Program-made: the position numbers and the translations under genes
Assembly (NCBI GenBank): GCA_035607285.1
Contig: DATNBZ010000069.1
Span: forward strand, 10,182 to 74,181
DNA from: Blastocatellia bacterium
Lineage (GTDB): Bacteria; Acidobacteriota; Blastocatellia; UBA7656
Length of the DNA stretch: 64,000 bases
Direction of reading: 5' to 3'
Shown here: positions 1-64,000 of the stretch, piece after piece
Position numbering within the stretch: the stretch's first letter is position 1
Layout of the letters: each line of letters begins with the position of its first letter
Notes under the pieces: generated by a model
Told to the model about the DNA's origin: nothing
Database searches by the model: none
Seen by the model: the letters and a program-made list of their open reading frames with translations, nothing else

Positions 1-234
1 ATATCCGATTGTTGATTCCGCCTCCCGAGGTAAAGAAGGCACAAACCCTACCGAGTGCAACTAATTGATTCCTTTCCGGCGAAGGCCGGCGGCCCTACCG
101 TAACGAAACCCGTATCCAGTCCAGGGGGAAACCAGATTGACGAAACATTGGATCAAATCTACTGCAACCTCAGTGCACAATAATAAACGCTGATTCGGAG
201 GAGCGCCACTAAACCATGATGCAGAGTTTGCTCG

Positions 235-358
235 GGGGGTGATTAAGAGCCGGACTTCTCACGTAGTAACGAATTTGTCCGTTTCTGAGAATCCCAACGA
301 ATAAATTCGTTACTACTTGGGCGTTATCCGTTGAAAGTCCCACTTTTTGATCACACCC
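235..358. mobile_element. MITE-like element copy 1, 124 bp. Terminal inverted repeats are GGGGGTGATTAAGAGCCGGACTT and AAGTCCCACTTTTTGATCACACCC. It is flanked by a perfect 8-bp direct repeat TTTGCTCG at 227-234 and 359-366.
   Basis: Read directly: the termini are reverse-complementary, the internal hairpin is GTAGTAACGAATTT...AAATTCGTTACTAC, and the flanking 8-mer is identical on both sides. The same termini recur at 1187-1498 and 60821-61112. Confidence 0.55.
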
Positions 359-433
359 TTTGCTCGCTGGAACGCCGCGTCGCTTTCGGCCTGCACAATT
401 GACGCCGACATTGAGGGAAGTATCCCGCACGAA

Positions 434-1090
434 TTATTCGTGACGGATTCGGAGCCAGAACTGGCTGTCGCAGTCCATTCCGGATAGTTCCTCCACTTTA
501 AGCGCGCGCCGTTTGCACTGCTCAACAATCCATGTCAATGAGTGCTTTATTACACCGGGCGTATCCGACTCGTGGCTTGTGCCGATCCAGTCATTGCCCT
601 TGTAATCCTCCTCCGAGGACCGGGCCGGGAGATAGGAGGTGAGAAAGATACTCGAAGGATTCGAATCGCGAATAAACGAATCGAGCATAGCTGCGATTTG
701 GGGCTTGCTTGCATGTGTCCAGATCGATCTTGCGAGGAAGAAATCGAACCGGGCGCCGAAGACGGAAGAGTCGAAGCGCGGGTTGAAATCGAACCGTGGC
801 TCCTTGAGAGTCACTTCCTCGGGCGTGAAAAGATATCGTAGTCCGTACTCAACCCGCTGCCGCGCCGGTTCGATCCCGTGATAGCAACCGGGGTCGAGAA
901 ATCTTACGAGCCAATAAGCAATGCGTAGGCATCCGCAGCCAATCTCGAGTATTTCCGATTCGGGGTTCAACCCTTCGCCGAGTAAAGCAATCAGTTGTTC
1001 GCGCCCCGCTTGCTCGAACGTCTCGACGGGAACCCCCAGAAAACCGTGCTGGGATATCATTTCTTCCGCGAGCTTCTGAACTCTGGACAT
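434..1090 (-). CDS. Class I SAM-dependent methyltransferase
   Basis: 218-aa ORF with the glycine-rich SAM-binding motif LEIGCGCLRIAYWL and downstream Rossmann-like pattern. Confidence 0.7.
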   Translation of the reverse strand: MSRVQKLAEEMISQHGFLGVPVETFEQAGREQLIALLGEGLNPESEILEIGCGCLRIAYWLVRFLDPGCYHGIEPARQRVEYGLRYLFTPEEVTLKEPRFDFNPRFDSSVFGARFDFFLARSIWTHASKPQIAAMLDSFIRDSNPSSIFLTSYLPARSSEEDYKGNDWIGTSHESDTPGVIKHSLTWIVEQCKRRALKVEELSGMDCDSQFWLRIRHE

Positions 1091-1186
1091 AAACCATTCC
1101 CGTCAATAAAGCGTTCCGGAGATGTGTTAAATAAGAAGGCTAACTGCCGACTGCTATTCTATATCAGACGCATCACAGTTTAACGA

Positions 1187-1498
1187 GGCGTGATTAAGAG
1201 CCGGACTTGGGTGGGACGTAAGTCACCCGGAACTCAGCGCGGGGAATCGAGCGTTCCGCCCGGCAACCCCGTAGGGGTGCGATGTTTATAGTTACGGACG
1301 CCGACCCGGACTTCCTAGCTCCGTTAGATGCGGCATACAAGCTGAGCGCAGGGACATTTCACCCCTACGGGGTTCGCAACCTATGGAGCTCGTACTATAG
1401 ACATTCTACCCCTACGGGGTTCCAGGGAATTCTCAGGACCTTCCTCCGGCGAAGAGTCGCGGGCGATTACCGGCTCAAGTCCCGCTTTGATCACACCC
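1187..1498. mobile_element. MITE-like element copy 2, 312 bp. It has the same terminal inverted repeats (GGCGTGATTAAGAGCCGGACTT ... AAGTCCCGCTTTGATCACACCC) and a conserved structured core with three CCCC-NNN-GGGG hairpins.
   Basis: The termini match copy 1. The internal segments ATCGAGCGTTCCGCCCGGCAACCCCGTAGGGGTGCGATGTTTATAG, CACCCCTACGGGGTT and TACCCCTACGGGGTT are shared nearly verbatim with the copy at 60821-61112. Flanks TTTAACGA and GTTAAAGA form a degenerate 8-bp duplication. Confidence 0.5.
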
Positions 1499-1564
1499 GT
1501 TAAAGAGTTTGGCGGGGCCGCGCCTTTGTCGCTGATCTGTCAGCCATAGTATTCTCTCCAACAC

Positions 1565-2956
1565 ATGAAACTCTGGGGCGGAAGATTCAAAGGCGAAGCC
1601 GATGCCGAGTTCGCGCGGTTCAACTCGTCATTTTCCTTCGATCGGCGATTGATTGAAGCCGACATCGAGGGAAGCCTCGCCCACGCCGAAGCGCTCGTCG
1701 CCGCTGGAATCCTCAGCCAGGAAGAAGCGCGCAGGATCGCCTGGGCTCTCAAGGAGATTCTCAGTCGCGCGCGCGCCGATAAAAGCCGCCTCCTGGGTTC
1801 GAAGGACGGCGGCGATGCGGAAGATGTGCACAGCTTTGTAGAAGCCGAGCTCGTGGCCGCGATCGGCGATGTCGGTTACAAATTGCACACGGGCCGCAGC
1901 CGCAACGATCAGGTTGCGACGGATCTGAGGCTGTTTTTGCGCGCCGAAATAGACGCGTCCCGCGAGTTGATTCGCGACCTTCAGCGAGCGTCGATCGAGC
2001 TGGCTGAAAAGTATCCCGATTGTGTGATCCCGGGCTACACCCACCTGCAGCGCGCGCAGCCGATCTTGTTCGCGCACTACTTGCTAGCCTATTACCAGAT
2101 GATGAAACGCGACCGCGAGCGTCTTGAACAGATGCGCCGGCGCGTCAATGTGTCGCCCCTGGGAGCAGGCGCTCTCGCGGGTACGGGGTTTCCACTCGAT
2201 CGCGAATTGATAGCGCGCCGGCTTGGCTTTGATGGAGTATGCGACAACAGCGTCGATGCGGTAAGCGATCGTGATTTCGTGATCGAGTTCATCGGCGCGG
2301 CCGCGATCGCAATGGTGCATCTCAGCCGGCTTGCCGAAGACCTGATCATCTACTCTACAACCGAGTTTGGCTTTATCGAGCTTTCGGATGCCGTTTCGAC
2401 CGGGTCGTCGCTGATGCCCCAGAAGAAGAACCCTGATTCGCTGGAGTTGATTCGCGGGAAGGCCGGTCGAGTGTTTGGTCATCACGCCGCGATGCTCGCG
2501 ACGATGAAGGGACTGCCGCTGGCCTACAACAAGGACATGCAGGAAGACAAGGAAGCGCTGTTCGACACCATCGACACGTTGAGCGGCTCGCTGAGGGTGA
2601 TGGCAACTGTGCTTCGAAACATCAAGGTGAACAGTGAAGCTGCCAGGCAAGCCGCATCGACTGGCTATCTGAACGCGACGGACCTGGCGGACTACCTTGT
2701 GCGAAAAGGCCTCGAGTTTAGAAAGGCTCACGAGCTTGTCGGGCGCGTCGTAACGCAGGCGATCGAGCAAAGCAAGCCGCTGGAAGGGATCACCCTGGAG
2801 GAATACCGGGGATTCTCAGATCTGTTCGGTGATGATCTTTACGCGTCACTGAGCCTGGAGTCTTCGCTTGGCAGTAAATCGGCGATCGGGGGAACGTCGG
2901 CAGATCGTGTGGGCCAGTCATTAGTAAACGCTCGCAAAGAAATAGACCACGGATGA
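1565..2956 (+). CDS. argH: Argininosuccinate lyase
   Basis: 463-aa ORF with the N-terminal MKLWGGRF motif and the lyase class I signature region GSSLMPQKKNPD. Confidence 0.95.
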   Translation: MKLWGGRFKGEADAEFARFNSSFSFDRRLIEADIEGSLAHAEALVAAGILSQEEARRIAWALKEILSRARADKSRLLGSKDGGDAEDVHSFVEAELVAAIGDVGYKLHTGRSRNDQVATDLRLFLRAEIDASRELIRDLQRASIELAEKYPDCVIPGYTHLQRAQPILFAHYLLAYYQMMKRDRERLEQMRRRVNVSPLGAGALAGTGFPLDRELIARRLGFDGVCDNSVDAVSDRDFVIEFIGAAAIAMVHLSRLAEDLIIYSTTEFGFIELSDAVSTGSSLMPQKKNPDSLELIRGKAGRVFGHHAAMLATMKGLPLAYNKDMQEDKEALFDTIDTLSGSLRVMATVLRNIKVNSEAARQAASTGYLNATDLADYLVRKGLEFRKAHELVGRVVTQAIEQSKPLEGITLEEYRGFSDLFGDDLYASLSLESSLGSKSAIGGTSADRVGQSLVNARKEIDHG

Positions 2957-2990
2957 CACGGATTTAACGGATGGGCACGGATCGTTCTAC

Positions 2991-3560
2991 ATGGCGTCAG
3001 CCTCGAAGCGGAGTGAACCCTACGTTGAGATTGACGTACGGCAAAGCCATCATATAATCAGCCGCAGTTTACGAAACCGGGGGATGACGCTTATCACGAA
3101 AGCTGACTGGAAACTTCATGGGGTTCGCATCGTTCATTCCGAAGACCTCGATGCCAACACTCCTCAAACTCCGGGAATGAATCGAGCCGCGGCGATCACT
3201 CACGCGCGAGCCGGCGCCTCGAAGCTCTGGGCCGGCACTGTAAGCATTCATCCCAACGCAAAGACCGGAGCGCATCATCACGGCGAACTCGAAAGTGTAA
3301 TCTACGTCGTAAAAGGCAAGGCCCGCATGCGGTGGGGCGATCGACTGGAATTCACCGCTGAAGCCGGAGCCGGCGACTTCATCTACGTGCCGCCTTTTGT
3401 TCCTCATCAGGAGATCAACGCCAGCACCGATGAGCCGCTCGAATGCGTGCTCGTGCGAAGCGGGCAGGAACCAATCGTAGTCAATCTCGACATTCCGACC
3501 GTCGAGCCGCCTGAAGAGGTTCGATGGATCGACGATGTGCATCCGAAGGCGCCACAATGA
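2991..3560 (+). CDS. Cupin-domain protein. The start is uncertain; an internal Met at 3084 is possible.
   Basis: Two-His cupin motifs (GAHHHGELESVIYVVKG ... DFIYVPPFVPHQ). Confidence 0.6.
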   Translation: MASASKRSEPYVEIDVRQSHHIISRSLRNRGMTLITKADWKLHGVRIVHSEDLDANTPQTPGMNRAAAITHARAGASKLWAGTVSIHPNAKTGAHHHGELESVIYVVKGKARMRWGDRLEFTAEAGAGDFIYVPPFVPHQEINASTDEPLECVLVRSGQEPIVVNLDIPTVEPPEEVRWIDDVHPKAPQ

Positions 3561-3580
3561 AAGCGCAGTTGACGAAGAGC

Positions 3581-3732
3581 GGGTTCAGGGTTCTGTTTGC
3601 GAGCTTTGCGGTCCTTTGCGAGCTTTGCGCTAAAGGAACCTGAAAATACATTAGCGCAAAGCTCGCCAAGGACCGCAAAGTTCGCCAAGGAGCGCACCCG
3701 TTCGCCAAGGACCGCAAAGCTCGCAGAGAATA
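3581..3732. repeat. Family-A heptamer palindrome (CTTTGCG-type arms), a terminator-like inverted repeat between convergent genes.
   Basis: Arms TGCGAGCTTTGCGGTCCTTTGCGAGCTTTGCGC and GCGCAAAGCTCGCCAAGGACCGCAAAG are reverse-complementary. Confidence 0.7.
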
Positions 3733-3754
3733 CCTTGAACGCGGAAACCGCCAC

Positions 3755-4210
3755 TCACTTGTCGAGCGGGACGCTGACCACCGGCGTGTCCCAGTGCCCA
3801 AGCAGAATCTCGAACCTCCGCTGCTCTTCGCGTTTGTAAGTCTCCTGATCCGGATACAGCTTTTTGATGATCGGCTCTTCGCTCGCCTGGTCCGATGCCG
3901 CAGCCATATTCCTGAAGACTATCGTCACGCGATAATCCCAGCGCCCTTCTTCCGTCGCGTGATAACGCGGCTTCACGCAGGTTACGCTGAGTATCCGCCC
4001 CGTCTCCATCTGTTTCTTGAGTATCGGGTAGTGGTTCTTCAGGAATAGCCGTATGAACTCGTCGGCATATCCCCACCTGGCCTTGTAGTAGTAGTCCGCG
4101 GCGAACGGTTCGTCCACGGTTTTTGTCTGGCTGTTCACTGTTCCCCCGGCGCACACAAGAACGAGCCCGATCACAATAACCGCCATCGCGTTGCTAAGTC
4201 TGTGAGTCAT
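3755..4210 (-). CDS. Secreted hypothetical protein with a signal peptide, about 18 nt downstream of the second kinase gene.
   Basis: 151-aa ORF with hydrophobic N-terminus MAVIVIGLVLVCAGG and GGAGGA upstream of the ATG. Confidence 0.55.
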   Translation of the reverse strand: MTHRLSNAMAVIVIGLVLVCAGGTVNSQTKTVDEPFAADYYYKARWGYADEFIRLFLKNHYPILKKQMETGRILSVTCVKPRYHATEEGRWDYRVTIVFRNMAAASDQASEEPIIKKLYPDQETYKREEQRRFEILLGHWDTPVVSVPLDK

Positions 4211-4228
4211 GCATTCCTCCAGTGAGCG

Positions 4229-7200
4229 TTATCTGAAATCACTTATCAGGACTACGTCCGAAGTCTGAGCGCCACGCGCACATGCGAGCCGGCCATCACG
4301 AGACCAGTCCCAGGAAAACATTAGATCAGATTTGAAGTTGGTTAACTGTACCGGTGTGCCGCCCGCCAGCGGCTGGCCCCAAAGGTTTGAGACTCCCTGG
4401 TGAGTGTCGATGTAAGTCAAATACCGTCCGTCAGCAGTCCATCGAAGCTCGCGCCATGCGTTGATGGTCATGGTGTCGAAGACATGAGCCGGTTTCCCAT
4501 CTTCAAAGGAGAGGGCTGCGATGCGCAGTTGCCAGTCCGAACCCGGGGGTATGAAGTTACATGCGATCAGCTTTCCGTCAGGCGAAACGGAAGGCCGTTG
4601 CACCACGTCGTTCGCGCTGGTCACCTGGACCGGGACGCCGCCCTCGATAGGCGTCTTCCACAAAAGATGATTTCCGCCGGACTCCAACTGGAAGATCACC
4701 CACTTACCATCAGCGGAGCAGCTTGGAAACCAGCCTCCGTCAAAGTTCACTTGTGTAGGATTGTTTCCATCCGGGTCGATTCTCCAAATGTCGCTTCTGC
4801 CGGCTCGGTCGGAACCAAAGACGATGTAGCGGCCATCAGGCGAGACAGACGGATTGACGTTAGAGCCGGCGTCTGAAGTCAGTTGTTTTTGAGCAGTCCC
4901 GTCCGGGTTCATTATCCACAAGTCGAGCCGGCCGCTTGCCAGCGAGTGATACACGATCCTGCCGTCGGGCGTCCAACAAACGCCTCCCCCGTTATCCGCT
5001 CGGCCGGCGCCGGTTGGATTGTGCACGAACACACCCGCTCCGTATCTCCCGCCCCCGGACGTAATTTGTTTTGCACGAACGGCATCACCGCCGGGCGCAA
5101 CCCAGATGTTTGACACTTGATCGCTCTGCACGGTAACCAGGGCCTTTGAATCGGCGGTGAGGCTTATGTTGTTATAACCGTTCAGGTCGTTTGTAATCCT
5201 CCGCGCCTCACCGCTCGGATAAGCGAGGTGCCAGATCTGCGGCTGGCTTGAAGCTTTGTCTGACCCGGGAACCAGCAAACCGTTGCCATCCGGCAGCCAG
5301 GCGATTCGTCCGACGTTAAACCATTTCTGAGACTTGATCGGTTTCTCGGCCCCGCCCGATGTGGGAGCTTCTACGATGCTGAAACTGCCGTCCTGGAAGT
5401 TCTGAACGGTGAAAGCGATCACGCGGCCGTCAGGCGACCACGCCGAATCGTAAATGATCTCGGGCGTCCAACGCGAAGTAATCTTTCTTTCGCTGCTTCC
5501 GTCGGAGTTCATGACTAAGAGCAACTTCTCCGAGCGAGGCCCCTCTCCCCGGCCGGGTCTCCATCGAGCGAAAGCGATCTGCTTGCCGTCAGGAGAAAAC
5601 GTGAGACCGCCGTGCACTCTTTCTGTGATCTTCTTTGGGGCGCCGCCCAGCACCGGCATTTGATAAAGCGTGCTGTCCGGGAGACCTTCCTCTTGTTTGA
5701 CGTAGTAGACGTAATTCCCGTCGGGCGAAAAGATCAGCCCGTTGTATTGCGCGCCGCTGGCCGGTGCTATCAACACGCTGCTTGAAGTGGCGACCTGGCG
5801 CATCCAGATGTTCTGACCGGCTGCATCATTCATCACGAACGCCACGTATTTGCCGTCGGGCGATATTGCGGCTTCGGTGACACGGCCGGTCGTGGTGAGC
5901 CTGGCTACATTCATCGTTTGAAACGGCGCGGCGAGCTTATCCTGGCCAACAAATCGGTACAAACCATAGCCCACCGCGCCGATTAGAAGAATCACCGTTA
6001 ACAGCGCAATGGCCGCGCCGGTTTTGTGACGCTTGATTTCACTCAGGATTATCTCGGCGCTTGACGTAGTCCTGGGCGCCGGGCTGCCGGCGGTGTCCAG
6101 TGCAGGCGTTCCGCCGGTTCGAGCCGCAGCTTGCCGGCCCTGGGTACCTGCGCCGCGAGCATCGCCGGCGGTGGAATGCGCTGAAGGCCTGAGCTTTGAT
6201 TCGATCTCCAGTTCCTGCTTGAGGCTGCGCAGGTCGACCATGAAGTCGCGAACGCTTTGGTAGCGTTCCTCTCTGTCCTTCCGCAGGGCCTTGCTGACGA
6301 TTCGCTGAAGCTCAGCCGGAACGCGCTCAACATATCGCTCCAACTGCTCGGGCTCCGTCTTGAGTATCGAAGCGATAACGTCGCTTGTGGTCTCGCCCTG
6401 AAACGGCAGATGGCCCGTGACCATTTCGTAGAGCACCACGCCGAGACTGAAGATGTCTGTCCTCCCATCGACCGGGTGGCCGCGCGCCTGTTCGGGCGAC
6501 ATGTAATAAGCCGTACCGACGATCGTGCCTGGATCGGTCTGCAGCTTCATCACCGTCAGCGCCGTCTCGCTTGCGGGCGTTCGACTCTCCGTAAGCTTGG
6601 CCAGTCCGAAATCCAACACCTTCACGTAACGGTCGGGCCGCAGCATGATGTTTTCCGGTTTTATGTCCCGGTGAACTATCCCGGCGGCGTGCGCTGCCGC
6701 CAGCGCGCTCGAGGCCTGGGCGCATGCGTCGAGCACCTCGACGAGGCTCGAGCTTCGGCGCCGCATCAACGAGCGAAGCGTTTCGCCTTCGACGTATTCG
6801 GTGGCGATGAAGTGGATGCCGTCTATCTCTCCGACATCGAAAATGGTGAGAATGTTTGGATGATTCAATGCTGAAGCCGAGCGCGCCTCCATCTCGAATC
6901 GGCGCAGCCTGTCCGGGTCGCGGGTGTAAAAAGCCGGGAGCAGCTTGAGCGCGACGCGACGACCCAACCGGCGGTCCTGGGCGAGGTAGACTTCGCCCAT
7001 CCCTCCCACTCCGAGCACCTCGGTAATCTTGTAAGCCCCAAGCTCTCTTCCTATAAGAGATTCGCTCTCGCCATTGATCACAAGCTCGGCGGCCGCTTCG
7101 AAGACGGGCGCCTCGATGAAGCTGCCGGCTTTATCGTGAGAGTCGATCAACGCCTCGACTTCGCGGCGCAACGAACGATCTCCCTTGCATGCCTCATCGA

Positions 7201-7282
7201 GAAACGCCGCGCGCTCCGCCTGGCCGCGATCGAGCGCAGCCTGAAAAATGCCGTCGATTTGTTTCCAGCGTTCGGCCTTCAA
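4229..7282 (-). CDS. Ser/Thr protein kinase with C-terminal TolB/WD40-like beta-propeller repeats (paralog 2).
   Basis: 1017 aa. Hanks kinase motifs are present (GVGGMGEVYLA, VALKLL, HRDIKPENIM, DFGLAK, SPEQ), followed by a transmembrane helix and repeated SPDG/TPDG propeller blades. Confidence 0.9.
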   Translation of the reverse strand: MKAERWKQIDGIFQAALDRGQAERAAFLDEACKGDRSLRREVEALIDSHDKAGSFIEAPVFEAAAELVINGESESLIGRELGAYKITEVLGVGGMGEVYLAQDRRLGRRVALKLLPAFYTRDPDRLRRFEMEARSASALNHPNILTIFDVGEIDGIHFIATEYVEGETLRSLMRRRSSSLVEVLDACAQASSALAAAHAAGIVHRDIKPENIMLRPDRYVKVLDFGLAKLTESRTPASETALTVMKLQTDPGTIVGTAYYMSPEQARGHPVDGRTDIFSLGVVLYEMVTGHLPFQGETTSDVIASILKTEPEQLERYVERVPAELQRIVSKALRKDREERYQSVRDFMVDLRSLKQELEIESKLRPSAHSTAGDARGAGTQGRQAAARTGGTPALDTAGSPAPRTTSSAEIILSEIKRHKTGAAIALLTVILLIGAVGYGLYRFVGQDKLAAPFQTMNVARLTTTGRVTEAAISPDGKYVAFVMNDAAGQNIWMRQVATSSSVLIAPASGAQYNGLIFSPDGNYVYYVKQEEGLPDSTLYQMPVLGGAPKKITERVHGGLTFSPDGKQIAFARWRPGRGEGPRSEKLLLVMNSDGSSERKITSRWTPEIIYDSAWSPDGRVIAFTVQNFQDGSFSIVEAPTSGGAEKPIKSQKWFNVGRIAWLPDGNGLLVPGSDKASSQPQIWHLAYPSGEARRITNDLNGYNNISLTADSKALVTVQSDQVSNIWVAPGGDAVRAKQITSGGGRYGAGVFVHNPTGAGRADNGGGVCWTPDGRIVYHSLASGRLDLWIMNPDGTAQKQLTSDAGSNVNPSVSPDGRYIVFGSDRAGRSDIWRIDPDGNNPTQVNFDGGWFPSCSADGKWVIFQLESGGNHLLWKTPIEGGVPVQVTSANDVVQRPSVSPDGKLIACNFIPPGSDWQLRIAALSFEDGKPAHVFDTMTINAWRELRWTADGRYLTYIDTHQGVSNLWGQPLAGGTPVQLTNFKSDLMFSWDWSRDGRLACARGAQTSDVVLISDFR

Positions 7283-7304
7283 TGAACGTCCTTGACGCTA
7301 CCGA

Positions 7305-10300
7305 TTATCTGAAGCCGCCAATCAAGACCACATCGCTGGCGATGCTTCCGCGCGCCACAGCCAGTTGTTTGCCGTCACGCGACCAGGCGTGACTAAATAT
7401 TTGATCGGTCCTGAAGTTGGTCAACTGCTTCGGCGCGCCGCCGTCGATCGGATATGACCATATATTAGAAATGCTGTCGCGCAAGTCCGTGTATGTCAGC
7501 GCACGCCCGTCAGGCATCCAGTGAACCACTTGTTCAAGAGGCTGCGGCAGGTCAAAAACCTTTGTACGCTGCCCGCCTTCAACCGTTATAAGGGCGAATC
7601 TCTGACGCTTTGGCGTTGCCTGCTCATCCACGAATCTAAAGACAATCTGTTTTCCATCCGGAGATGGGGCGGGTCTGGCCGAAGAGTAGTCCGTGAGCCG
7701 AATTGGATTGCCGCCATCGATAGAGACCTTCCACAACTGGCTTACGCCCGTTTCGGTGCCTGAGTAAACCACCCATTGACCATCGGGGGTTATCTCCGCG
7801 TTCTGAGCGCTGGCTACGCCGGTCAATTGTTTCGGATTGCTGCCGTCCAGCTCCATTCTCCAAATACAGGAATTGCCTGTGCGATTCGAAGAAAAAACGA
7901 TATAGCGTCCGTCAGGGGAAACCGTTGGTCCAAGGCTCGCACGCTCATCAGCAGTCAATTGTTTCTGGCCTGTCCCATCCTTATTCACGATCCATATGTT
8001 CACGACGCTTCGCGTTCTGCTCGTGTAGATAATTCTGCCGTCAGGGGTCCAACATAAGCCGGACAAACCATCTGAGTTGTTCGATGTAATCTGGGTGGCG
8101 CGGCTTGCATCACCTGCGGGCGCTATCCATATGTTTGAGTTTTGCTGGGTCTGCACTGTGCCCAAAGCATTGGAGTCTGCGGTCAGGCTGATGCCGCCAT
8201 AATCATTCGTGTCATTTGTGATCCTTCGTACCTGGCCGCCGGGATAGGAAACATGCCAGATTTGCTGTGACGGATACGACTCTTTGTCGGAAGCGGCGAC
8301 GATCAAGCCGCTTCCATCCGAAAGCCATGCCAACTGACCGGCCGAACGCCACTGCTGATGGGTGATCTGCTGTTCGGTGTGATCTTTAATCCGGACCGTC
8401 ATCACATTCCAGTGGCTGCCGGAGGCGTCGCCGATTCTTAACGCATAGGCAATCCTCTCCCCATCGGGCGACCAGGATGGGCCCCAGGCTTTCTTTGATG
8501 TGGAATAGATGTCACGCTGGCTATGCGTAACCAGAGCTTGCTCTCCTGTGCCATCAACGTTCGAGGTCGCTACGACTCCTTCGTCGCGCTGCGGATAACC
8601 GCGCATGTAGACTAGTTGTTGGCCGTCGGGAGAAACACTGATGGCTCCATCCACATCCCTGGCCAGCATTTTTACCGAGCCGCCAAGGACCGGCACTCGA
8701 TACATCGCATTCTCGACCGATTCCCACCTTAGAAAGTAAATGTAATTCCCATCCGGAGAGAAGATCAGCGAGTTGTAGTCAACATGATCGGCGGGAACAA
8801 TCTCTGTATCGCTGCCCGTCGCAATATGCCTCAGCCAGAGGCTCTGCTGCCCTTTCCCTCCCAACGCGTGCGCCACATATTTCCCGTCTGGTGAGATCGC
8901 CGCACAACTCGCCTTTCCGGTTGTAGTAAGCCTGGTCAGTTTCATGCTGGCGAAGGACTCGGGCGATTGCGGTGCGATTTGTCGCTGGCTGAATAGCCTT
9001 GCTATTCCCATCCCAACTCCGGTAATCAAAATCGCCACGCCAATGAAAACCAGCGCCGCGCCTTTCTTGTGCCGCTTTATCTCGCTGAGGATGACCTCAG
9101 CGCTCGACGTCGTGAGCGCACCACCGTCTCCCGTCTTCTTCGGTGTTTGGCCGTCAGTATCGATGACCGCTTGCGTTCGAGTAGTCGTCCTGGAATCGTC
9201 GATATCCGGCGCTATGACTTGCGCACGCGCGGCTTGAAACTCGAGCTCCTGTTTTAGCCGCCGGAGATCAACCATCATGTCTCTTGCCGTCTGATAGCGG
9301 TCATCCCTGTCTTTCGTCAGCGCTTTTGTGACGATCCATTGCAGAGCCTCGGGAACATCATTCGAATAGCGCGCCAGCGGCGGCGGCTCCTTCGAAATTA
9401 TCAGGGCAATCAATTCGCCGGCAGTCTTGCCTTCAAACGGCGGGCGCGCCGCGATCATTTCGTAGAGTACCATTCCAAGACTGAAGAGATCGGTCCGCGA
9501 GTCGAGCGGCAACCCGCGGGCTTGCTCGGGCGACATATAATTCACTGTTCCCAGAACCGTACCCGGATCGGTATCGACCCGCGCGATGGTGGCCGCTTGA
9601 GTGTTGTCCGCGGCGCCGTGGCTCTCCGAAAGTTTCGCGAGCCCGAAGTCCAGGACCTTAACGAAACCATCGCGTCGCACCATTATGTTCTCCGGCTTTA
9701 TGTCGCGATGAATTATCCCGGCCTGATGCGCGGCCTCGAGCGCATTCGCCACCTGGATCGTTATCTCGAGAGACTCTTTCACGCTGAGGGTCGCGCTTGA
9801 TAGCCGCCGGCGAATTGTTTCCCCATCGATGTACTCCGTCGCCAGGAAACGGATTGAGTCTGCTTGTCCAATCTCGAAGATCGTGATGATGTTTGGATGA
9901 TTCAAGGCTGACGCGGCGCGCGCCTCTTGTTGAAATCTCCGAAGCCGCTGTTCATCCGCGGTGAAGTAATCCGGCAGGAGTTTCAGCGCCACGTTCCGGC
10001 CGAGACGGCGGTCCTGCGCGAGATAAACGTCACCCATCCCGCCCGCCCCGAGCAGTGCGGTGATCCTGTAAGGCCCAAGCTCTCTTCCGATCAGAATTCC
10101 ACCGTGAGCAGTTGCCAGGAGTTCAGGAGCCTGTGCGAAAACGGGAGACTCGATAAAGCTTCCGGCCTTGTCAGAAGAATCGATCAAGGCCTCTACTTCG
10201 CGGCGCAACGAATGATCTCCCTCGCATGCCTCATCGAGAAAAGCCTCGCGCTCCCGCGGGTCGCGTTCGATCGCGGCTTGAAACACCTTGTCGATTTGCT

Positions 10301-10319
10301 GATAGCGTTCAGGAGTCAT
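7305..10319 (-). CDS. Ser/Thr protein kinase with C-terminal TolB/WD40-like beta-propeller repeats (paralog 1).
   Basis: 1004 aa with the same architecture. The N-terminal 60 aa is nearly identical to paralog 2 (…REAFLDEACEGDHSLRREVEALIDSSDKAGSFIESPVF). Confidence 0.9.
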   Translation of the reverse strand: MTPERYQQIDKVFQAAIERDPREREAFLDEACEGDHSLRREVEALIDSSDKAGSFIESPVFAQAPELLATAHGGILIGRELGPYRITALLGAGGMGDVYLAQDRRLGRNVALKLLPDYFTADEQRLRRFQQEARAASALNHPNIITIFEIGQADSIRFLATEYIDGETIRRRLSSATLSVKESLEITIQVANALEAAHQAGIIHRDIKPENIMVRRDGFVKVLDFGLAKLSESHGAADNTQAATIARVDTDPGTVLGTVNYMSPEQARGLPLDSRTDLFSLGMVLYEMIAARPPFEGKTAGELIALIISKEPPPLARYSNDVPEALQWIVTKALTKDRDDRYQTARDMMVDLRRLKQELEFQAARAQVIAPDIDDSRTTTRTQAVIDTDGQTPKKTGDGGALTTSSAEVILSEIKRHKKGAALVFIGVAILITGVGMGIARLFSQRQIAPQSPESFASMKLTRLTTTGKASCAAISPDGKYVAHALGGKGQQSLWLRHIATGSDTEIVPADHVDYNSLIFSPDGNYIYFLRWESVENAMYRVPVLGGSVKMLARDVDGAISVSPDGQQLVYMRGYPQRDEGVVATSNVDGTGEQALVTHSQRDIYSTSKKAWGPSWSPDGERIAYALRIGDASGSHWNVMTVRIKDHTEQQITHQQWRSAGQLAWLSDGSGLIVAASDKESYPSQQIWHVSYPGGQVRRITNDTNDYGGISLTADSNALGTVQTQQNSNIWIAPAGDASRATQITSNNSDGLSGLCWTPDGRIIYTSRTRSVVNIWIVNKDGTGQKQLTADERASLGPTVSPDGRYIVFSSNRTGNSCIWRMELDGSNPKQLTGVASAQNAEITPDGQWVVYSGTETGVSQLWKVSIDGGNPIRLTDYSSARPAPSPDGKQIVFRFVDEQATPKRQRFALITVEGGQRTKVFDLPQPLEQVVHWMPDGRALTYTDLRDSISNIWSYPIDGGAPKQLTNFRTDQIFSHAWSRDGKQLAVARGSIASDVVLIGGFR

Positions 10320-10363
10320 GGAGCTGTGGTGATCACGATATCTGATCTATCTGCTGCCGGCGA

Positions 10364-10945
10364 TCAGGCTTCATCTGTCGCTCCTTCCTTAATCTCGCGA
10401 TAGAGCCATGCTTTTGCCGCTCGCCACTCTCGCTGGACCGTAGCAGGCGAAATAGCGAGAACCTCGGCGGTCTCTTCTATGTTCAGCCCGCCGATGTATC
10501 GCAGCTCGACGATTCGCGCCTTCCGCTCATCCATCGCTTCGAGGCTCGTCAGCGCATCGTCAAGCGCTACGAGATCGGCCGCCTGCTCTTGAGAGACAAT
10601 TGCCGCTTCGTCGAATGAAACCTTGACGGCTCGCCCGCCGCGCTTTGCGAAGTGGCGCTTTCGAGCATGCTCAACCAATATGCGGCGCATGGCCTGCGCA
10701 GCAACCGCGAAGAAATGTGCTCGGCTCTGCCAACGCATCTGGCTGTAATCCACCAGCCGCATGTAAGCTTCGTTGACCAGCGCCGAAGTTTGGAGCGTAT
10801 GGCCCGGCCGCTCCCGGCGCATGTAATAGGCGGCTAACCGGCGGAGTTCCTGGTACACGACGGGCACCAGCTTATCCAGCGCCGCCTTGTCGCCGTTGCC
10901 CCAATCCAGCAATAGTTGAGTAACTTGATTTTGTGAGAGTGTCAC
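10364..10945 (-). CDS. ECF-family RNA polymerase sigma factor (sigma-70 regions 2 and 4), first gene of the sigma-kinase-kinase operon.
   Basis: 193 aa with region-2-like [11 protein letters not shown] and a C-terminal region-4 helix-turn-helix ([26 protein letters not shown]). It lies 44 nt upstream of kinase 1. Confidence 0.8.
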
Positions 10946-10993
10946 GGCCGAATGCTCGTTTAGTCGACTGAAGAAGCCAGCTCAAACGCGCGG

Positions 10994-11019
10994 ATTATAC
11001 CACGCTCGGTTGCTGGCAA
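10994..11019 (-). promoter_or_regulatory. Candidate sigma-70 promoter with an extended -10 (TTGCCA-N14-TGgTATAAT) for the ECF sigma/kinase operon.
   Basis: On the minus strand, the sequence TTGCCAGCAACCGAGCGTGGTATAAT lies about 50 nt upstream of the sigma gene ATG. Confidence 0.35.
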
Positions 11020-11200
11020 GAACAAATGTAGGTCGTCCCTCCTCAGAAACCCTGCCGGTACTTTTTTGCATCAGGCCACGCGTATAAAGAAACTCTGTAA
11101 AGCTGCAATGTTCGTAGTCCGGCCTTCAGGCGGAAGTTCGTAATTCAACGTAAACGCATGAAAGCTCCCCAAACCTACGGTTGTGGTAAGCCCGCGTAGT

Positions 11201-11340
11201 GGGCACTGGAGTTTGGAGATTTACAACCACGAAGTGGGCGCTGGAGTTTGGAGATTTACAACCACGAAGTGGGCGCTGGAGTTTGGACATTTACAACCAC
11301 GAAGTGGGCGCTGGAGTTTGGAGATTTACAACCACGAAGT
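11201..11340. repeat. Perfect-phase tandem repeat: 4 copies of a 35-bp unit (GGGCGCTGGAGTTTGGAGATTTACAACCACGAAGT).
   Basis: Read directly. The four units differ at only two positions. Confidence 0.9.
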
Positions 11341-11660
11341 GGTTGCGACCCAAAGCCCAGGGTTGCGGTACTCCGCTACCCTGGGTGACGGTGCCGTGCC
11401 GAGACCACTCAACGGGGTGGCACCAACCCCAAAGGGGTTGCGGCGTGGCTCGCGAGGTAGATTAACGACGAATGCGGCGGGCAGTGGGTGATGATGCGAT
11501 GGCAGGCCGCAACCCCTTCAGGGTTGGGCCAAACGAATTGGGTAGTCTCGGCACTGCACGGTCACCCAGGGTAGCAGAGTACCGCTACCTGAGCTGTAAG
11601 ACGCATCCCCTTCGGGGAAATGTCCAACTCAATCCCTAAGCCTGCGGTTGAGGGATTGCA
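11341..11660. ncRNA. Candidate structured non-coding RNA or regulatory region with long-range complementary segments and a UUCG-type hairpin. Its strand and function are unknown.
   Basis: CCGTGCCGAGAC pairs with GTCTCGGCACTGCACGG; GGGTGACGGTGC pairs with GCACGGTCACCC; CCAGGGTTGCGGTACTCCGCTACCCTGG pairs with the later CCAGGGTAGCAGAGTACCGCTACCTG; CCCCTTCGGGG forms a tetraloop hairpin. No credible ORF is present. Confidence 0.35.
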
Positions 11661-11736
11661 GTCTTCCGTTGGTAGGAACTATTTCCCGGCGGCGGAAGCC
11701 ATTTCCCCGCGGCGGGAACCATTTTCCGGACGGTCC

Positions 11737-11860
11737 TTTTTACATTAGCCCAGGCGTTTACGCCTGGGTTCACAGGATTTTTACATTAGCCCAGGCGTTT
11801 ACGCCTGGGGTCACGGGATTTTTACATTAGCCCAGGCGTTTACGCCTGGGTTCACGGGAG
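11737..11860. repeat. Three tandem 41-bp units, each carrying the perfect hairpin CCCAGGCG-TTTA-CGCCTGGG. Two inverted-orientation copies lie at about 11966-11990 and 12032-12052, and a perfect palindrome CAAGCCCCGTTAACGGGGCTTG lies between them.
   Basis: Read directly. The units are nearly identical and the hairpin stem is 8 bp. Confidence 0.85.
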
Positions 11861-12325
11861 TTGTGAGTCTCATTTTCGAGCCCGATTTATCGGGCTTTGT
11901 CCACCGATCGAAGATGGCTAAAGCGTTTTTCAAGCCCCGTTAACGGGGCTTGAAGAATGTGGTAGCTCAGGATTCCCAGGCGTAAACACCTGGGCTACGG
12001 AAAAACGTGGCCGCTCAGGAGCCAAGGCGTAAACGCCTGGGTTAAGAAAAAAAGTTCTCCGTTGCCACGCCAGCGGTTGCTTCGTCGCATCGGCTCGTTA
12101 ATGCGCGCAAGACTACGCCGTGGGCGCCCCTCGTTACCATTGCCGTAGGCTTGCCAGGAGGGGCGGCCACGGAGGGCCGCCCCTAAATGTGTTTATCAAA
12201 ATGATTGTTCGCCAAAGTGATTTTTTTGGCTCGGCGTGATGGGATTCCCGATCGGTTCTCGCCATATGGTCCGAGGACAGAAGTCGAGGATCAATTCGAT
12301 TATCGAGACACGAAAGGAGAACACC

Positions 12326-12883
12326 ATGAAAAGAACACTTATGATAGCAGTCGCAATCGCCGGCGCAGTCTTCTGCGCATTTCAGTTGAGCACCCCGAGT
12401 GTATCAGCTCAGCAACAGACAGATGACAAGCTTCCGAGCAAGATCTGGAAGCGGGGCCTTGCCATCGCGCCGGTCGCCCTAAACCTCACCGGCAAAGACA
12501 AGGTCCTGGTTGGCGAAGGCAGTTACCTCGTCAACACTATGTGCGTAGACTGCCATACCTCCCCCGCATTCGCGGCGGGCGGCGATCCGTTCTCAGGTCA
12601 GCCTGAGAAGATCAATGCCGTAAACTACCTTGCAGGAGGCGAGCATTTCGGCCCGTTCACTTCGGCTAATATCACCCCCGATTCCAAAGGCCTACCCGCC
12701 GGGCTGACGCTCGATCAGTTCAAACAAATGATCCGAACCGGCTTCGACCAGGAGCGGCACCCTCAGTTCGGACCGTTCCTCCAGGTGATGCCGTGGCCGG
12801 CTCTTTCGAAGCTGACGGACGATGATCTCGAGGCGATCTACGAGTACCTTCGCGCCGTTCCACACGCTGAGCCCGCTCAGTAA
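12326..12883 (+). CDS. Secreted c-type cytochrome family protein (CxxCH).
   Basis: AAGGAGA ribosome-binding site, signal peptide MKRTLMIAVAIAGAVFCAF, and heme-binding motif MCVDCHTSP. The ORF-track start at 12236 appears to be an over-extension. Confidence 0.65.
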   Translation: MKRTLMIAVAIAGAVFCAFQLSTPSVSAQQQTDDKLPSKIWKRGLAIAPVALNLTGKDKVLVGEGSYLVNTMCVDCHTSPAFAAGGDPFSGQPEKINAVNYLAGGEHFGPFTSANITPDSKGLPAGLTLDQFKQMIRTGFDQERHPQFGPFLQVMPWPALSKLTDDDLEAIYEYLRAVPHAEPAQ

Positions 12884-12967
12884 GACGTGATGAGCAATTC
12901 TCATCAGACGCAGCCGCGACTGCGCTGCTTGATCTCAATTCAGACGACATAACAGAAAGGAGACGGT

Positions 12968-14134
12968 ATGACCAATAAGAGGTTTCCACTTTATTCACTC
13001 GCAGCGGCCCTGGTTCTCGCATTCACAAGCATAAGTGCCAGCGCCCAGTCTGCAACCACCTCAGTATTAACCGCAGGGCTGAAGACGCCTACCAGAATAA
13101 TTGTCAGCCCGAAAGGTAATCTGCTCGTCGCCGAAGCGGGAAACGGGCCGAACACCGGACGAATTTCAATCATCGACCCGGCAACGGGCAGTCGTCGAAC
13201 CCTGGTAGACGGATTGCCGTCCGGGTTTGCTCCTCCGGAGGGCGACGCGTCGGGACCTTCGGGGCTGGAGATGCGCGGGCGCACTCTGTACGTGGTTATC
13301 GGAGCGGGCGATGGAACGATGAATGGACCGGTGCCCGGAACCGAACTGCCAAACCCCAACCCGTCGTCGCCCTTCTTGAGCTCTGTGCTGTCGATTCGCC
13401 TGAGTGCACTCGCGGAGGACACGACGCAGGGCTTTACGATCGCTGCCGCCGATCAGGGGTCGTTGGGGTTTAAGAAGCTTTCGGACGGAGCCGGCAATGA
13501 ATTGGTCATCGAGTTGGTGACGAATTTCCGCAACTTCAGTGAAGAGCCCATTCCAGGGTTTCCTACAACCGTTCGGGCCTCGAATCCATTCGGCATAGCG
13601 CTTCGGGGAAACACTCTCTACGTCGTCGATGCGAGCCAGAACCTGGTCTGGGAAGTCGACAGCGATACGGGTGCGACTCGGCGCTTTGTAACCTTCGCGT
13701 CAAGACCAAACCCGTTGCCGTTCGGCCCGCCCTTCATAGATCCGGTGCCTGACAATGTTAGGCTGATGGGCAAGAGCCTGCTTGTGCCGTTATTGACCGG
13801 CTTTCCATTCCCTGGCGGCTCGGCAGAAGTGCGCAAGATCAGACTCGTCAATACCGCCAACGAGCCGTTCATCACCGGGCTTTCGTCGGCAATTGACGTG
13901 CTGCCTGCAAAGAACTCGAGCGGTCAGGATCAATTCTTTACGCTCGAATTCAGCACGGATATGCTGGCCAACGGACCCGGCCGATTGATGCGATTCGACG
14001 GCATCGGAGGATCTCGTGTAGTACTGGTGGACAACCTGATCTCGCCCACCGGCATGGCCCAGAATCCAACAACCGGAGACCTCTACATTGTAGAGACCTT
14101 CCCCGGGCTCATCCTTCGAGTAAAGACGCAGTAA
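12968..14134 (+). CDS. Secreted beta-propeller-like hypothetical protein.
   Basis: 388 aa with a signal peptide and repetitive Gly/Pro/Asn-rich blades. The product could not be assigned. Confidence 0.5.
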   Translation: MTNKRFPLYSLAAALVLAFTSISASAQSATTSVLTAGLKTPTRIIVSPKGNLLVAEAGNGPNTGRISIIDPATGSRRTLVDGLPSGFAPPEGDASGPSGLEMRGRTLYVVIGAGDGTMNGPVPGTELPNPNPSSPFLSSVLSIRLSALAEDTTQGFTIAAADQGSLGFKKLSDGAGNELVIELVTNFRNFSEEPIPGFPTTVRASNPFGIALRGNTLYVVDASQNLVWEVDSDTGATRRFVTFASRPNPLPFGPPFIDPVPDNVRLMGKSLLVPLLTGFPFPGGSAEVRKIRLVNTANEPFITGLSSAIDVLPAKNSSGQDQFFTLEFSTDMLANGPGRLMRFDGIGGSRVVLVDNLISPTGMAQNPTTGDLYIVETFPGLILRVKTQ

Positions 14135-14145
14135 CACCAGCAGGT

Positions 14146-14265
14146 CTTAACGCAAGGACGCAAAGTCGCAAAGCCGCAAAGCCGCGATAGGAAGAAGAAA
14201 AAAGACTTTGCGTCCTTGCGTCCTTGCGGCTTTGCGTTAAAGAGATCTGCTTGCGGCTTTGCGTT
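14146..14265. repeat. Family-A-related palindrome (CGCAAAG/CTTTGCG units), terminator-like between convergent genes.
   Basis: CGCAAGGACGCAAAGTCGCAAAGCCGCAAAGCCGCG is reverse-complementary to CTTTGCGTCCTTGCGTCCTTGCGGCTTTGCG. Confidence 0.7.
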
Positions 14266-15163
14266 AAGGCGACTCGGCTGAGCTGATCATCGTGCCCGCG
14301 CCTTCGTCGGTGAAGACTTCGTGCAGAAGCGCGTTGCGCCTGGAACCGTTGATGATGTGCGCGCTGCGAACGCCTCGGCGAATAAGGTGGGCGATTGCGG
14401 CTATCTTCGGAAGCATGCCCGCGGATACGACTCGGTCTCGCACCAGGCGGTCAGCTTCCTCGGCAGTCAGTTTTGAGATTCTTGAAGAAGGGTCATCGCG
14501 ATCGCGCAGGATCCCGTCGACGTCGGTAAGCAAAATCAGTTTTTCAGCCTGTAGTTTGACGGCGATCTCCGCCGCGATCGTATCCGCGTTGATGTTGTAG
14601 ATGTTACCTTGCTCATCCGCGCCGAGCGAAGAGATCACCGGCACGTAGCCGTTCTCGAGCAATAATCGGAGCAGGCTCACGTTGATCTCGACGATGTCCC
14701 CCACGTGACCAAAATCAATCGTCTCGACTTCACCGGTCTCCTGGTTCATCACGTTTTGAATTTCGCGCCGCCGGGCGTGAATGATGTTCCCATCGATTCC
14801 CGACAGCCCGACCGTTTCGCATCCCGAGCGGCGCAACGCGGACACGATGTCCAGGTTGATCTGTCCCGCGAACACCATCTTTGCGACTTCGAGGGTCTCG
14901 GTGTTGGTGACTCGCCGCCCGTTGACGATTCGTTGTTCGATGCCCAGCCGTTCGGCGATGGTCGTGAGCTGTTTACCTCCACCGTGAATGACGGCGATGT
15001 GAATGCCGACCTGTTGAAGCAAGGTGATCTCTTCGGCAAGCGAGTTGAGTTGCTCCTGGTCCTCGGTGACTTTGCCGGAGAGCTTTACTACAAAGGTCTT
15101 GTTCTTGAAACGCTGTATGTAAGGAAGCGCTTCTCGTAGTAGATCGAGTCGTTCGTTAATCAT
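14264..15163 (-). CDS. argB: Acetylglutamate kinase
   Basis: 299-aa amino-acid kinase fold (VVKLSGKV, HGGG, GG at the C-terminus), sitting within arg gene context. Confidence 0.9.
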   Translation of the reverse strand: MINERLDLLREALPYIQRFKNKTFVVKLSGKVTEDQEQLNSLAEEITLLQQVGIHIAVIHGGGKQLTTIAERLGIEQRIVNGRRVTNTETLEVAKMVFAGQINLDIVSALRRSGCETVGLSGIDGNIIHARRREIQNVMNQETGEVETIDFGHVGDIVEINVSLLRLLLENGYVPVISSLGADEQGNIYNINADTIAAEIAVKLQAEKLILLTDVDGILRDRDDPSSRISKLTAEEADRLVRDRVVSAGMLPKIAAIAHLIRRGVRSAHIINGSRRNALLHEVFTDEGAGTMISSAESP

Positions 15164-15171
15164 TGAATGCT

Positions 15172-15312
15172 CGGTTCAAGGTTCAGGGTTCAGTCTTCTT
15201 TGCATGCTTTGCGGTCCTTTGCGTCTTTGCGTTGAGAATTTTCCGCGCCGTTGAGAATTCTCGGTGGTTCTCAACGCAAAGACGCAAAGGACCGCAAAGC
15301 ACGCAAATAAGA
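15172..15312. repeat. Family-A palindrome in the argF-argB intergenic gap.
   Basis: TTTGCGGTCCTTTGCGTCTTTGCGTTGAGAAT is reverse-complementary to ATTCTCAACGCAAAGACGCAAAGGACCGCAAAG. Confidence 0.8.
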
Positions 15313-15316
15313 AGAA

Positions 15317-16324
15317 CTAAATCATTGAAGCCAGCACCGCCTTCTGCACGTGCAAGCGATTCTCAGCCTCATCAATTGCCGCGTTTTGCGGACCATCCAA
15401 CACCCCATCCGTCACGACGACGTTCCGGCGCACGGGCAGGCAATGCATGAACCAGCCCTTGTCCGTCGCTCGCATGATCTCTTCGTCCACGCGCCAGTGT
15501 TTGTACTCCTGTCTGAGCTGTATGTCGGCTTCCACGCGCCCGTAAAACTGCTTCGCGCCCCAGCTTTTTGCGTAGACGATCCGCGCCCCTCGACAAGCGT
15601 CTCGCTGATCGCGAGAGACTCGAACGACACCGCCGCTTGAACTCGCTCCCGCCTGGATCTCGGCAATGGTTTCATCGCCGAGATCATATTCCGGCGGACA
15701 CGCAATCGTCAGATCGAGCCCCATCTGCGCCGCGACCAAAGCAAATGAATTCGGCACAGCCATCGGCAACGGCTTGGGATGATAAGCCCACGACAGAACT
15801 ACTTTCTGATGTGAGAATGCTCCGAGCTTCTCCCTGATAGTCATAGCGTCGGCCAACGCTTGAAAAGGATGGTGCCTGGAGGATTCGAGATTAAAGACCG
15901 GCGCGTCGCTGTGTTCTGCAAAGCCTCGAACGACGCTATCATTCATCTCCTCTTCGTAGTTCTTCATTTCGGGAAACGCTCGCACGCCGATCGCCGCAAC
16001 GTAGCGCGACAGCACACGGGCGGCTTCCTTGATGTGCTCGGTTTTGTCGCCATCCATCACGACGTTCTCGCGATGCTCCAGACTCCAGGTACCTTTGCCG
16101 ACATCGAGCGTGACCGGGTTGCCGCCGAGATCGAAGACCGCGATCTCCATCGAGGCTCGCGTTCGAAGCGAAGGATTGAAAAACACCAGCGCGACGCTCT
16201 TGCCTTGAAGCGGCCGCTCTCGATAATCGCCGGCTTTGATCTTCGTCGCGAGATCGATCAACGCCGTCAATTCGTCCGCCGTGAAGTCCGCGGTACTGAG
16301 AAAATCTCTTCCTCTCATGTTCAT
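15317..16324 (-). CDS. argF: Ornithine carbamoyltransferase-family enzyme (ATCase/OTCase fold). It has a divergent carbamoyl-phosphate motif SLRTR instead of STRTR, so it may be an N-acyl-ornithine transcarbamylase type.
   Basis: 335 aa with FNPSLRTR near the N-terminus and HCLP near the C-terminus, typical of the OTCase/ATCase family, in arg context. Confidence 0.8.
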   Translation of the reverse strand: MNMRGRDFLSTADFTADELTALIDLATKIKAGDYRERPLQGKSVALVFFNPSLRTRASMEIAVFDLGGNPVTLDVGKGTWSLEHRENVVMDGDKTEHIKEAARVLSRYVAAIGVRAFPEMKNYEEEMNDSVVRGFAEHSDAPVFNLESSRHHPFQALADAMTIREKLGAFSHQKVVLSWAYHPKPLPMAVPNSFALVAAQMGLDLTIACPPEYDLGDETIAEIQAGASSSGGVVRVSRDQRDACRGARIVYAKSWGAKQFYGRVEADIQLRQEYKHWRVDEEIMRATDKGWFMHCLPVRRNVVVTDGVLDGPQNAAIDEAENRLHVQKAVLASMI

Positions 16325-16337
16325 TTGGGGTTTGACT

Positions 16338-16434
16338 CTCTTTTGCGTTCTTTGCGGTCCTTTGCGTCTTTGCGTTGAGAATTCTCAACCAGGAATTCCT
16401 AACGCAAAGACGCAAAGGACCGCAAAGAACGCTA
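16338..16434. repeat. Family-A palindrome in the argD-argF intergenic gap.
   Basis: Same arms as at 15172-15312. Confidence 0.8.
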
Positions 16435-16444
16435 AGAAGCAACC

Positions 16445-17626
16445 TTATCCGAGAGCGATCCCGCTCAGCTCATCCAAAAACAAATCAATCTCTGCTCGCT
16501 TGAGCGTGAGCGGCGGCAACAGCCTCAGAACACTCGGATCATCCGAGAGCCCGGTGATGATCTTCCGATCGAGCAGCCCCTGCTGCACGGGCTTTGCGCT
16601 CCCGCCCGCGAACTTTATTCCGACCAGGTAGCCGAGCCCTCGCACTTCCTCAACCAGCAACATCTTTCTCAGCTTTCGAAACAGGTACTCGGAATTCTCG
16701 CGAACGTTCTCGAGCAGCCCTTCATCCCGAATAACATCAACCGTAGCCTCGAGCGCCGCGCACGCCAGAGGTCCTCCGCCAAAAGTGGTTCCCAGATCGC
16801 CCGTCTTTATCTCACCGGCAATCGCGTCGGTCATCAGCAGGGCGCCCATCGGCACTCCGCTGGCGATGCCTTTCGCGAGCGCGGCCATATCCGGCACGAC
16901 GCCCAGTTGCCCCGCGAAAAAGAACTCGCCGGTCCGCCCCATCCCCGTTTGCACTTCGTCGTAGATCAGCATCGCGTTAGCTTCATCACACCGCTCACGC
17001 AATGTTTGGTAGAACTCCGGCTCGGCCATTCGCACGCCGCCCATCGATTGAATCGGTTCGAGGATGACGGCCGCCGTTTCTTCATCAAGCAATGAGCTCA
17101 CGGAGTCAATGCTCCCGAACTCGGCGTACACGTGGCCCTCGAGAAGCGGCGAGACGTTCTCGCGATACTTGGCCAGCCCGGTGGCGGAAACCGATCCCGG
17201 GGTTCGCCCGTGAAACCCGCCTTCAAACGAAATGATCTTCTTCCGGCCGGTCAGCATCCGAGCGATCTTCATCGCGTTCTCATTAGCTTCGGTTCCCGAG
17301 TTGACGAAGAACGCTTTCGAAAGATCCGGCGGCGCAATCTCGACCAGCTTTTTGGCGGCTCGAGCGCGTGCGTCGTTGTAGACGAGATTCGAATAGAAGA
17401 TCAATCGCGAGGCTTGATCAGTGATGGCCTTAACGATGCGAGGATGCGAATGTCCGGTCGACACAACGGCATGCCCGCCGTAGAGATCGAGATATCGCTC
17501 ACCCTCTGACGTGTAGACCCAAACGTCTTCGCCACGTTCTATTACGAAAGGAAACTTCTTATAAGTCGCGACCTGGTATTGCTCTTCGATGTCGATCAGG
17601 TTTTCGAGTGTTGGTTGTGTAGTCAA
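16445..17626 (-). CDS. argD: Acetylornithine aminotransferase (class III PLP aminotransferase).
   Basis: 393-aa class-III aminotransferase pattern (GGHAVVSTGHSHP ... DEVQTGMGRTG), in arg context. Confidence 0.9.
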   Translation of the reverse strand: MTTQPTLENLIDIEEQYQVATYKKFPFVIERGEDVWVYTSEGERYLDLYGGHAVVSTGHSHPRIVKAITDQASRLIFYSNLVYNDARARAAKKLVEIAPPDLSKAFFVNSGTEANENAMKIARMLTGRKKIISFEGGFHGRTPGSVSATGLAKYRENVSPLLEGHVYAEFGSIDSVSSLLDEETAAVILEPIQSMGGVRMAEPEFYQTLRERCDEANAMLIYDEVQTGMGRTGEFFFAGQLGVVPDMAALAKGIASGVPMGALLMTDAIAGEIKTGDLGTTFGGGPLACAALEATVDVIRDEGLLENVRENSEYLFRKLRKMLLVEEVRGLGYLVGIKFAGGSAKPVQQGLLDRKIITGLSDDPSVLRLLPPLTLKRAEIDLFLDELSGIALG

Positions 17627-17648
17627 CTCTATGTTACTCCGAAAAAGA

Positions 17649-17733
17649 GTTCGTAGTTCGGCCTTCAGGCGGAAGTTGGTATGTGAGTGGTCCGGAAAGC
17701 GTTACGAACTTCCGCCTGAAGGCCGAACTACCA
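17649..17733. repeat. Family-C palindrome (GTTCGTAGTTCGGCCTTCAGGCGGAAGTT and its reverse complement).
   Basis: Read directly. Related copies are at 11110-11143 and 34481-34569. Confidence 0.75.
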
Positions 17734-17819
17734 ACACCGACCATGGCGAATGAACACGCATCCTAACAACTACCATCTTCATAGCACGCCATAGTATTAT
17801 CGAATCGCCGGAGGCATCT

Positions 17820-18119
17820 ATGACAACCTCTCTGAAGGATCCGCTTCATACGCCCGGCAATATGCCGGCGTCTTTGCGTCGCGACGGCGCTATCAACCTT
17901 GAGGTTAAACAAGGTGTCATCATCTTACGAGCCTCGAAAGGTGTCCAGGATCGCATTGAATCATTGTTAAACAAACAGCAAACCGCAAAGCTGACTCGTT
18001 CCGAAAAAAGAGAATTACAACAGTACGAACAAATCGACGACTATTTGAGTTTGTTGAATCGTCTCAGCCGCAATCTGGCGCAGTCTCAACAGGCCCAAGA
18101 GGCAGCCGGTGCCCCATAA
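17820..18119 (+). CDS. Small hypothetical protein, partner of the downstream HNH endonuclease. The coding sequence is low-GC.
   Basis: 99 aa. It overlaps the start of the HNH ORF by 11 nt and has visibly lower GC than its neighbours. Confidence 0.5.
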   Translation: MTTSLKDPLHTPGNMPASLRRDGAINLEVKQGVIILRASKGVQDRIESLLNKQQTAKLTRSEKRELQQYEQIDDYLSLLNRLSRNLAQSQQAQEAAGAP

Positions 18120-18555
18120 GCTCTCCGCCTCTGTTCAATCGCAAGTTCGTCAGCGCGCCAGCTTTCTGTGTGAGTATTGCCACACCGATGAAACGTGGCA
18201 GTACGTTCTCTTCTCGATAGATCATATCGTTCCAGTCTCCGAGGGCGGCGAAGACCATCTCGAAAACCTGGCCCTGGCCTGCTTCCACTGCAACCGCCAC
18301 AAATCGAACAAGCAGATAGCATTCGATCGAGAGACAGGGCAAACGCTTCCTTTGTTCAATCCGCGCAAACATCGCTGGCCAGACCACTTCATCTGGTCAC
18401 GCAACGGTCTGCTAATGGTCCCTCTAAGCGCGATTGGACGAGCGACCATTGATTTGCTCGAACTCAATCGAGAACGCATTCAACAAATCCGCGCGGCTGA
18501 TGTAAGCATAGGTCGTCATCCCCCTTTTGACGACCCGGTTCAACCAATAGGATGA
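18109..18555 (+). CDS. HNH endonuclease
   Basis: CEYCHTDETW...DHIVPVSEGGEDHLENLALACFHCNRHK is a classical HNH (His-Me finger) motif with two CxxC pairs. Confidence 0.8.
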   Translation: MPHKLSASVQSQVRQRASFLCEYCHTDETWQYVLFSIDHIVPVSEGGEDHLENLALACFHCNRHKSNKQIAFDRETGQTLPLFNPRKHRWPDHFIWSRNGLLMVPLSAIGRATIDLLELNRERIQQIRAADVSIGRHPPFDDPVQPIG

Positions 18556-18606
18556 GCGTAGCGATGCTGCGATCGGTTGACTACCCATATATCGATCGCG
18601 ATCACG

Positions 18607-19071
18607 TCAACTCTTAACAATGTCAGACCATCGCTCTGCCCGCTCCTCTTCCATCGTCTCTTCGACACGAGAGGAGATCGTCCACACGTGCCCGGAAGGA
18701 TCCATAATTCTTCCGGTGCGATCGCCCCAGAACTGGTTCTTCACCGGTAGCAGGATCGTAGCTCCGGCGGCAACTGCGCGCTCTACCGTTTTGTCGACAT
18801 CCTCAACGTAGACGAACATAACCACCGGCGAGCTGGCGTCCTGCTGCGGCGCGCGGCTCGCAAGCGTGGGCCACTCGGCTTCGATGATGATCATCTCCCC
18901 GCTGATCGTCAGCAACGCATGAGCGACGTTCCCATCGGGCCCTGGTCTGCGCCCCACCTCTACCGCCCCAAATGTAGTTTTGCAGAAGTCGATCTCTGCC
19001 GAGACGTCGCGGCATACCAGCATTGGAATCACCGCCGAGGAGTTGTCCGGTATCGGTTTCACGTTGGTCAT
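18607..19071 (-). CDS. VOC/glyoxalase-family (PhnB-like) protein. The likely true start is at the internal Met preceded by GAGGAGG.
   Basis: A glyoxalase-like fold is inferred from the sequence pattern. A ribosome-binding site precedes MTNVKP. The longer ORF-track version begins 34 codons upstream with no ribosome-binding site. Confidence 0.5.
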   Translation of the reverse strand: MTNVKPIPDNSSAVIPMLVCRDVSAEIDFCKTTFGAVEVGRRPGPDGNVAHALLTISGEMIIIEAEWPTLASRAPQQDASSPVVMFVYVEDVDKTVERAVAAGATILLPVKNQFWGDRTGRIMDPSGHVWTISSRVEETMEEERAERWSDIVKS

Positions 19072-19227
19072 GATCGTTACCTCCTCTGAAGTGCTGGTAC
19101 TGAGCGGGCGAGTCAGATTAACCGCTGATTTGCGCTGACTGGCGTAACGTTGATGTTCGCAGATCGGCGGCAATCAGCGAACCGAAGGCAGTCAAGATCA
19201 GCGGTGAATCATCCGCCGCTAACAAGG

Positions 19228-20259
19228 CTACGGATTGCTACCCGGAAACACTAATCCTTCGCGCTCCTCGAACCCAAACATCAAATTCATATTCTGAACT
19301 GCTTGACCCGCGGCGCCCTTTACCAGATTGTCGAGCGCGACGAACACGATCACCGTGTCGCCGCTCGCCGCCCATCCTATGTCTACAAAGTTTGTATTCT
19401 TCACCCAGTTGATGTCAGGCGAGCCCTCAACCAACCTGATAAAAAACTCAGTGCCGTAGAACTCTCGAAAGACGTTGCCGACTTCGTCGCGTGTCATCCG
19501 CCTCGCCAGAGTGACGTAGATCGAGGCAAAGATTCCTCGCACGACCGGGATCGAGTGAACCTGGAACACCAATGAACTCTCAGATGACCACTTCGAGTTG
19601 ACTGAAGCAAGCAACTGTTCGACTTCGGGTTGGTGCTGGTGCTCGAACATCTTGTAAGCGTAGAAGCTGTTCGCGCGTTTCGGATGATGCGTGTTGACCG
19701 CCGGCTTCGCTCCCGAGCCCGACGATCCGGTCTTCATGTCCGCGATGACCTTGCCTTTCACAAGGCCGGACGCGACTAACGGAAATAGTCCCAACTCGAG
19801 CGCGCTCGCGAAGCAGCCGGGATTAGCGATGTGCGTCGCTTCTTTGATCTGATTGCGATTCACCTCGGTCAAGCCGTATACAAATTCGCGCTGCGCTTCC
19901 ATCGCCGAGTGTTCGCGTCCGTAGAACTTCTTGAACGCATCGGCGTCGTTCAATCTGAAATCGCCCGAGAGGTCTATCACTTTCACCGAGCGAGGCGCCG
20001 AAGGGACGATGCCCATCGCCTGGCCGTGAGGCAGAGCAAGAAAAACACAGTCGAGGCTTTCGAGCGTGCTCGGGTCAGGCATTGATTCAAATTTGAGATC
20101 GGTAAGTTTCGCAAGATTCGGATGAACAGAATCGACTCGCTTGCCGGCGTGCTCGTTGGCGGTGACTAGCACGAGCTCGACTTGCGAATGAAACAGCAGA
20201 ATGCGAAGCAGTTCGCTTCCGCCGTAACCTGAGCCACCGAGTATGCCTGCTTTGATCAA
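19228..20259 (-). CDS. argC: N-acetyl-gamma-glutamyl-phosphate reductase (TTG start).
   Basis: 343 aa with GILGGSGYGG NAD-binding N-terminus and a semialdehyde-dehydrogenase catalytic region with Cys (NPGCFA). Confidence 0.9.
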   Translation of the reverse strand: MIKAGILGGSGYGGSELLRILLFHSQVELVLVTANEHAGKRVDSVHPNLAKLTDLKFESMPDPSTLESLDCVFLALPHGQAMGIVPSAPRSVKVIDLSGDFRLNDADAFKKFYGREHSAMEAQREFVYGLTEVNRNQIKEATHIANPGCFASALELGLFPLVASGLVKGKVIADMKTGSSGSGAKPAVNTHHPKRANSFYAYKMFEHQHQPEVEQLLASVNSKWSSESSLVFQVHSIPVVRGIFASIYVTLARRMTRDEVGNVFREFYGTEFFIRLVEGSPDINWVKNTNFVDIGWAASGDTVIVFVALDNLVKGAAGQAVQNMNLMFGFEEREGLVFPGSNP

Positions 20260-20275
20260 TCGTTTTTCCCTTTGT

Positions 20276-20384
20276 ACTTTTGCGTGCTTTGCGGTCCTTT
20301 GCGTCTTTGCGTTGAGAATTCAGGAATACTCAACGCAAAGACGCAAAGTACCGCAAAGCACGCAAAGCGGACACGCAAAGCCTG
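20276..20384. repeat. Family-A palindrome between the unknown arg-cluster gene and argC.
   Basis: TTTGCGGTCCTTTGCGTCTTTGCGTTGAGAATTCAGGAATACTCAACGCAAAGACGCAAAG. Confidence 0.8.
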
Positions 20385-20391
20385 CAAACAG

Positions 20392-21498
20392 CTAAGCGGA
20401 GAGATTAAGCCAGGCCGCTACCTTCGCTTGAATCAAGCTGCCAAGCTGCTCGCCACCGTTCACCGCATTCGCCGCATCAAGCCCAAGTTCGCGCTTTACA
20501 TAGTCGATGCCCATCTGCGAATCGGACACCGGGCCGGAGACCACGTCGATCTTTACACCTTGACCGGCCAGCAATTCACGCCCGCCCCACGCGCCCACGA
20601 AGTCGTTGGCGCAGAACACCAGTGCGGCCGCAGCTTTCATCAACTCTCTGTCTTCGAAGATCGTATTCACTCCGTACCCGCCGAGTATTCCATCGCCCAA
20701 CTCGATCACTATGCAGTCGGGTTGCATCTCCGACAGCTTCGAGATAATGCCTTTCGCGATCGGCGCGAGATCCTCGACACCCACCGTAGAGGGCAGCCCG
20801 CAATCGAGAAAGCTCAGCGTCTTGATCGCGCCGTGATCCTGCATATTAAGAGTATCGCGCAGGCAGGCCACTCCCGCGAGCTTTGCGCCCGCCACGCGAT
20901 GACCCGCGCGTGTAAGGTGTTTGATGATTTCCGTCGCGGCGTACGTCTTTCCCGAGTTCATGCAAGTGCCCGCGACCAGCACAAGCGGAGTCGCGCCGTC
21001 GAGTGTCTCTCGAGGCGCCACCGCGCCTTCGGCTATGTTCAGTATCCGGCCGTCGACGACCGGCATACCGAGCACTTCGACTTCAATGGCATTGCTGAGA
21101 CTATGATGATGCCCGACGCATTTTCCGATGAGTCCGCCAAGGTTAAGCAGGTGCAATCGGTCTTTTGAATTGACGGCTTCCGGCACGTCACCCACAAACC
21201 CTTTGAGCGCCCGGCGATAACCGAGCACGCCGGCGATCACGTCGCCAGGATTTATTTTGGCCATGCGTCCGGTCACCAGCTCGAGCGTGTTGTAGGTCGC
21301 GTTATCGGTGAGGGTGCGCACGACTACTACGTTGCCGGCTCGCGCCTCACAGTTAGTGGTTATCTCGATCTCATGATTGAGATTGAGATTCACCGTTGAC
21401 GAGGCGATCTTGTCAACGCGCACAAGGTGCAGCTCGGAAGCGGGCTGTTCCACGATCGGCGAAATTGGTTCGGCAAAAGTTTGCATCATGACTTCCAT
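20392..21498 (-). CDS. Conserved hypothetical protein embedded in the arg operon (between argG and argC). It has a deviant P-loop-like motif and may belong to the DUF1611/COG3367 type; this is unverified.
   Basis: 368-aa ORF with AGTCMNSGKT, no match to canonical arg enzymes, and tight spacing to argG (16 nt). Confidence 0.5.
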   Translation of the reverse strand: MEVMMQTFAEPISPIVEQPASELHLVRVDKIASSTVNLNLNHEIEITTNCEARAGNVVVVRTLTDNATYNTLELVTGRMAKINPGDVIAGVLGYRRALKGFVGDVPEAVNSKDRLHLLNLGGLIGKCVGHHHSLSNAIEVEVLGMPVVDGRILNIAEGAVAPRETLDGATPLVLVAGTCMNSGKTYAATEIIKHLTRAGHRVAGAKLAGVACLRDTLNMQDHGAIKTLSFLDCGLPSTVGVEDLAPIAKGIISKLSEMQPDCIVIELGDGILGGYGVNTIFEDRELMKAAAALVFCANDFVGAWGGRELLAGQGVKIDVVSGPVSDSQMGIDYVKRELGLDAANAVNGGEQLGSLIQAKVAAWLNLSA

Positions 21499-21514
21499 CC
21501 TCTGTCTTCGATCT

Positions 21515-22741
21515 TCAATCCTCGTTTCTTTTCTCTTCGGCCATCTTTCGCATTCTCAAACGCAACGCGTTGAGTTTTATGAAGCCTTCCGCGTCGCGCT
21601 GGTTGTACACCGTGTCATACTCGAACGTAGCGAACTCCTCCGAATACAACGAACAAGGTGAGCGACGGCCCACCACCATGCAATTTCCCTTGTAGAGCTT
21701 CAGCCGCGCAGTGCCGTTGACGTTCTTCTGACTCTGGTCTATCAAGGCGCGAATAGCTTCAAACTCCGGCGTATACCAAAAGCCGTAATAGATCATCTCG
21801 GCCACTCGCGCGTTGAGCGAGTCCTTCAAGTGCGCAACCTCGCGATCCAACGTGAGCGATTCGACTGCGCGATGCGCGGAGTGAAGGATGGTCACACCCG
21901 GCGTCTCATACACGCCTCGCGATTTCATTCCCACAAACCGATTCTCGACAAGATCTACTCGCCCGATTCCATGCTCTCCTCCGATTTGATTCAGGCGATC
22001 GAGAAGCGAAGCGGGCGAAAGCGTCTCGCCGTCTACGGCGACCGGTACTCCCGATTCGAATTCAATTTCGACATAAGCCGGCTTATCGGGCGCGTCTTCC
22101 GGCGCTCGAGTGAGAATGAAGATCTCTTTTGGCGGCTCGGCCCAAGGGTCTTCCAGAATCCCACCCTCGTAACTTATGTGCATCAGATTGCGATCCATCG
22201 AGTAAGGCTTTTCTTTCGTCGCGGTGATCGGAATCTTGTGCTGCTCGGCATAGGCGATCAGGTCGGAGCGCGACTTGAACGGCCACTCACGCCACGGAGC
22301 GATCACCCGAATGTGCGGATCGAGCGCGTAGTAAGTCAGCTCGAACCGAACCTGATCGTTTCCCTTCCCGGTCGCCCCATGCGAAACCGCGCGCGCGCCT
22401 TCCTTGTGCGCGATCTCGATATGCTTCTTCGCGATCAGCGGCCGCGCGAGCGATGTTCCCATTAGATAAACGCCTTCATACACCGCGTTGGCTTTGAGGG
22501 CGGTGAAAACAAAATCGCGCACGAACTCTTCACGCAGGTCCTCGACGTAGAGCTTTGAGGCGCCTGTAGCGAAAGCCTTTTCTTCCAGCCCGCCGAGTTC
22601 TTCCGCTTGCCCGACGTCCGCCGCAAAGCAAATCACTTCGCAGTTGTAAGTCTCCTTCAACCACCTGAGAATGACCGAGGTATCGAGCCCTCCGGAATAG
22701 GCGAGCACGACCTTATCTATCTTTTCCGATCCAGTTTCCAT
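21515..22741 (-). CDS. argG: Argininosuccinate synthase
   Basis: 408 aa with [11 protein letters not shown]-loop motif and conserved ArgG body. Confidence 0.95.
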
Positions 22742-22772
22742 CTATTGAATTCTCCGGAAGTTTCTCCAGTTA

Positions 22773-23258
22773 TCAGCGCGGCCAAAGAATAGCAGTCCGC
22801 GAGTTGAGCGCGGGCTTGTTCTTTGCGCCCGAACGCGCCGCGGCGAACAGACCAACAATCTTCTTGATCGCCAGACGCTGAGCGGCGCCGTTTTTGACTG
22901 CGACAAGAATCGTATCGTCGCCGGCAACAGTGCCGACAATTTCGGCGATCGCAGCCCGGTCGATTGTTAGCGCCGCCGGTTGGGCGAGGCCCACTTCGGT
23001 GCGGACGACGATAAGGTTGTCGCCCGCGGTGTCGATGGAGGTCAACGGCCCGCCAGCTTTCACCGCGGCTTCCGGCGCTACGTAATAGCCGCCAACCTTC
23101 GTCAGCCCCAGCTTGACTATATCGCGCGAAACGCTCGACTGAGTCGCGGCAAATCCGCGCTTCGAGAGGTGCGCCGCGAGCTCCTGCTGGGTAGCTACGG
23201 GCTTGGCGCTGACAATATCGAGGATCTTCTGATGACGGGCTTTTGACATTTTATGCAC
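22773..23258 (-). CDS. argR: Arginine repressor
   Basis: 161 aa with an N-terminal winged-helix (QQELAAHLSKRGFAATQSSVSRDI) and a C-terminal oligomerisation/arginine-binding region (GDDTILV). Confidence 0.85.
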   Translation of the reverse strand: MHKMSKARHQKILDIVSAKPVATQQELAAHLSKRGFAATQSSVSRDIVKLGLTKVGGYYVAPEAAVKAGGPLTSIDTAGDNLIVVRTEVGLAQPAALTIDRAAIAEIVGTVAGDDTILVAVKNGAAQRLAIKKIVGLFAAARSGAKNKPALNSRTAILWPR

Positions 23259-23261
23259 TCT

Positions 23262-23310
23262 GGCCAGATTTTATGCGCATATCCGTATTTGAGATGCATA
23301 AAGTAGCACG
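23262..23310 (-). promoter_or_regulatory. Candidate ArgR operator/promoter region with repeated TTTATGCA and ATGCGCAT palindromic motifs upstream of argR.
   Basis: The motifs are read directly. No consensus ARG box for this lineage is known to me, so this is speculative. Confidence 0.2.
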
Positions 23311-23335
23311 AAGATTTGTATCCGGTCAACCTGGA

Positions 23336-23466
23336 ATTTGCGTGCTTGCGGGTCCTTGGCGTGCTTTGCGGTCCTTTGCGTGCTTGCGGGTCCTTGGCGT
23401 GCTTTGCGGTCCTTTGCGTCTTTGCGTTGAGTATTATTTCTCGCAAAGGGCCGCAAAGCACGCCAG
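23336..23466. repeat. Family-A repeat cluster (tandem GCGTGCTTGCGGGTCCTTGGCGTGCTTTGCGGTCCTTTGCG units plus an inverted arm).
   Basis: Read directly. Confidence 0.75.
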
Positions 23467-23566
23467 CTCATACGGTGTGTTGGGAAGTGTGGCTGGGAGT
23501 CAGGACAAAACTCAAATGACCATCGGCCAATCCGATGGTCTCATGGAAAGCGCTGGCACGGGTATC

Positions 23567-23740
23567 TCAAAAGCCTTTGTCGCGAAACACCAGCAAATAA
23601 ATCCCGGCGGCGAAGATCGGAAACAGCAGGATCAAGGCCATCAGCACAATCTTCGTGGTCGTGTCGCGGTTTGATTTCATCACGTCCGTGAGCGCGAATA
23701 TGTCGAGTATGATGGCGGCAATTCCAAACAATGTGAACAT
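23567..23740 (-). CDS. Small membrane protein of the PLD-nuclease N-terminal-domain (PLDc_N) type, 57 aa. It is absent from the ORF track because it is under 60 aa.
   Basis: Manual translation gives MFTLFGIAAIILDIFALTDVMKSNRDTTTKIVLMALILLFPIFAAGIYLLVFRDKGF, matching the conserved DV+KS...K+LW+L++ +P IG I Y + R pattern of that family. Confidence 0.5.
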   Translation of the reverse strand: MFTLFGIAAIILDIFALTDVMKSNRDTTTKIVLMALILLFPIFAAGIYLLVFRDKGF

Positions 23741-24002
23741 AGGTTGATTCTCCCTTCAGCTCGGTTTTGTCTTATGGTTCGCTCTGAGTTACGAACCGCT
23801 CAATTCGAAAGTTCGACTGTAGCGCTCAATAGCCGATTCATGAACTTTCCAGTGTTGATTGGGGCGTTTTTTGCCGGTCAATTTCTGGGTGGAAGGATTT
23901 ACCCGAAGGAGTCCGTCGGATGAGGAGTTCGAACCAGACTAAGTGGAGCGGAGGAACACCGCGCAACAAAGGCTTCGCCGCCGGTGTTCCTCGCCGTCAA
24001 GC

Positions 24003-24230
24003 TTATTGGCAGTTTCGAATGCAGGCTTCGAGGCGCTCTCTCGCCCTCCGCTCGCACTCGCGCTGTTCCTGAGGTGGAAGGTTGCGACAGCGTTGTCGAG
24101 CTTCTCTGAATTCCTCGCGGCACCTGCGGGCGCAGGGACTGCGACGGTCCGACACCTGGGCTTGTGTCGGTGCAAACGCGCCGACGCCGACCGCGAGCAA
24201 CAGAACTAACAGCAACAGGACTTTTCTCAT
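24003..24230 (-). CDS. Small secreted Cys-rich peptide. The mature peptide is about 50 aa with twin Cx3C pairs.
   Basis: Signal peptide MRKVLLLLVLLLAVGVGAFAPTQAQ followed by SPCARRCREEF...CERRARERLEACIRNCQ. Confidence 0.4.
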   Translation of the reverse strand: MRKVLLLLVLLLAVGVGAFAPTQAQVSDRRSPCARRCREEFREARQRCRNLPPQEQRECERRARERLEACIRNCQ

Positions 24231-24455
24231 TTCAGCATCTCCTATTTCGGTGTGGCTCATCCGGGCAATGCTACGCCATTGAATCGCGAGGACGAGTTTG
24301 AGGTTGATGACTTGGAGAGAGCTTATTGACTTGGACGCGGGCTTAGGACAGTTAGTCTGAAAATCGACGGAATGTCCGACAAACTTCAGTTTGTCGATTT
24401 CACCAAATACGTTTGTGGTATGAAGCCTGAAGATCAGGTGAGAGCTGAAGTGCTG

Positions 24456-25742
24456 CTAGGGCTTCTTCCTCTCGACCGGTCGAAGTTTCTCCAGAAGCTG
24501 AAATGATTCGTTCGCGATGAAGCTGCCGAAGGTCGGCCCGAAGAGCGAAATGCTCGACTCATACGTCTTATGCCGATACTCGTCCTCGGTGATGATGTAA
24601 CCCAGCGCGTCATTTGTCAGGCCCAGCAGGAACGTCTTCTCGAATCCAAGAAGCTTGCCGCGTTCCTTGACCTGGAAATTCAAGATGCTGCCGAGCTCAC
24701 CCGGAATCGCAACGAAAGCGAAGCGGTTGTCAAAGGAAATCGCATTGATCTCTGAATCGTAAGTTGGCGGGTAAGTCATACCCGGCGGGAACGCCGGCGT
24801 CGGCACAAGCTTGAGCGTGAGAGGCGCGCGAACGAGCTTGATATCGACCGAATCCTGCGGCTTGATCATCATTGTGACTTTGAACACCTCAGCCGCCAGA
24901 ATCGCGCCAACGTTTTCGGCTCGCCCCCAGCCGTCAGCGCCCAGAAACGCACGCGGCGCTATTGTGCCCTGCGCGCCGTTGGCGAATACCGCGATCACTT
25001 CGCCGCCTATCATGCGCTCGAGTGTGTTTCTGGCATACCCCACGAAGTCAGCGGAATAAGTCATGTTCTCGGGACCGAGCACGGTCGGATGCGCGGCAAA
25101 GTTCATCAGCACCGCCATCGGCTTCCCGGTGGCAATCGAATCGACGCGAATCACGCCGACTTCCGGATCGACCGGACCGTCGGGCGGCCACGTCGAACGG
25201 AAACGCGAGATGCCGCGAGCTTCGCCCGATCCGAACGCGATGCGAACGGGCTTCAGCGTTTTGTTGGCGGCGATGATCGCCTCGGCGGTTTTCTCCTCGT
25301 AGAGCGCGCGGACTTTCGCATCGAACTTGCCGGCGAGCACATTCGCAAGCAGCGGCAGCATCTCCATATAAGATCCGCCGCCCGAGTGCGTATGCGACGA
25401 CATCACGAAGATGCGATCGGGCAGAATGTGAGTGGCTTCAGAGGCGATCGCCCGAATGCGCTCGACCATGCCGTGATCAAACCCGAGATGATCGACGCTG
25501 ACGAAGGCGATTTTCTCGACTCCATTGTCGATGATGAGCGCCCGCGCTTCGGTTGGATCGTGTACGCCGGTCGACGGAGCGCCGCGTCGCGCTCCGTATC
25601 CGGCAAGTGGAGTTCCGATGGGCGGCGTGATGTTCGCCTTTCCCACACCCGCCGTCAAGGAGTGCTGCGATTGCTGTGCGGACGCGGTGACTACGCAAAG
25701 CAGAACAAGCGCTGCTGCAAGAATGTGCCGAGCCCTTTTCAT
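24456..25742 (-). CDS. Secreted neutral/alkaline ceramidase-like hydrolase.
   Basis: After a signal peptide, GVGKANITPPIGTPLAGYG...GVHDPTEARALIID...AFVSVD matches the conserved N-terminus of the neutral ceramidase family. Confidence 0.5.
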   Translation of the reverse strand: MKRARHILAAALVLLCVVTASAQQSQHSLTAGVGKANITPPIGTPLAGYGARRGAPSTGVHDPTEARALIIDNGVEKIAFVSVDHLGFDHGMVERIRAIASEATHILPDRIFVMSSHTHSGGGSYMEMLPLLANVLAGKFDAKVRALYEEKTAEAIIAANKTLKPVRIAFGSGEARGISRFRSTWPPDGPVDPEVGVIRVDSIATGKPMAVLMNFAAHPTVLGPENMTYSADFVGYARNTLERMIGGEVIAVFANGAQGTIAPRAFLGADGWGRAENVGAILAAEVFKVTMMIKPQDSVDIKLVRAPLTLKLVPTPAFPPGMTYPPTYDSEINAISFDNRFAFVAIPGELGSILNFQVKERGKLLGFEKTFLLGLTNDALGYIITEDEYRHKTYESSISLFGPTFGSFIANESFQLLEKLRPVERKKP

Positions 25743-25836
25743 ATTCGTCTTGAAGACAGCAAAGCCCACGATGCCGGCATTCCATTGGCCGGGCATCTTT
25801 GAGCTGCGCAGTTATCTGAATCGAAACAGCTCGAGC

Positions 25837-26100
25837 TTATTTCGTCCCGAAGCTGTAGTTGAAGCCGCCACTGGCGACGTTGAGAACGATGCACAGGATA
25901 ATCAAGACTGTCCAGATCATCATAATGTTCTTGATTCCCAGTTTGCCCGCGTTCATCCAGCCCCAAATAAAGCACCAGAGGCCGCAGATCAACCCGAGAA
26001 TGCCCTGAAGCACGCCGGCGGTTTGAAACATCTTGACCAACACGATAATGAAGCAAATCAGAGATCCAAGCGACATCAACATAGCTAGCAACGATAGCAT
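25837..26100 (-). CDS. Small integral membrane protein (hypothetical).
   Basis: 87 aa with three predicted hydrophobic helices. Confidence 0.45.
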   Translation of the reverse strand: MLSLLAMLMSLGSLICFIIVLVKMFQTAGVLQGILGLICGLWCFIWGWMNAGKLGIKNIMMIWTVLIILCIVLNVASGGFNYSFGTK

Positions 26101-26147
26101 TTTCTGCCTCCTGAGGGGTTTAGGTTACAGAGACTCGCTCGATGCTG

Positions 26148-26933
26148 CTAAGCGATAGTTCCGCCGCCGTCTACAACTACCGTGTGACCGGTGATGTAGC
26201 CTGACGCCGGCGATGCAAGAAAGACTGCTACACCTTTAAGCTCGCCTTCGGCGCCGACGCGTCCCATCGGCACGCCGGCTTCTATCCCGGGTTGCGCCAC
26301 GGCGAGAAGTTTCTCAGTCATTCGCGAGGGGAAGAACCCGGGCGCTATCGCGTTCACGCGAACGCCGCGGCGCGCCCACTTGGCCGCGAACTCGCGGGTC
26401 ATCGCTATCAAGCCACCTTTTGCCGCGACGTATCCCACGATGTGCTGGCCGCTTTCCATCGAGCCTCGGAGCCCGGCGACCGAAGCCACATTGATGATGT
26501 TGCCGCTTCGGCGCTTGAGCATCTCGCGACCGACGCGTTGAGAAAACAGGAACGCGCCGGTCAAATTGGTCTGAAGCACCATATTCCACTTTTCAATCGC
26601 ATGCTCTTCGATGGGTTCCGCCCAGGTTACGCCTGCGTTGTTGACCAGAATGTCGATCCGGTCATACTCGGCAATAGTTTTGTCGACTGCGGCCTGGACA
26701 TCATGGACGTTTGAGACATCGCACAGCGTACCCGTGCAAGCGAAGCCGCGTGCGCGAAACTCCTCGACGGTAGGCGTCAACCACTGCTCGCGTCTGGCCA
26801 GAAGCATCAGCGAGGCGCCCGCTTCCGCTAGCCCCTCGGCCATTTCCTTGCCGAGTCCACGCGAGCCGCCGGTTACCAGTGCTACTTTACCCGAGAGGTC
26901 GAATAGCTCCTTCAACGCAGGCACGACCGTCAT
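26148..26933 (-). CDS. SDR-family oxidoreductase. The start is assigned at the internal Met after GGAGGAG.
   Basis: GKVALVTGGSRGLG cofactor motif, NNAG, and a catalytic YxxxK region. Confidence 0.8.
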   Translation of the reverse strand: MTVVPALKELFDLSGKVALVTGGSRGLGKEMAEGLAEAGASLMLLARREQWLTPTVEEFRARGFACTGTLCDVSNVHDVQAAVDKTIAEYDRIDILVNNAGVTWAEPIEEHAIEKWNMVLQTNLTGAFLFSQRVGREMLKRRSGNIINVASVAGLRGSMESGQHIVGYVAAKGGLIAMTREFAAKWARRGVRVNAIAPGFFPSRMTEKLLAVAQPGIEAGVPMGRVGAEGELKGVAVFLASPASGYITGHTVVVDGGGTIA

Positions 26934-27034
26934 CTCCTCCGTGTTGCTTGTGAATGTGGATGACGCTTTATACCGTAAGCGAGGTTGAGAAGCAACGCTT
27001 GGTAGTGTTCGGATTCTGCGTTGCTTAATAACCT

Positions 27035-27131
27035 CCGCGTGCTTTGCGACCTTCGCGTTGAGTATTGTGTCTTGCTCCTTCAACACCCAATACTCCGCGC
27101 AAAGGTCGCAAAGGACCGCAAAGCACGCGAA
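27035..27131. repeat. Family-A-related palindrome between the SDR gene and mazG.
   Basis: GCGTGCTTTGCGACCTTCGCGTTGAGTATTG is reverse-complementary to CAATACTCCGCGCAAAGGTCGCAAAGGACCGCAAAGCACGC. Confidence 0.75.
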
Positions 27132-27149
27132 GGATTGTATGCACAGCGG

Positions 27150-27992
27150 TCATTCATCCGCCCCCGCAGCCTGCTTCTCTTTCACCTTCGCTTCATCCCA
27201 CAGCGCATCCATCTCAACGTGATCCGAGTCAGCCGGCTTGCGGCCCTGCTCGCGCAAGCGGTCTTCGATGTAGCGAAATCTTCGCCTGAATTTTCGATTA
27301 GACGTCTTCAGCGCGCTTTCGGGATCGACGCCCAGCAAGCGAGCGACATTCACCGCTACAAAAAGCAAGTCACCAACTTCTCCCGCGATTTCCTGATGAT
27401 TCGGTTGCTCGGTAGCGACTGCTTCCTTCAACTCTTCGACTTCTTCATCGAGTTTCTCCAGCACCGACGGAACGTCCGGCCAGTCGAAGTCGACACGCGA
27501 GACCTTCGTGGTCATCTGAAAGGCTTCCATCACAGCGGGCAACCTGGTCGAAACGCTGTCGAGCATAGAGCCGTCGTCGTCCTTCTTTCCTTTTTCCTGA
27601 AGTTCGGCCTCCTTGATCGCTTCCCAGTTGCGCAGCACCTCATCGGATGTCTGCGCGGTGTCCTCGCCGAAGACGTGCGGATGGCGGCGGATCATCTTTG
27701 TCGAGATGCGGTCGATAACTTCCCCGACTGTGAAGCGGCCTTCCTCATCGGCGATCTGACTGTGAAAGACGACTTGAAGCAACAGGTCGCCAAGCTCTCC
27801 GATCAACTCCTCGTCATCGCCTTCGTCGATGGCCTCGACCACCTCGTAGGCTTCTTCGAGCATCATCGGCTTGAGGCTTTCGTGAGTCTGCTCGCGGTCC
27901 CACGGGCAACCGCCCGGCGCGCGCAGCCGTGCGATCAACTGCACAAGCTCGGCAAACTTTTCACCTTTGATTGCTGCGGACGATTCGCTCAC
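27150..27992 (-). CDS. mazG: MazG nucleoside triphosphate pyrophosphohydrolase.
   Basis: Two EExxE-type MazG domains (LEEAYEVVEAI ... EEVEELKEAV). Confidence 0.85.
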   Translation of the reverse strand: MSESSAAIKGEKFAELVQLIARLRAPGGCPWDREQTHESLKPMMLEEAYEVVEAIDEGDDEELIGELGDLLLQVVFHSQIADEEGRFTVGEVIDRISTKMIRRHPHVFGEDTAQTSDEVLRNWEAIKEAELQEKGKKDDDGSMLDSVSTRLPAVMEAFQMTTKVSRVDFDWPDVPSVLEKLDEEVEELKEAVATEQPNHQEIAGEVGDLLFVAVNVARLLGVDPESALKTSNRKFRRRFRYIEDRLREQGRKPADSDHVEMDALWDEAKVKEKQAAGADE

Positions 27993-28032
27993 GGACGGAA
28001 TCTACAAGATGAATGTGCAAAGAGCAAAGTGG

Positions 28033-28170
28033 GAAGAGCAGGGGTCATTGGTCATTAGTCATTGGTCATTGGTCATTAGTCATTGGTCATATTGGTCATT
28101 AGTCTTTTGAGATCGCTCAGAGTGATATCGATCACCGAATGACAAATGACTAATGACCAATGACTACCTT
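28033..28170. repeat. Family-D palindrome built from a tandem TGGTCAT/TAGTCAT heptamer array and its reverse complement.
   Basis: GGTCATTAGTCATTGGTCATTGGTCATTAGTCATTGGTCAT ... ATGACAAATGACTAATGACCAATGACTA. Confidence 0.8.
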
Positions 28171-28247
28171 CGGCCTTCGCTCTTATCCGCCTCCAGTGTT
28201 AGCATAACTGCTCTCAAGATACTGAATCTCTTCCTGGGTGAATCGAT

Positions 28248-28838
28248 ATGGCCGAACGAGAAGACACAGGTTTCAAAGTAACCGACCGCAGAAAATACAA
28301 TCCCGACGGGAGCCCGCGCGAATCCGCCGAACCGGAAGTCGAAACCGTAGCTTCAGAACCTGACGCGGAAACCGAAGCCCAAGCTCCGCCGCGCGAACCG
28401 GCAGCAAACAACGTCCTTTCGTTTCCCGGGGAGCCCGCGAAGAAACAACCGGAGGCGGAGCCTGCGCCTCAGGTCGCCGCTACGCCTGATGCCAGGGCTG
28501 CGGCGCCGGAGCCGACCGCCGAGCAGATTGCCGCGGGTCAGGCCGAGCAAGCCTACAATCAGGCAAGAGGCCCTAATTCCACCCGACTCCCCGCGCCCTC
28601 ATTTCTCAGCCTGGTGAACATGCTTGGCGTCGAAGCGGCGATGCACCTCGGGCTGATTCAGACTCCGGGCGAAGAGCCCTTGCCCGTCGACACGGAAGCG
28701 GCTCGGCACCTGCTCGACATGCTGGGCATACTCCAAACAAAAACACGCGGCAATCTGACTGAAGAAGAAGACCGCCTTTTTGAAAACATGCTGGCTGATC
28801 TGCGGATGCAGTTCGTAGCGGTTTCGAGAAGGCGATGA
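28248..28838 (+). CDS. DUF1844-type protein
   Basis: The C-terminal block FLSLVNMLGVEAAMHLG...LLDMLGILQTKTRGNLTEEEDRLFENMLADLRMQFV matches the DUF1844 signature. The N-terminal region is Pro/Glu-rich. Confidence 0.55.
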   Translation: MAEREDTGFKVTDRRKYNPDGSPRESAEPEVETVASEPDAETEAQAPPREPAANNVLSFPGEPAKKQPEAEPAPQVAATPDARAAAPEPTAEQIAAGQAEQAYNQARGPNSTRLPAPSFLSLVNMLGVEAAMHLGLIQTPGEEPLPVDTEAARHLLDMLGILQTKTRGNLTEEEDRLFENMLADLRMQFVAVSRRR

Positions 28839-29635
28839 AGATCACCTTTCTCGGGACCGGCACGTCGGTAGGTGTTCCATCAGTGGGATGCGAATGCGAT
28901 ACCTGCTTGTCGGACGACCCGCGCGACAATCGGCTGCGCACATCCGTGCTGATCGAGCATCAGGGACAGAACATCCTCATTGATCCATCGACTGACTTTC
29001 GTCAGCAGGCGCTTCGCATCGGACTCAAGCACCTTGCCGCTATTCTGGTCACCCACTCACACGCCGATCATTGTTTTGGGCTGGATGATACGCGCCCGAT
29101 AATGTTTCGCGACGGCGCGATACCGGTATACGCGAGCGAGGTGACCTGGCAGGGACTCAGGCGAATATACTCTTACGTGTTCGAGCCCGCGGGTTATCCC
29201 GGTGTCCCTCGAATCGTGCCGCACAGCATCGAGAGTGACTTCAGTCTTCTTGGCCTGAACATCGAACCGGTGACGGTGATGCACGGACAATTGCCGGTCA
29301 CTGCTTTTCGAATAGATCGCTTTGCGTATGTGACTGACTGCAACTTTATTTCGGATGAGACGTGCGCCCGGCTGATGGGATTGGAGCTGCTGGTGATTGA
29401 TGCATTGCGTTTCAAGAAGCATCCAACGCACATGAGTTTGGACCAGGCGCTCGAATACATTCAGAGGCTCGAGCCGCGCCGCGCTCTTCTGACGCACATC
29501 TCGCACGACATCAAGCATTCAGAGACCAGCGCGCATCTGCCTGAGCGGGTGGAGATTGCTTATGACGGGTTGGCGGTTGAGCTAACGAGTCCGACAAGCT
29601 TTCAGCTTGTCGAGGATCGGATTGTTGAGAGCTAG
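28835..29635 (+). CDS. MBL-fold metallo-hydrolase (PhnP-like).
   Basis: HSHADH metal-binding motif in a 266-aa ORF, with an ATGA overlap onto the previous gene. Confidence 0.75.
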   Translation: MKITFLGTGTSVGVPSVGCECDTCLSDDPRDNRLRTSVLIEHQGQNILIDPSTDFRQQALRIGLKHLAAILVTHSHADHCFGLDDTRPIMFRDGAIPVYASEVTWQGLRRIYSYVFEPAGYPGVPRIVPHSIESDFSLLGLNIEPVTVMHGQLPVTAFRIDRFAYVTDCNFISDETCARLMGLELLVIDALRFKKHPTHMSLDQALEYIQRLEPRRALLTHISHDIKHSETSAHLPERVEIAYDGLAVELTSPTSFQLVEDRIVES

Positions 29636-29676
29636 TTTGGAGACTCTAGTTTGGAGACCAACGACAAGCTGGAAGC

Positions 29677-30645
29677 TTGTCGGACGAGATGAAGATATTC
29701 CGTAACATCCATGACAGCGACATCAGCGCGCCGACTGCGCTCACCTTCGGCGTGTTCGATGGGCTTCACCTCGCTCATCAGCTCATAGTGCGCCGGGTTG
29801 TGGAGCGCGCTCGATCTCTCAATGTCCCTGCGACGGTGGTTACATTCGACCCACACCCTCGCGCTGTGCTGCATCCGCAAACCGCACCGCCGTTGCTTCA
29901 AACCTTCGAACAGAAGATGGAAGCAATCGAGCGCCTGGGCATAGATCAAACCGTCGTGCTCAGCTTCACCCACGAGCTTTCGCAAGTGACCGCCGAAGAC
30001 TTCCTGTTGAGATTCATCTTCGGGAGGCTGGACGCTCGCGAAGTCTACCTGGGTCAGGGATTCGCGTTCGGGCACAACCGCGAAGGACGGTTTGAGCTTT
30101 TGAGGCGCGTCGCCACGCGTCTTGGCCGTGTTGCAGACGAAGTGCCCGAAGTGCTCATACGCGGGAATCGCGTAAGCTCAACAATGATTCGGCGGCTGCT
30201 TGGAGCGGGCCGCGTGAACCTCGCGCGCCGAATGCTCGGGCGGCCGTACGGCATCGAGAGCCGCGTGATCGAAGGCCGAAAAATCGGGAAGGCTCAACTC
30301 AAATACGCAACCGCGAACCTTAAGCCTCAGAACACGATGATTCCAGCCAGTGGTGTTTACATCACCCTGACGCTTGTTGAGGGAAGATGGCGGCACTCGA
30401 TTACCAACATCGGGAACAGGCCGACATTTGGAGGCGAGCCGGAGCTGACGGTCGAAACACACGTGATGGACTTCGATCGCGAGTTATACGGCGAGAAGAT
30501 TCGGGTCCGCTTTCTCCACAGGCTGCGCGGTGAAAAGAAGTTCGAGTCAATCGACGCGCTGCGGGATCAGATCGATCGCGATTACCTTAGGGCGATGCAT
30601 TACTTTCAGATGGGCGGCGTCCGGCGCAACATTGATCTTCGGTAA
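29677..30645 (+). CDS. ribF: Bifunctional riboflavin kinase / FMN adenylyltransferase.
   Basis: [11 protein letters not shown] adenylyltransferase motif and a C-terminal riboflavin kinase domain. Confidence 0.9.
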
Positions 30646-30736
30646 CTGTACTTTTCAACCGCCATGAGCGGCTTGAGACGACATTCCGCTGTGGTAAGAT
30701 GGGTTCATCAGAACACACGCGGCAGTAAGCACGTTT

Positions 30737-31360
30737 ATGTCAATCAGCATTCCTCAGACTCTGAATGTCACGGGACCTCCTGCCGGGAAGCCCGATGATT
30801 TCATCTGGCGCTTGAGCGTCGGGCAGTACCATGAAATGATCCGCGCCGGTATTCTCACAGCGGATGATCCGGTGGAACTGCTCGCAGGATGGCTCGTCTA
30901 CAAGATGCCCAAGAACCCGCCACACCGCATAGCGACGAGACTTGCTCAGCAAGCGCTTGAAGCAGTTGTGCCGGCCGGCTGGTACGTAGATGCTCAAGAG
31001 CCGATCACGCTGAACGACAGTGAGCCGGAGCCGGACGTGATGATCGTACGCGGCGACACCCGAGACTACCGGGATCGTCATCCCGGTCCCGAGGACGTGG
31101 CTCTGATAGTTGAAGTGGCTGACTCCACGCTCGAGCGTGATCGAGGAGTGAAGAGAATGGTCTACGCTCGCGCCGGCGTTCCCGTCTATTGGATCGTCAA
31201 CCTCCTAGAACGCGTGCTTGAAGTCTATTATGATCTTTCGAGTGCGGGCGAAGACGCGGACTATAGACAGCACCAGGACTACAACTTATCGGATTCCGTG
31301 GCAGTTATCATCGACGGACTCGAAGTCGGCCGCGTTGCGGTTCGGGACCTCTTGCCGTGA
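30737..31360 (+). CDS. Uma2-family (DUF820) putative endonuclease.
   Basis: PD-(D/E)xK-like core EPEPDVMIV ... ALIVEVADST with the characteristic Uma2 N-terminal region. Confidence 0.65.
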   Translation: MSISIPQTLNVTGPPAGKPDDFIWRLSVGQYHEMIRAGILTADDPVELLAGWLVYKMPKNPPHRIATRLAQQALEAVVPAGWYVDAQEPITLNDSEPEPDVMIVRGDTRDYRDRHPGPEDVALIVEVADSTLERDRGVKRMVYARAGVPVYWIVNLLERVLEVYYDLSSAGEDADYRQHQDYNLSDSVAVIIDGLEVGRVAVRDLLP

Positions 31361-31532
31361 TTCAACTCGGCCTTACGATAATCCCTCATCGATATTTGCA
31401 ACCGTAGCACACAGAGTTCGATTCGACTTGTAACCCGGCGAGTTCAGTTGTATAAAAAGCAAGCTGGTTTGAGCGGATCCGAATCAAGGAAATCATTCCT
31501 GAATCGCGCACACAATCTAACGAGGTGCTTCA

Positions 31533-32021
31533 ATGAAGAAATCAATAAACATTACCGTGAACGGCGTGCCTCACAGCGCAGAGGTCGAGCCCCGCGTGTT
31601 GCTGGTTTACTACCTGAGAGATGTTCTCGGACTCACCGGCACACACGTGGGCTGTGAGACTTCGATTTGCGGCGCTTGCACGGTCATCGTCGACGGGCAG
31701 TCCGCCAAGTCATGCACGATGTTCGCTGTGCAAGCCGATGGCTACAACGTCACTACTATCGAAGGCATGGCCGCGAACGGCGATTTGCACGCGGTGCAGG
31801 AAGGATTCTGGGAACAACACGGCCTGCAGTGCGGCTACTGCACGCCCGGCATGATTATGGCTGCCGCACAAATCCTGGATCGCAATCCTGATCCAACCGA
31901 CGCCGAGATTCGACACGGATTGGAAGGAAATCTGTGCCGTTGCACAGGCTACCAGCACATCGTTGAAGCAGTTCAGAACGCCGCACGAAAGATGAAAGGT
32001 CAAGAGGCAACGGGAGACTGA
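31533..32021 (+). CDS. (2Fe-2S)-binding small subunit of a xanthine dehydrogenase-family molybdoenzyme (CoxS-like).
   Basis: [10 protein letters not shown] and CGYCTPG cysteine clusters. Confidence 0.85.
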
Positions 32022-32026
32022 CGAGA

Positions 32027-32106
32027 ATTGCGGATTGCGGATTGCGGATTGGATCAGCGATCTCCATTCGTGCGTAATCCTCAATCCGCAATCCGCAATC
32101 CGCAAT
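32027..32106. repeat. Family-F palindrome built from TTGCGGA heptamer repeats.
   Basis: GAATTGCGGATTGCGGATTGCGGATTGG ... CCTCAATCCGCAATCCGCAATCCGCAATC. Confidence 0.8.
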
Positions 32107-32116
32107 CGGAGGTATC

Positions 32117-34477
32117 ATGCCTAAGTACGTCGGACAGAGAGTCAAGCGCACCGAAGACCCAAGGTTGATCCAGGGGCTCGGGCACTACGTCGATGACATC
32201 AAGCTTCCCGACACGCTGCACGTCGCGTTCCTGCGATCGATGTACGCGCACGCGAAGATCAAGAGCATCGACACCAGCGAAGCCTCGCACGCGCCCGGAG
32301 TCGTCGCCGTTTATACGGGCGCGGATGTAGCCGGCAAGATAGGGCCGGTCCCTTGCGCCGGCGCTTTGCCGGGGTTGAAGATCCCGAACTATACCGTGCT
32401 GGCAACCGATCACGTAACTTTCGTAGGCCACCCGATCGCCGCGGTTGTTGCGACTGATAAGTATGCGGCTCGCGATGCGATCGACCTGATCATGGTCGAC
32501 TACGATGAGTTGCCGGTGGTGGTCGATGTCGAAGAAGCCGCCAAGGGCGGACCTCTGGTCTACGAAGAGTACGGCGACAACATCGCGTACAAGCTCACAA
32601 GCGGCGAGGGCGACATCGAAGCCGCGCTGGCCGAATCCGATCATGTAATCAAGCAGCGCATCGTGCATCAACGACTGATTCCGATCGCGATGGAGCCGCG
32701 CGGCGTGCTTGCACGCTACTATCCGGGTGAAAAAGAATTGACCATCTGGACCTCAACCCAGATCCCGCATCTGGCTCGAACTCAACTCGCCATAATGCTT
32801 GGCGTGCCGGAAAACAAAGTACGCGTGATAGCGCCGGAGGTCGGCGGCGGGTTCGGCTCGAAGCTCAACGTCTATGCCGAAGAGGGACTGGTTGGCTGGA
32901 TCTCAATGCAAACGGGCAAGCCGGTGAAATGGATCGAGGGACGAAGGGAGAACATCCAGGCAACGATTCACGGCCGGGGTCAAATTGGTTATATCGAGGT
33001 GGGTTGCAAGAACGACGGCACGATCACCGGACTGCGCTACAACGTGTTCGCCGACATGGGCGCTTATCTTCAACTGCTCACGCCGGCGATCCCAACGCTG
33101 ACCGGCTTGATGCTTTCGGGCTGTTACAAGATTCCCGCGATCCAAATGAACGTGACCGCGGTGTTCACGAACAAGATGTCGACGGATGCGTATCGCGGCG
33201 CCGGCAGACCCGAAGCTACGCAGGTGATAGAGCGAGCCGCCGATTTGATTGCGGCTGAGCTTGGCATGGATCCAGTCGAAGTGCGTAGAAAGAACTTCCC
33301 CGAGCCTTCCGAGTTTCCCTTCAAGACCGCGACCGGATTGTTCTACGACAGCGGCAATTACCAGGGCGCGCTCGATAAGGCGTTAGGCATGGCCGACTAC
33401 ACAAAAATGCGCGAGGAGCAGAAGAAGGCTCGCGAGCAAGGCAGAATCGTCGGCGTAGGCATCTCGACTTATGTTGAGATATGCGCGATCGGGCCTTCAG
33501 CGGCTACGCCCGCAGGCGGCTGGGAAAGCGCCACGGTTAGAATCGAACCCACTGGCAAAGTAACCATACTCACTGGCGCATCGCCGCACGGCCAGGGCCA
33601 GGAGACTTCGTTCGCGCAGCTCGCGGGTGATGAGCTGGGGGTCGATCTGAACGACGTTACTGTAATTCACGGCGACACCTCGATCGTTCAGTACGGCATC
33701 GGCACGTTTGGAAGCCGCGGCACCGCGGTCGGCGGAACCGCGGTCTTCAACGCGATTCAAAAACTAAAAGAGAAGGCGACCGAGCTCGCCGCGCATTTGC
33801 TTGGGGCGGATGCATCCGCGGTCTCGTTCAAGGAAGGGCGATTCAGCGTAGAGGCTGCGATGGCAGCCGCGGGTGGAAACGGCGATGCCGCAGCCGAAGC
33901 GGCTACGCCTAAGAGCGTCTCGATTCAGGAAGTGGCGCTTGCGGCTCACGTGGCTCACCAGATACCTCCGGGATTTGAACCGGGACTTTCAGCTACAAAC
34001 TTCTTTGAGCCTTCGAACTTCACCTTCCCGTTTGGGACTCACATCGTTCAGGTAGAGATCGATCGCGAGACCGGCAAGATCGAGATCCAACGCTATGTTG
34101 CGGTCGACGATTGCGGCAAGGTGCTCAACCCTATGCTCGTAGACGGCCAGGTTCACGGCGGCATCGTCCAATCAATCGGCCAGGCTCTCTACGAAGAAGC
34201 GGTCTACGACGATCAGGGTCAGTTGGTGACTGGGACGCTGATGGACTACGCGATTCCCAAGGCGGCGATGGTTCCGTGGATGGAGCTTGAGCGCACGGAA
34301 ACTCCTTCGCCGGTCAATCCGATGGGCGTTAAGGGAGTCGGTGAAGCAGGAACGATTGGAGCTACGCCGGCGATTGTCGGCGCGGTCGTCGATGCGCTTT
34401 CGCCGTTTGGTGTACGGCATCTGGATATGCCCATCAAGCCGGAGAACGTGTGGCGGATAATCAGTGGGCAGGGCTAG
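32117..34477 (+). CDS. Molybdopterin-binding large subunit (CoxL-like, form II; AYRGAGR active-site motif).
   Basis: 786 aa with TDAYRGAGRPEAT, which matches form II rather than form I (VAYRCSFR) aerobic CO dehydrogenase. Confidence 0.85.
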   Translation: MPKYVGQRVKRTEDPRLIQGLGHYVDDIKLPDTLHVAFLRSMYAHAKIKSIDTSEASHAPGVVAVYTGADVAGKIGPVPCAGALPGLKIPNYTVLATDHVTFVGHPIAAVVATDKYAARDAIDLIMVDYDELPVVVDVEEAAKGGPLVYEEYGDNIAYKLTSGEGDIEAALAESDHVIKQRIVHQRLIPIAMEPRGVLARYYPGEKELTIWTSTQIPHLARTQLAIMLGVPENKVRVIAPEVGGGFGSKLNVYAEEGLVGWISMQTGKPVKWIEGRRENIQATIHGRGQIGYIEVGCKNDGTITGLRYNVFADMGAYLQLLTPAIPTLTGLMLSGCYKIPAIQMNVTAVFTNKMSTDAYRGAGRPEATQVIERAADLIAAELGMDPVEVRRKNFPEPSEFPFKTATGLFYDSGNYQGALDKALGMADYTKMREEQKKAREQGRIVGVGISTYVEICAIGPSAATPAGGWESATVRIEPTGKVTILTGASPHGQGQETSFAQLAGDELGVDLNDVTVIHGDTSIVQYGIGTFGSRGTAVGGTAVFNAIQKLKEKATELAAHLLGADASAVSFKEGRFSVEAAMAAAGGNGDAAAEAATPKSVSIQEVALAAHVAHQIPPGFEPGLSATNFFEPSNFTFPFGTHIVQVEIDRETGKIEIQRYVAVDDCGKVLNPMLVDGQVHGGIVQSIGQALYEEAVYDDQGQLVTGTLMDYAIPKAAMVPWMELERTETPSPVNPMGVKGVGEAGTIGATPAIVGAVVDALSPFGVRHLDMPIKPENVWRIISGQG

Positions 34478-34480
34478 GTG

Positions 34481-34569
34481 AGACTGTGTGAAAGTTTGTA
34501 GTTCGGCCTTCAGGCGGAAGTTTGTAGCTTGCATCGACGCTGAATTAGGAACCTTTCACACAGTCTCAG
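34481..34569. repeat. Family-C palindrome with outer arms GAGACTGTGTGAAAG and CTTTCACACAGTCTC.
   Basis: Read directly. Confidence 0.75.
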
Positions 34570-34678
34570 GTGTTGGCGGGTTCAACTCGCCGCGCCGAGA
34601 ATCATGAAGAAAACAGAAGCAGGCGACGATCTACGCGCGAGCGAGAAGTTGGGCAGTTTGCCGGCAAGGAGTAGTGGT

Positions 34679-35125
34679 ATGGGCGTGAACTGGGCGCGTC
34701 TGTCAGCAGAATCGCATTATCAGGTCGCTGTTGAGATAGAGCGAGCACTGCTCCAGGGTGACTTCGAAGAAGCGGAAGCCGGCATCAAGGAGTTGATTGA
34801 CGCGTTGGGCAGATCTGAAAAACGAGCGCTAAAAAGCCAGCTTGTTCGCCTGATGGCTCATGTCATCAAGTGGAAGACACAACGCGAGCGTCGGTCTTAT
34901 GGTTGGGTGGCGACAATCTGCAACACGAAGGAAGAGATTGCCGATATTCAGTCAGAGACACCCAGCTTGACGAGTGACGCTGTCCGGGGCTTATGGGAAG
35001 CGAGCTTCCGGGTTGCGACACGTGAAGCAGAAGGCGAGATGGATCAGAGATCCGAGGTCTCGTCGCTCTCGTGGCAAGAAGTGTTTGAAGATGAGTACGA
35101 AATGGACGGCGCGTCGCAGCAATGA
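34679..35125 (+). CDS. DUF29-domain protein inserted between the large and FAD subunits of the cox-like operon.
   Basis: LGRSEKRALKSQLVRLMAHVIKWKTQRERRSYGWVATI matches the DUF29 core. AAGGAG precedes the Met at 34679; the ORF-track start at 34604 is also possible. Confidence 0.55.
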   Translation: MGVNWARLSAESHYQVAVEIERALLQGDFEEAEAGIKELIDALGRSEKRALKSQLVRLMAHVIKWKTQRERRSYGWVATICNTKEEIADIQSETPSLTSDAVRGLWEASFRVATREAEGEMDQRSEVSSLSWQEVFEDEYEMDGASQQ

Positions 35126-35148
35126 CGCCATAGGAAACGAGGTAAGAA

Positions 35149-36015
35149 ATGATACCAACTCAGTTTGATTACCTGACTCCCAAGACGCTCGATGAAGCGA
35201 TCGGGCTGCTTGCTCAACATCCCGAAGAAGCCAAGCTGCTCGCCGGCGGGCACAGCCTGATTCCTGCGATGAAGCTTCGGCTTGCGACTCCGCAGATCCT
35301 CATCGACCTCGGCCGGATCAAGGACCTTTCATACATTCGCGAAGAGGGCGGACAGATTCGAATCGGCGCAATGACTACGCACTACAGGCTGGAAGCGTCC
35401 GACCGCCTGCGCGAGATATGCCCGTTGCTCCCCGAATGCGCCGCTCAAATTGGTGACGTTCAGGTACGAAACAAGGGAACGATTGGCGGAAGCCTCGCTC
35501 ATTCTGATCCGGCGGGCGATTGGCCCGCGGCAATCATCGCTCTTGACGCGGAGCTTGTTGCGGTAGGCGCCGGAGGCGAGCGCGTGATCAAGGCTGGCGA
35601 CTTCTTTGTCGACATGCTGACGACGGCTCTCGAAGCCGGCGAGATATTGCGCGAGATTCGGATCAACCCGTTAGCCGCGCGTTCCGGCCAGGCATATCTG
35701 AAAGTACCTCAGCCGGCTTCGGGGTTCGCGGTAGTCGGTGTAGCAGTCAATCTCACTAAAGATAACAACGGGGCCTGCGCTTCAGCCGCCGTTGGCATAA
35801 CCGGCGTCGCCTCGAAGGTCTATCGCGCAAGCGCCGTCGAAAAAGCGCTCAACGGAAGCGCCCTTGACGATCAAGCCATTGCCGCGGCGGCTTCGCATGC
35901 GACCGACGGTGTTTCGGTCAACGGCGATCTCTACGCGTCGGATGCTTATCGCAGTCACCTTGCCCAGGTTTACACTCGCCGCGCAATTGAAGCCGCAACC
36001 TCGCGAGCGAAATAG
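35149..36015 (+). CDS. FAD-binding medium subunit (CoxM-like).
   Basis: AGGHSL FAD-binding motif and CO dehydrogenase flavoprotein fold. Confidence 0.85.
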   Translation: MIPTQFDYLTPKTLDEAIGLLAQHPEEAKLLAGGHSLIPAMKLRLATPQILIDLGRIKDLSYIREEGGQIRIGAMTTHYRLEASDRLREICPLLPECAAQIGDVQVRNKGTIGGSLAHSDPAGDWPAAIIALDAELVAVGAGGERVIKAGDFFVDMLTTALEAGEILREIRINPLAARSGQAYLKVPQPASGFAVVGVAVNLTKDNNGACASAAVGITGVASKVYRASAVEKALNGSALDDQAIAAAASHATDGVSVNGDLYASDAYRSHLAQVYTRRAIEAATSRAK

Positions 36016-36144
36016 GTTCAGAGTGAGGATTCAGAGCTCTTTGCGTCTTTGCGGACCTTTGCGTCTTTGCGCGAAACGCCACGTTCGAACGCCATGTTTC
36101 ACGCAAGACGCCTGAACTCGGAACCCTGAACCACGAACCCTCTT

Positions 36145-36687
36145 ATGAAAATCGAAGGCACTCACGAGATTCATTCCAGCGCCGCACGCGTCTACCAGTG
36201 TCTAATCGACCCTGCGGTGCTGCAGCGATGCATACCGGGTTGCGAGAGGCTCGAGAAGACCGGGGAGAATGCGTACTCCACAACGCTCCGCGCCGGCGTC
36301 GGCTCGATAAAAGGGCTTTTCACCGGAAATGTGCGGCTTGAAGATCTCAGGCCTCCACATCACTTTAGGATGGTAGTCGATGGAAAAGGTCAGCCGGGTT
36401 TCTTGAAAGGCGCCGGTGATCTGGATCTCGCGGGGCAGAACGACGTAACCGTGATCACTTACAGCGGGGACGTTCAGGTGGGCGGTACAGTAGCAAGCGT
36501 GGGCCAGCGAATGCTCCAGGGCGCGGCGAAGATGATGGCCGCCCAGTTCTTCACTGCGATTGAAGCCGAGGCGAAGACCGAAGCACATGAGGATCCCCCA
36601 AAGCATGACTTTTTTCGAACAGCCCTGAGATGGTTCTCGGGGTGGCTCCGCAGGATGTTTCGAAGTACTCGGCAATCGACGAAGTGA
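36145..36687 (+). CDS. CoxG-like SRPBCC-family protein.
   Basis: 180 aa with an N-terminus typical of carbon monoxide dehydrogenase subunit G (MKIEGTHEI...). Confidence 0.7.
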   Translation: MKIEGTHEIHSSAARVYQCLIDPAVLQRCIPGCERLEKTGENAYSTTLRAGVGSIKGLFTGNVRLEDLRPPHHFRMVVDGKGQPGFLKGAGDLDLAGQNDVTVITYSGDVQVGGTVASVGQRMLQGAAKMMAAQFFTAIEAEAKTEAHEDPPKHDFFRTALRWFSGWLRRMFRSTRQSTK

Positions 36688-36772
36688 ATGGTTTAGATCA
36701 GTCGTTCACAGACCCGCCAGAGAGATTGGCGTTACGCAAACTACATTCGTTTGAAGGAGAGATCTCCTAACA

Positions 36773-37900
36773 ATGGGCGATCAAAGGCACCTCCAGATGA
36801 TCCAAAGTAGCGTCGACGAGTGGAATCAATGGCGAAAGGACGCCCCCTTAGTACGCCCCGACCTCAGTGGTGTAAATCTCAAAGACGCTGATCTAAGAGG
36901 GATCAATTTACGGTATGCAGACTTAGTTTCTGCGCGCCTTGATGGGGCAGACTTAACTGGGGCAAACTTGATGTATAGTCACTTGACCAACACACATTTT
37001 GAGCGCGCCGAACTCGTGAGATCGATGTTTTTTGGAGCAGTCGGGGGAGAGCCACAGTTCCTCGAGTCTAATCTAAGCTATGCGAAAATGACTGGGGCCC
37101 ATCTTGGTGCGACCAATATGGAGAACGCTTTGCTCGAAGGTGCAGACCTCGGGGATACGGATTTCACTTACTCCCAGTTTGATAAGGCGAATCTCACTTC
37201 CGCAGACCTTCGCGGTACAAATCTCTCCAAAGCAAGTTTGTTAGACGCAAATCTTGATCGGGCATTGCTAAGCGGAACTGTTTTTGGTGACACTTCCCTT
37301 TTGGGTACTAGGAATTTGGAGACCTGTGTGCACTATGACCTGAGCATCATTGATGTGCAGACTCTTGCAAGGTCCGGGAGACTCCCTCTCGGTTTCTTAC
37401 GTGGCTGTGGTCTGCCCGAACACTTTATCGACTATTTACCATCGCTCCTGCGTGAAGCAATTCAGTTCTACTCCTGTTTCATAAGCTACTCAACCAATGA
37501 CCAGCCTTTTGTGGAGCGCCTCTATGCAGATCTTCAAAGCAAAGGCGTACGATGCTGGTTTGCCCCCGAGGACTTAAAGATCGGGGATAAGTTTCGACAG
37601 CGGATCGACGAATCAATTCGGCTTCACGATAAGCTATTGCTGGTTCTTTCTGAGAAGTCTATAGCCAGCCCGTGGGTGGAGGATGAGGTGGAAGCCGCAC
37701 TGGAGAGAGAGCGTCGCGAGCGAAAATCGGTTCTATTCCCTATCAGCATCGATGAATCAGTATCGAAGAGTGAGATAGCCTGGGCGGCATCGCTCCGTAG
37801 GGCGCGACATATCGGTGATTTTAAGGATTGGAAAAGTCATGACGCGTACCAAAAGGCGTTTGAGCGTTTGCTACGGGATCTCAAAGCCGAAATCCAGTAA
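36773..37900 (+). CDS. Pentapeptide-repeat protein fused to a C-terminal TIR domain.
   Basis: N-terminal A(D/N)LxG pentapeptide repeats (DLSGVNLKDADLRGINLRYADLVSARLDGADLTGANL...). C-terminal FISYSTNDQPFVERLYADLQSKGVRCWFAPEDLKIGDKFRQRIDESIRLHDKLLLVLSEKSIASPWVEDEVEAALE is a TIR pattern. GC is markedly lower than the flanks. Confidence 0.75.
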   Translation: MGDQRHLQMIQSSVDEWNQWRKDAPLVRPDLSGVNLKDADLRGINLRYADLVSARLDGADLTGANLMYSHLTNTHFERAELVRSMFFGAVGGEPQFLESNLSYAKMTGAHLGATNMENALLEGADLGDTDFTYSQFDKANLTSADLRGTNLSKASLLDANLDRALLSGTVFGDTSLLGTRNLETCVHYDLSIIDVQTLARSGRLPLGFLRGCGLPEHFIDYLPSLLREAIQFYSCFISYSTNDQPFVERLYADLQSKGVRCWFAPEDLKIGDKFRQRIDESIRLHDKLLLVLSEKSIASPWVEDEVEAALERERRERKSVLFPISIDESVSKSEIAWAASLRRARHIGDFKDWKSHDAYQKAFERLLRDLKAEIQ

Positions 37901-37979
37901 GCAGGTTGCGATCCTAACCAGATACTTGGATCGCCATTGATAGCCCCTTCAAGGTATCGAAGAGAAATCAAGCGCGGAC

Positions 37980-38723
37980 ATGCAGATCACAACGCAGTAC
38001 CTCGACATACACTCCGTTGGAACCGAAATGCGAACGTTCGTAGCCGCGCCGAGTCGCGAGGGCAAGTTTCCCGGAGTTCTTCTCTATTCCGACATTTTTC
38101 AGCTCACCGCTCCGACACTGAGATCGGCGGTGCGACTGGCCGGCTACGGATTCGTAGTTGCAGCGCCTGAGATATATCATCGTCTCGAACCCCCGGGAAC
38201 AGTGATCCCGTTCGACGACGACGGTCGCGACCGCGGTCTCGCGGATGCCGCAAGAACCGCCGTCGCGGAGTTCGATGACGATTGCCGCGCCGGGCTTGAT
38301 TATTTGAAGCAGCATGCCGACGTCGAACACGGAAGCTTGGCGGCTACCGGTTTCTGCATCGGGGGACATCTCGCTTTTCGCGCTGCGTTGCAGCCGGATG
38401 TGCGTTCAACGGTGTGCTTTTACGGGACGGGCATCCACAACGGCAGGCTTGGCAAAGACGAAAACGCCGGCTCGCTCGAGCGCGCTTCTGATATCAGAGG
38501 AGACCTGCTGATGATCTTCGGCTCGCTCGACCCGCACGTGCCTGCGGAAGCTCGCGAAAAGATCCGAAGCGCGCTCGAGGGCGTCGGTACAAAGTTCAAG
38601 ATGAGCGTTTACGACGCCGAGCATGCGTTCATGCGAGATGAAGGACCGCGCTACGACCCGGAAGCTACCGATCGAGCGTGGGATGAGATGATTCGTTTCC
38701 TGCGGCGGTCCGACAAACTTTAG
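37980..38723 (+). CDS. Dienelactone hydrolase-family protein.
   Basis: 247-aa alpha/beta-hydrolase with the DLH pattern (GFCIGG nucleophile elbow). Confidence 0.75.
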   Translation: MQITTQYLDIHSVGTEMRTFVAAPSREGKFPGVLLYSDIFQLTAPTLRSAVRLAGYGFVVAAPEIYHRLEPPGTVIPFDDDGRDRGLADAARTAVAEFDDDCRAGLDYLKQHADVEHGSLAATGFCIGGHLAFRAALQPDVRSTVCFYGTGIHNGRLGKDENAGSLERASDIRGDLLMIFGSLDPHVPAEAREKIRSALEGVGTKFKMSVYDAEHAFMRDEGPRYDPEATDRAWDEMIRFLRRSDKL

Positions 38724-38846
38724 TTTGTCGATATGGACAGAAGACCGAAGACGACAAACTGAAGTTTGTCGGACATCAATCGAAAATGCTTTGTCTCACA
38801 CCGGCAAGCGGTCTAGACTATCGAGGTAGGCTTCACGTAGGCTTCA

Positions 38847-39515
38847 ATGGCAACCCAGAAAGAAGACCTAAAGCTGTGCCGGGAGTGTGGCGCCAGATTA
38901 GCGCCCGACCTTCGTTACTGTGTTCACTGCTATTCTCCCGTAGGCACAGGCTCGACACGCGCGCACGTCGAGCTTGCCGGGGAGATAACGACAACACGCC
39001 GCGTTGATCCGACGAGGGTCTTCTCGCCTGAAAGGCATGAAGCAATAGCGCGACGCACGCGCGGCCGGAAGCGCTTGGTAGTTGCGGCAAGCATGGTGAT
39101 GCTGGCTGTCATCGCGGGATCGGTCAGCCTTAAGATGCTCAACCGGCGTTGGCGTGAAACCGAGCGAGTGATGGCGCGCGAAAAAGCCGCCCAGCGCGAG
39201 ATTAGCTCTATGGCCGATGCCCTGGAGCGGTTCCGAAACGACGTATTGCGTTATCCGACAAACGACGAGGGGCTCCGGAGCCTGGGGAGACGCCCGGCAG
39301 TGATCAACGATGGCGGCTCCGGCCGTATGACTTTTTGGTACGGGCCTTATCTGGACAACGTGCCCGAGGTTGATCCGTGGGGAAACGATTACATTTATAA
39401 GACGGCCGACGATGGCCGCAGCTTTGAGCTCTTTTCCTACGGCCCCGGTGGTGAAACAGGCTCTGACAGCCGATTTCGTGTCGCCTCCACGAATGCGACT
39501 GCGGCAAATAATTAG
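38847..39515 (+). CDS. Membrane protein with an N-terminal zinc ribbon and a C-terminal type II secretion GspG-like (pseudopilin) globular domain. It has no prepilin leader.
   Basis: CRECG...CVHC zinc ribbon, a transmembrane helix LVVAASMVMLAVIAGSV, then LRYPTNDEGL...WYGPYLDNVPEVDPWGNDYIYK...FELFSYGPGGETG, which matches the GspG C-terminal domain. Confidence 0.55.
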   Translation: MATQKEDLKLCRECGARLAPDLRYCVHCYSPVGTGSTRAHVELAGEITTTRRVDPTRVFSPERHEAIARRTRGRKRLVVAASMVMLAVIAGSVSLKMLNRRWRETERVMAREKAAQREISSMADALERFRNDVLRYPTNDEGLRSLGRRPAVINDGGSGRMTFWYGPYLDNVPEVDPWGNDYIYKTADDGRSFELFSYGPGGETGSDSRFRVASTNATAANN

Positions 39516-39692
39516 AATGGCGGTGACCGCGTTCCCTGAGAACCTTGATCGAAGAGAACACGCCAAAGAATAACGCTTCTAACACTCTCTCGGCGGCCCG
39601 ATAAAGTTCAGCCTTCAAGCCGCTGACTTACTCTCTCTAAGAACTACTGGTTCTCGCAACGGCGAGACCGGGAGTCATTTTCTGAATCGGAG

Positions 39693-40859
39693 TTGAGAAT
39701 GCAAACAGAGCAGGCCGCGTCTGGTGTACTTCAAATAAATGAAAAAGGCTTTGGCTTCCTTCGCCATCCGGAAAGCAACTATCTCCCCTCGCCAAAGGAT
39801 GTGTTTGTTCCCCGAGGGCTGATTCAACACTTTCGGCTGCGCGAGGGAGTGCAACTGTCGGGAACATCGAGCGCGTCCGACAATGGCGCCGGAGGCCAAG
39901 GCGGCCGCGGAAGCCGCGGGCGGCCGCAGTCGGATCAAATGACAAGCATCGAGCTGATAAACGGGATTGATCCCGACCAGTATGTTCGCATACCGGAGTT
40001 CACACAACTCACCAGCGTCGATCCGACCGAGCGCCTCGAGTTGTCGGCCGGAAACCCTAACCTGTCGATGCGAGTCCTCGATCTGATCGCGCCGATCGGA
40101 AAGGGTCAACGTGGTTTGATCGTCGCGCCGCCCAAGACCGGGAAGACCACCCTCATTGAAGAAATCGCCGAAGCAGTCGCCGACAATCATCCCGAGACCC
40201 ATCTGGTCGTTCTTCTGGTAGACGAGCGCCCCGAGGAAGTGACGCACATGAAGCGACGCGTGCGCGGCGAGGTGATCGCCTCGTCGTCTGATCAGAACTC
40301 AGAATTTCATCTGCAGATCACACATCTCGTACACGAACGCGTGAAGCGAATGGTCGAGTGCAAACAGGACGTAGTCATGCTGCTCGATTCAATCACTCGC
40401 CTCGCGCGAGCGTCCAACCGGGAAACGAGTCGTCGCGGGAGAACGATGTCGGGCGGAGTCGATTCTCGCGCTCTTGAATTCCCTCGCAAGTTCTTCGGGG
40501 CCGCGCGCAAGGCCGAAGAAGGAGGCTCGCTCACAATCATCGGCACAGCATTGATCGACACCGGAAGCCAAATGGACGAAGTGATCTTCCAGGAATTCAA
40601 GGGTACCGGCAATCTCGAGATTCAGCTCGATCGAAAGCTCGCCGAGCGCCGCATCTTCCCGGCGATCGACATATCGAAGTCGGGCACTCGAAAAGAAGAG
40701 AAGCTCTTCGATGCGGACACGATGCCGCAAATCAACCTGCTACGGCGCGCGCTGGCGGGCAAGAAATCGATTGAAGCGATGGAGATGTTACTCAAGGGTC
40801 TGAGCGAAACCCGCGACAACCGAGAGTTTCTGGATCGACTGAAGCAAACCGGCGCATAG
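39693..40859 (+). CDS. rho: Transcription termination factor Rho. It has a short N-terminus with no room for the N-terminal helix bundle, and a Gly/Arg-rich insertion.
   Basis: GFGFLR RNA-binding motif, Walker A APPKTGKT, and the Rho core. An in-frame stop at 39624 limits N-terminal extension; the start is TTG or the ATG two codons later. Confidence 0.85.
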   Translation: MRMQTEQAASGVLQINEKGFGFLRHPESNYLPSPKDVFVPRGLIQHFRLREGVQLSGTSSASDNGAGGQGGRGSRGRPQSDQMTSIELINGIDPDQYVRIPEFTQLTSVDPTERLELSAGNPNLSMRVLDLIAPIGKGQRGLIVAPPKTGKTTLIEEIAEAVADNHPETHLVVLLVDERPEEVTHMKRRVRGEVIASSSDQNSEFHLQITHLVHERVKRMVECKQDVVMLLDSITRLARASNRETSRRGRTMSGGVDSRALEFPRKFFGAARKAEEGGSLTIIGTALIDTGSQMDEVIFQEFKGTGNLEIQLDRKLAERRIFPAIDISKSGTRKEEKLFDADTMPQINLLRRALAGKKSIEAMEMLLKGLSETRDNREFLDRLKQTGA

Positions 40860-40865
40860 TCTCGT

Positions 40866-40978
40866 CAATCCGTGAGAATCCGCCGGATCAGCGTCATCCG
40901 TGGTCTATTTCCAAAAGACCAACCGCGAGTGTTACATAGACCACGGATGACGCTGATTCGACGGCTTCTCACGGATCT
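40866..40978. terminator. Long inverted repeat (CACGGAT-type arms) between convergent rho and rhodanese genes, a probable bidirectional terminator.
   Basis: CGTGAGAATCCGCCGGATCAGCGTCATCCGTGGTCTAT is reverse-complementary to ATAGACCACGGATGACGCTGATTCGACGGCTTCTCACG. Confidence 0.6.
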
Positions 40979-40984
40979 CTTCAC

Positions 40985-41464
40985 CTAGCTGCCCTTCTCC
41001 ACCGGATAACCTTTTGAGGTCCAGTCCTGGCCAAAAGTGTTGGGGAGATACAGCATCTTGATGTTCTTGAACCCCAGTTCCCGAAGCGTTCGATAAGCCG
41101 GCCGCGTGTTAGGACAATTCTCCCACGGACAGCATCCGCAGTAGCAAACCACCTGGCTTTTTCTATCCAGACCCTGCGCCTGTTTCTTCAACGCATCCAG
41201 TCCCTCGGCGCCACTCGCGGGGCCCGCGTATTTCGAGCCCGGTATGTGACCCATCTTATAAAGGTGAACGATTCCTATCTGAAACATGACGGGCTTGTTT
41301 TTGCCTTTAAGTAATCCGGCAAGTTCCTCGGGCTGCATCAAGTCCGCGGGCGACCACGGATCCTCATTCACAATGCCTCTGTCGGCCTGCGGGCGATTGG
41401 TGAACGCAATGCACATTAAGAAAGCCGCTAACGCAAGAACAACCATCTTCAAAAACTTCTTCAT
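40985..41464 (-). CDS. Secreted rhodanese-like domain protein.
   Basis: Signal peptide and the VVCYCGCCPWENCP active-site cysteine loop. Confidence 0.65.
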   Translation of the reverse strand: MKKFLKMVVLALAAFLMCIAFTNRPQADRGIVNEDPWSPADLMQPEELAGLLKGKNKPVMFQIGIVHLYKMGHIPGSKYAGPASGAEGLDALKKQAQGLDRKSQVVCYCGCCPWENCPNTRPAYRTLRELGFKNIKMLYLPNTFGQDWTSKGYPVEKGS

Positions 41465-41502
41465 CTTTCACCTCCTGGTTTTTGTCGCTCTAATCAACCT
41501 TC

Positions 41503-41590
41503 CTTGTAGGGGCGGCCCTCGGTGGCCGCCCCTCTTACCAAGGCGCCCTTTGACTGAAGAGGGGCGGCCACGGAGGGCCGCCCGTACATG
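41503..41590. repeat. Family-B palindrome pair (GGGGCGGCCCTCGGTGGCCGCCCC ... GGGGCGGCCACGGAGGGCCGCCC).
   Basis: Read directly. The same family occurs at 12157-12190, 45085-45174, 50532-50696 and 58336-58372. Confidence 0.85.
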
Positions 41591-41608
41591 CTTCTTGCGG
41601 AGTCGCCG

Positions 41609-42749
41609 CTACTGACCGCTCAGCCTGGCAGAAGCAGCCGGCACATCGCGATAAGAAAAAGTCTTGTCAACTGATGAGAACGCTTTGCCGTCAACCTCCG
41701 CGTAAGGATAGACAAAATAGTTGAGCGGTTCCCCTCCCTGCTTAGGATTGAGAGTCAGATCCCGGCCGATACTGAACTCGACGCGATTCTCGTCGTGAGC
41801 GCCAAAGAAATATTCACGCCTGGCCGGGTTCTTTGCCGCTTCGGACGCGTCTATCGGAATCCAGCCGATGCCTTTTACAAAGACCTCAGCCCAGCAATGA
41901 TAACCGCTTATCTGGCCGGCGCCTCTATCCGCAGGCAAGGGAAAGCCGATCGCAAATCGCGCTGGGATGCCCAGCGCGCGCGAGTAGCCGATGACGATCG
42001 CGTGAAAGTCCGTGCAGTTTCCGCGCCTTGCATCGCAAGCGTAATAGATATCACCGCGTCCCCAACCCTGTCCGCTCTTATCGTATCTGACGGTTGAAAC
42101 GACGTGGTTGTAGATGGCCCTGACCTTTTCAAGGTCGGTCTTAGCCCCGGCGGCGTCGACGACTTCATGCGCCCACTGCTTGACCTTTCCGTCAATCGGC
42201 ACAAGGCGGTCCGGTTGAAGCCATCGCGCCATCTCAGGATCGCGATCTTCCTTCGCACCGGAATAGACGTCCACGTGTAGCCTCTCCTGAATATGCTCCC
42301 TGCGCATCGCATTGAAGCGCATACGGTCAAGCTCGATTGTTGAGGGTTCTTCAAGCTGATGTGTAAGACCCTGTTTCCGTATTGCGCGGTGCTGGTGCGA
42401 TAAGGATATGGAGACTCGATCTTCAAGTCTGTGATTTTTGGAAGGGGCCCTCATGCGGGACCGGTATCCAGAGATCAACCGTCTTCGCGCCGGTCGGAAT
42501 GTCTTTGATTGTAGCGACGTATTCGACCTGGAAGCTGCGCTCGCGCGGAGTCGCTGCCATCGACTGAACAACTGCCAGCAACGTCATCGCCAACACCGCA
42601 CAGGTCCGACATGCTGCCAGCCGGCCGAGGCGAGTAATGTAGAGCACCAGGTTGGCGAGAAGACTCTTCGACAAGCCGGCAGCTTGTCGGACAACGATGT
42701 AGCAAAAAACCATCCTCGCACGCACTGTCATGGTTCCTCCTGAAATCAT
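41609..42749 (-). pseudogene. Transglutaminase-like (Cys-His-Asp) secreted protein gene disrupted by two frameshifts near its 5' end. This is either a pseudogene or a sequence error.
   Basis: Three consecutive frames carry contiguous protein-like sequence: ...PHEGPFQKSQT|KIESPYPYRTSTAQYGNRVLHISLKNPQQ|STIELDRMRFNAMRREH... The transglutaminase core is GNCTDFHAIVIGYSRALGIPARF ... GYHCWAEVF ... IPIDAS. Frame switches fall near 42424 and 42340-42375. Confidence 0.45.
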
Positions 42750-43004
42750 GCGTCACACAAGACATTCATTATATTCGCTGACATGACCTCCGGTCTATTT
42801 GTTCGCACCCGCGGTGCAAGTCATACCGGTCAGCTCGACGCGGCACGCACGTTGCACCCAACTCTGGTGGGAGTGAATGAAGACTGTAAATCGGCTTGTT
42901 TCGATACGCTGTCCGCGAATGGTGATCCATTCCAAAACAATCGCGATCGGCCGTTTCGCTCCGACGAAAGATGAAGCAGAAATTCAAGAACTCAGGGGGT
43001 TGTC

Positions 43005-43598
43005 ATGAACGAATATTCCGAGAGACGAACCGTAGTCGAGGACGACGTACCAATCAAACGCGCGAGGCCAGTGGTCGAGACTCAGTACGATTCAGTAGTT
43101 CGTGAAGAGCGAGGCATGTCCGGCGGGGCCGTTGCGGCGTTGGTCCTGGCCGCGATCGCAGCGGCGGTTGTGATCACTATGCTGATTCTCAATAATCAGC
43201 AAAAGAATACTGATGATGAACTGGCGCAGGAAAGAGCAAGGGCGGCTGCGGCGCAGCAAGCGACTTCGCAACAACCTGCTCAACCAGCGCAACCCGCTCA
43301 AGTACCGCCTGTCGTTGTAATGCCGTCACAGCCGATGCCTGCTGTAACTACTCCGGTCACGCCGCCGCCTGCAACCGAGACCGCGCCCTCGAGCGCTCAG
43401 GTGGAAATAGATGTCACCTCAACTCTATTGGGCGATTCCGAGCTGCGAACTTTCCCGATTGATGTGAAAGTCGCAGGCCGAACGGCTATGCTTAGCGGAC
43501 ACGTTCCGAGCGATGACTTAAAGATACGCGCCGAAAAGCTTGCAAGGACCGTCAAGGGAGTGGGGAAAGTTATCAACAACATTACTGTCGAGCCGTAA
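43005..43598 (+). CDS. Membrane-anchored BON-domain protein with a Pro/Gln-rich linker.
   Basis: Transmembrane helix, PAQPAQPAQ linker, and C-terminal BON-like DVKVAGRTAMLSGHVPSDDLKIRAEKLARTVKGVGKVINNITV. Confidence 0.6.
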   Translation: MNEYSERRTVVEDDVPIKRARPVVETQYDSVVREERGMSGGAVAALVLAAIAAAVVITMLILNNQQKNTDDELAQERARAAAAQQATSQQPAQPAQPAQVPPVVVMPSQPMPAVTTPVTPPPATETAPSSAQVEIDVTSTLLGDSELRTFPIDVKVAGRTAMLSGHVPSDDLKIRAEKLARTVKGVGKVINNITVEP

Positions 43599-43613
43599 CT
43601 GGATAGTACAAAC

Positions 43614-45083
43614 ATGATTAGATCTTTCTGGAACAATGAGCGCCGTCTCGGAACGGCAACCCGAATCTTTCGTTTGATGAGCACGCTCATTGGCCTCAGC
43701 TTGGTTTTGGCAGCGGCAGGCTGTGTTCAGGAGTCTCCAAACGGAAATACGGCTCCTGCTTCAAACACAAACGCAACGAGCAACGCGCCTCCAATCGCCG
43801 AGACACCGCCGCCGAAGGCGGACAACCCGGCGCCGAAGGATGAAACGCTCACTCTACCGGTGCTCGACGCGTTCTTCGCACAGGAGAGCTTCGCGGATGA
43901 ACTCAAGGCGAAGCTGCAACTCACCGACGCGCAAGTCAATCAACTCCGCGCCATCGCGCGTCAGGAAACTTCCAAGCTGCGCGAGAGCAAAAGTGACGAT
44001 CAATACACCGGCAGTGCGGCGGCGGCGCGGCAGGAAGCCGTCCAGCAGATCAGAACGGCCATTGGCGCGCAAAAGTCGGACGAGCTGCTGGCCTTTGTAA
44101 GCGACCGATGGAACGGCGGCGCGACCGCCGCTACAACGCCGGATGCCAAATCCGGCGACAAGTCCAGTGCCAAGTCCAGCGCCGCGTCCAGCGCCATACC
44201 TGCTGATACGCGCATCGTCGTTAACGCTCCAGCGTTTCGGATGGATGTCTTTGAAGATGGCCGGCTGAGCAAGTCCTACAAGATCGGCATCGGCTATCCC
44301 GAGTTCCCTCTACCAATCGGCCTCCGCAAAGCAGAGACGATAATCTTCAACCCTTCGTGGACGCCGCCAGATGAACCGTGGGTCGAATCTGCGAACAGCA
44401 AAGTGAAGATTGGAGAAAAGGTCGCGGCAGGCGACAAGTTAAATCCGCTGGGGCCGATCAAAATTCCCATAGGCCTGCCGTCGTTGATCCACGGCGGCAA
44501 GGCTCCGGCAAAGCTCGGGGGCTTCGCCTCGCACGGTTGTGTTGGATTGACGACTCCGCAGGTACAAGACTTCGCCGCGCGCCTCGCTCAACTGTCCGGC
44601 ACTCAGTTGACCCAGGAGCAGTTCGCAGAGTACCTGAAACACAAGACCGACACGAAGTCAGTCAAGCTTGCGAGACCAGTGATGGTGGAGTTGCGCTACG
44701 ACACGATTACGGTCGAGGACGGCAAGCTGCATATCTACCGCGATGTGTATGAGCGTGGCACGAACACCGAAGAGAATTTGCGCGCCGTTTTGCAATCAAA
44801 CGGGATGAGTTTCGATAAACTGAGCGACGCCGCACGCACCGCCGCGTTGCGGGCGCTCAACGCCATGTCACGAAATGCCGGCGGGAAGCCCGTCACCGAA
44901 ACTGATTCCAAACCAGCTAAGAACAAGGATTCAACCGGCAAGGTGACTCGGCTCATCAAGGGCGCCAAAGAAGCGGTGATAGACATTCCAGAACTGGCAG
45001 GCAAAGGCTATCCCGCTGCGGTAGATCTCGACACCGGAGTACCGCCAAAGGCGCAGGCTCCGCGTGCTCGCAAGCGGCGATAG
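43614..45083 (+). CDS. L,D-transpeptidase (YkuD) domain lipoprotein.
   Basis: Lipobox LAAAGC, and a catalytic region IHGGKAPAKLGGFASHGCVGL with His/Cys. Confidence 0.75.
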   Translation: MIRSFWNNERRLGTATRIFRLMSTLIGLSLVLAAAGCVQESPNGNTAPASNTNATSNAPPIAETPPPKADNPAPKDETLTLPVLDAFFAQESFADELKAKLQLTDAQVNQLRAIARQETSKLRESKSDDQYTGSAAAARQEAVQQIRTAIGAQKSDELLAFVSDRWNGGATAATTPDAKSGDKSSAKSSAASSAIPADTRIVVNAPAFRMDVFEDGRLSKSYKIGIGYPEFPLPIGLRKAETIIFNPSWTPPDEPWVESANSKVKIGEKVAAGDKLNPLGPIKIPIGLPSLIHGGKAPAKLGGFASHGCVGLTTPQVQDFAARLAQLSGTQLTQEQFAEYLKHKTDTKSVKLARPVMVELRYDTITVEDGKLHIYRDVYERGTNTEENLRAVLQSNGMSFDKLSDAARTAALRALNAMSRNAGGKPVTETDSKPAKNKDSTGKVTRLIKGAKEAVIDIPELAGKGYPAAVDLDTGVPPKAQAPRARKRR

Positions 45084-45084
45084 A

Positions 45085-45174
45085 ATGTAGGGGCGGCCCT
45101 CCGTGGCCGCCCCTCGTTGCAAGGCAATCGCCGCGATTCGACCCAGGGGCGGCCACGGAGGGCGCCCATACATG
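45085..45174. repeat. Family-B palindrome pair.
   Basis: TGTAGGGGCGGCCCTCCGTGGCCGCCCCT ... AGGGGCGGCCACGGAGGGCGCCCATACATG. Confidence 0.85.
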
Positions 45175-45178
45175 TAAT

Positions 45179-45928
45179 TCAATGTTTCACCAGTAACGGA
45201 TAAGGATTGATTGGATCGCCGCCGCTCCACTTGCCCGGCGCTGAAATCCTCGAGATCGCAAAGTGGAGGTGGTAATTTCCGGCGCCGGCGTTGCCCGTAT
45301 CTCCCACGTAAGCAATAACATCTCCCCGTCGCAATTGCTTCCCTTCCGCTATTCCGTCTTCGTAACGCATCAAGTGCGCATAGTAATAAACATAACGTCC
45401 AGAGGGGTCGAGTTGATAAAGGGTTATTCCGCCCCGCTCGCTTTGAAAAAGTTTCGTCACCACCCCATCAGTCGTCGCGAGCACTGGAGTTCCCTGTGGC
45501 GCCTTTATGTCGAGAGCATCGTGCTGCCTCCCTTCGGAGCGCGACTCCTTGAAGGTGTCGTGTACCTGGCTCGCTGATATTCCCCTCAAAGGTATCAGAA
45601 GGTTTCTCGAGACGAGATAGTCAATATCACTATCGGTGACGTTGCTCGGTTCAGCGGTTGAAGGAGCAGTCTCCCGGGAAGGCGCAGCCGGAGCTTCCCT
45701 GGGCCGACTCCCTTTCTCGTCGCTGGTAGCCGGCGCGCTCACAGAGTCTACTTTGCGCGCAACAGGCTGTGACCCGTGTGGTGTTTGCAGGTTTAGCAGC
45801 TCAACGGACATCAGAATGACAGCCAGGCCCGACAACACGAGCAACACTATGCGTCGATATTTGATTGGCAATTTTGTGCGCCGTCCGTTTCCTAAGATGC
45901 CGCTGAGCTTCAAGGGGCGGGCCTCCAC
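45179..45928 (-). CDS. M23-family metallopeptidase.
   Basis: HxxxD (HDALD) and HLHF (NYHLHFAI) zinc-binding motifs. Confidence 0.8.
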   Translation of the reverse strand: MEARPLKLSGILGNGRRTKLPIKYRRIVLLVLSGLAVILMSVELLNLQTPHGSQPVARKVDSVSAPATSDEKGSRPREAPAAPSRETAPSTAEPSNVTDSDIDYLVSRNLLIPLRGISASQVHDTFKESRSEGRQHDALDIKAPQGTPVLATTDGVVTKLFQSERGGITLYQLDPSGRYVYYYAHLMRYEDGIAEGKQLRRGDVIAYVGDTGNAGAGNYHLHFAISRISAPGKWSGGDPINPYPLLVKH

Positions 45929-45939
45929 GCCAGGCGGGG

Positions 45940-47850
45940 TCAGTGATTTTGAGTCTGTTCAGTCTCATCGCCGGTTGTCGATCTGGCTACTGCCGGCCGT
46001 TGCGCGAGTCCGCCTTTGCAAACCGCCAACTGCGCGACGATCGATGCATCTCGCCCCGACAATTGCTGCGCGAGCGAGAGGGCACGATCGAAGTCTGATT
46101 TCGCGAGCACCGCCAGCGTTTTTTCGAGACTCGGCCCATTCAGATCGTCAAGCGCAAAGGTCCGGGCAGCGTTTCCTTTTGCTGCTGAAGCCGGCTCATC
46201 CTTCGATTCCTGCTGACGCTTGCTCGCTTCGTTGATCGTCTTTATCGCCGACTGCAGCGTTTCGAAACTGCTTATGTAATCGAAAGCTGCGAAGCTGCCG
46301 GCGATCTTGAGCAGCGATCGCGCACGGTCCATCAGCGCCGCCCTGGCCGAGCAGGTTGCGGCCTCGTTGAGCAGCTCGACCGCGCGGCCTTCCTCTCTCG
46401 AAACCAGCGCACCGTTTGCGAGCATCACCATAACGTCGGCGCGCAAACTAAGATCGACAACTCGCCGGGCAAGGGCCAGGGCATCTTCGATTCGCTTTGC
46501 AGACGAATACCGCTGCACGACCTGAATCAACACCCGGTCGCGCGTTGCGTCGTTCGAGATTCTAATTGCTGTTTCCTCCGCCTCTTTCAACCCATCTCGC
46601 GCGAGCCAGCCAAGGGCCGCTCGAGCCCACAGCGAATCGCGCTCGCTTTTGTCTGTAGCCTCGATTGCATCCCGCGCGATGTCGGCGGGCGCGCGAACGC
46701 CGAGGTCAGAAGCGTCGATCAAGGCGTCTGGCGTCGAAGCGTCTGCCCCGGCCTCAATCGCGGCGCCGGTTCCGCTGGCGACGTAGCGTTGCAACTGGCC
46801 CGCGCGTTCTGGCAGATAACGCTCGACCAAATCAGTAAGCTGCCGGCCAATGAAGTACGCGGCCGAGTCGTCGCGGGTCGTGATTGCCGAGGGGTTGGAC
46901 TCGCCCCGCGCAATCTTGGTCAACGCAAGGTTGAGAAAACGAACGACAAGCTCCTTGCTGAGGCTTTGGTCGGATGTGACGTTGACGACCGAAACAACGT
47001 ATGAACCCAGGGCGTGGACATCTGTAAGGTTGATCTCCGATGACTCTTCGAGCCGGGCTACCACATTTGAAAAGAGCAGGTCGGCTCGTTCGGCATCCAC
47101 CGCTCGTAAAAGCGTCATGAACCTTGCGAGATAAGGGGACACGCCTAACGCGACACTCATCTGTGCGAATGCCATCGCTTGCTGCGGATCGCGCTCGACA
47201 ATCTGCAGAGCGGCGCTCATCAGCAGCTCGCGGCGTTCGGTGTCTTCTCGCGTCGGACTCGGGTTTATCGTTGAATGCGCGCTTTGCGAGGGGTTCGCAG
47301 TGCCCGAACTCGCCCCGCAATCCGGTGACGTGCCGTCCTTGCAATCGCGCGATGAACCCTCGATTTTCTCGGCTACGCTCCCGGCAAGCTCTTCCGCCAG
47401 AACCGGGTCGTGCGCAGCGATTTGGTTGAGTAGCTCGCTCCGAAGCTGTCGCTTGCGCGCCGCACTCAACTCTGGTCGAGCCGCGGCGCCGGAAGAGCCG
47501 GACGCGTTGGTTTTTTGATCGCCGGATTTGGCCGGCGCCGTCGCAAGAGACTCGAAGGCGCGGCGATAAATCGAACTCGCTCGCCCGGCGTCCCGCGACC
47601 ACAGCAGCGTCGCCGCTTGCGCCTGCGCTCGCACAGCGAAGGCGAGGTCATCAGAAGCGCGGGCTTCATCGGCCAACCGCTCGAGCAGCAAAGTTATTCG
47701 GGTCGTCCGGGTGGCCTGTTGAAGATCCTCTTCTTTCTCGATCTTTGCGGCGGCGGATACGGCCGGCTGCGAAAGCTGGGCGTTCGCTACGATGGGTCCC
47801 AGGGCCAGGGCGACTAAGACTGCGCAGCCTTTTAGAAAGTTCCGCGCCAT
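45940..47850 (-). CDS. Secreted Ala/Arg-rich helical hypothetical protein.
   Basis: 636-aa ORF with a signal peptide MARNFLKGCAVLVALALGPIVANAQ. No recognisable catalytic motif. Confidence 0.5.
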   Translation of the reverse strand: MARNFLKGCAVLVALALGPIVANAQLSQPAVSAAAKIEKEEDLQQATRTTRITLLLERLADEARASDDLAFAVRAQAQAATLLWSRDAGRASSIYRRAFESLATAPAKSGDQKTNASGSSGAAARPELSAARKRQLRSELLNQIAAHDPVLAEELAGSVAEKIEGSSRDCKDGTSPDCGASSGTANPSQSAHSTINPSPTREDTERRELLMSAALQIVERDPQQAMAFAQMSVALGVSPYLARFMTLLRAVDAERADLLFSNVVARLEESSEINLTDVHALGSYVVSVVNVTSDQSLSKELVVRFLNLALTKIARGESNPSAITTRDDSAAYFIGRQLTDLVERYLPERAGQLQRYVASGTGAAIEAGADASTPDALIDASDLGVRAPADIARDAIEATDKSERDSLWARAALGWLARDGLKEAEETAIRISNDATRDRVLIQVVQRYSSAKRIEDALALARRVVDLSLRADVMVMLANGALVSREEGRAVELLNEAATCSARAALMDRARSLLKIAGSFAAFDYISSFETLQSAIKTINEASKRQQESKDEPASAAKGNAARTFALDDLNGPSLEKTLAVLAKSDFDRALSLAQQLSGRDASIVAQLAVCKGGLAQRPAVARSTTGDETEQTQNH

Positions 47851-47883
47851 GCCTCGAATCTAGCACGGAGCAAGAACAGAGTA

Positions 47884-48004
47884 AAAGGCTGGCGTTCAGA
47901 AGCGGGCGTTCAGAGTACCGACTTTAGTCGGACAGTGCTCTTATTATTCGGATCTTCTGTGATGCACTGCCCGACTAAAGTCGGTACTCTGAACGCCCGC
48001 TACC
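47884..48004. repeat. Palindrome GGCGTTCAGAGTACCGACTTTAGTCGGACAG / CTGCCCGACTAAAGTCGGTACTCTGAACGCCC.
   Basis: Read directly. Confidence 0.75.
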
Positions 48005-48015
48005 GTGCAATCTCT

Positions 48016-48789
48016 TTATGTGATCTTTTCAGCCTTGAAGATCAGGAACACAGGAACCCGAATCGCCTGATCGTAGCGAGACGCATTCTTCAACGCGAAC
48101 TCACTCGACGGCGCGGGCTCGAGCATATCCGTAATCGAGAGGCAGGCAGATTTGAGGGCACTGAAGTAATCCGCGAGCGTATGATGATGGCAAAAGATGC
48201 GACGGCCTTCAGTTGATACTGCACCGAAGCCCAGCCACGGCGTCTCAATCGATCGATGCGGCGAGCCGAAATACCAACCCTCCCAGGGGTCCGGCACGTC
48301 GACCTGTTCGGAGCCAGCCAATGGAAATTGCGCGGTCGACATCGGATGCAACACACTGGCGATCAGCCGCGCGCTGGGCTTCATCACGCGCGCCACTTCT
48401 TTCATGAACTCTCCGATGTCTTCCACATAGTGCAGCGCCGTTGCGGTGAAGACGACGTCGAATTCGGCGTCACCGAATGGAAGCGGCTCGCGAATGTCCG
48501 CCACGCGAAAGTCAACTTCGACGCCGCATCTGTGCGCTCTTTCCTGCGCGAGCGAAATCATGGTCGCCGACAGATCGAAGGCGACTACCTGACCTCCCTG
48601 CTCCGCAAAGGACACCGAGTAGGTGCCCGAGCCGCAGCCGAGATCAAGAAGACGCGCGCCATCGATGTTACCGATTAGTTGCCGGATAGCCGGGCGCTCG
48701 AGGTTGTCCGCGAAAGAGTCCGAAGCCGTTGTGAAAGAGTCAAAGGCTTCGCCACACGCATTCCAGATTCGCTTTACGTCGAGAGGCAT
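48016..48789 (-). CDS. Class I SAM-dependent methyltransferase. The start is assigned at the internal Met outside the upstream palindrome.
   Basis: LLDLGCGSGTYS SAM motif. The ORF-track N-terminal extension runs into the family-E repeat. Confidence 0.75.
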   Translation of the reverse strand: MPLDVKRIWNACGEAFDSFTTASDSFADNLERPAIRQLIGNIDGARLLDLGCGSGTYSVSFAEQGGQVVAFDLSATMISLAQERAHRCGVEVDFRVADIREPLPFGDAEFDVVFTATALHYVEDIGEFMKEVARVMKPSARLIASVLHPMSTAQFPLAGSEQVDVPDPWEGWYFGSPHRSIETPWLGFGAVSTEGRRIFCHHHTLADYFSALKSACLSITDMLEPAPSSEFALKNASRYDQAIRVPVFLIFKAEKIT

Positions 48790-48799
48790 AGGGAGTGAT

Positions 48800-48917
48800 G
48801 AGTGAAACGTAAAACGTGAAACGTGATGCGTGATGCGTGAAACGTGAGAGCGATTGATCTGAATGCGATCACGGATCACGCATCACGTTTCACGCATCAC
48901 CCATCACGTATCACGTT

Positions 48918-48920
<3 letters not shown>
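48800..48920. repeat. Family-E palindrome built from ACGTGAA/GCGTGAT heptamers.
   Basis: GTGAAACGTAAAACGTGAAACGTGATGCGTGATGCGTGAAACGTGA ... TCACGCATCACGTTTCACGCATCACCCATCACGTATCACGTTTCA. Confidence 0.8.
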
Positions 48921-50420
<1,500 letters not shown>

Positions 50421-50531
50421 TCAGCTCGACGTTTTTTCGTTTTACGTTGTGCTGTGCGAGTGATGCCGGCCAACTAGCTGACCAGCTTCGGAGGTTATCA
50501 AAGCGAAATAGTGAATGCAAGTTGGGTGGTC

Positions 50532-50696
50532 ATGCATGTAGGGGCGGCCCTCCGTGGCCGCCCCAGAGTCGTTCAGGAGAAGTAGTAGGCCATGGTGGGA
50601 CGGCCCTTCGCGGCCGCCCTTCTTGATTGCCCTTCTTGGTTGCGAATAATATCCAGTTCCATGCAGGGGCGGCCACGGAGGGCCGCCCCTACATGT
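50532..50696. repeat. Family-B palindrome cluster (three copies, the outer pair inverted).
   Basis: CATGTAGGGGCGGCCCTCCGTGGCCGCCCC ... GGGACGGCCCTTCGCGGCCGCCC ... CATGCAGGGGCGGCCACGGAGGGCCGCCCCTACATG. Confidence 0.85.
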
Positions 50697-51326
50697 TTAC
50701 TTCCTATGGTATTTCCAGTGTCTGGATTTTCCCTCGGACATCCACTCGACCGCCGATTCCAACCGTTTCTTACGGGTCTCGTCGCTCCTGGCTTCGGTTA
50801 TCCAATCGACATATTCTTTCTTGTTGGTGTAGCTGAACCCATCGAACGTAGCCTTCGCTTTCTTGTTCTTCTTGAGCGCCGCGGTAAGGTCAGCCGGGAC
50901 CTCCAGCTCCTTCTTCTCGGTAGTCTTCGGGCGGGGCGCCGGCTTGATGCCCGAGTCGTGAACCCTCATTGCGTCTTTGATCTGTTTCACCAACTGCTTG
51001 TCCTTAGGCAAGTCGGACAGCGCGGTGATCTTTCCGAATTGACCCATCCCTTCCGAGGACGGTCTCGTTTCGTCGCTCATCACCCAGCCGCCGGAGTACC
51101 AGAATCCGAACGCGCAGTGTTGCTTGAAAGAAGCCATGCTGCAAAGCACTCGAGACTTGCGGTCAGCCGCGCTGGTGTACATGAAGTGCGGAAAGCTCCA
51201 TTTCATCGTCTCCTCGACTGTCGGACAATTGTCGTGAATCAATTCTCTTAAGTGAGCGAGTATCGGCTTCGCGAAGTCGGCTGACTTCGCTATGTAAGCA
51301 TCAATACGAGGGTCTTTGGTTCCCAT
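50697..51326 (-). CDS. DUF1801/YdeI-family protein.
   Basis: Start at MGTKDPRIDAY preceded by AGGAGC. The N-terminal DUF1801-like and C-terminal YdeI-like patterns are inferred. Confidence 0.5.
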   Translation of the reverse strand: MGTKDPRIDAYIAKSADFAKPILAHLRELIHDNCPTVEETMKWSFPHFMYTSAADRKSRVLCSMASFKQHCAFGFWYSGGWVMSDETRPSSEGMGQFGKITALSDLPKDKQLVKQIKDAMRVHDSGIKPAPRPKTTEKKELEVPADLTAALKKNKKAKATFDGFSYTNKKEYVDWITEARSDETRKKRLESAVEWMSEGKSRHWKYHRK

Positions 51327-51373
51327 CTCTAAGCTCCTGGATTGATTTTGTGAATTCGCAAGTGCGACAGACT

Positions 51374-51760
51374 CTAGTCGCGCGCCTCGTACTCCGCTAT
51401 CGCGCGCTTCGACGCAAGACCGCGCCACGCTTCTTCGATCAAGCCCCGCAGCAAATTCAACTCGACGTTCTTCAGTCGCACGAGCATGAAAGGCCAGCAA
51501 CGATAGTGATCGGTGACGTAAAACATATCCGGTTGGGTTGCGGTCAGCACTTCACGTGCAACGAATTCCACCTTGAGGACCAGCGACTCACCGTCCTGGT
51601 GAAACCTCGCCAAAATCTTGCCGGAGACGCGAAACGCCGGTGTCCCGTAAGACGTTCCCTCTTCGACTCGGGGCAGCGCCAGCGCAAGTTGGCGAACCGT
51701 GTCGAAAGTGACGCCGCCCTCGGTTTTGCTCACCGCATTTTTCTTTTTCGTTTTAGGCAT
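51374..51760 (-). CDS. MmcQ/YjbR-family protein.
   Basis: About 128 aa from MPKTKKK. The assignment is weak. Confidence 0.4.
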   Translation of the reverse strand: MPKTKKKNAVSKTEGGVTFDTVRQLALALPRVEEGTSYGTPAFRVSGKILARFHQDGESLVLKVEFVAREVLTATQPDMFYVTDHYRCWPFMLVRLKNVELNLLRGLIEEAWRGLASKRAIAEYEARD

Positions 51761-51837
51761 CCAAAACTTTCGCGAGCGCGGCACGATGCACCGTGAACAC
51801 TAACCCGCCGAGTATTTTTCGGCGACACGTTGAGAAG

Positions 51838-51906
51838 AAATAGACAGGGATTAACAGGATGAACAGGATGGCAAACAACATCCTGAATATCCTGTCCATC
51901 CTGTAA
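51838..51906. repeat. Family-G palindrome (ACAGGAT heptamers).
   Basis: GATTAACAGGATGAACAGGATGGCAAACAACATCCTGAATATCCTGTCCATCCTGT. Confidence 0.75.
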
Positions 51907-51999
51907 AGCTCTTATCGAACTCGACAGCGAAGCCCTTGTGCCCGAGCAGTAATTCACCTTCGAATCTTTCTCTCTTTGACTTCGTCATCCGCGCGGGGC

Positions 52000-53571
52000 T
52001 CAGTTAAGCGTGCGTTTCTGAAATTGCTCGATGAAATCAACCTGCTCTTTCAAAAGATGATTTCGCACCTGAACCGAATCACCGAAGTCCAGATAGGGCT
52101 CCGACTCGCGGTTGTAGGACGCCCACTTCGGCAAGCCTGCGCCGTTCGGGTCCCCGGTCTTCGCAAAGTTCACCCAGTAGCTCATCATCGTGTCGGCGAG
52201 TTTCTGATCGGCCTCAGTCAACAGCGGGTTCTGACGGTTGAGATTATTAAACACGTAAGGAATCTCACTGGCGTGATAAGCGCCAAGATACTTGCTCCGC
52301 GGATTGGGCGGAACGTGGCTGAAAGAATAGAGGTAAGCTTTTGATCGCCCGTTTGCGGTCATTCTCGCCCACGTCCGCATGTTGAGCGTGAACAGCCCGT
52401 CCCGCAGGGCGCCCAGATAAGCGGGTGCGATGTCCGCGCCGGTCTTCACCGGATAGACCGCGTCGAATTCCGCAATCATTTCGCCGTACTGCATCGAGAC
52501 TCGTTTGCGATATTCCTCCATCGTCTTTGGCACCGAATCCGGAGTGGTCAGCGTCGTCATCTCGTTGGCATTCGAACCGACAATCACCGGCACATCATTG
52601 TGCATTTTCCGGGCAAAGATATTTCGGATCTCATCGGGCAGCACCCATCCATCGACGCACGGCTGTGTTCTGAACTTCTTCCCCTCCGCATCATTGTTGA
52701 AGACGTCGACGATTTTCTCGGCAGGCAATTCGCGAAGCGCTTTGATTGAATCCGCGCCGGCGGCTTTGGCAAAGGCCACACCGACTTTCTCGGCTGACGC
52801 TAACTTGTTCCGGTCATCTTTGAGGTAGGGCATCGGCCCGAAGTATGCGCCGCTCTCGCCGATCGCGCGGTGAAACAACCCTTTGGCCAGCGGCGTCGCG
52901 ACAAGAGTGTTGACGCTCCACGACCCGGCGGATTCGCCAAAGATCGTGACGTTCTTCGCATCGCCGCCGAAGGCTGCGATGTTCTTCTGCACCCACTTCA
53001 GCGCCGCAACCTGATCGAGCACGCCATAGTTTCCAGACGAGTGCCGGGCTGATTCGCTCGTCAAGTCCGGGTGAGCAAGGTACCCGAGAGGACCCAGACG
53101 ATAATTGACCGTCACCAGCACCACGCCCTTCTTCGCCAGCGCCGTTCCGTCGTAAGTAGGCCGCGAGCCGGAGCCTCGTGTCAGCGCGCCGCCGTGAATC
53201 CACACCATCACCGGCCGCTTTTCGCCGGCGTTGGCGGCCGTCCAAACATTAAGGTATAGACAATCCTCGCTCATCTTCTCTGGTGGTGAATAATACATTG
53301 AGGCTTGCGGGTAGGAAGACTGCGGACATGCCGGACCGAAGGCATCGCATTTTCGAACTCCATCCCAGGCGACGACCGGCTGCGGCGCTTTCCAGCGCAG
53401 CTCGCCGACAGGCGGAGCTGCGAATGGAATGCCTTTGAAACTGCGAACGCCGTCGGCGGTCGTGCCGGAGATCAACCCGCCTTCAACTTTGATGTTGCCG
53501 TTGGGTGACAGTGCCGATGTGGAAACGGCGACGGCCAGAGCGAAAACAAGCAGAGTCAGATTACGGCGCAT
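52000..53571 (-). CDS. Secreted carboxylesterase/lipase (type-B alpha/beta hydrolase).
   Basis: Signal peptide and the GESAGS nucleophile elbow in a 523-aa ORF. Confidence 0.85.
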   Translation of the reverse strand: MRRNLTLLVFALAVAVSTSALSPNGNIKVEGGLISGTTADGVRSFKGIPFAAPPVGELRWKAPQPVVAWDGVRKCDAFGPACPQSSYPQASMYYSPPEKMSEDCLYLNVWTAANAGEKRPVMVWIHGGALTRGSGSRPTYDGTALAKKGVVLVTVNYRLGPLGYLAHPDLTSESARHSSGNYGVLDQVAALKWVQKNIAAFGGDAKNVTIFGESAGSWSVNTLVATPLAKGLFHRAIGESGAYFGPMPYLKDDRNKLASAEKVGVAFAKAAGADSIKALRELPAEKIVDVFNNDAEGKKFRTQPCVDGWVLPDEIRNIFARKMHNDVPVIVGSNANEMTTLTTPDSVPKTMEEYRKRVSMQYGEMIAEFDAVYPVKTGADIAPAYLGALRDGLFTLNMRTWARMTANGRSKAYLYSFSHVPPNPRSKYLGAYHASEIPYVFNNLNRQNPLLTEADQKLADTMMSYWVNFAKTGDPNGAGLPKWASYNRESEPYLDFGDSVQVRNHLLKEQVDFIEQFQKRTLN

Positions 53572-53589
53572 GGGATACCTCTTGGTTTA

Positions 53590-53700
53590 GATTGTCGCGC
53601 GTCTAATTTGGAGTGCGGCGGCATCTGTGCGTCGCCGCCGCTTTAGCTCACTACTAGTCGAAAGCGGCGGCGACGCACAGATGCCGCCGCACTCCAAATC
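53590..53700. repeat. Family-H palindrome (TTGGAGTGCGGCGGCATCTGTGCGTCGCCGCCGCTTT and its reverse complement).
   Basis: Read directly. A related copy lies at 56430-56580 on the other side of the iorAB-like pair. Confidence 0.8.
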
Positions 53701-55945
53701 ACGCCAATTGCTTCTTGACGGGCAATTCGCGAATGCGTTTGCCGGTTGCCGCAAATATCGCGTTGCAAATTGCGGGTGGCATCGGCGGCACACCGGGTTC
53801 GCCGACTCCGGCGGGCGGCGCGTCGCTTTGCACGATGTGCACTCGCGTTTCGATCGGCGCCTCCTCCATCCGCGGGACCCTGTAGTCATGAAAGTTCGAC
53901 TGTTGAACTTTGCCGCCCGAAGCGGTGATCTCATTCAGCAACGCTATGCCGGCGCCGAACACCGCGGCGCCCTCGAACTGAGCCTTCACGCGATCCGGGC
54001 TTATCACACGGCCCGCATCAACCGCCATATCGACGCGAGGAATTCTCACCTTGCCGTTGTCATCCACCTCTACTTCGACGACGGCGGCAACGTAAGTGTA
54101 GAAGCTCCAGTGCGCGGCAATGCCAAGCGCTCGGCCTTTCGACGGCTTCTTCTTCGCCCAACCCGAGCGCTCGGCCGCAACCTCAATCACGTTTCGCAAC
54201 CGGCCGGTATCGAGCGGGTACTTGGCGGCAAGCGGACTCTTCCCACCGAGATCGATCGTGCGGGGCTTGCCCAACACCTCGAGCAGATACTCGACCCGGT
54301 CTCGCCTGGCGAGATTCGCCAACTCATCGACGAACGAGTGAATCGCGAAGGCGTGTTGGATGTTCGCCACCGAACGCAGCCAGCCGATGCGAAGATGATT
54401 CTGAGCCGGTCCGTTTTCCGCTCGATGATTAGGAATGTCGAACGGCAAGTTCGTCCAGCCCATACCCAGCTCGCCGCCGCTGGCAGAGTTGGCCGCCGGG
54501 CTAAACGTCGACATCAGGGATGGGAACGCGCAACGTTGCAGCCACGCCGTCGGTTTGCCCTTCTCATCGAGCGCCGCTTTGACGTACATCGCCGAGACGG
54601 TGTGATAGTAATCGAAGCGGATATCGTCCTCGCGGCTCCACGCGACCTTGACCGGTTTGCCGACGGCTTTCGACAGGATGGCCGCTTCCGCAACGTAGTC
54701 GGGTTTCGATTTGCGGCCGAAGCCGCCGCCGAGCAGCGTCACGTGACATTCGACATCCTTCTTGTCGATGCCCAGCGCCGCCGCAACCGTATCCTGGACG
54801 GCCTGAGGGTTCTGCGTTGCCGCATAGGCTACGACTTTGCCGTCTTTGAATTCGACTACCGCGGCGGGTGGTTCCATCGGAGCGTGCGAAAGATGAGGCA
54901 CGTAGTACTCAGCTTCATGCGTCTTGCCGCCTTTCGCGAACTCCGCGTCCACGTCCCCGATGTTGCGCGCGGCCTTTTGAGGTTTGCGAACAGTTTCGAA
55001 CAGCTCTTTTTTGTATGCGGCCGATTCGTAGCCCGCATGGTCGCCGGACTCCCATTCAACCTTTAAAGCCGCGCGGCCCTTCATCGCAGACCAGGTGTTA
55101 TCGGCGATGACTGCCACGCCGCCGAGCGCCTGAAACCCGTGAGGCGGCTTGAACGTCGGGATGACCACGGTCTGCTGCACGCCGGGTACTTTCTTAGCTT
55201 CCTGGTCGTCGAAACTTTTGAGCTTGCCGCCAAGCACCGGCGAGCGCTCGATTGACGCATACACCATTCCCGGCATTCGCGCATCGATCCCGAAGGTCCC
55301 GCGTCCGGCGCTGATATCGTCGCGGTCAACCGTCGGAAAATCCTTGCCGATGTAGCGGTACTCCGACGCGGGTTTGTACTTCAGCTCTTCTTTCTTAGGC
55401 ACCGGCTGCGCGGCAGCCAGCGTTGCCAACTCTCCGTAGCCAAGCTTACGTTTGCTGGAAGCATGAACGACCTCATGGTTCTTCGCCTTGCACTCATCGG
55501 CGGACACGCCCCACTTGGAAGCCGCCGCGCGCTCGAGCATAAGCCGAGCAGTCGCGCCGGCGTCGCGCATCGCATCGCCAAAATCGCGAATCGAGCACGA
55601 GCCGTCGGTGTTCTGCGAACCGTACTTTACATCACCGAGGGCCTGCTCTACTTTCACACGCGACCAGTCGGCGTCGAGTTCGTCGGCCACTATCATCGGC
55701 AGTCCTGTGCGAATTCCCGTGCCCATTTCGGAACGGTGCGCGACGACGATCACGGCGCCGTCGGTCTCGATTCCCAGGTAGACACTCGGATGCCAGGCGG
55801 CATTGTCGGCTCCGCTTGCAGTGCTCGTGCCTGCGAAGGCCGAGAAACCCTGGGCCGGCAAGAGGCGAGCGCCGAGCACAAAAGCTCCAGCCGAGAATAC
55901 TCCTCCTAAGAAAGTGCGGCGTGTTACGAGGTCGATGCGATTCAT
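53699..55945 (-). CDS. Tat-exported molybdopterin-binding subunit of a two-subunit xanthine dehydrogenase-family enzyme (IorB / aldehyde oxidoreductase beta-like).
   Basis: Twin-arginine signal [26 protein letters not shown] preceded by GGAGGTG. The large MoCo-binding fold spans about 750 aa. Confidence 0.8.
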
Positions 55946-56403
55946 TTCTTCACCTCCGCCGCCATTTTGATCGCCTGGCGAATGCGCTGATAGGTTCCGC
56001 ACCGGCAGATGTTGCCTCGCATCGCGATGTCGATGTCCGAATCGTCAGGCTTCGGATTCTGTTTGAGCAATGCCGCGGCGGCCATAATCTGTCCGCTCTG
56101 GCAGTAGCCGCATTGCGGAACGTTGGCCTGGCGCCAGCACACCTGGACCGGATGCTCGGCGTTCGCATTCAGGCCCTCGATAGTCACGATGGTTTTGCCT
56201 ACAGCGGTCTTTACGCTCGTCTGACAACTGACCACCGCCGCACCGTTGAGGTGGACGGTGCATGCTCCGCACAGCCCCATTCCGCAACCGAACTTGGTGC
56301 CGGTCAGCTCGAGCGTGTCGCGCAACACCCAGAGCAGCGGCATGTCCGGACTGACGTTTACAATCCGGTCCTTCCCGTTGACGTTGATTGTCATCGCAGG
56401 CAT
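55942..56403 (-). CDS. (2Fe-2S)-binding subunit (IorA-like), with an ATGA overlap onto the large subunit.
   Basis: [10 protein letters not shown] and CGYCQSG cysteine clusters. Confidence 0.8.
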
Positions 56404-56429
56404 CAGTCTCTCCCTTACCAATGTCGAGT

Positions 56430-56580
56430 GTTAATTTGGAGCGCGGCGCAATGTACTCCGCGGTGCCGTTGCTTTGGAGTGCGGCGGCAAGGTACTCCGC
56501 GACGCCGCTTTGCTGACAATACAATTCGAAGCCAAAGCGGCGTCGCGGAGTACCTTGCCGCCGCACTCCAAAGGTACAAG
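56430..56580. repeat. Family-H palindrome.
   Basis: TTTGGAGTGCGGCGGCAAGGTACTCCGCGACGCCGCTTTG is reverse-complementary to CAAAGCGGCGTCGCGGAGTACCTTGCCGCCGCACTCCAAA. Confidence 0.8.
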
Positions 56581-56604
56581 CAAATTTGAGAGTTGCCAAG
56601 CTCG

Positions 56605-58314
56605 TCAGCCTGCGATGCTTCGCGCCGGCGGCTGCTGCTCCCAGAACTTTCGAATCTCGCTGCGCGGATCGTTCTCGACTCGAGTGTCTGTATCGAAGAT
56701 CATCGTTGCGCGACTCGTCGCATCGTAAGCCGGCCAGCGAGGGATGCGCGCGTTGTTCGGATCACCGGTCTTCGCAAAAGACACCCATGCCGACGCCAGC
56801 CGATCGCACATCACCTTGCCTTCGGGGTTACCAACTCCAACGATATTGTCGCGCACGTTGTGGAATGAAGCAGACACGTCCGTGCCGTGTACCGCACCGA
56901 ACTTCCCGCCAAAGCCCGGGGATACCCATTCCCATAAATACATGAACACCGGAGCCTTCCCAAGCGCGGCCTTGCGCTCAGCCTGGGCGATTGCCGAGCG
57001 GCGAAAACCCGAATCCGTGAACACCTGAGCTTGAAGCAGGAAAGGCGACTTCTGCGGATAGCGTTGCTTGTAAAGCGCGAGAATCTCGTCCGCCTTCTCT
57101 GCATACCGTTGCGTGAGAATCGTCTTCAGGGCGGCTTCGGTAAGATCAAAATTTGTCAGGGCAAGCGCGGCGTCTTCGAGCGTCGTCGAAACTATGATCG
57201 GCACATCCGCCGACTCCGGCGGCGCGACTGGATCGAACGGATGATGCGGAAGAATCGTTCCGTCGACGACCGGCGAAAAACCACCGCCAAGCCCGGGAGC
57301 GACTGCGGCCTGAGCCTCGAGCAATTGTTGCCAGGATATCTTCTGCAGGTCGGCGATCCGTGACTTCGGGATCTCGAGCTTAGCCAGCAGCAGCTCGGCG
57401 GTTTTCGTGGCCTGCTCGCGCGTGGTGAGCCGGAGCGACGAGCCGCTCTGCACCGCGGCCCGGTGAAAAAGACCCTTTGCGGAAGGCGTCGCAAGCATCG
57501 TCGTTGTCTTTGCGCCGCCGCCCGACTGCCCGAAGATCATCACGCGTCCGGGGTCGCCGCCAAAGTTCGCGATGTTGTCTTTCACCCATTGCAACGACGC
57601 GACCAGGTCCATTATTCCGCTCACGCCGGCGTAAGCGAATTCGGGCGGCGCGCCCAGGTCGGCCAAATGCGTGTAACCGTAACTGGCGAGCCGATGATTG
57701 ACTGTAACCACCACTACGTCGCCAAAGAGAGCCAATTGCGCGCCGTCAAATCCAGGCGCATTGCCCGACCCGGTGCTGAAGCCGCCGCCGTGGAACGAAA
57801 CAAGCACGGCTCGCTTTGCTCCGTCGTTTACCCCGGGCGTCCATACGTTGAGCACCAGGCAATCCTCACCCATGCCACCGGACTGTTGATCCCATTGGAT
57901 CATCATTCCATATTCCGACCGCAGGCTGGAAAGAGTTTGAGGACAACACTGGCCGTGAGTGAAGCACTCGCGCACACCGGTCCACGGCGCGGGCTTCCTG
58001 GGCGGCATGAACCGGTTTTTGCCGCCGGTGGATGCGCCGTACGGAATGCCCTTGAATTCCTTGATCCCGGCGGTAGCTATCCCTTGAACCTTGCCCGAAG
58101 TAGTTTCCACTACATGAAACAGTGCGCTCTCGGCGTTGCTTCCGAGACTACCGGCCGGACGAGAAGGCGCGGCGGTCTGGGCCGAAGAGCCACGCGGAAG
58201 CGCGGACGTCACGCCCGCGGCAGCGACTGCGAGTGACATCCCTTTTAGAAAACCGCGGCGGCTGTGCTTGCCAAAAGCCTCCTGACTATCTGGATAGGTA
58301 TTCTTGGTGGTCAT
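56605..58314 (-). CDS. Tat-exported carboxylesterase/lipase (type-B), a paralog of the gene at 52000-53571.
   Basis: RRGFLKGMSLAVAAAGV Tat signal and GQSGG nucleophile elbow. Confidence 0.85.
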   Translation of the reverse strand: MTTKNTYPDSQEAFGKHSRRGFLKGMSLAVAAAGVTSALPRGSSAQTAAPSRPAGSLGSNAESALFHVVETTSGKVQGIATAGIKEFKGIPYGASTGGKNRFMPPRKPAPWTGVRECFTHGQCCPQTLSSLRSEYGMMIQWDQQSGGMGEDCLVLNVWTPGVNDGAKRAVLVSFHGGGFSTGSGNAPGFDGAQLALFGDVVVVTVNHRLASYGYTHLADLGAPPEFAYAGVSGIMDLVASLQWVKDNIANFGGDPGRVMIFGQSGGGAKTTTMLATPSAKGLFHRAAVQSGSSLRLTTREQATKTAELLLAKLEIPKSRIADLQKISWQQLLEAQAAVAPGLGGGFSPVVDGTILPHHPFDPVAPPESADVPIIVSTTLEDAALALTNFDLTEAALKTILTQRYAEKADEILALYKQRYPQKSPFLLQAQVFTDSGFRRSAIAQAERKAALGKAPVFMYLWEWVSPGFGGKFGAVHGTDVSASFHNVRDNIVGVGNPEGKVMCDRLASAWVSFAKTGDPNNARIPRWPAYDATSRATMIFDTDTRVENDPRSEIRKFWEQQPPARSIAG

Positions 58315-58491
58315 CCCCGTTTCTCCTTTTTGACCTGTAAGGGCGTCCTTCCGTGGGCGTCCCTCTGTGGCAATGTGAGTACTTAGCAGGCTGCTGAAAA
58401 AGGGACGCGACAGCTCACATCGGATGCCGATAATCCCACCAACGCACGAGGTGGGTATGAACTGCCGTGATTAATTACAACGACGACTAAA

Positions 58492-59139
58492 TCACGATTT
58501 AGGGCTTCCAGCTTCAGGTTTGAGCAGGCCACCCAGCGCGATGTTTGTAATCTCTTCGGAGACCTGCTCGGGCGTCAGGCGGCCATCCGGGTTGTACCAG
58601 CGAGCGACCCAAAGAATCATGCCGAGCAGGCTGAATGTCGCAGCATCCAGGTCGACGTCCCTCAATCGTCCTTGCGCTTCCAGTTGCTTGAGGGTGCCTT
58701 TGATCAAATCCACGTAAGCGCGCTTACGCTGATCGGTCTTGCGCCGCTGAGCCGGGGTCAGGCCTGCAACTTCATCAAGAACGATTGACACCGGATTATT
58801 GCCCTGCGGCGTGCTGCGGCTGGTGATCAGATGCACGTGGTTGATGATGATCGTCTTTATGCGCCGCTCCGGATCAGCGATGCCGCGCGACGGGGCGATG
58901 ACTTGCTCTTCGAGCGAATCCAATCCGAAGTTCATTATGTTGAAGAGCAGATTTCGTTTTCCCGAAACGTGATGATAGAGACCCGACTTCGTGATCCCAA
59001 CAGCTTCCGCAATATCATTCATCGAAGTAGCGTCGTAACCTTTTTCGCAAATTATCCGGGCTGCCGCGCGGTAGATGTCGGCAAGACGGTCCGGTTCGGC
59101 TGAGGCAGAGAGGCTGAAAGGATTCTTCGTTGTAGCCAT
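58492..59139 (-). CDS. TetR-family transcriptional regulator.
   Basis: HTH block SMNDIAEAVGITKSGLYHHVSGKRNLL. The start is assigned at MATTKN. Confidence 0.8.
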   Translation of the reverse strand: MATTKNPFSLSASAEPDRLADIYRAAARIICEKGYDATSMNDIAEAVGITKSGLYHHVSGKRNLLFNIMNFGLDSLEEQVIAPSRGIADPERRIKTIIINHVHLITSRSTPQGNNPVSIVLDEVAGLTPAQRRKTDQRKRAYVDLIKGTLKQLEAQGRLRDVDLDAATFSLLGMILWVARWYNPDGRLTPEQVSEEITNIALGGLLKPEAGSPKS

Positions 59140-59281
59140 GATTCCAGATGGGAGTGCACTCGGCACTCGAGAATAAGCGCAATGAGATCTACCGCGCCGG
59201 TTCCACTGGGAGAGCGTCAATATAGCGCGTTCAATTCCCGCCCGCAAAGCCAGACTCTGTCCGCAGTGGGTCAAGTTGAGG

Positions 59282-59362
59282 TTCAGAGTTCAAGCTTTAG
59301 CTTGCTCTCGATCTTTATGGTATGAAAAATGGCAAGCTAAAGCCTGAACTCTGAACCGGACC
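59282..59362. repeat. Palindrome GGTTCAGAGTTCAAGCTTTAGCTTGC / GCAAGCTAAAGCCTGAACTCTGAACC, which may be a TetR operator region or a repeat element.
   Basis: Read directly. Confidence 0.6.
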
Positions 59363-59444
59363 TTCAACCTGACCCACTACTCGAAGCCAGTCCAAATCAG
59401 CGGTTACCTGCATCGGCGCGGCAGACTGAACGGCTATTCAACAT

Positions 59445-60068
59445 TCACAGCCTCCTCATCGCAGCAAGTCCCAACCCTGCGCCGATCAGGAATCCTCCTG
59501 CTATTCGATCCGTCAGTATGGAAAACCTTCCCTTGAGCATCAGCCGGCTGCCTCGCTCGGCCGCCCATCCATAAGTCAACAAAACGCAGACTTCTATTCC
59601 GAGCGACACGATTCCCAGCATTGCAAACTGCTCGACCACGCCGCCGTCCGGTGACAGGAACTGAGGCAGAAGCGCGCTGAAGAATACTATCGCCTTTGGG
59701 TTCGACAACTGGGTCACGAGCCCCTCGGAGAAAAGTCTGATCGATGGTTTGGCTTCGATCGAGAGATCCGGATTCGCCGGGCGCTCTTTCGCCAACAACA
59801 TCCTCAGACCGATGAACACCAGGTACGCGGCGCCCGTCCACTTGATTGCCTGGAACAAAGTTGCCGACGACATCAAAAGCGCGCCCAGTCCCAGCGCCGA
59901 AAGGATAAAGTAAATCGCGTTACCGACGAGTATTCCGAGTATGCCCTTCTGGCTGGATTTGAACCCGCTCCTCAGACCTTGCGAAACAACCAACAAGACT
60001 GCAGGATCGGGAGTCAGACAAAGGAGAAATTCCGTAACCGCAAAAACGAGAAGCAATCGTGCTGACAC
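59445..60068 (-). CDS. LysE-family amino acid exporter (GTG start after AGGAGG).
   Basis: LysE/RhtB N-terminal motif LCLTPDPAVLLVVSQG and six hydrophobic segments. Confidence 0.7.
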   Translation of the reverse strand: MSARLLLVFAVTEFLLCLTPDPAVLLVVSQGLRSGFKSSQKGILGILVGNAIYFILSALGLGALLMSSATLFQAIKWTGAAYLVFIGLRMLLAKERPANPDLSIEAKPSIRLFSEGLVTQLSNPKAIVFFSALLPQFLSPDGGVVEQFAMLGIVSLGIEVCVLLTYGWAAERGSRLMLKGRFSILTDRIAGGFLIGAGLGLAAMRRL

Positions 60069-60257
60069 ACAACCTCCTGAGGGTGATCTCCAACAATCGG
60101 CGCGCTTCACGTTCACCCAAGTGGAGAGAATAGTGTGAGAGCTGCTTGTGAATCAACGAACGCCTTGCGGAATGCTTTGCGGAGCGAAACAGGCGCAGCA
60201 AATCTTACGCGCCGGCGGGCGTCATAGCGGACGAAGTGGTGGTTGTTCCGCGATTGG

Positions 60258-60686
60258 TCAGGACTCTTGCAAAACGGGGAGCGCCTCTTTCAAATGCGCC
60301 TGCATTTCTCTGAACGCGAGCCGCAATGTGTGCATTTCAGCTTTGGTATGATGAGCTACGCTAGCGAGACGATCGATTTCGTTATCCACCAGACTGAAGC
60401 GTGCATTAACCTGATCAAAGCGCTCGTCAATCTGAGCAAAGCGCTCGTCAATCTGAGCAAAGCGTTCGTCAATCTGAGCAAAGCGCGCATCAACCTGATC
60501 AAAGCGCGCATCAACTTTCCGTTCAAGGGCATCGATCCGCTCGTCGATCTTTTGCTCAAGCGCGTTGATCCGGTCGTCGATCGTTTTCTCGAGGGCGTTG
60601 ATTCGGTCGTCGATCTTCTCATCGAACGCGCCGATTCTTTCAAGGACTGTTTCGATGGTAGGCCGGGTAGTCATGTCGTCAGTCAT
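60258..60686 (-). CDS. Coiled-coil hypothetical protein built from heptad repeats (DERFAQI x3 and variants), encoded by a 21-bp tandem DNA repeat.
   Basis: The DNA at 60400-60545 has tandem 21-mers (GAGCAAAGCGCTCGTCAATCT-type). The translation is IDDRINALE...DERFAQIDERFAQIDERFAQIDERFDQVNARF. Confidence 0.55.
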   Translation of the reverse strand: MTDDMTTRPTIETVLERIGAFDEKIDDRINALEKTIDDRINALEQKIDERIDALERKVDARFDQVDARFAQIDERFAQIDERFAQIDERFDQVNARFSLVDNEIDRLASVAHHTKAEMHTLRLAFREMQAHLKEALPVLQES

Positions 60687-60820
60687 TTTCCTCTCCTCTA
60701 CCCAGGAAGATCGTTGAAGAGATTAATACACCTGCAAGGTAAAGCCAGTCAATGCCGCGGCACAATATCAACCCGGCTATCACGGGTCCTGTCTAACTAG
60801 ACTCTTGCCTGTAGAGAGGT

Positions 60821-61112
60821 GGGGTGTATTAGAAATCGGACTTGGGTCGCGGCACTTCGAAGCGGCGATCGAGCGTTCCGCTCGGCAACCCCGTAGGGGT
60901 GCGATGTTTATAGTAAATACCGCACGCGGACTTCCGAGCTCCGTTAGGAGCGGCATAAACCTCTAGCGCGCAGAACATTCCACCCCTACGGGTTTGCAAC
61001 CTAGCGATCTCGATACTATAAACATTCTACCCCGACGGGGTTCTATGAATTCTCCAGAGCTTCCATCGACGAGGTGCCCCGTCCACCATAAGTCCTATTC
61101 TTAATCACGCCC
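60821..61112. mobile_element. MITE-like element copy 3, 292 bp. Termini are GGGGTGTATTAGAAATCGGACTT ... AAGTCCTATTCTTAATCACGCCC, and it shares the structured core with copy 2.
   Basis: Termini and core are homologous to 1187-1498 (shared ATCGAGCGTTCCGC.CGGCAACCCCGTAGGGGTGCGATGTTTATAG, CCGTTAG..GCGGCATA, CACCCCTACGGG.TTGCAACCTA, CATTCTACCCC.ACGGGGTTC). Flanks AGAGAGGT and AGAGCGTG form a weak duplication. Confidence 0.5.
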
Positions 61113-61136
61113 AGAGCGTGTCTTGAATTTAGCTGA

Positions 61137-62342
61137 TCAGTTACGCTTACCCGAAATGATTTCTTCCAGAGTTTGCTTCACCTGCTCCAGAGTCGCTCTA
61201 AGGGCCCTCGAGGCTTCGGCGTCATCTCTCATACGTAGCTGACGCTCTCTAACACTTCGTCGACTCACGCCCATGTCCGCGAGCGCGATATTTCTCGCGT
61301 CGTAGAGACCACCTTTCAGACCTTCGTAGAGAACACTCCAGGTTTTTTCATCGAGCGACGGGAACCTGATCTTCAGTAATTCCAGCGCGGATGGTTTGTC
61401 GATCGCTTCGGGTATGAGCCACAACTCGCTCTCTGTTTTGTCAAATGCCTCGACCAGTTCGTTGTCAGAGACGCCCAACGTTTGGTCGATCTTGCGCAAG
61501 ACATGCGGCGCCTGAATCCTCATCCCCTCTGCCTTCGCCAAAATCGGAGCAGCTTGTCTTGCGTCGCCCTCAAACGTGCCATCTTCAAAAACAGCGAAGG
61601 TGATCGTTATGCCGCGTCCTTCAACCATCCCAAGCCGTATCTCGTCGGACGTAGCTCCCGCTGCGATGGCTGGCGTATTTCTTCGCCCTTCGGCTCCAAA
61701 CCCCGTTCTTCCACTCGCGACGTTGAACGCCGAAACGTTTTTGCTTGATGTGTTTTTCAGCCAGAGCCGATAACCCTCAAGGTGCTGCTCGAGTCTTTCA
61801 ACCGCGAGAGCCGTCGTGTTATTGACTATCGGAAACTCTTCACCCGGATTCAACACGCGAGTCTTTGCCACCATTAGCTTCAGCTCGAAAGGCTCTATGC
61901 CAAGCTGAGTCAGTTCAGGCGGACGAATAGATTCTCCCTCGTGAAGCAAGTAAGAGTACGATGCGGTCAGCCTTGGCTTCCTCTCGGTCGACAAGTCGGG
62001 GTTTGAAGAACCATTATGGAATATAAACAGCGTTATCCTGATCGCGTCGCCAACATGTTCAGCCGCCAGCGACACACTCGCGAAGTCGCCGGCGGCGTTT
62101 GCATCGATAACCATCAGTTGCTCGCGGCGAATTTGCGTGGAGCTGTAGCCCCTACTCAACGCGAGCCTGATCGCAGGATTTGTTGTCCCCGTGAGAATGA
62201 TGTCCAACGCCACGTCGTCCTTAGGCAGCCCTGTCTGGGCAACCGCGTTCGTGGAGAAGATGAGCGCCACGAAGAGCAGAACGGCTGGTCTTAAGAACGA
62301 ACCAACTGATGACCGGACTCGAGCGGGGGTTAGGGACGTCAT
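61137..62342 (-). CDS. Secreted hypothetical protein.
   Basis: 401 aa with a signal peptide LLFVALIFSTNAVAQ. No recognisable motif. Confidence 0.5.
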   Translation of the reverse strand: MTSLTPARVRSSVGSFLRPAVLLFVALIFSTNAVAQTGLPKDDVALDIILTGTTNPAIRLALSRGYSSTQIRREQLMVIDANAAGDFASVSLAAEHVGDAIRITLFIFHNGSSNPDLSTERKPRLTASYSYLLHEGESIRPPELTQLGIEPFELKLMVAKTRVLNPGEEFPIVNNTTALAVERLEQHLEGYRLWLKNTSSKNVSAFNVASGRTGFGAEGRRNTPAIAAGATSDEIRLGMVEGRGITITFAVFEDGTFEGDARQAAPILAKAEGMRIQAPHVLRKIDQTLGVSDNELVEAFDKTESELWLIPEAIDKPSALELLKIRFPSLDEKTWSVLYEGLKGGLYDARNIALADMGVSRRSVRERQLRMRDDAEASRALRATLEQVKQTLEEIISGKRN

Positions 62343-62409
62343 GAGTGTCCTCCTTTACAAAACGATGGCACCAATTGTACACCCGAACTGAGCCGCGTTA
62401 GGCATATTT

Positions 62410-63168
62410 CTACAGTGCTCTTATCCACACATTCCGATACCGGATTGGATTCCCATGGTCCTGAAGCCTGAGCGAACCCGGGCCGTGCGCAATGTAATTT
62501 GCCGCACGATCGTGCCAGGTGTTGCCGTAGATCTCGACGTTGTTCTGTATAAGCACTCCATTGTGAAGCACGGTGATTCGCGCGCGCTCGGTGACCTTGC
62601 CTTGCTCATCGAACCGCGGCGCCTTGAAGATGATGTCGTAGCTCTGCCACTCGCCGGGCTTGCGCGAAGCGTTGACCAGCGGAGCGTATTGGTTGTAAAT
62701 CGAACCGGCCTGGCCGTGAAAGTAGGTCTTGTTTTCGAACGAATCCAAAACCTGCACTTCGTAGCGCTCCATCAGAAAGACACCGCTGTTTCCTCGCTCC
62801 TGACCTTCGCCCTTCACGTCGGACGGCGTAGCCCACTCGATGTGTAACTGGCAATCCGTGAACTCCTGCCTGGTTGCGATGTCGCCCATTCCCGGCGCCA
62901 CTTCCACGTAACCGCCTTGCACCTTCCATTTCGCTTCACCATTGCCCGATGCCGCGCGCCACTTCGAGAGGTCCTTGCCGTCAAACAGAACAAGAGCATC
63001 CGACGGGGGATCCCCAACGGACCTTCCCGGCGTAACGACCGCCGGCTCGTGCTTCGGTGGCGGAAACGGTTTCGGCTCTTGCGTGGTTTTCCCTACAAGG
63101 CTGACGGCGGATGCGGCTAAGGCGAGGACTGAAATGCTGATGAGGATTCTAGTTTTCATAAGGATCAT
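62410..63168 (-). CDS. DUF1080-family (3-keto-disaccharide hydrolase-like, LamG jelly-roll) secreted protein.
   Basis: [11 protein letters not shown] ... [18 protein letters not shown] ... [10 protein letters not shown] pattern typical of DUF1080. Confidence 0.65.
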
Positions 63169-63689
63169 TGCTCCGGTTTCTTCTCCATTGTGGGGTTAGT
63201 GTTGTACTCGCGAGACTGGCCTTTGGGTATGCTGATCCAATCCCAATTTCCGCCGCTGAAGATCCGGGCCAAAACCACTATCTGCCCGACATGATATGAA
63301 ACGTGAGCGAGCGATCTGCACAGCGCTTCGTGAACAGTCCATGCCTGGCCCCTGATGTAGACTGTTTGTTGAAGGTGCTCATCGGTCAGCATCGAAAGCT
63401 GCGTCTCGAGTACACGCCAACCTTCCGCCCACATCTTTTCGACATCCTCCGCCTCATATTTCTTATCTTCAAACTCCGAATCCCGGTCCCTCCATGTCTT
63501 CTCACCGTCGGTGGTGAGAAAGTCGGTGAAGCGCGAAAGCAGGTTCCCGCTGATGTGCCTGACGATGACGGCGATCGAATTGTTGTCCGTGCCAATAACC
63601 GCGTTCAGGTTCTCGCCGGGCACCTGGCGGAGCGCCTTTTCGCCGATGGCCCTGTAACGCGCGTACTCGTCCGTGAAGTCCTTCAGCAT
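63165..63689 (-). CDS. DinB/DUF1572-like four-helix-bundle protein (start at MLKDF).
   Basis: His-containing helices (HISGNL ... HVSYHVGQI) suggest a DinB_2-like fold, with an ATGA overlap onto the downstream gene. The assignment is moderate. Confidence 0.45.
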
Positions 63690-63947
63690 GGATCGTTTTC
63701 TCTTCGCGGATACTATATTCGGAGGTGGCCGATGACAAGAGCGGCCAGCTTGCAGTCCTCGGCGTCCTCCGCGTCCTCTGCGGTTGATTTCCATTAATGA
63801 TCAAGTAGAACCGCCGAGGACGCGGAGGACGCCGAGGAGTACGATTGTGACCGGTCAACAGTCTCTACCCCCTGCCAAACCGAGCCGAAAATTGACGCTC
63901 GCGGAATCCCGGTGTTAGACTCCTGACCTCGATAACAGGAGGCGCAC

Positions 63948-64000
63948 ATGCCGGTAAGTGAGAGACTTCTCGAGATACTTGCCTGTCCGGTTTGCAAGGT
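63948..64000 (+). CDS. Trm112/UPF0434-family small protein; only the N-terminal fragment is present, and the gene continues beyond the window.
   Basis: MPVSERLLEILACPVCK matches the Trm112-like MxxxLLEILVCPxCKG N-terminus. AGGAGG lies upstream. Confidence 0.55.
   Translation, partial: MPVSERLLEILACPVCK

Follow-up and report, generated by a model that had tools for sequence, protein, structure and literature searches.

TIR-domain NADases constitute an immune currency common to bacteria, plants and animals, and the central question about each is what switches it on. The 64,000-nucleotide stretch of DNA analysed here (the window) raises it for a gene whose family joins a TIR domain directly to a pentapeptide-repeat β-helix, without an NTPase or a partner gene. 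A sensing role for pentapeptide repeats has been suggested before, in bacterial NLR-like (NACHT/STAND) defence proteins, which, unlike the present protein, carry no TIR domain. The Hailong defence system includes a pentapeptide-annotated ion-channel protein, but that system consists of two genes, works through a membrane channel gated by oligo-dA and is likewise devoid of a TIR domain. A literature search found no study of a pentapeptide-repeat–TIR fusion. How, then, did such a gene come to reside in this genome, what is its product made of, and what may it do?

The insertion at the coxG–DLH junction

The gene lies between CoxS/L/M/G genes upstream and a dienelactone hydrolase (DLH) family gene downstream, as stated in a preliminary description of this DNA. 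The features of the locus are:

36145..36687, + strand: coxG (PF06240), the left flank, with its 3' tail changed by the insertion
36667..37979, no strand: inserted segment of about 1.3 kb, from DNA alignments to the empty sites in two relatives (L082 and L083)
36753..36759, + strand: Shine-Dalgarno-like GAAGGAG, 13 nt 5' of the ATG, by direct reading of the sequence
36773..37900, + strand: pentapeptide-repeat–TIR gene, 375 aa plus stop, from the ORF list, Pfam and a 100% identical database protein (P0001)
37980..38723, + strand: DLH family gene (PF01738), the right flank, from its Pfam family

The database protein, identical throughout, starts at Met9 relative to the ORF, and homologs align to the 375-aa protein starting at residue 1 (alignment A1). 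No promoter or terminator signals above the shuffled expectation were found at the gene.

In the DNA alignments, homology to L082 and L083 extends up to position 36666 of the window and resumes at the start of the DLH gene (37980); at the junction the insert has displaced some 40 bp, among them the final few codons of coxG. In both these relatives and in about 25 further loci coxG adjoins the DLH gene with no gene between them. The neighbouring genes of the closest relatives are mostly 80–99% identical to those of the window (85-99% in L082), and the empty site in such close relatives proves the insertion. The window thus provides a clean natural before/after pair for the pentapeptide-repeat–TIR gene, and the absence of the gene from the closest relatives indicates that it is dispensable.

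The composition of the gene agrees with this history. Its GC content (0.50, against a per-ORF mean of 0.57 in the window; z = -2.9) is the lowest among 54 ORFs, its codon typicality is the second worst, and the codons TTA, CTA, AGA, ATA and AGG occur 6.7 times per 100 codons, the mean being 3.1 (rank 52/54). The low GC relative to the flanks, the rare codons (all those listed except AGG) and the horizontal acquisition deduced from them in the preliminary description have therefore been borne out, and the gene is horizontally acquired. Around the insert we saw neither convincing terminal repeats nor a target-site duplication, the short flanking repeats being at chance level, and there are no tRNA genes in the window. 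We also considered the coxG–DLH junction as an insertion hotspot for defence genes and rejected it, as its other occupant is not a defence gene: in five distant relatives it is a gene of ~920 aa with host-like GC, whose product has an N-terminal hydrophobic stretch and is apparently secreted.

Domains of the protein and their known relatives

The protein comprises an N-terminal cap, about 30 pentapeptide repeats, a conserved linker of three helices and a C-terminal TIR domain:

36773..36853, + strand: N-terminal cap, aa 1-27 (alignment A1; AF2 helices 4-12 and 14-23)
36854..37327, + strand: pentapeptide-repeat β-helix, aa 28-185, about 30 pentads (Pfam, AF2, Foldseek, pentad register)
37328..37468, + strand: helical linker or C-cap, aa 186-232 (alignment A1; AF2 helices 195-201, 206-211 and 216-225)
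37469..37897, + strand: TIR domain, aa 233-375 (Pfam TIR_2, PDB sequence matches, Foldseek)
37574..37597, + strand: BB-loop L268-KIGDKF-R275 (alignment to AbTir, family conservation)
37673..37687, + strand: αC active-site motif W301-V-E-D-E305 (alignment to AbTir and BtpA, homolog conservation)

In the cap, W17, W20 and R21 are invariant, and the family consensus reads MANxEHLxILKQGVxxWNxWR (alignment A1). The following region had been described from the letters as a run of pentapeptide repeats folding into a β-helix, which is confirmed. It matches PF00805 (E=7.6e-27) as well as PF13599 and PF13576; its pentads keep an A in 16 and an L or F in 25 of about 29 cases; and the tandem A(D/N)LXX units form, in the predicted model, the right-handed quadrilateral β-helix typical of PF00805, with AF2 pLDDT of 94-98. 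The register is interrupted by a subclade-specific irregular stretch, GAVGGEPQF (aa 88-96). The best Foldseek matches of the β-helix are HetL, Np275/276, MfpA, Qnr and AlbG, which share its fold and lack a TIR domain. The protein nevertheless falls outside the cyanobacterial HetL and Alr5209 families, with scores of 82.6 bits against a cut-off of 125 and of 72.1 against 260, the latter for HetL, its second-best NCBIfam match.

The structural likeness to MfpA, Qnr and AlbG, along with weak matches to the Qnr and MfpA families, raises the possibility of a guard or bait, whose β-helix would mimic B-DNA and bind the host gyrase or topoisomerase or a phage DNA-binding protein, so that perturbation of the complex fires the TIR domain. 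We regard this as decidedly improbable. On average the repeat domain is slightly acidic (mean net charge -3.5 per 100 aa), but its charge is weak and inconsistent among homologs, ranging from +2.9 to -11.9. Its length changes in 5-aa steps between 83 and 228 aa, a nearly threefold range that is hard to square with mimicry of a fixed DNA segment. The Qnr and MfpA family models, with cut-offs of 240-500 bits, score the protein at about 25-34 bits, which places it outside both families. The idea of a DNA-mimicking decoy put forward in the preliminary description thus gains little from the comparison.

The linker matches no Pfam family over aa 186-232, yet it contains seven invariant residues (S201, P205, F208, R210, G211, G213 and P215) and the motif FLRGCGLP, and in 80 homolog loci it always accompanies the pentapeptide repeats and the TIR domain and never occurs apart from them. 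After its helices the AF2 model has a hinge of low confidence, at about aa 226-233.

The C-terminal TIR domain, also recognized in the preliminary description, matches TIR_2 (PF13676, E=9.7e-27, aa 236-367). The quoted motif FISYS...VRCWF...LLLVLSEKSIASPWVEDEVE is present and contains the catalytic-Glu motif S299-x-W301-V-x-x-E305. Since the full-length AF2 model retrieved only β-helix proteins in Foldseek, a separate model of the linker and TIR domain was made; it gave 111 PDB matches at E<=1e-3, and 50 of the 50 among the matches listed are TIR domains. The best of them is the active AbTir filament (7uxu, TMt 0.77), SPARTA TIR domains are among the best, and the closest PDB sequences are AbTir (1e-10), BtTir, BtpA and PdTIR. 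The order of secondary structures in the AF2 model agrees with the flavodoxin-like TIR-superfamily fold (βA-αA-βB-αB-βC-αC-βD-αD-βE-αE). In the full-length model (pTM 0.62) the orientation of the TIR domain is not fixed.

The catalytic Glu and the BB-loop, which had been suggested as a check on a structural model, are both present and conserved in the modelled TIR fold. E305, invariant in 40 homologs, is aligned to AbTir E208, the Glu that ends the W-x-x-x-E motif shared by AbTir and BtpA. Its counterpart in SARM1 is E642. In the BB-loop, whose low pLDDT fits a flexible loop, G271 (invariant) and R275 (at least 90% conserved in the same 40 homologs) correspond to AbTir G174 and R178, and K273 takes the place of AbTir S176. 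W301, likewise at least 90% conserved, is aligned to AbTir W204. The roles of E208, W204, G174 and R178 have been documented by mutagenesis of AbTir, and the αC Trp (W204 in AbTir) correlates with cyclase activity in characterised TIR domains (bioRxiv 10.1101/2022.05.07.491051). Judged by alignment, the TIR domain keeps all residues known to be required for cleaving NAD+, together with the Trp linked to cADPR formation.

AbTir, BtTir, BtpA (TcpB) and PdTIR, which are NADases composed of a coiled-coil and a TIR domain, are the closest to the present TIR domain by both sequence and structure. They have in common with it the catalytic Glu, the αC Trp and the Gly and Arg of the BB-loop, and their activity depends on TIR self-association. 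However, their identity to the present protein over the TIR domain is only about 24-30%, and their N-terminal coiled-coil is replaced here by the cap, the β-helix and the three-helix linker. A broader likeness exists to SPARTA TIR-APAZ, CBASS TIR-SAVED and TIR-STING, TIR-containing NLR/Avs/bNACHT proteins and retron-TIR, in which a sensor or adaptor controls oligomerisation of a TIR NADase and leads to NAD+ depletion. The PADLOC TIR models of these sensor-fused effectors match the TIR part only, and the present protein, in which Pfam detects pentapeptide and TIR domains only, has none of the APAZ, SAVED, STING, STAND NTPase or RT domains and no partner gene; its repeat sensor is joined straight to the TIR domain with no NTPase switch. 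No PADLOC model matches the protein over its full length. The best match, PDC-S66 (1.9e-17), aligns only over profile positions 147-250 of 282 (aa 231-336, the TIR domain), its N-terminal half being unmatched by the pentapeptide region; the same model also matches 11 of 150 neighbouring proteins scanned, presumably paralogous TIR proteins.

Spread and genomic neighbourhoods of the family

The fusion architecture is neither rare nor unusual. It defines a very large family, whose clusters at 50% identity number at least 3,277 and are spread over many phyla, mainly Acidobacteriota, Chloroflexota, Cyanobacteria and Chlorobiota, so that the "unusual" sensor domain of the preliminary description is indeed unstudied but in fact abundant. 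Clustering of the flanking ORFs of 80 homolog loci (±8 kb) revealed no conserved partner gene, ThsA-like or other: the best non-self neighbour cluster occurs at 5 of the 80 loci, at about 3.8 kb, and the strand orientation of neighbours is random. The contexts are all different, and the flanks of the window recur at no other homolog locus. The gene is thus stand-alone, as had been suspected together with a role in defence or signalling, and none of the checks of structure, neighbourhood and composition proposed there counted against that reading; the defence role itself is what the behaviour of the family in genomes suggests.

This survey bears on a Thoeris-like signal generator, in which the TIR domain would produce a cADPR-isomer messenger to activate an effector encoded elsewhere in the genome, instead of itself killing the cell through loss of NAD+. 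The αC Trp W301 is nearly invariant, the closest TIR domains, AbTir and BtTir, are producers of 2'cADPR, and there are weak PADLOC ThsB matches and a marginal ThsB_TIR match (23.2 bits against a cut-off of 21.2). In Thoeris, however, the ThsA effector (SIR2/Macro-SLOG) is encoded next to ThsB, whereas the neighbours in the window are coxG and the DLH gene and no ThsA-like protein was found at the 80 homolog loci, and a signal-only protein travelling as a single-gene 1.3-kb insertion would be stranded without its effector. We therefore find this explanation quite unlikely.

In 19 of the 80 loci the gene occurs in tandem paralog arrays, and in 55 of the 80 its GC is below that of its flanks (p = 6e-6). 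At a minority of loci the immediate neighbours include genes of type I or IIG R-M, DISARM, BrxL (BREX), DRT and IetS, so some of the contexts are rich in defence genes; a distal control gave mostly generic matches, these being crude family-level PADLOC counts and not a statistical comparison. At one locus (L047) a family member adjoins a Caspase–STAND protein that itself contains pentapeptide repeats. Most neighbourhoods consist of ordinary metabolic or housekeeping genes. Only 4 loci were found in IMG/VR, the four copies being in prophage or satellite contexts, and no full-length fusion was found in sequenced phages or plasmids at 80% coverage or more. By operational criteria the gene classes with defence-island and mobile accessory genes, its association with defence being qualitative only. 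Phage pentapeptide proteins were considered as TIR-less sensor decoys and rejected, since those of Caulobacter and Listeria phages match via generic repeats only and lack the WNxWR cap.

Among the nearest relatives the TIR domain is 72-76% identical, against 43-52% for the repeats, whose outward-facing positions are the least conserved (29-41%). Diversifying selection need not be the cause of this divergence, which relaxed constraint could also explain. The TIR domain is conserved at about 70% across phyla, and together with the linker it is under strong purifying selection across thousands of members.

The last observation argues against a decaying, functionless passenger gene, as do the intact ORF, the full set of catalytic residues and the good ribosome-binding site. 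In favour of decay, one plasmid copy is broken by IS256: what looked like the linker and TIR domain with another N-terminus on a Skermanella plasmid proved to be a pentapeptide–TIR gene interrupted by two IS256 elements. A TIR toxin that is secreted or acts between bacteria, or a Tcp protein of the virulence type, would agree with the virulence-associated BtpA/TcpB among the nearest solved TIR domains and with the pentapeptide repeats of T3SS effectors such as PipB2, whose match is far under the cut-off; yet Pfam shows no secretion-associated domain, no immunity gene adjoins, and the host lineage looks free-living and environmental, as all syntenic relatives of the window are metagenome contigs. 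Decay, toxin and virulence factor together we consider very improbable.

An endogenous regulatory or cell-fate protein, acting in NAD+ signalling during stress or development or in programmed cell death, by analogy to the HetL-type regulators of heterocyst patterning, is also unlikely. It would account for the concentration of the family in four phyla, the mostly housekeeping neighbours, HetL as a top structural match of the β-helix and the second-best NCBIfam match, and the unusually high conservation of the TIR domain and linker, which for the TIR domain is uncommon in genes engaged in an arms race and might indicate a conserved function in the cell. However, the HetL score is far under its cut-off, the gene is dispensable, and its patchy distribution, atypical composition, tandem arrays and occasional carriage by prophages fit accessory conflict genes.

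A possible mode of action

Tandem arrays, variation of repeat number, divergent outer repeats, low GC, defence neighbours and prophage copies lead us to read the family as a conflict system, and anti-phage defence as its most likely role. Our preferred explanation, which on balance has a slightly better than even chance of being right, is that the protein is a stand-alone, single-gene TIR NADase effector, in which the fast-evolving surface of the β-helix senses infection and drives TIR assembly, most likely in anti-phage abortive infection. At rest the protein would hold its TIR domains separate, being either monomeric or joined through the linker into tail-to-tail dimers. Binding of a phage-derived protein or other infection cue to the outer surface of the β-helix would induce higher-order assembly, in which the TIR domains may form a composite active site mediated by the BB-loop, as in AbTir, SARM1 and SPARTA. 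The resulting NADase activity would deplete NAD+, possibly with production of a cADPR isomer too, and the infected cell would stop growing.

A bolder version, to which we give a small chance, makes the β-helix itself a nucleic-acid-mimicking bait or a hypervariable, antibody-like flat receptor surface that directly captures phage DNA-binding proteins or other phage proteins, the whole being a switch-less single-chain receptor. Ligand-templated stacking of β-helices would then nucleate a TIR NADase filament. If true, this would be a sensing principle distinct from those of TIR proteins controlled by NLR/STAND modules, Argonautes or cyclic nucleotides, and widespread in soil and aquatic bacteria.

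The phyla in which the family is concentrated are poorly covered by experimental screens for defence systems. If the pentapeptide-repeat–TIR protein does serve in defence, then one of the more abundant single-gene systems of environmental bacteria has so far gone uncatalogued. Pentapeptide repeats, most of whose roles in the cell are unknown, would thereby acquire an immune function, and the assembly of TIR domains upon ligand binding could be studied in a minimal model.

Domain architecture and predicted activity

The pentapeptide-repeat–TIR gene occupies exactly the position assigned to it in the preliminary description, whose account of a pentapeptide N-terminus, a C-terminal TIR domain, a cox operon upstream and a dienelactone hydrolase downstream agrees with the Pfam matches and with the flanks found:

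Upstream flank: CoxS/CoxL/(DUF29)/CoxM/CoxG cluster
36773..37900, + strand: pentapeptide-repeat–TIR ORF, 375 aa (ORF listing)
Downstream flank: dienelactone-hydrolase-family gene (DLH), then a T2SSG-like gene, then rho

A ribosome-binding site (GAAGGAG) was seen 13 nt 5' of the ORF by sequence inspection, and homologs are aligned from residue 1 onward in the family alignment. In Pfam, the N-terminal half of the protein matches Pentapeptide (PF00805, E=7.6e-27), as well as PF13599 and PF13576, and the C-terminal part (aa 236-367) matches TIR_2 (PF13676, E=9.7e-27). An AlphaFold2 model of the full protein, built on 40 homologs (mean pLDDT 87.2), comprises the following elements:

aa 4-23: two capping helices
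about aa 28-185: regular β-helix (pLDDT 94-98)
aa 195-225: three short helices
aa 234-374: TIR-like α/β domain, preceded by a low-confidence hinge

Foldseek matches of the whole model are pentapeptide-repeat proteins only, e.g. HetL, Np275/276, MfpA, Qnr and AlbG. A second model, limited to aa 186-375 (pLDDT 77.7), retrieved TIR domains, the best being 7uxu (E=4e-7, target-normalised TM 0.77), the AbTir TIR filament with the NAD+ mimic 3AD bound, followed by SPARTA TIR-APAZ, SARM1, BtpA, BtTir, PdTIR and plant TIRs. The protein genuinely belongs to both the TIR and the pentapeptide superfamilies. The alignment reveals an N-cap kept across the family (consensus MANxEHLxILKQGVxxWNxWR) and a linker conserved to a striking degree, with invariant S201, P205, F208, R210, G211, G213 and P215 and the motif FLRGCGLP; no Pfam family covers this linker, which in the 80 homolog loci is always accompanied by both other domains. 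The pentad register of the window protein is broken by an irregular stretch, GAVGGEPQF (aa 88-96, nt 37034-37060), modelled at high confidence and common only to the four nearest homologs (xxGGEPRF); by analogy with the functional loops of Qnr proteins, it could be a subclade-specific surface feature.

The solved TIR domains closest by sequence are AbTir (1e-10), BtTir and BtpA/TcpB. In these alignments W301 and E305 fall on the W-x-x-x-E motif, and L268-KIGDKF-R275 on the AbTir BB-loop LKVGDSLR. AbTir E208A is inactive, and ADPR cyclisation by AbTir requires W204 (Manik et al., bioRxiv 10.1101/2022.05.07.491051). Across a 40-sequence alignment E305 and G271 are invariant and W301 and R275 are at least 90% conserved, all four being equivalents of AbTir key residues. 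Since these residues are kept, the TIR domain comes through all sequence and structure tests for an active NADase, and we predict such activity, from sequence and model, with good confidence.

The coxG–DLH junction

The low GC and rare codons ascribed to the gene earlier are both confirmed: at 0.50, with a per-ORF mean of 0.57 (z = -2.9), its GC is the lowest of the 54 ORFs in the window, its codon typicality is the second worst among them, and the rare codons named reach 6.7 per 100 codons, the mean being 3.1. Close relatives of the DLH gene were taken from metagenomes, and the window's neighbouring proteins were then mapped onto them. In the close relatives L082 (identity of 98% for CoxS, 99% for CoxL, 96% for CoxM, 93% for CoxG and 98% for Rho) and L083 (90-96% over the same five proteins), DLH lies directly 3' of coxG with a gap of 30-70 bp, and this adjacency is also found in about 25 more distant loci. 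From DNA alignments, the left breakpoint falls at 36666/36667, within the final codons of coxG, and its right-hand counterpart directly ahead of the DLH start at 37980; therefore, ~40 bp were exchanged for ~1.3 kb. No terminal repeats, tRNA or recombinase marking the insertion were found. Because the site is empty in the relatives and none of the 80 homolog loci has a flanking gene in common with the window, the gene was gained in this lineage, alone, and is very probably a horizontally inserted accessory gene.

The junction was also considered as a defence hotspot, which was rejected, as five distant relatives hold a different gene there, of host-like GC and seemingly secreted:

~920-aa gene at the coxG–DLH junction, more distant clade: L100:2537-5302, L102:3234-5993, L107:3171-5969, L111:3129-5984, L122:3184-5946

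This gene is conserved, encodes an N-terminal hydrophobic stretch and by eye resembles a secreted repeat/propeller-type protein. Elsewhere in the operon, a DUF29 ORF (PF01724, 34604..35125, +) sits between coxL and coxM, in a gap (GC ~0.52 vs 0.56 for the locus) whose content varies among the syntenic loci: DUF29 in L083, L107 and L116, and two small ORFs in L082 (L082:3861-4483) and L108 (L108:3769-4450), those of L108 overlapping as a toxin–antitoxin-like pair. It seems that small selfish cassettes use the gaps between the genes of this cox operon as landing sites. Directly upstream of coxS, a Uma2/DUF820 singleton (PF05685, restriction-endonuclease-like, 30737..31360, +) is another small accessory-type gene amid housekeeping genes.

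Family distribution and genomic neighbourhoods

The fusion is common: in an exhaustive phmmer search against 1.84 billion representatives of 50%-identity clusters, 3,277 matched at E<=1e-30, and the best 150 are almost all pentapeptide–TIR proteins about 300-600 aa long. A word-indexed search yielded at least 7,971 matches with E<=1e-3 among 8,000 candidates; the best 120 all combine pentapeptide repeats and TIR, at 43-61% identity and nearly all over 99% of the query. Bacterial and archaeal genomes (one per species) contain at least 497 confirmed loci, from Acidobacteriota, Chloroflexota, Cyanobacteria, Chlorobiota, Proteobacteria, Desulfobacterota, Verrucomicrobiota, Calditrichota and other phyla, with Acidobacteriota forming the majority among the best 80. 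The window gene is an ordinary member of this large uncharacterised family. Longer relatives (P0123, P0184, P0231, P0239), among them proteins of 791-941 aa with a C-terminal pentapeptide–TIR unit and one 4,980-aa pentapeptide giant, suggest further N-terminal fusions.

Clustering of all flanking ORFs in the 80 loci revealed no recurrent neighbour (best non-self cluster 5/80, median distance 3.8 kb), and neighbours are randomly oriented (same strand in 40/75 upstream and 46/78 downstream). A Thoeris-like signalling TIR with its effector encoded in trans would agree with the conserved Trp and the AbTir-like clade, but with no linked effector and mobility as a single gene we consider it quite unlikely. 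Further pentapeptide and/or TIR paralogs occur in 19/80 loci, and Chloroflexota MAGs carry tandem arrays of 3-5 pentapeptide–TIR paralogs, interspersed with TIR–TIR proteins and with proteins in which an unannotated N-terminus of ~100-190 aa precedes the same TIR:

Paralog arrays, Chloroflexota MAGs: L029:4684-9373, L045:6779-11717, L051:6329-10555, L055:1263-4650, L017:8001-11089

Gene GC is below that of the flanks in 55/80 loci (mean -0.03; Wilcoxon p = 6e-6). Such arrays and atypical composition, together with absence from the closest relatives, make an endogenous cell-fate or regulatory role unlikely, despite the phyletic bias and high TIR conservation that would suit it.

Among the directly adjacent genes are those for type I and IIG restriction-modification, DISARM DrmA/DrmD, BREX BrxL, Drt4, Drt6, IetS and PIN toxins, whereas 138 distal control ORFs gave mainly generic matches (σ54 activators, group II intron RTs, IscS-like proteins); this comparison is qualitative, and suggestive of defence association rather than statistical. 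The closest homolog (L001, 61% identity, Acidobacteriota MAG) lies directly downstream of a UG13a-type defence-associated reverse transcriptase (L001:6019-7848, PADLOC E=4e-80). In Leptolyngbya sp. Heron Island J (L047) the gene adjoins one for a 969-aa Caspase–nSTAND1–pentapeptide protein (L047:4142-7048, -), a known conflict-system architecture with the same repeat type as sensor arm.

No full-length copy was found in 50,697 phage genomes or 72,556 plasmids; the one plasmid copy, on Skermanella rosea pSR-5 (L164, NZ_CP086116.1 31077-34833), is disrupted, with two IS256 transposase insertions separating its pentapeptide part from its linker + TIR part. Only four loci (L165, L166, L167, L168) were found among 2.9 million IMG/VR viral contigs, all in genuine temperate-phage or satellite contexts with tape measure, terminase and primase genes; in L167 (1200-7379) the gene is flanked by integrase genes on one side and the large terminase on the other, a placement typical of morons or defence cargo.

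Proposed mechanism and relation to known systems

The length of the repeat domain spans 83 to 228 aa in five-residue steps, and the nearest relatives share 72-76% identity in TIR vs 43-52% in the repeats, where inward-facing positions are conserved (A 57%, L 76%) and outward-facing ones least so (29-41%). A DNA-mimic guard or bait is very unlikely, given the weak and inconsistent charge, the roughly 3-fold variation in length and Qnr/MfpA scores that fall far under the cut-off. With catalytic and interface residues kept, no partner gene, and a fast-evolving exposed repeat surface and length, a one-protein sensor-effector is the most economical model.

Known TIR NADases stay inactive until they self-associate into a composite active site across a BB-loop interface, as is established for SARM1 and SPARTA. 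AbTir, too, is inactive until such self-association occurs (bioRxiv 10.1101/2022.05.07.491051). In the sensor-effector model, an infection-derived ligand would bind the β-helix surface, the conserved linker would pass on the signal or release a constraint (as a dimerisation or C-cap module, or an autoinhibitory latch), and the TIR domains would then assemble and consume NAD+, possibly releasing a cADPR isomer in view of W301. We lean slightly towards this model as a whole; an anti-phage function is rather probable, and the β-helix as sensor is a tentative assignment. That the gene encodes a secreted toxin or is a decaying passenger appears extremely improbable.

Pentapeptide repeats have already been proposed as sensor arms in bacterial NLR-like proteins, and the Hailong system includes a pentapeptide-annotated ion-channel protein. 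The defining features of Thoeris, CBASS, SPARTA, retron-TIR, TIR-NLR, Qnr/MfpA, HetL and PADLOC PDC-S66 were each tested and found lacking, so the protein belongs to none of them. Sensor-fused TIR effectors follow the same working principle as proposed here; pentapeptide–TIR differs in its unstudied sensor type and the lack of an NTPase switch. A full-text literature search found no study of this fusion. Another TIR fusion would not in itself astonish a specialist, and the clean empty-site comparison raises the usefulness of the window gene. The family merits experimental work nonetheless, given how large it is, that it stands alone and that the role of pentapeptide repeats is unexplained.
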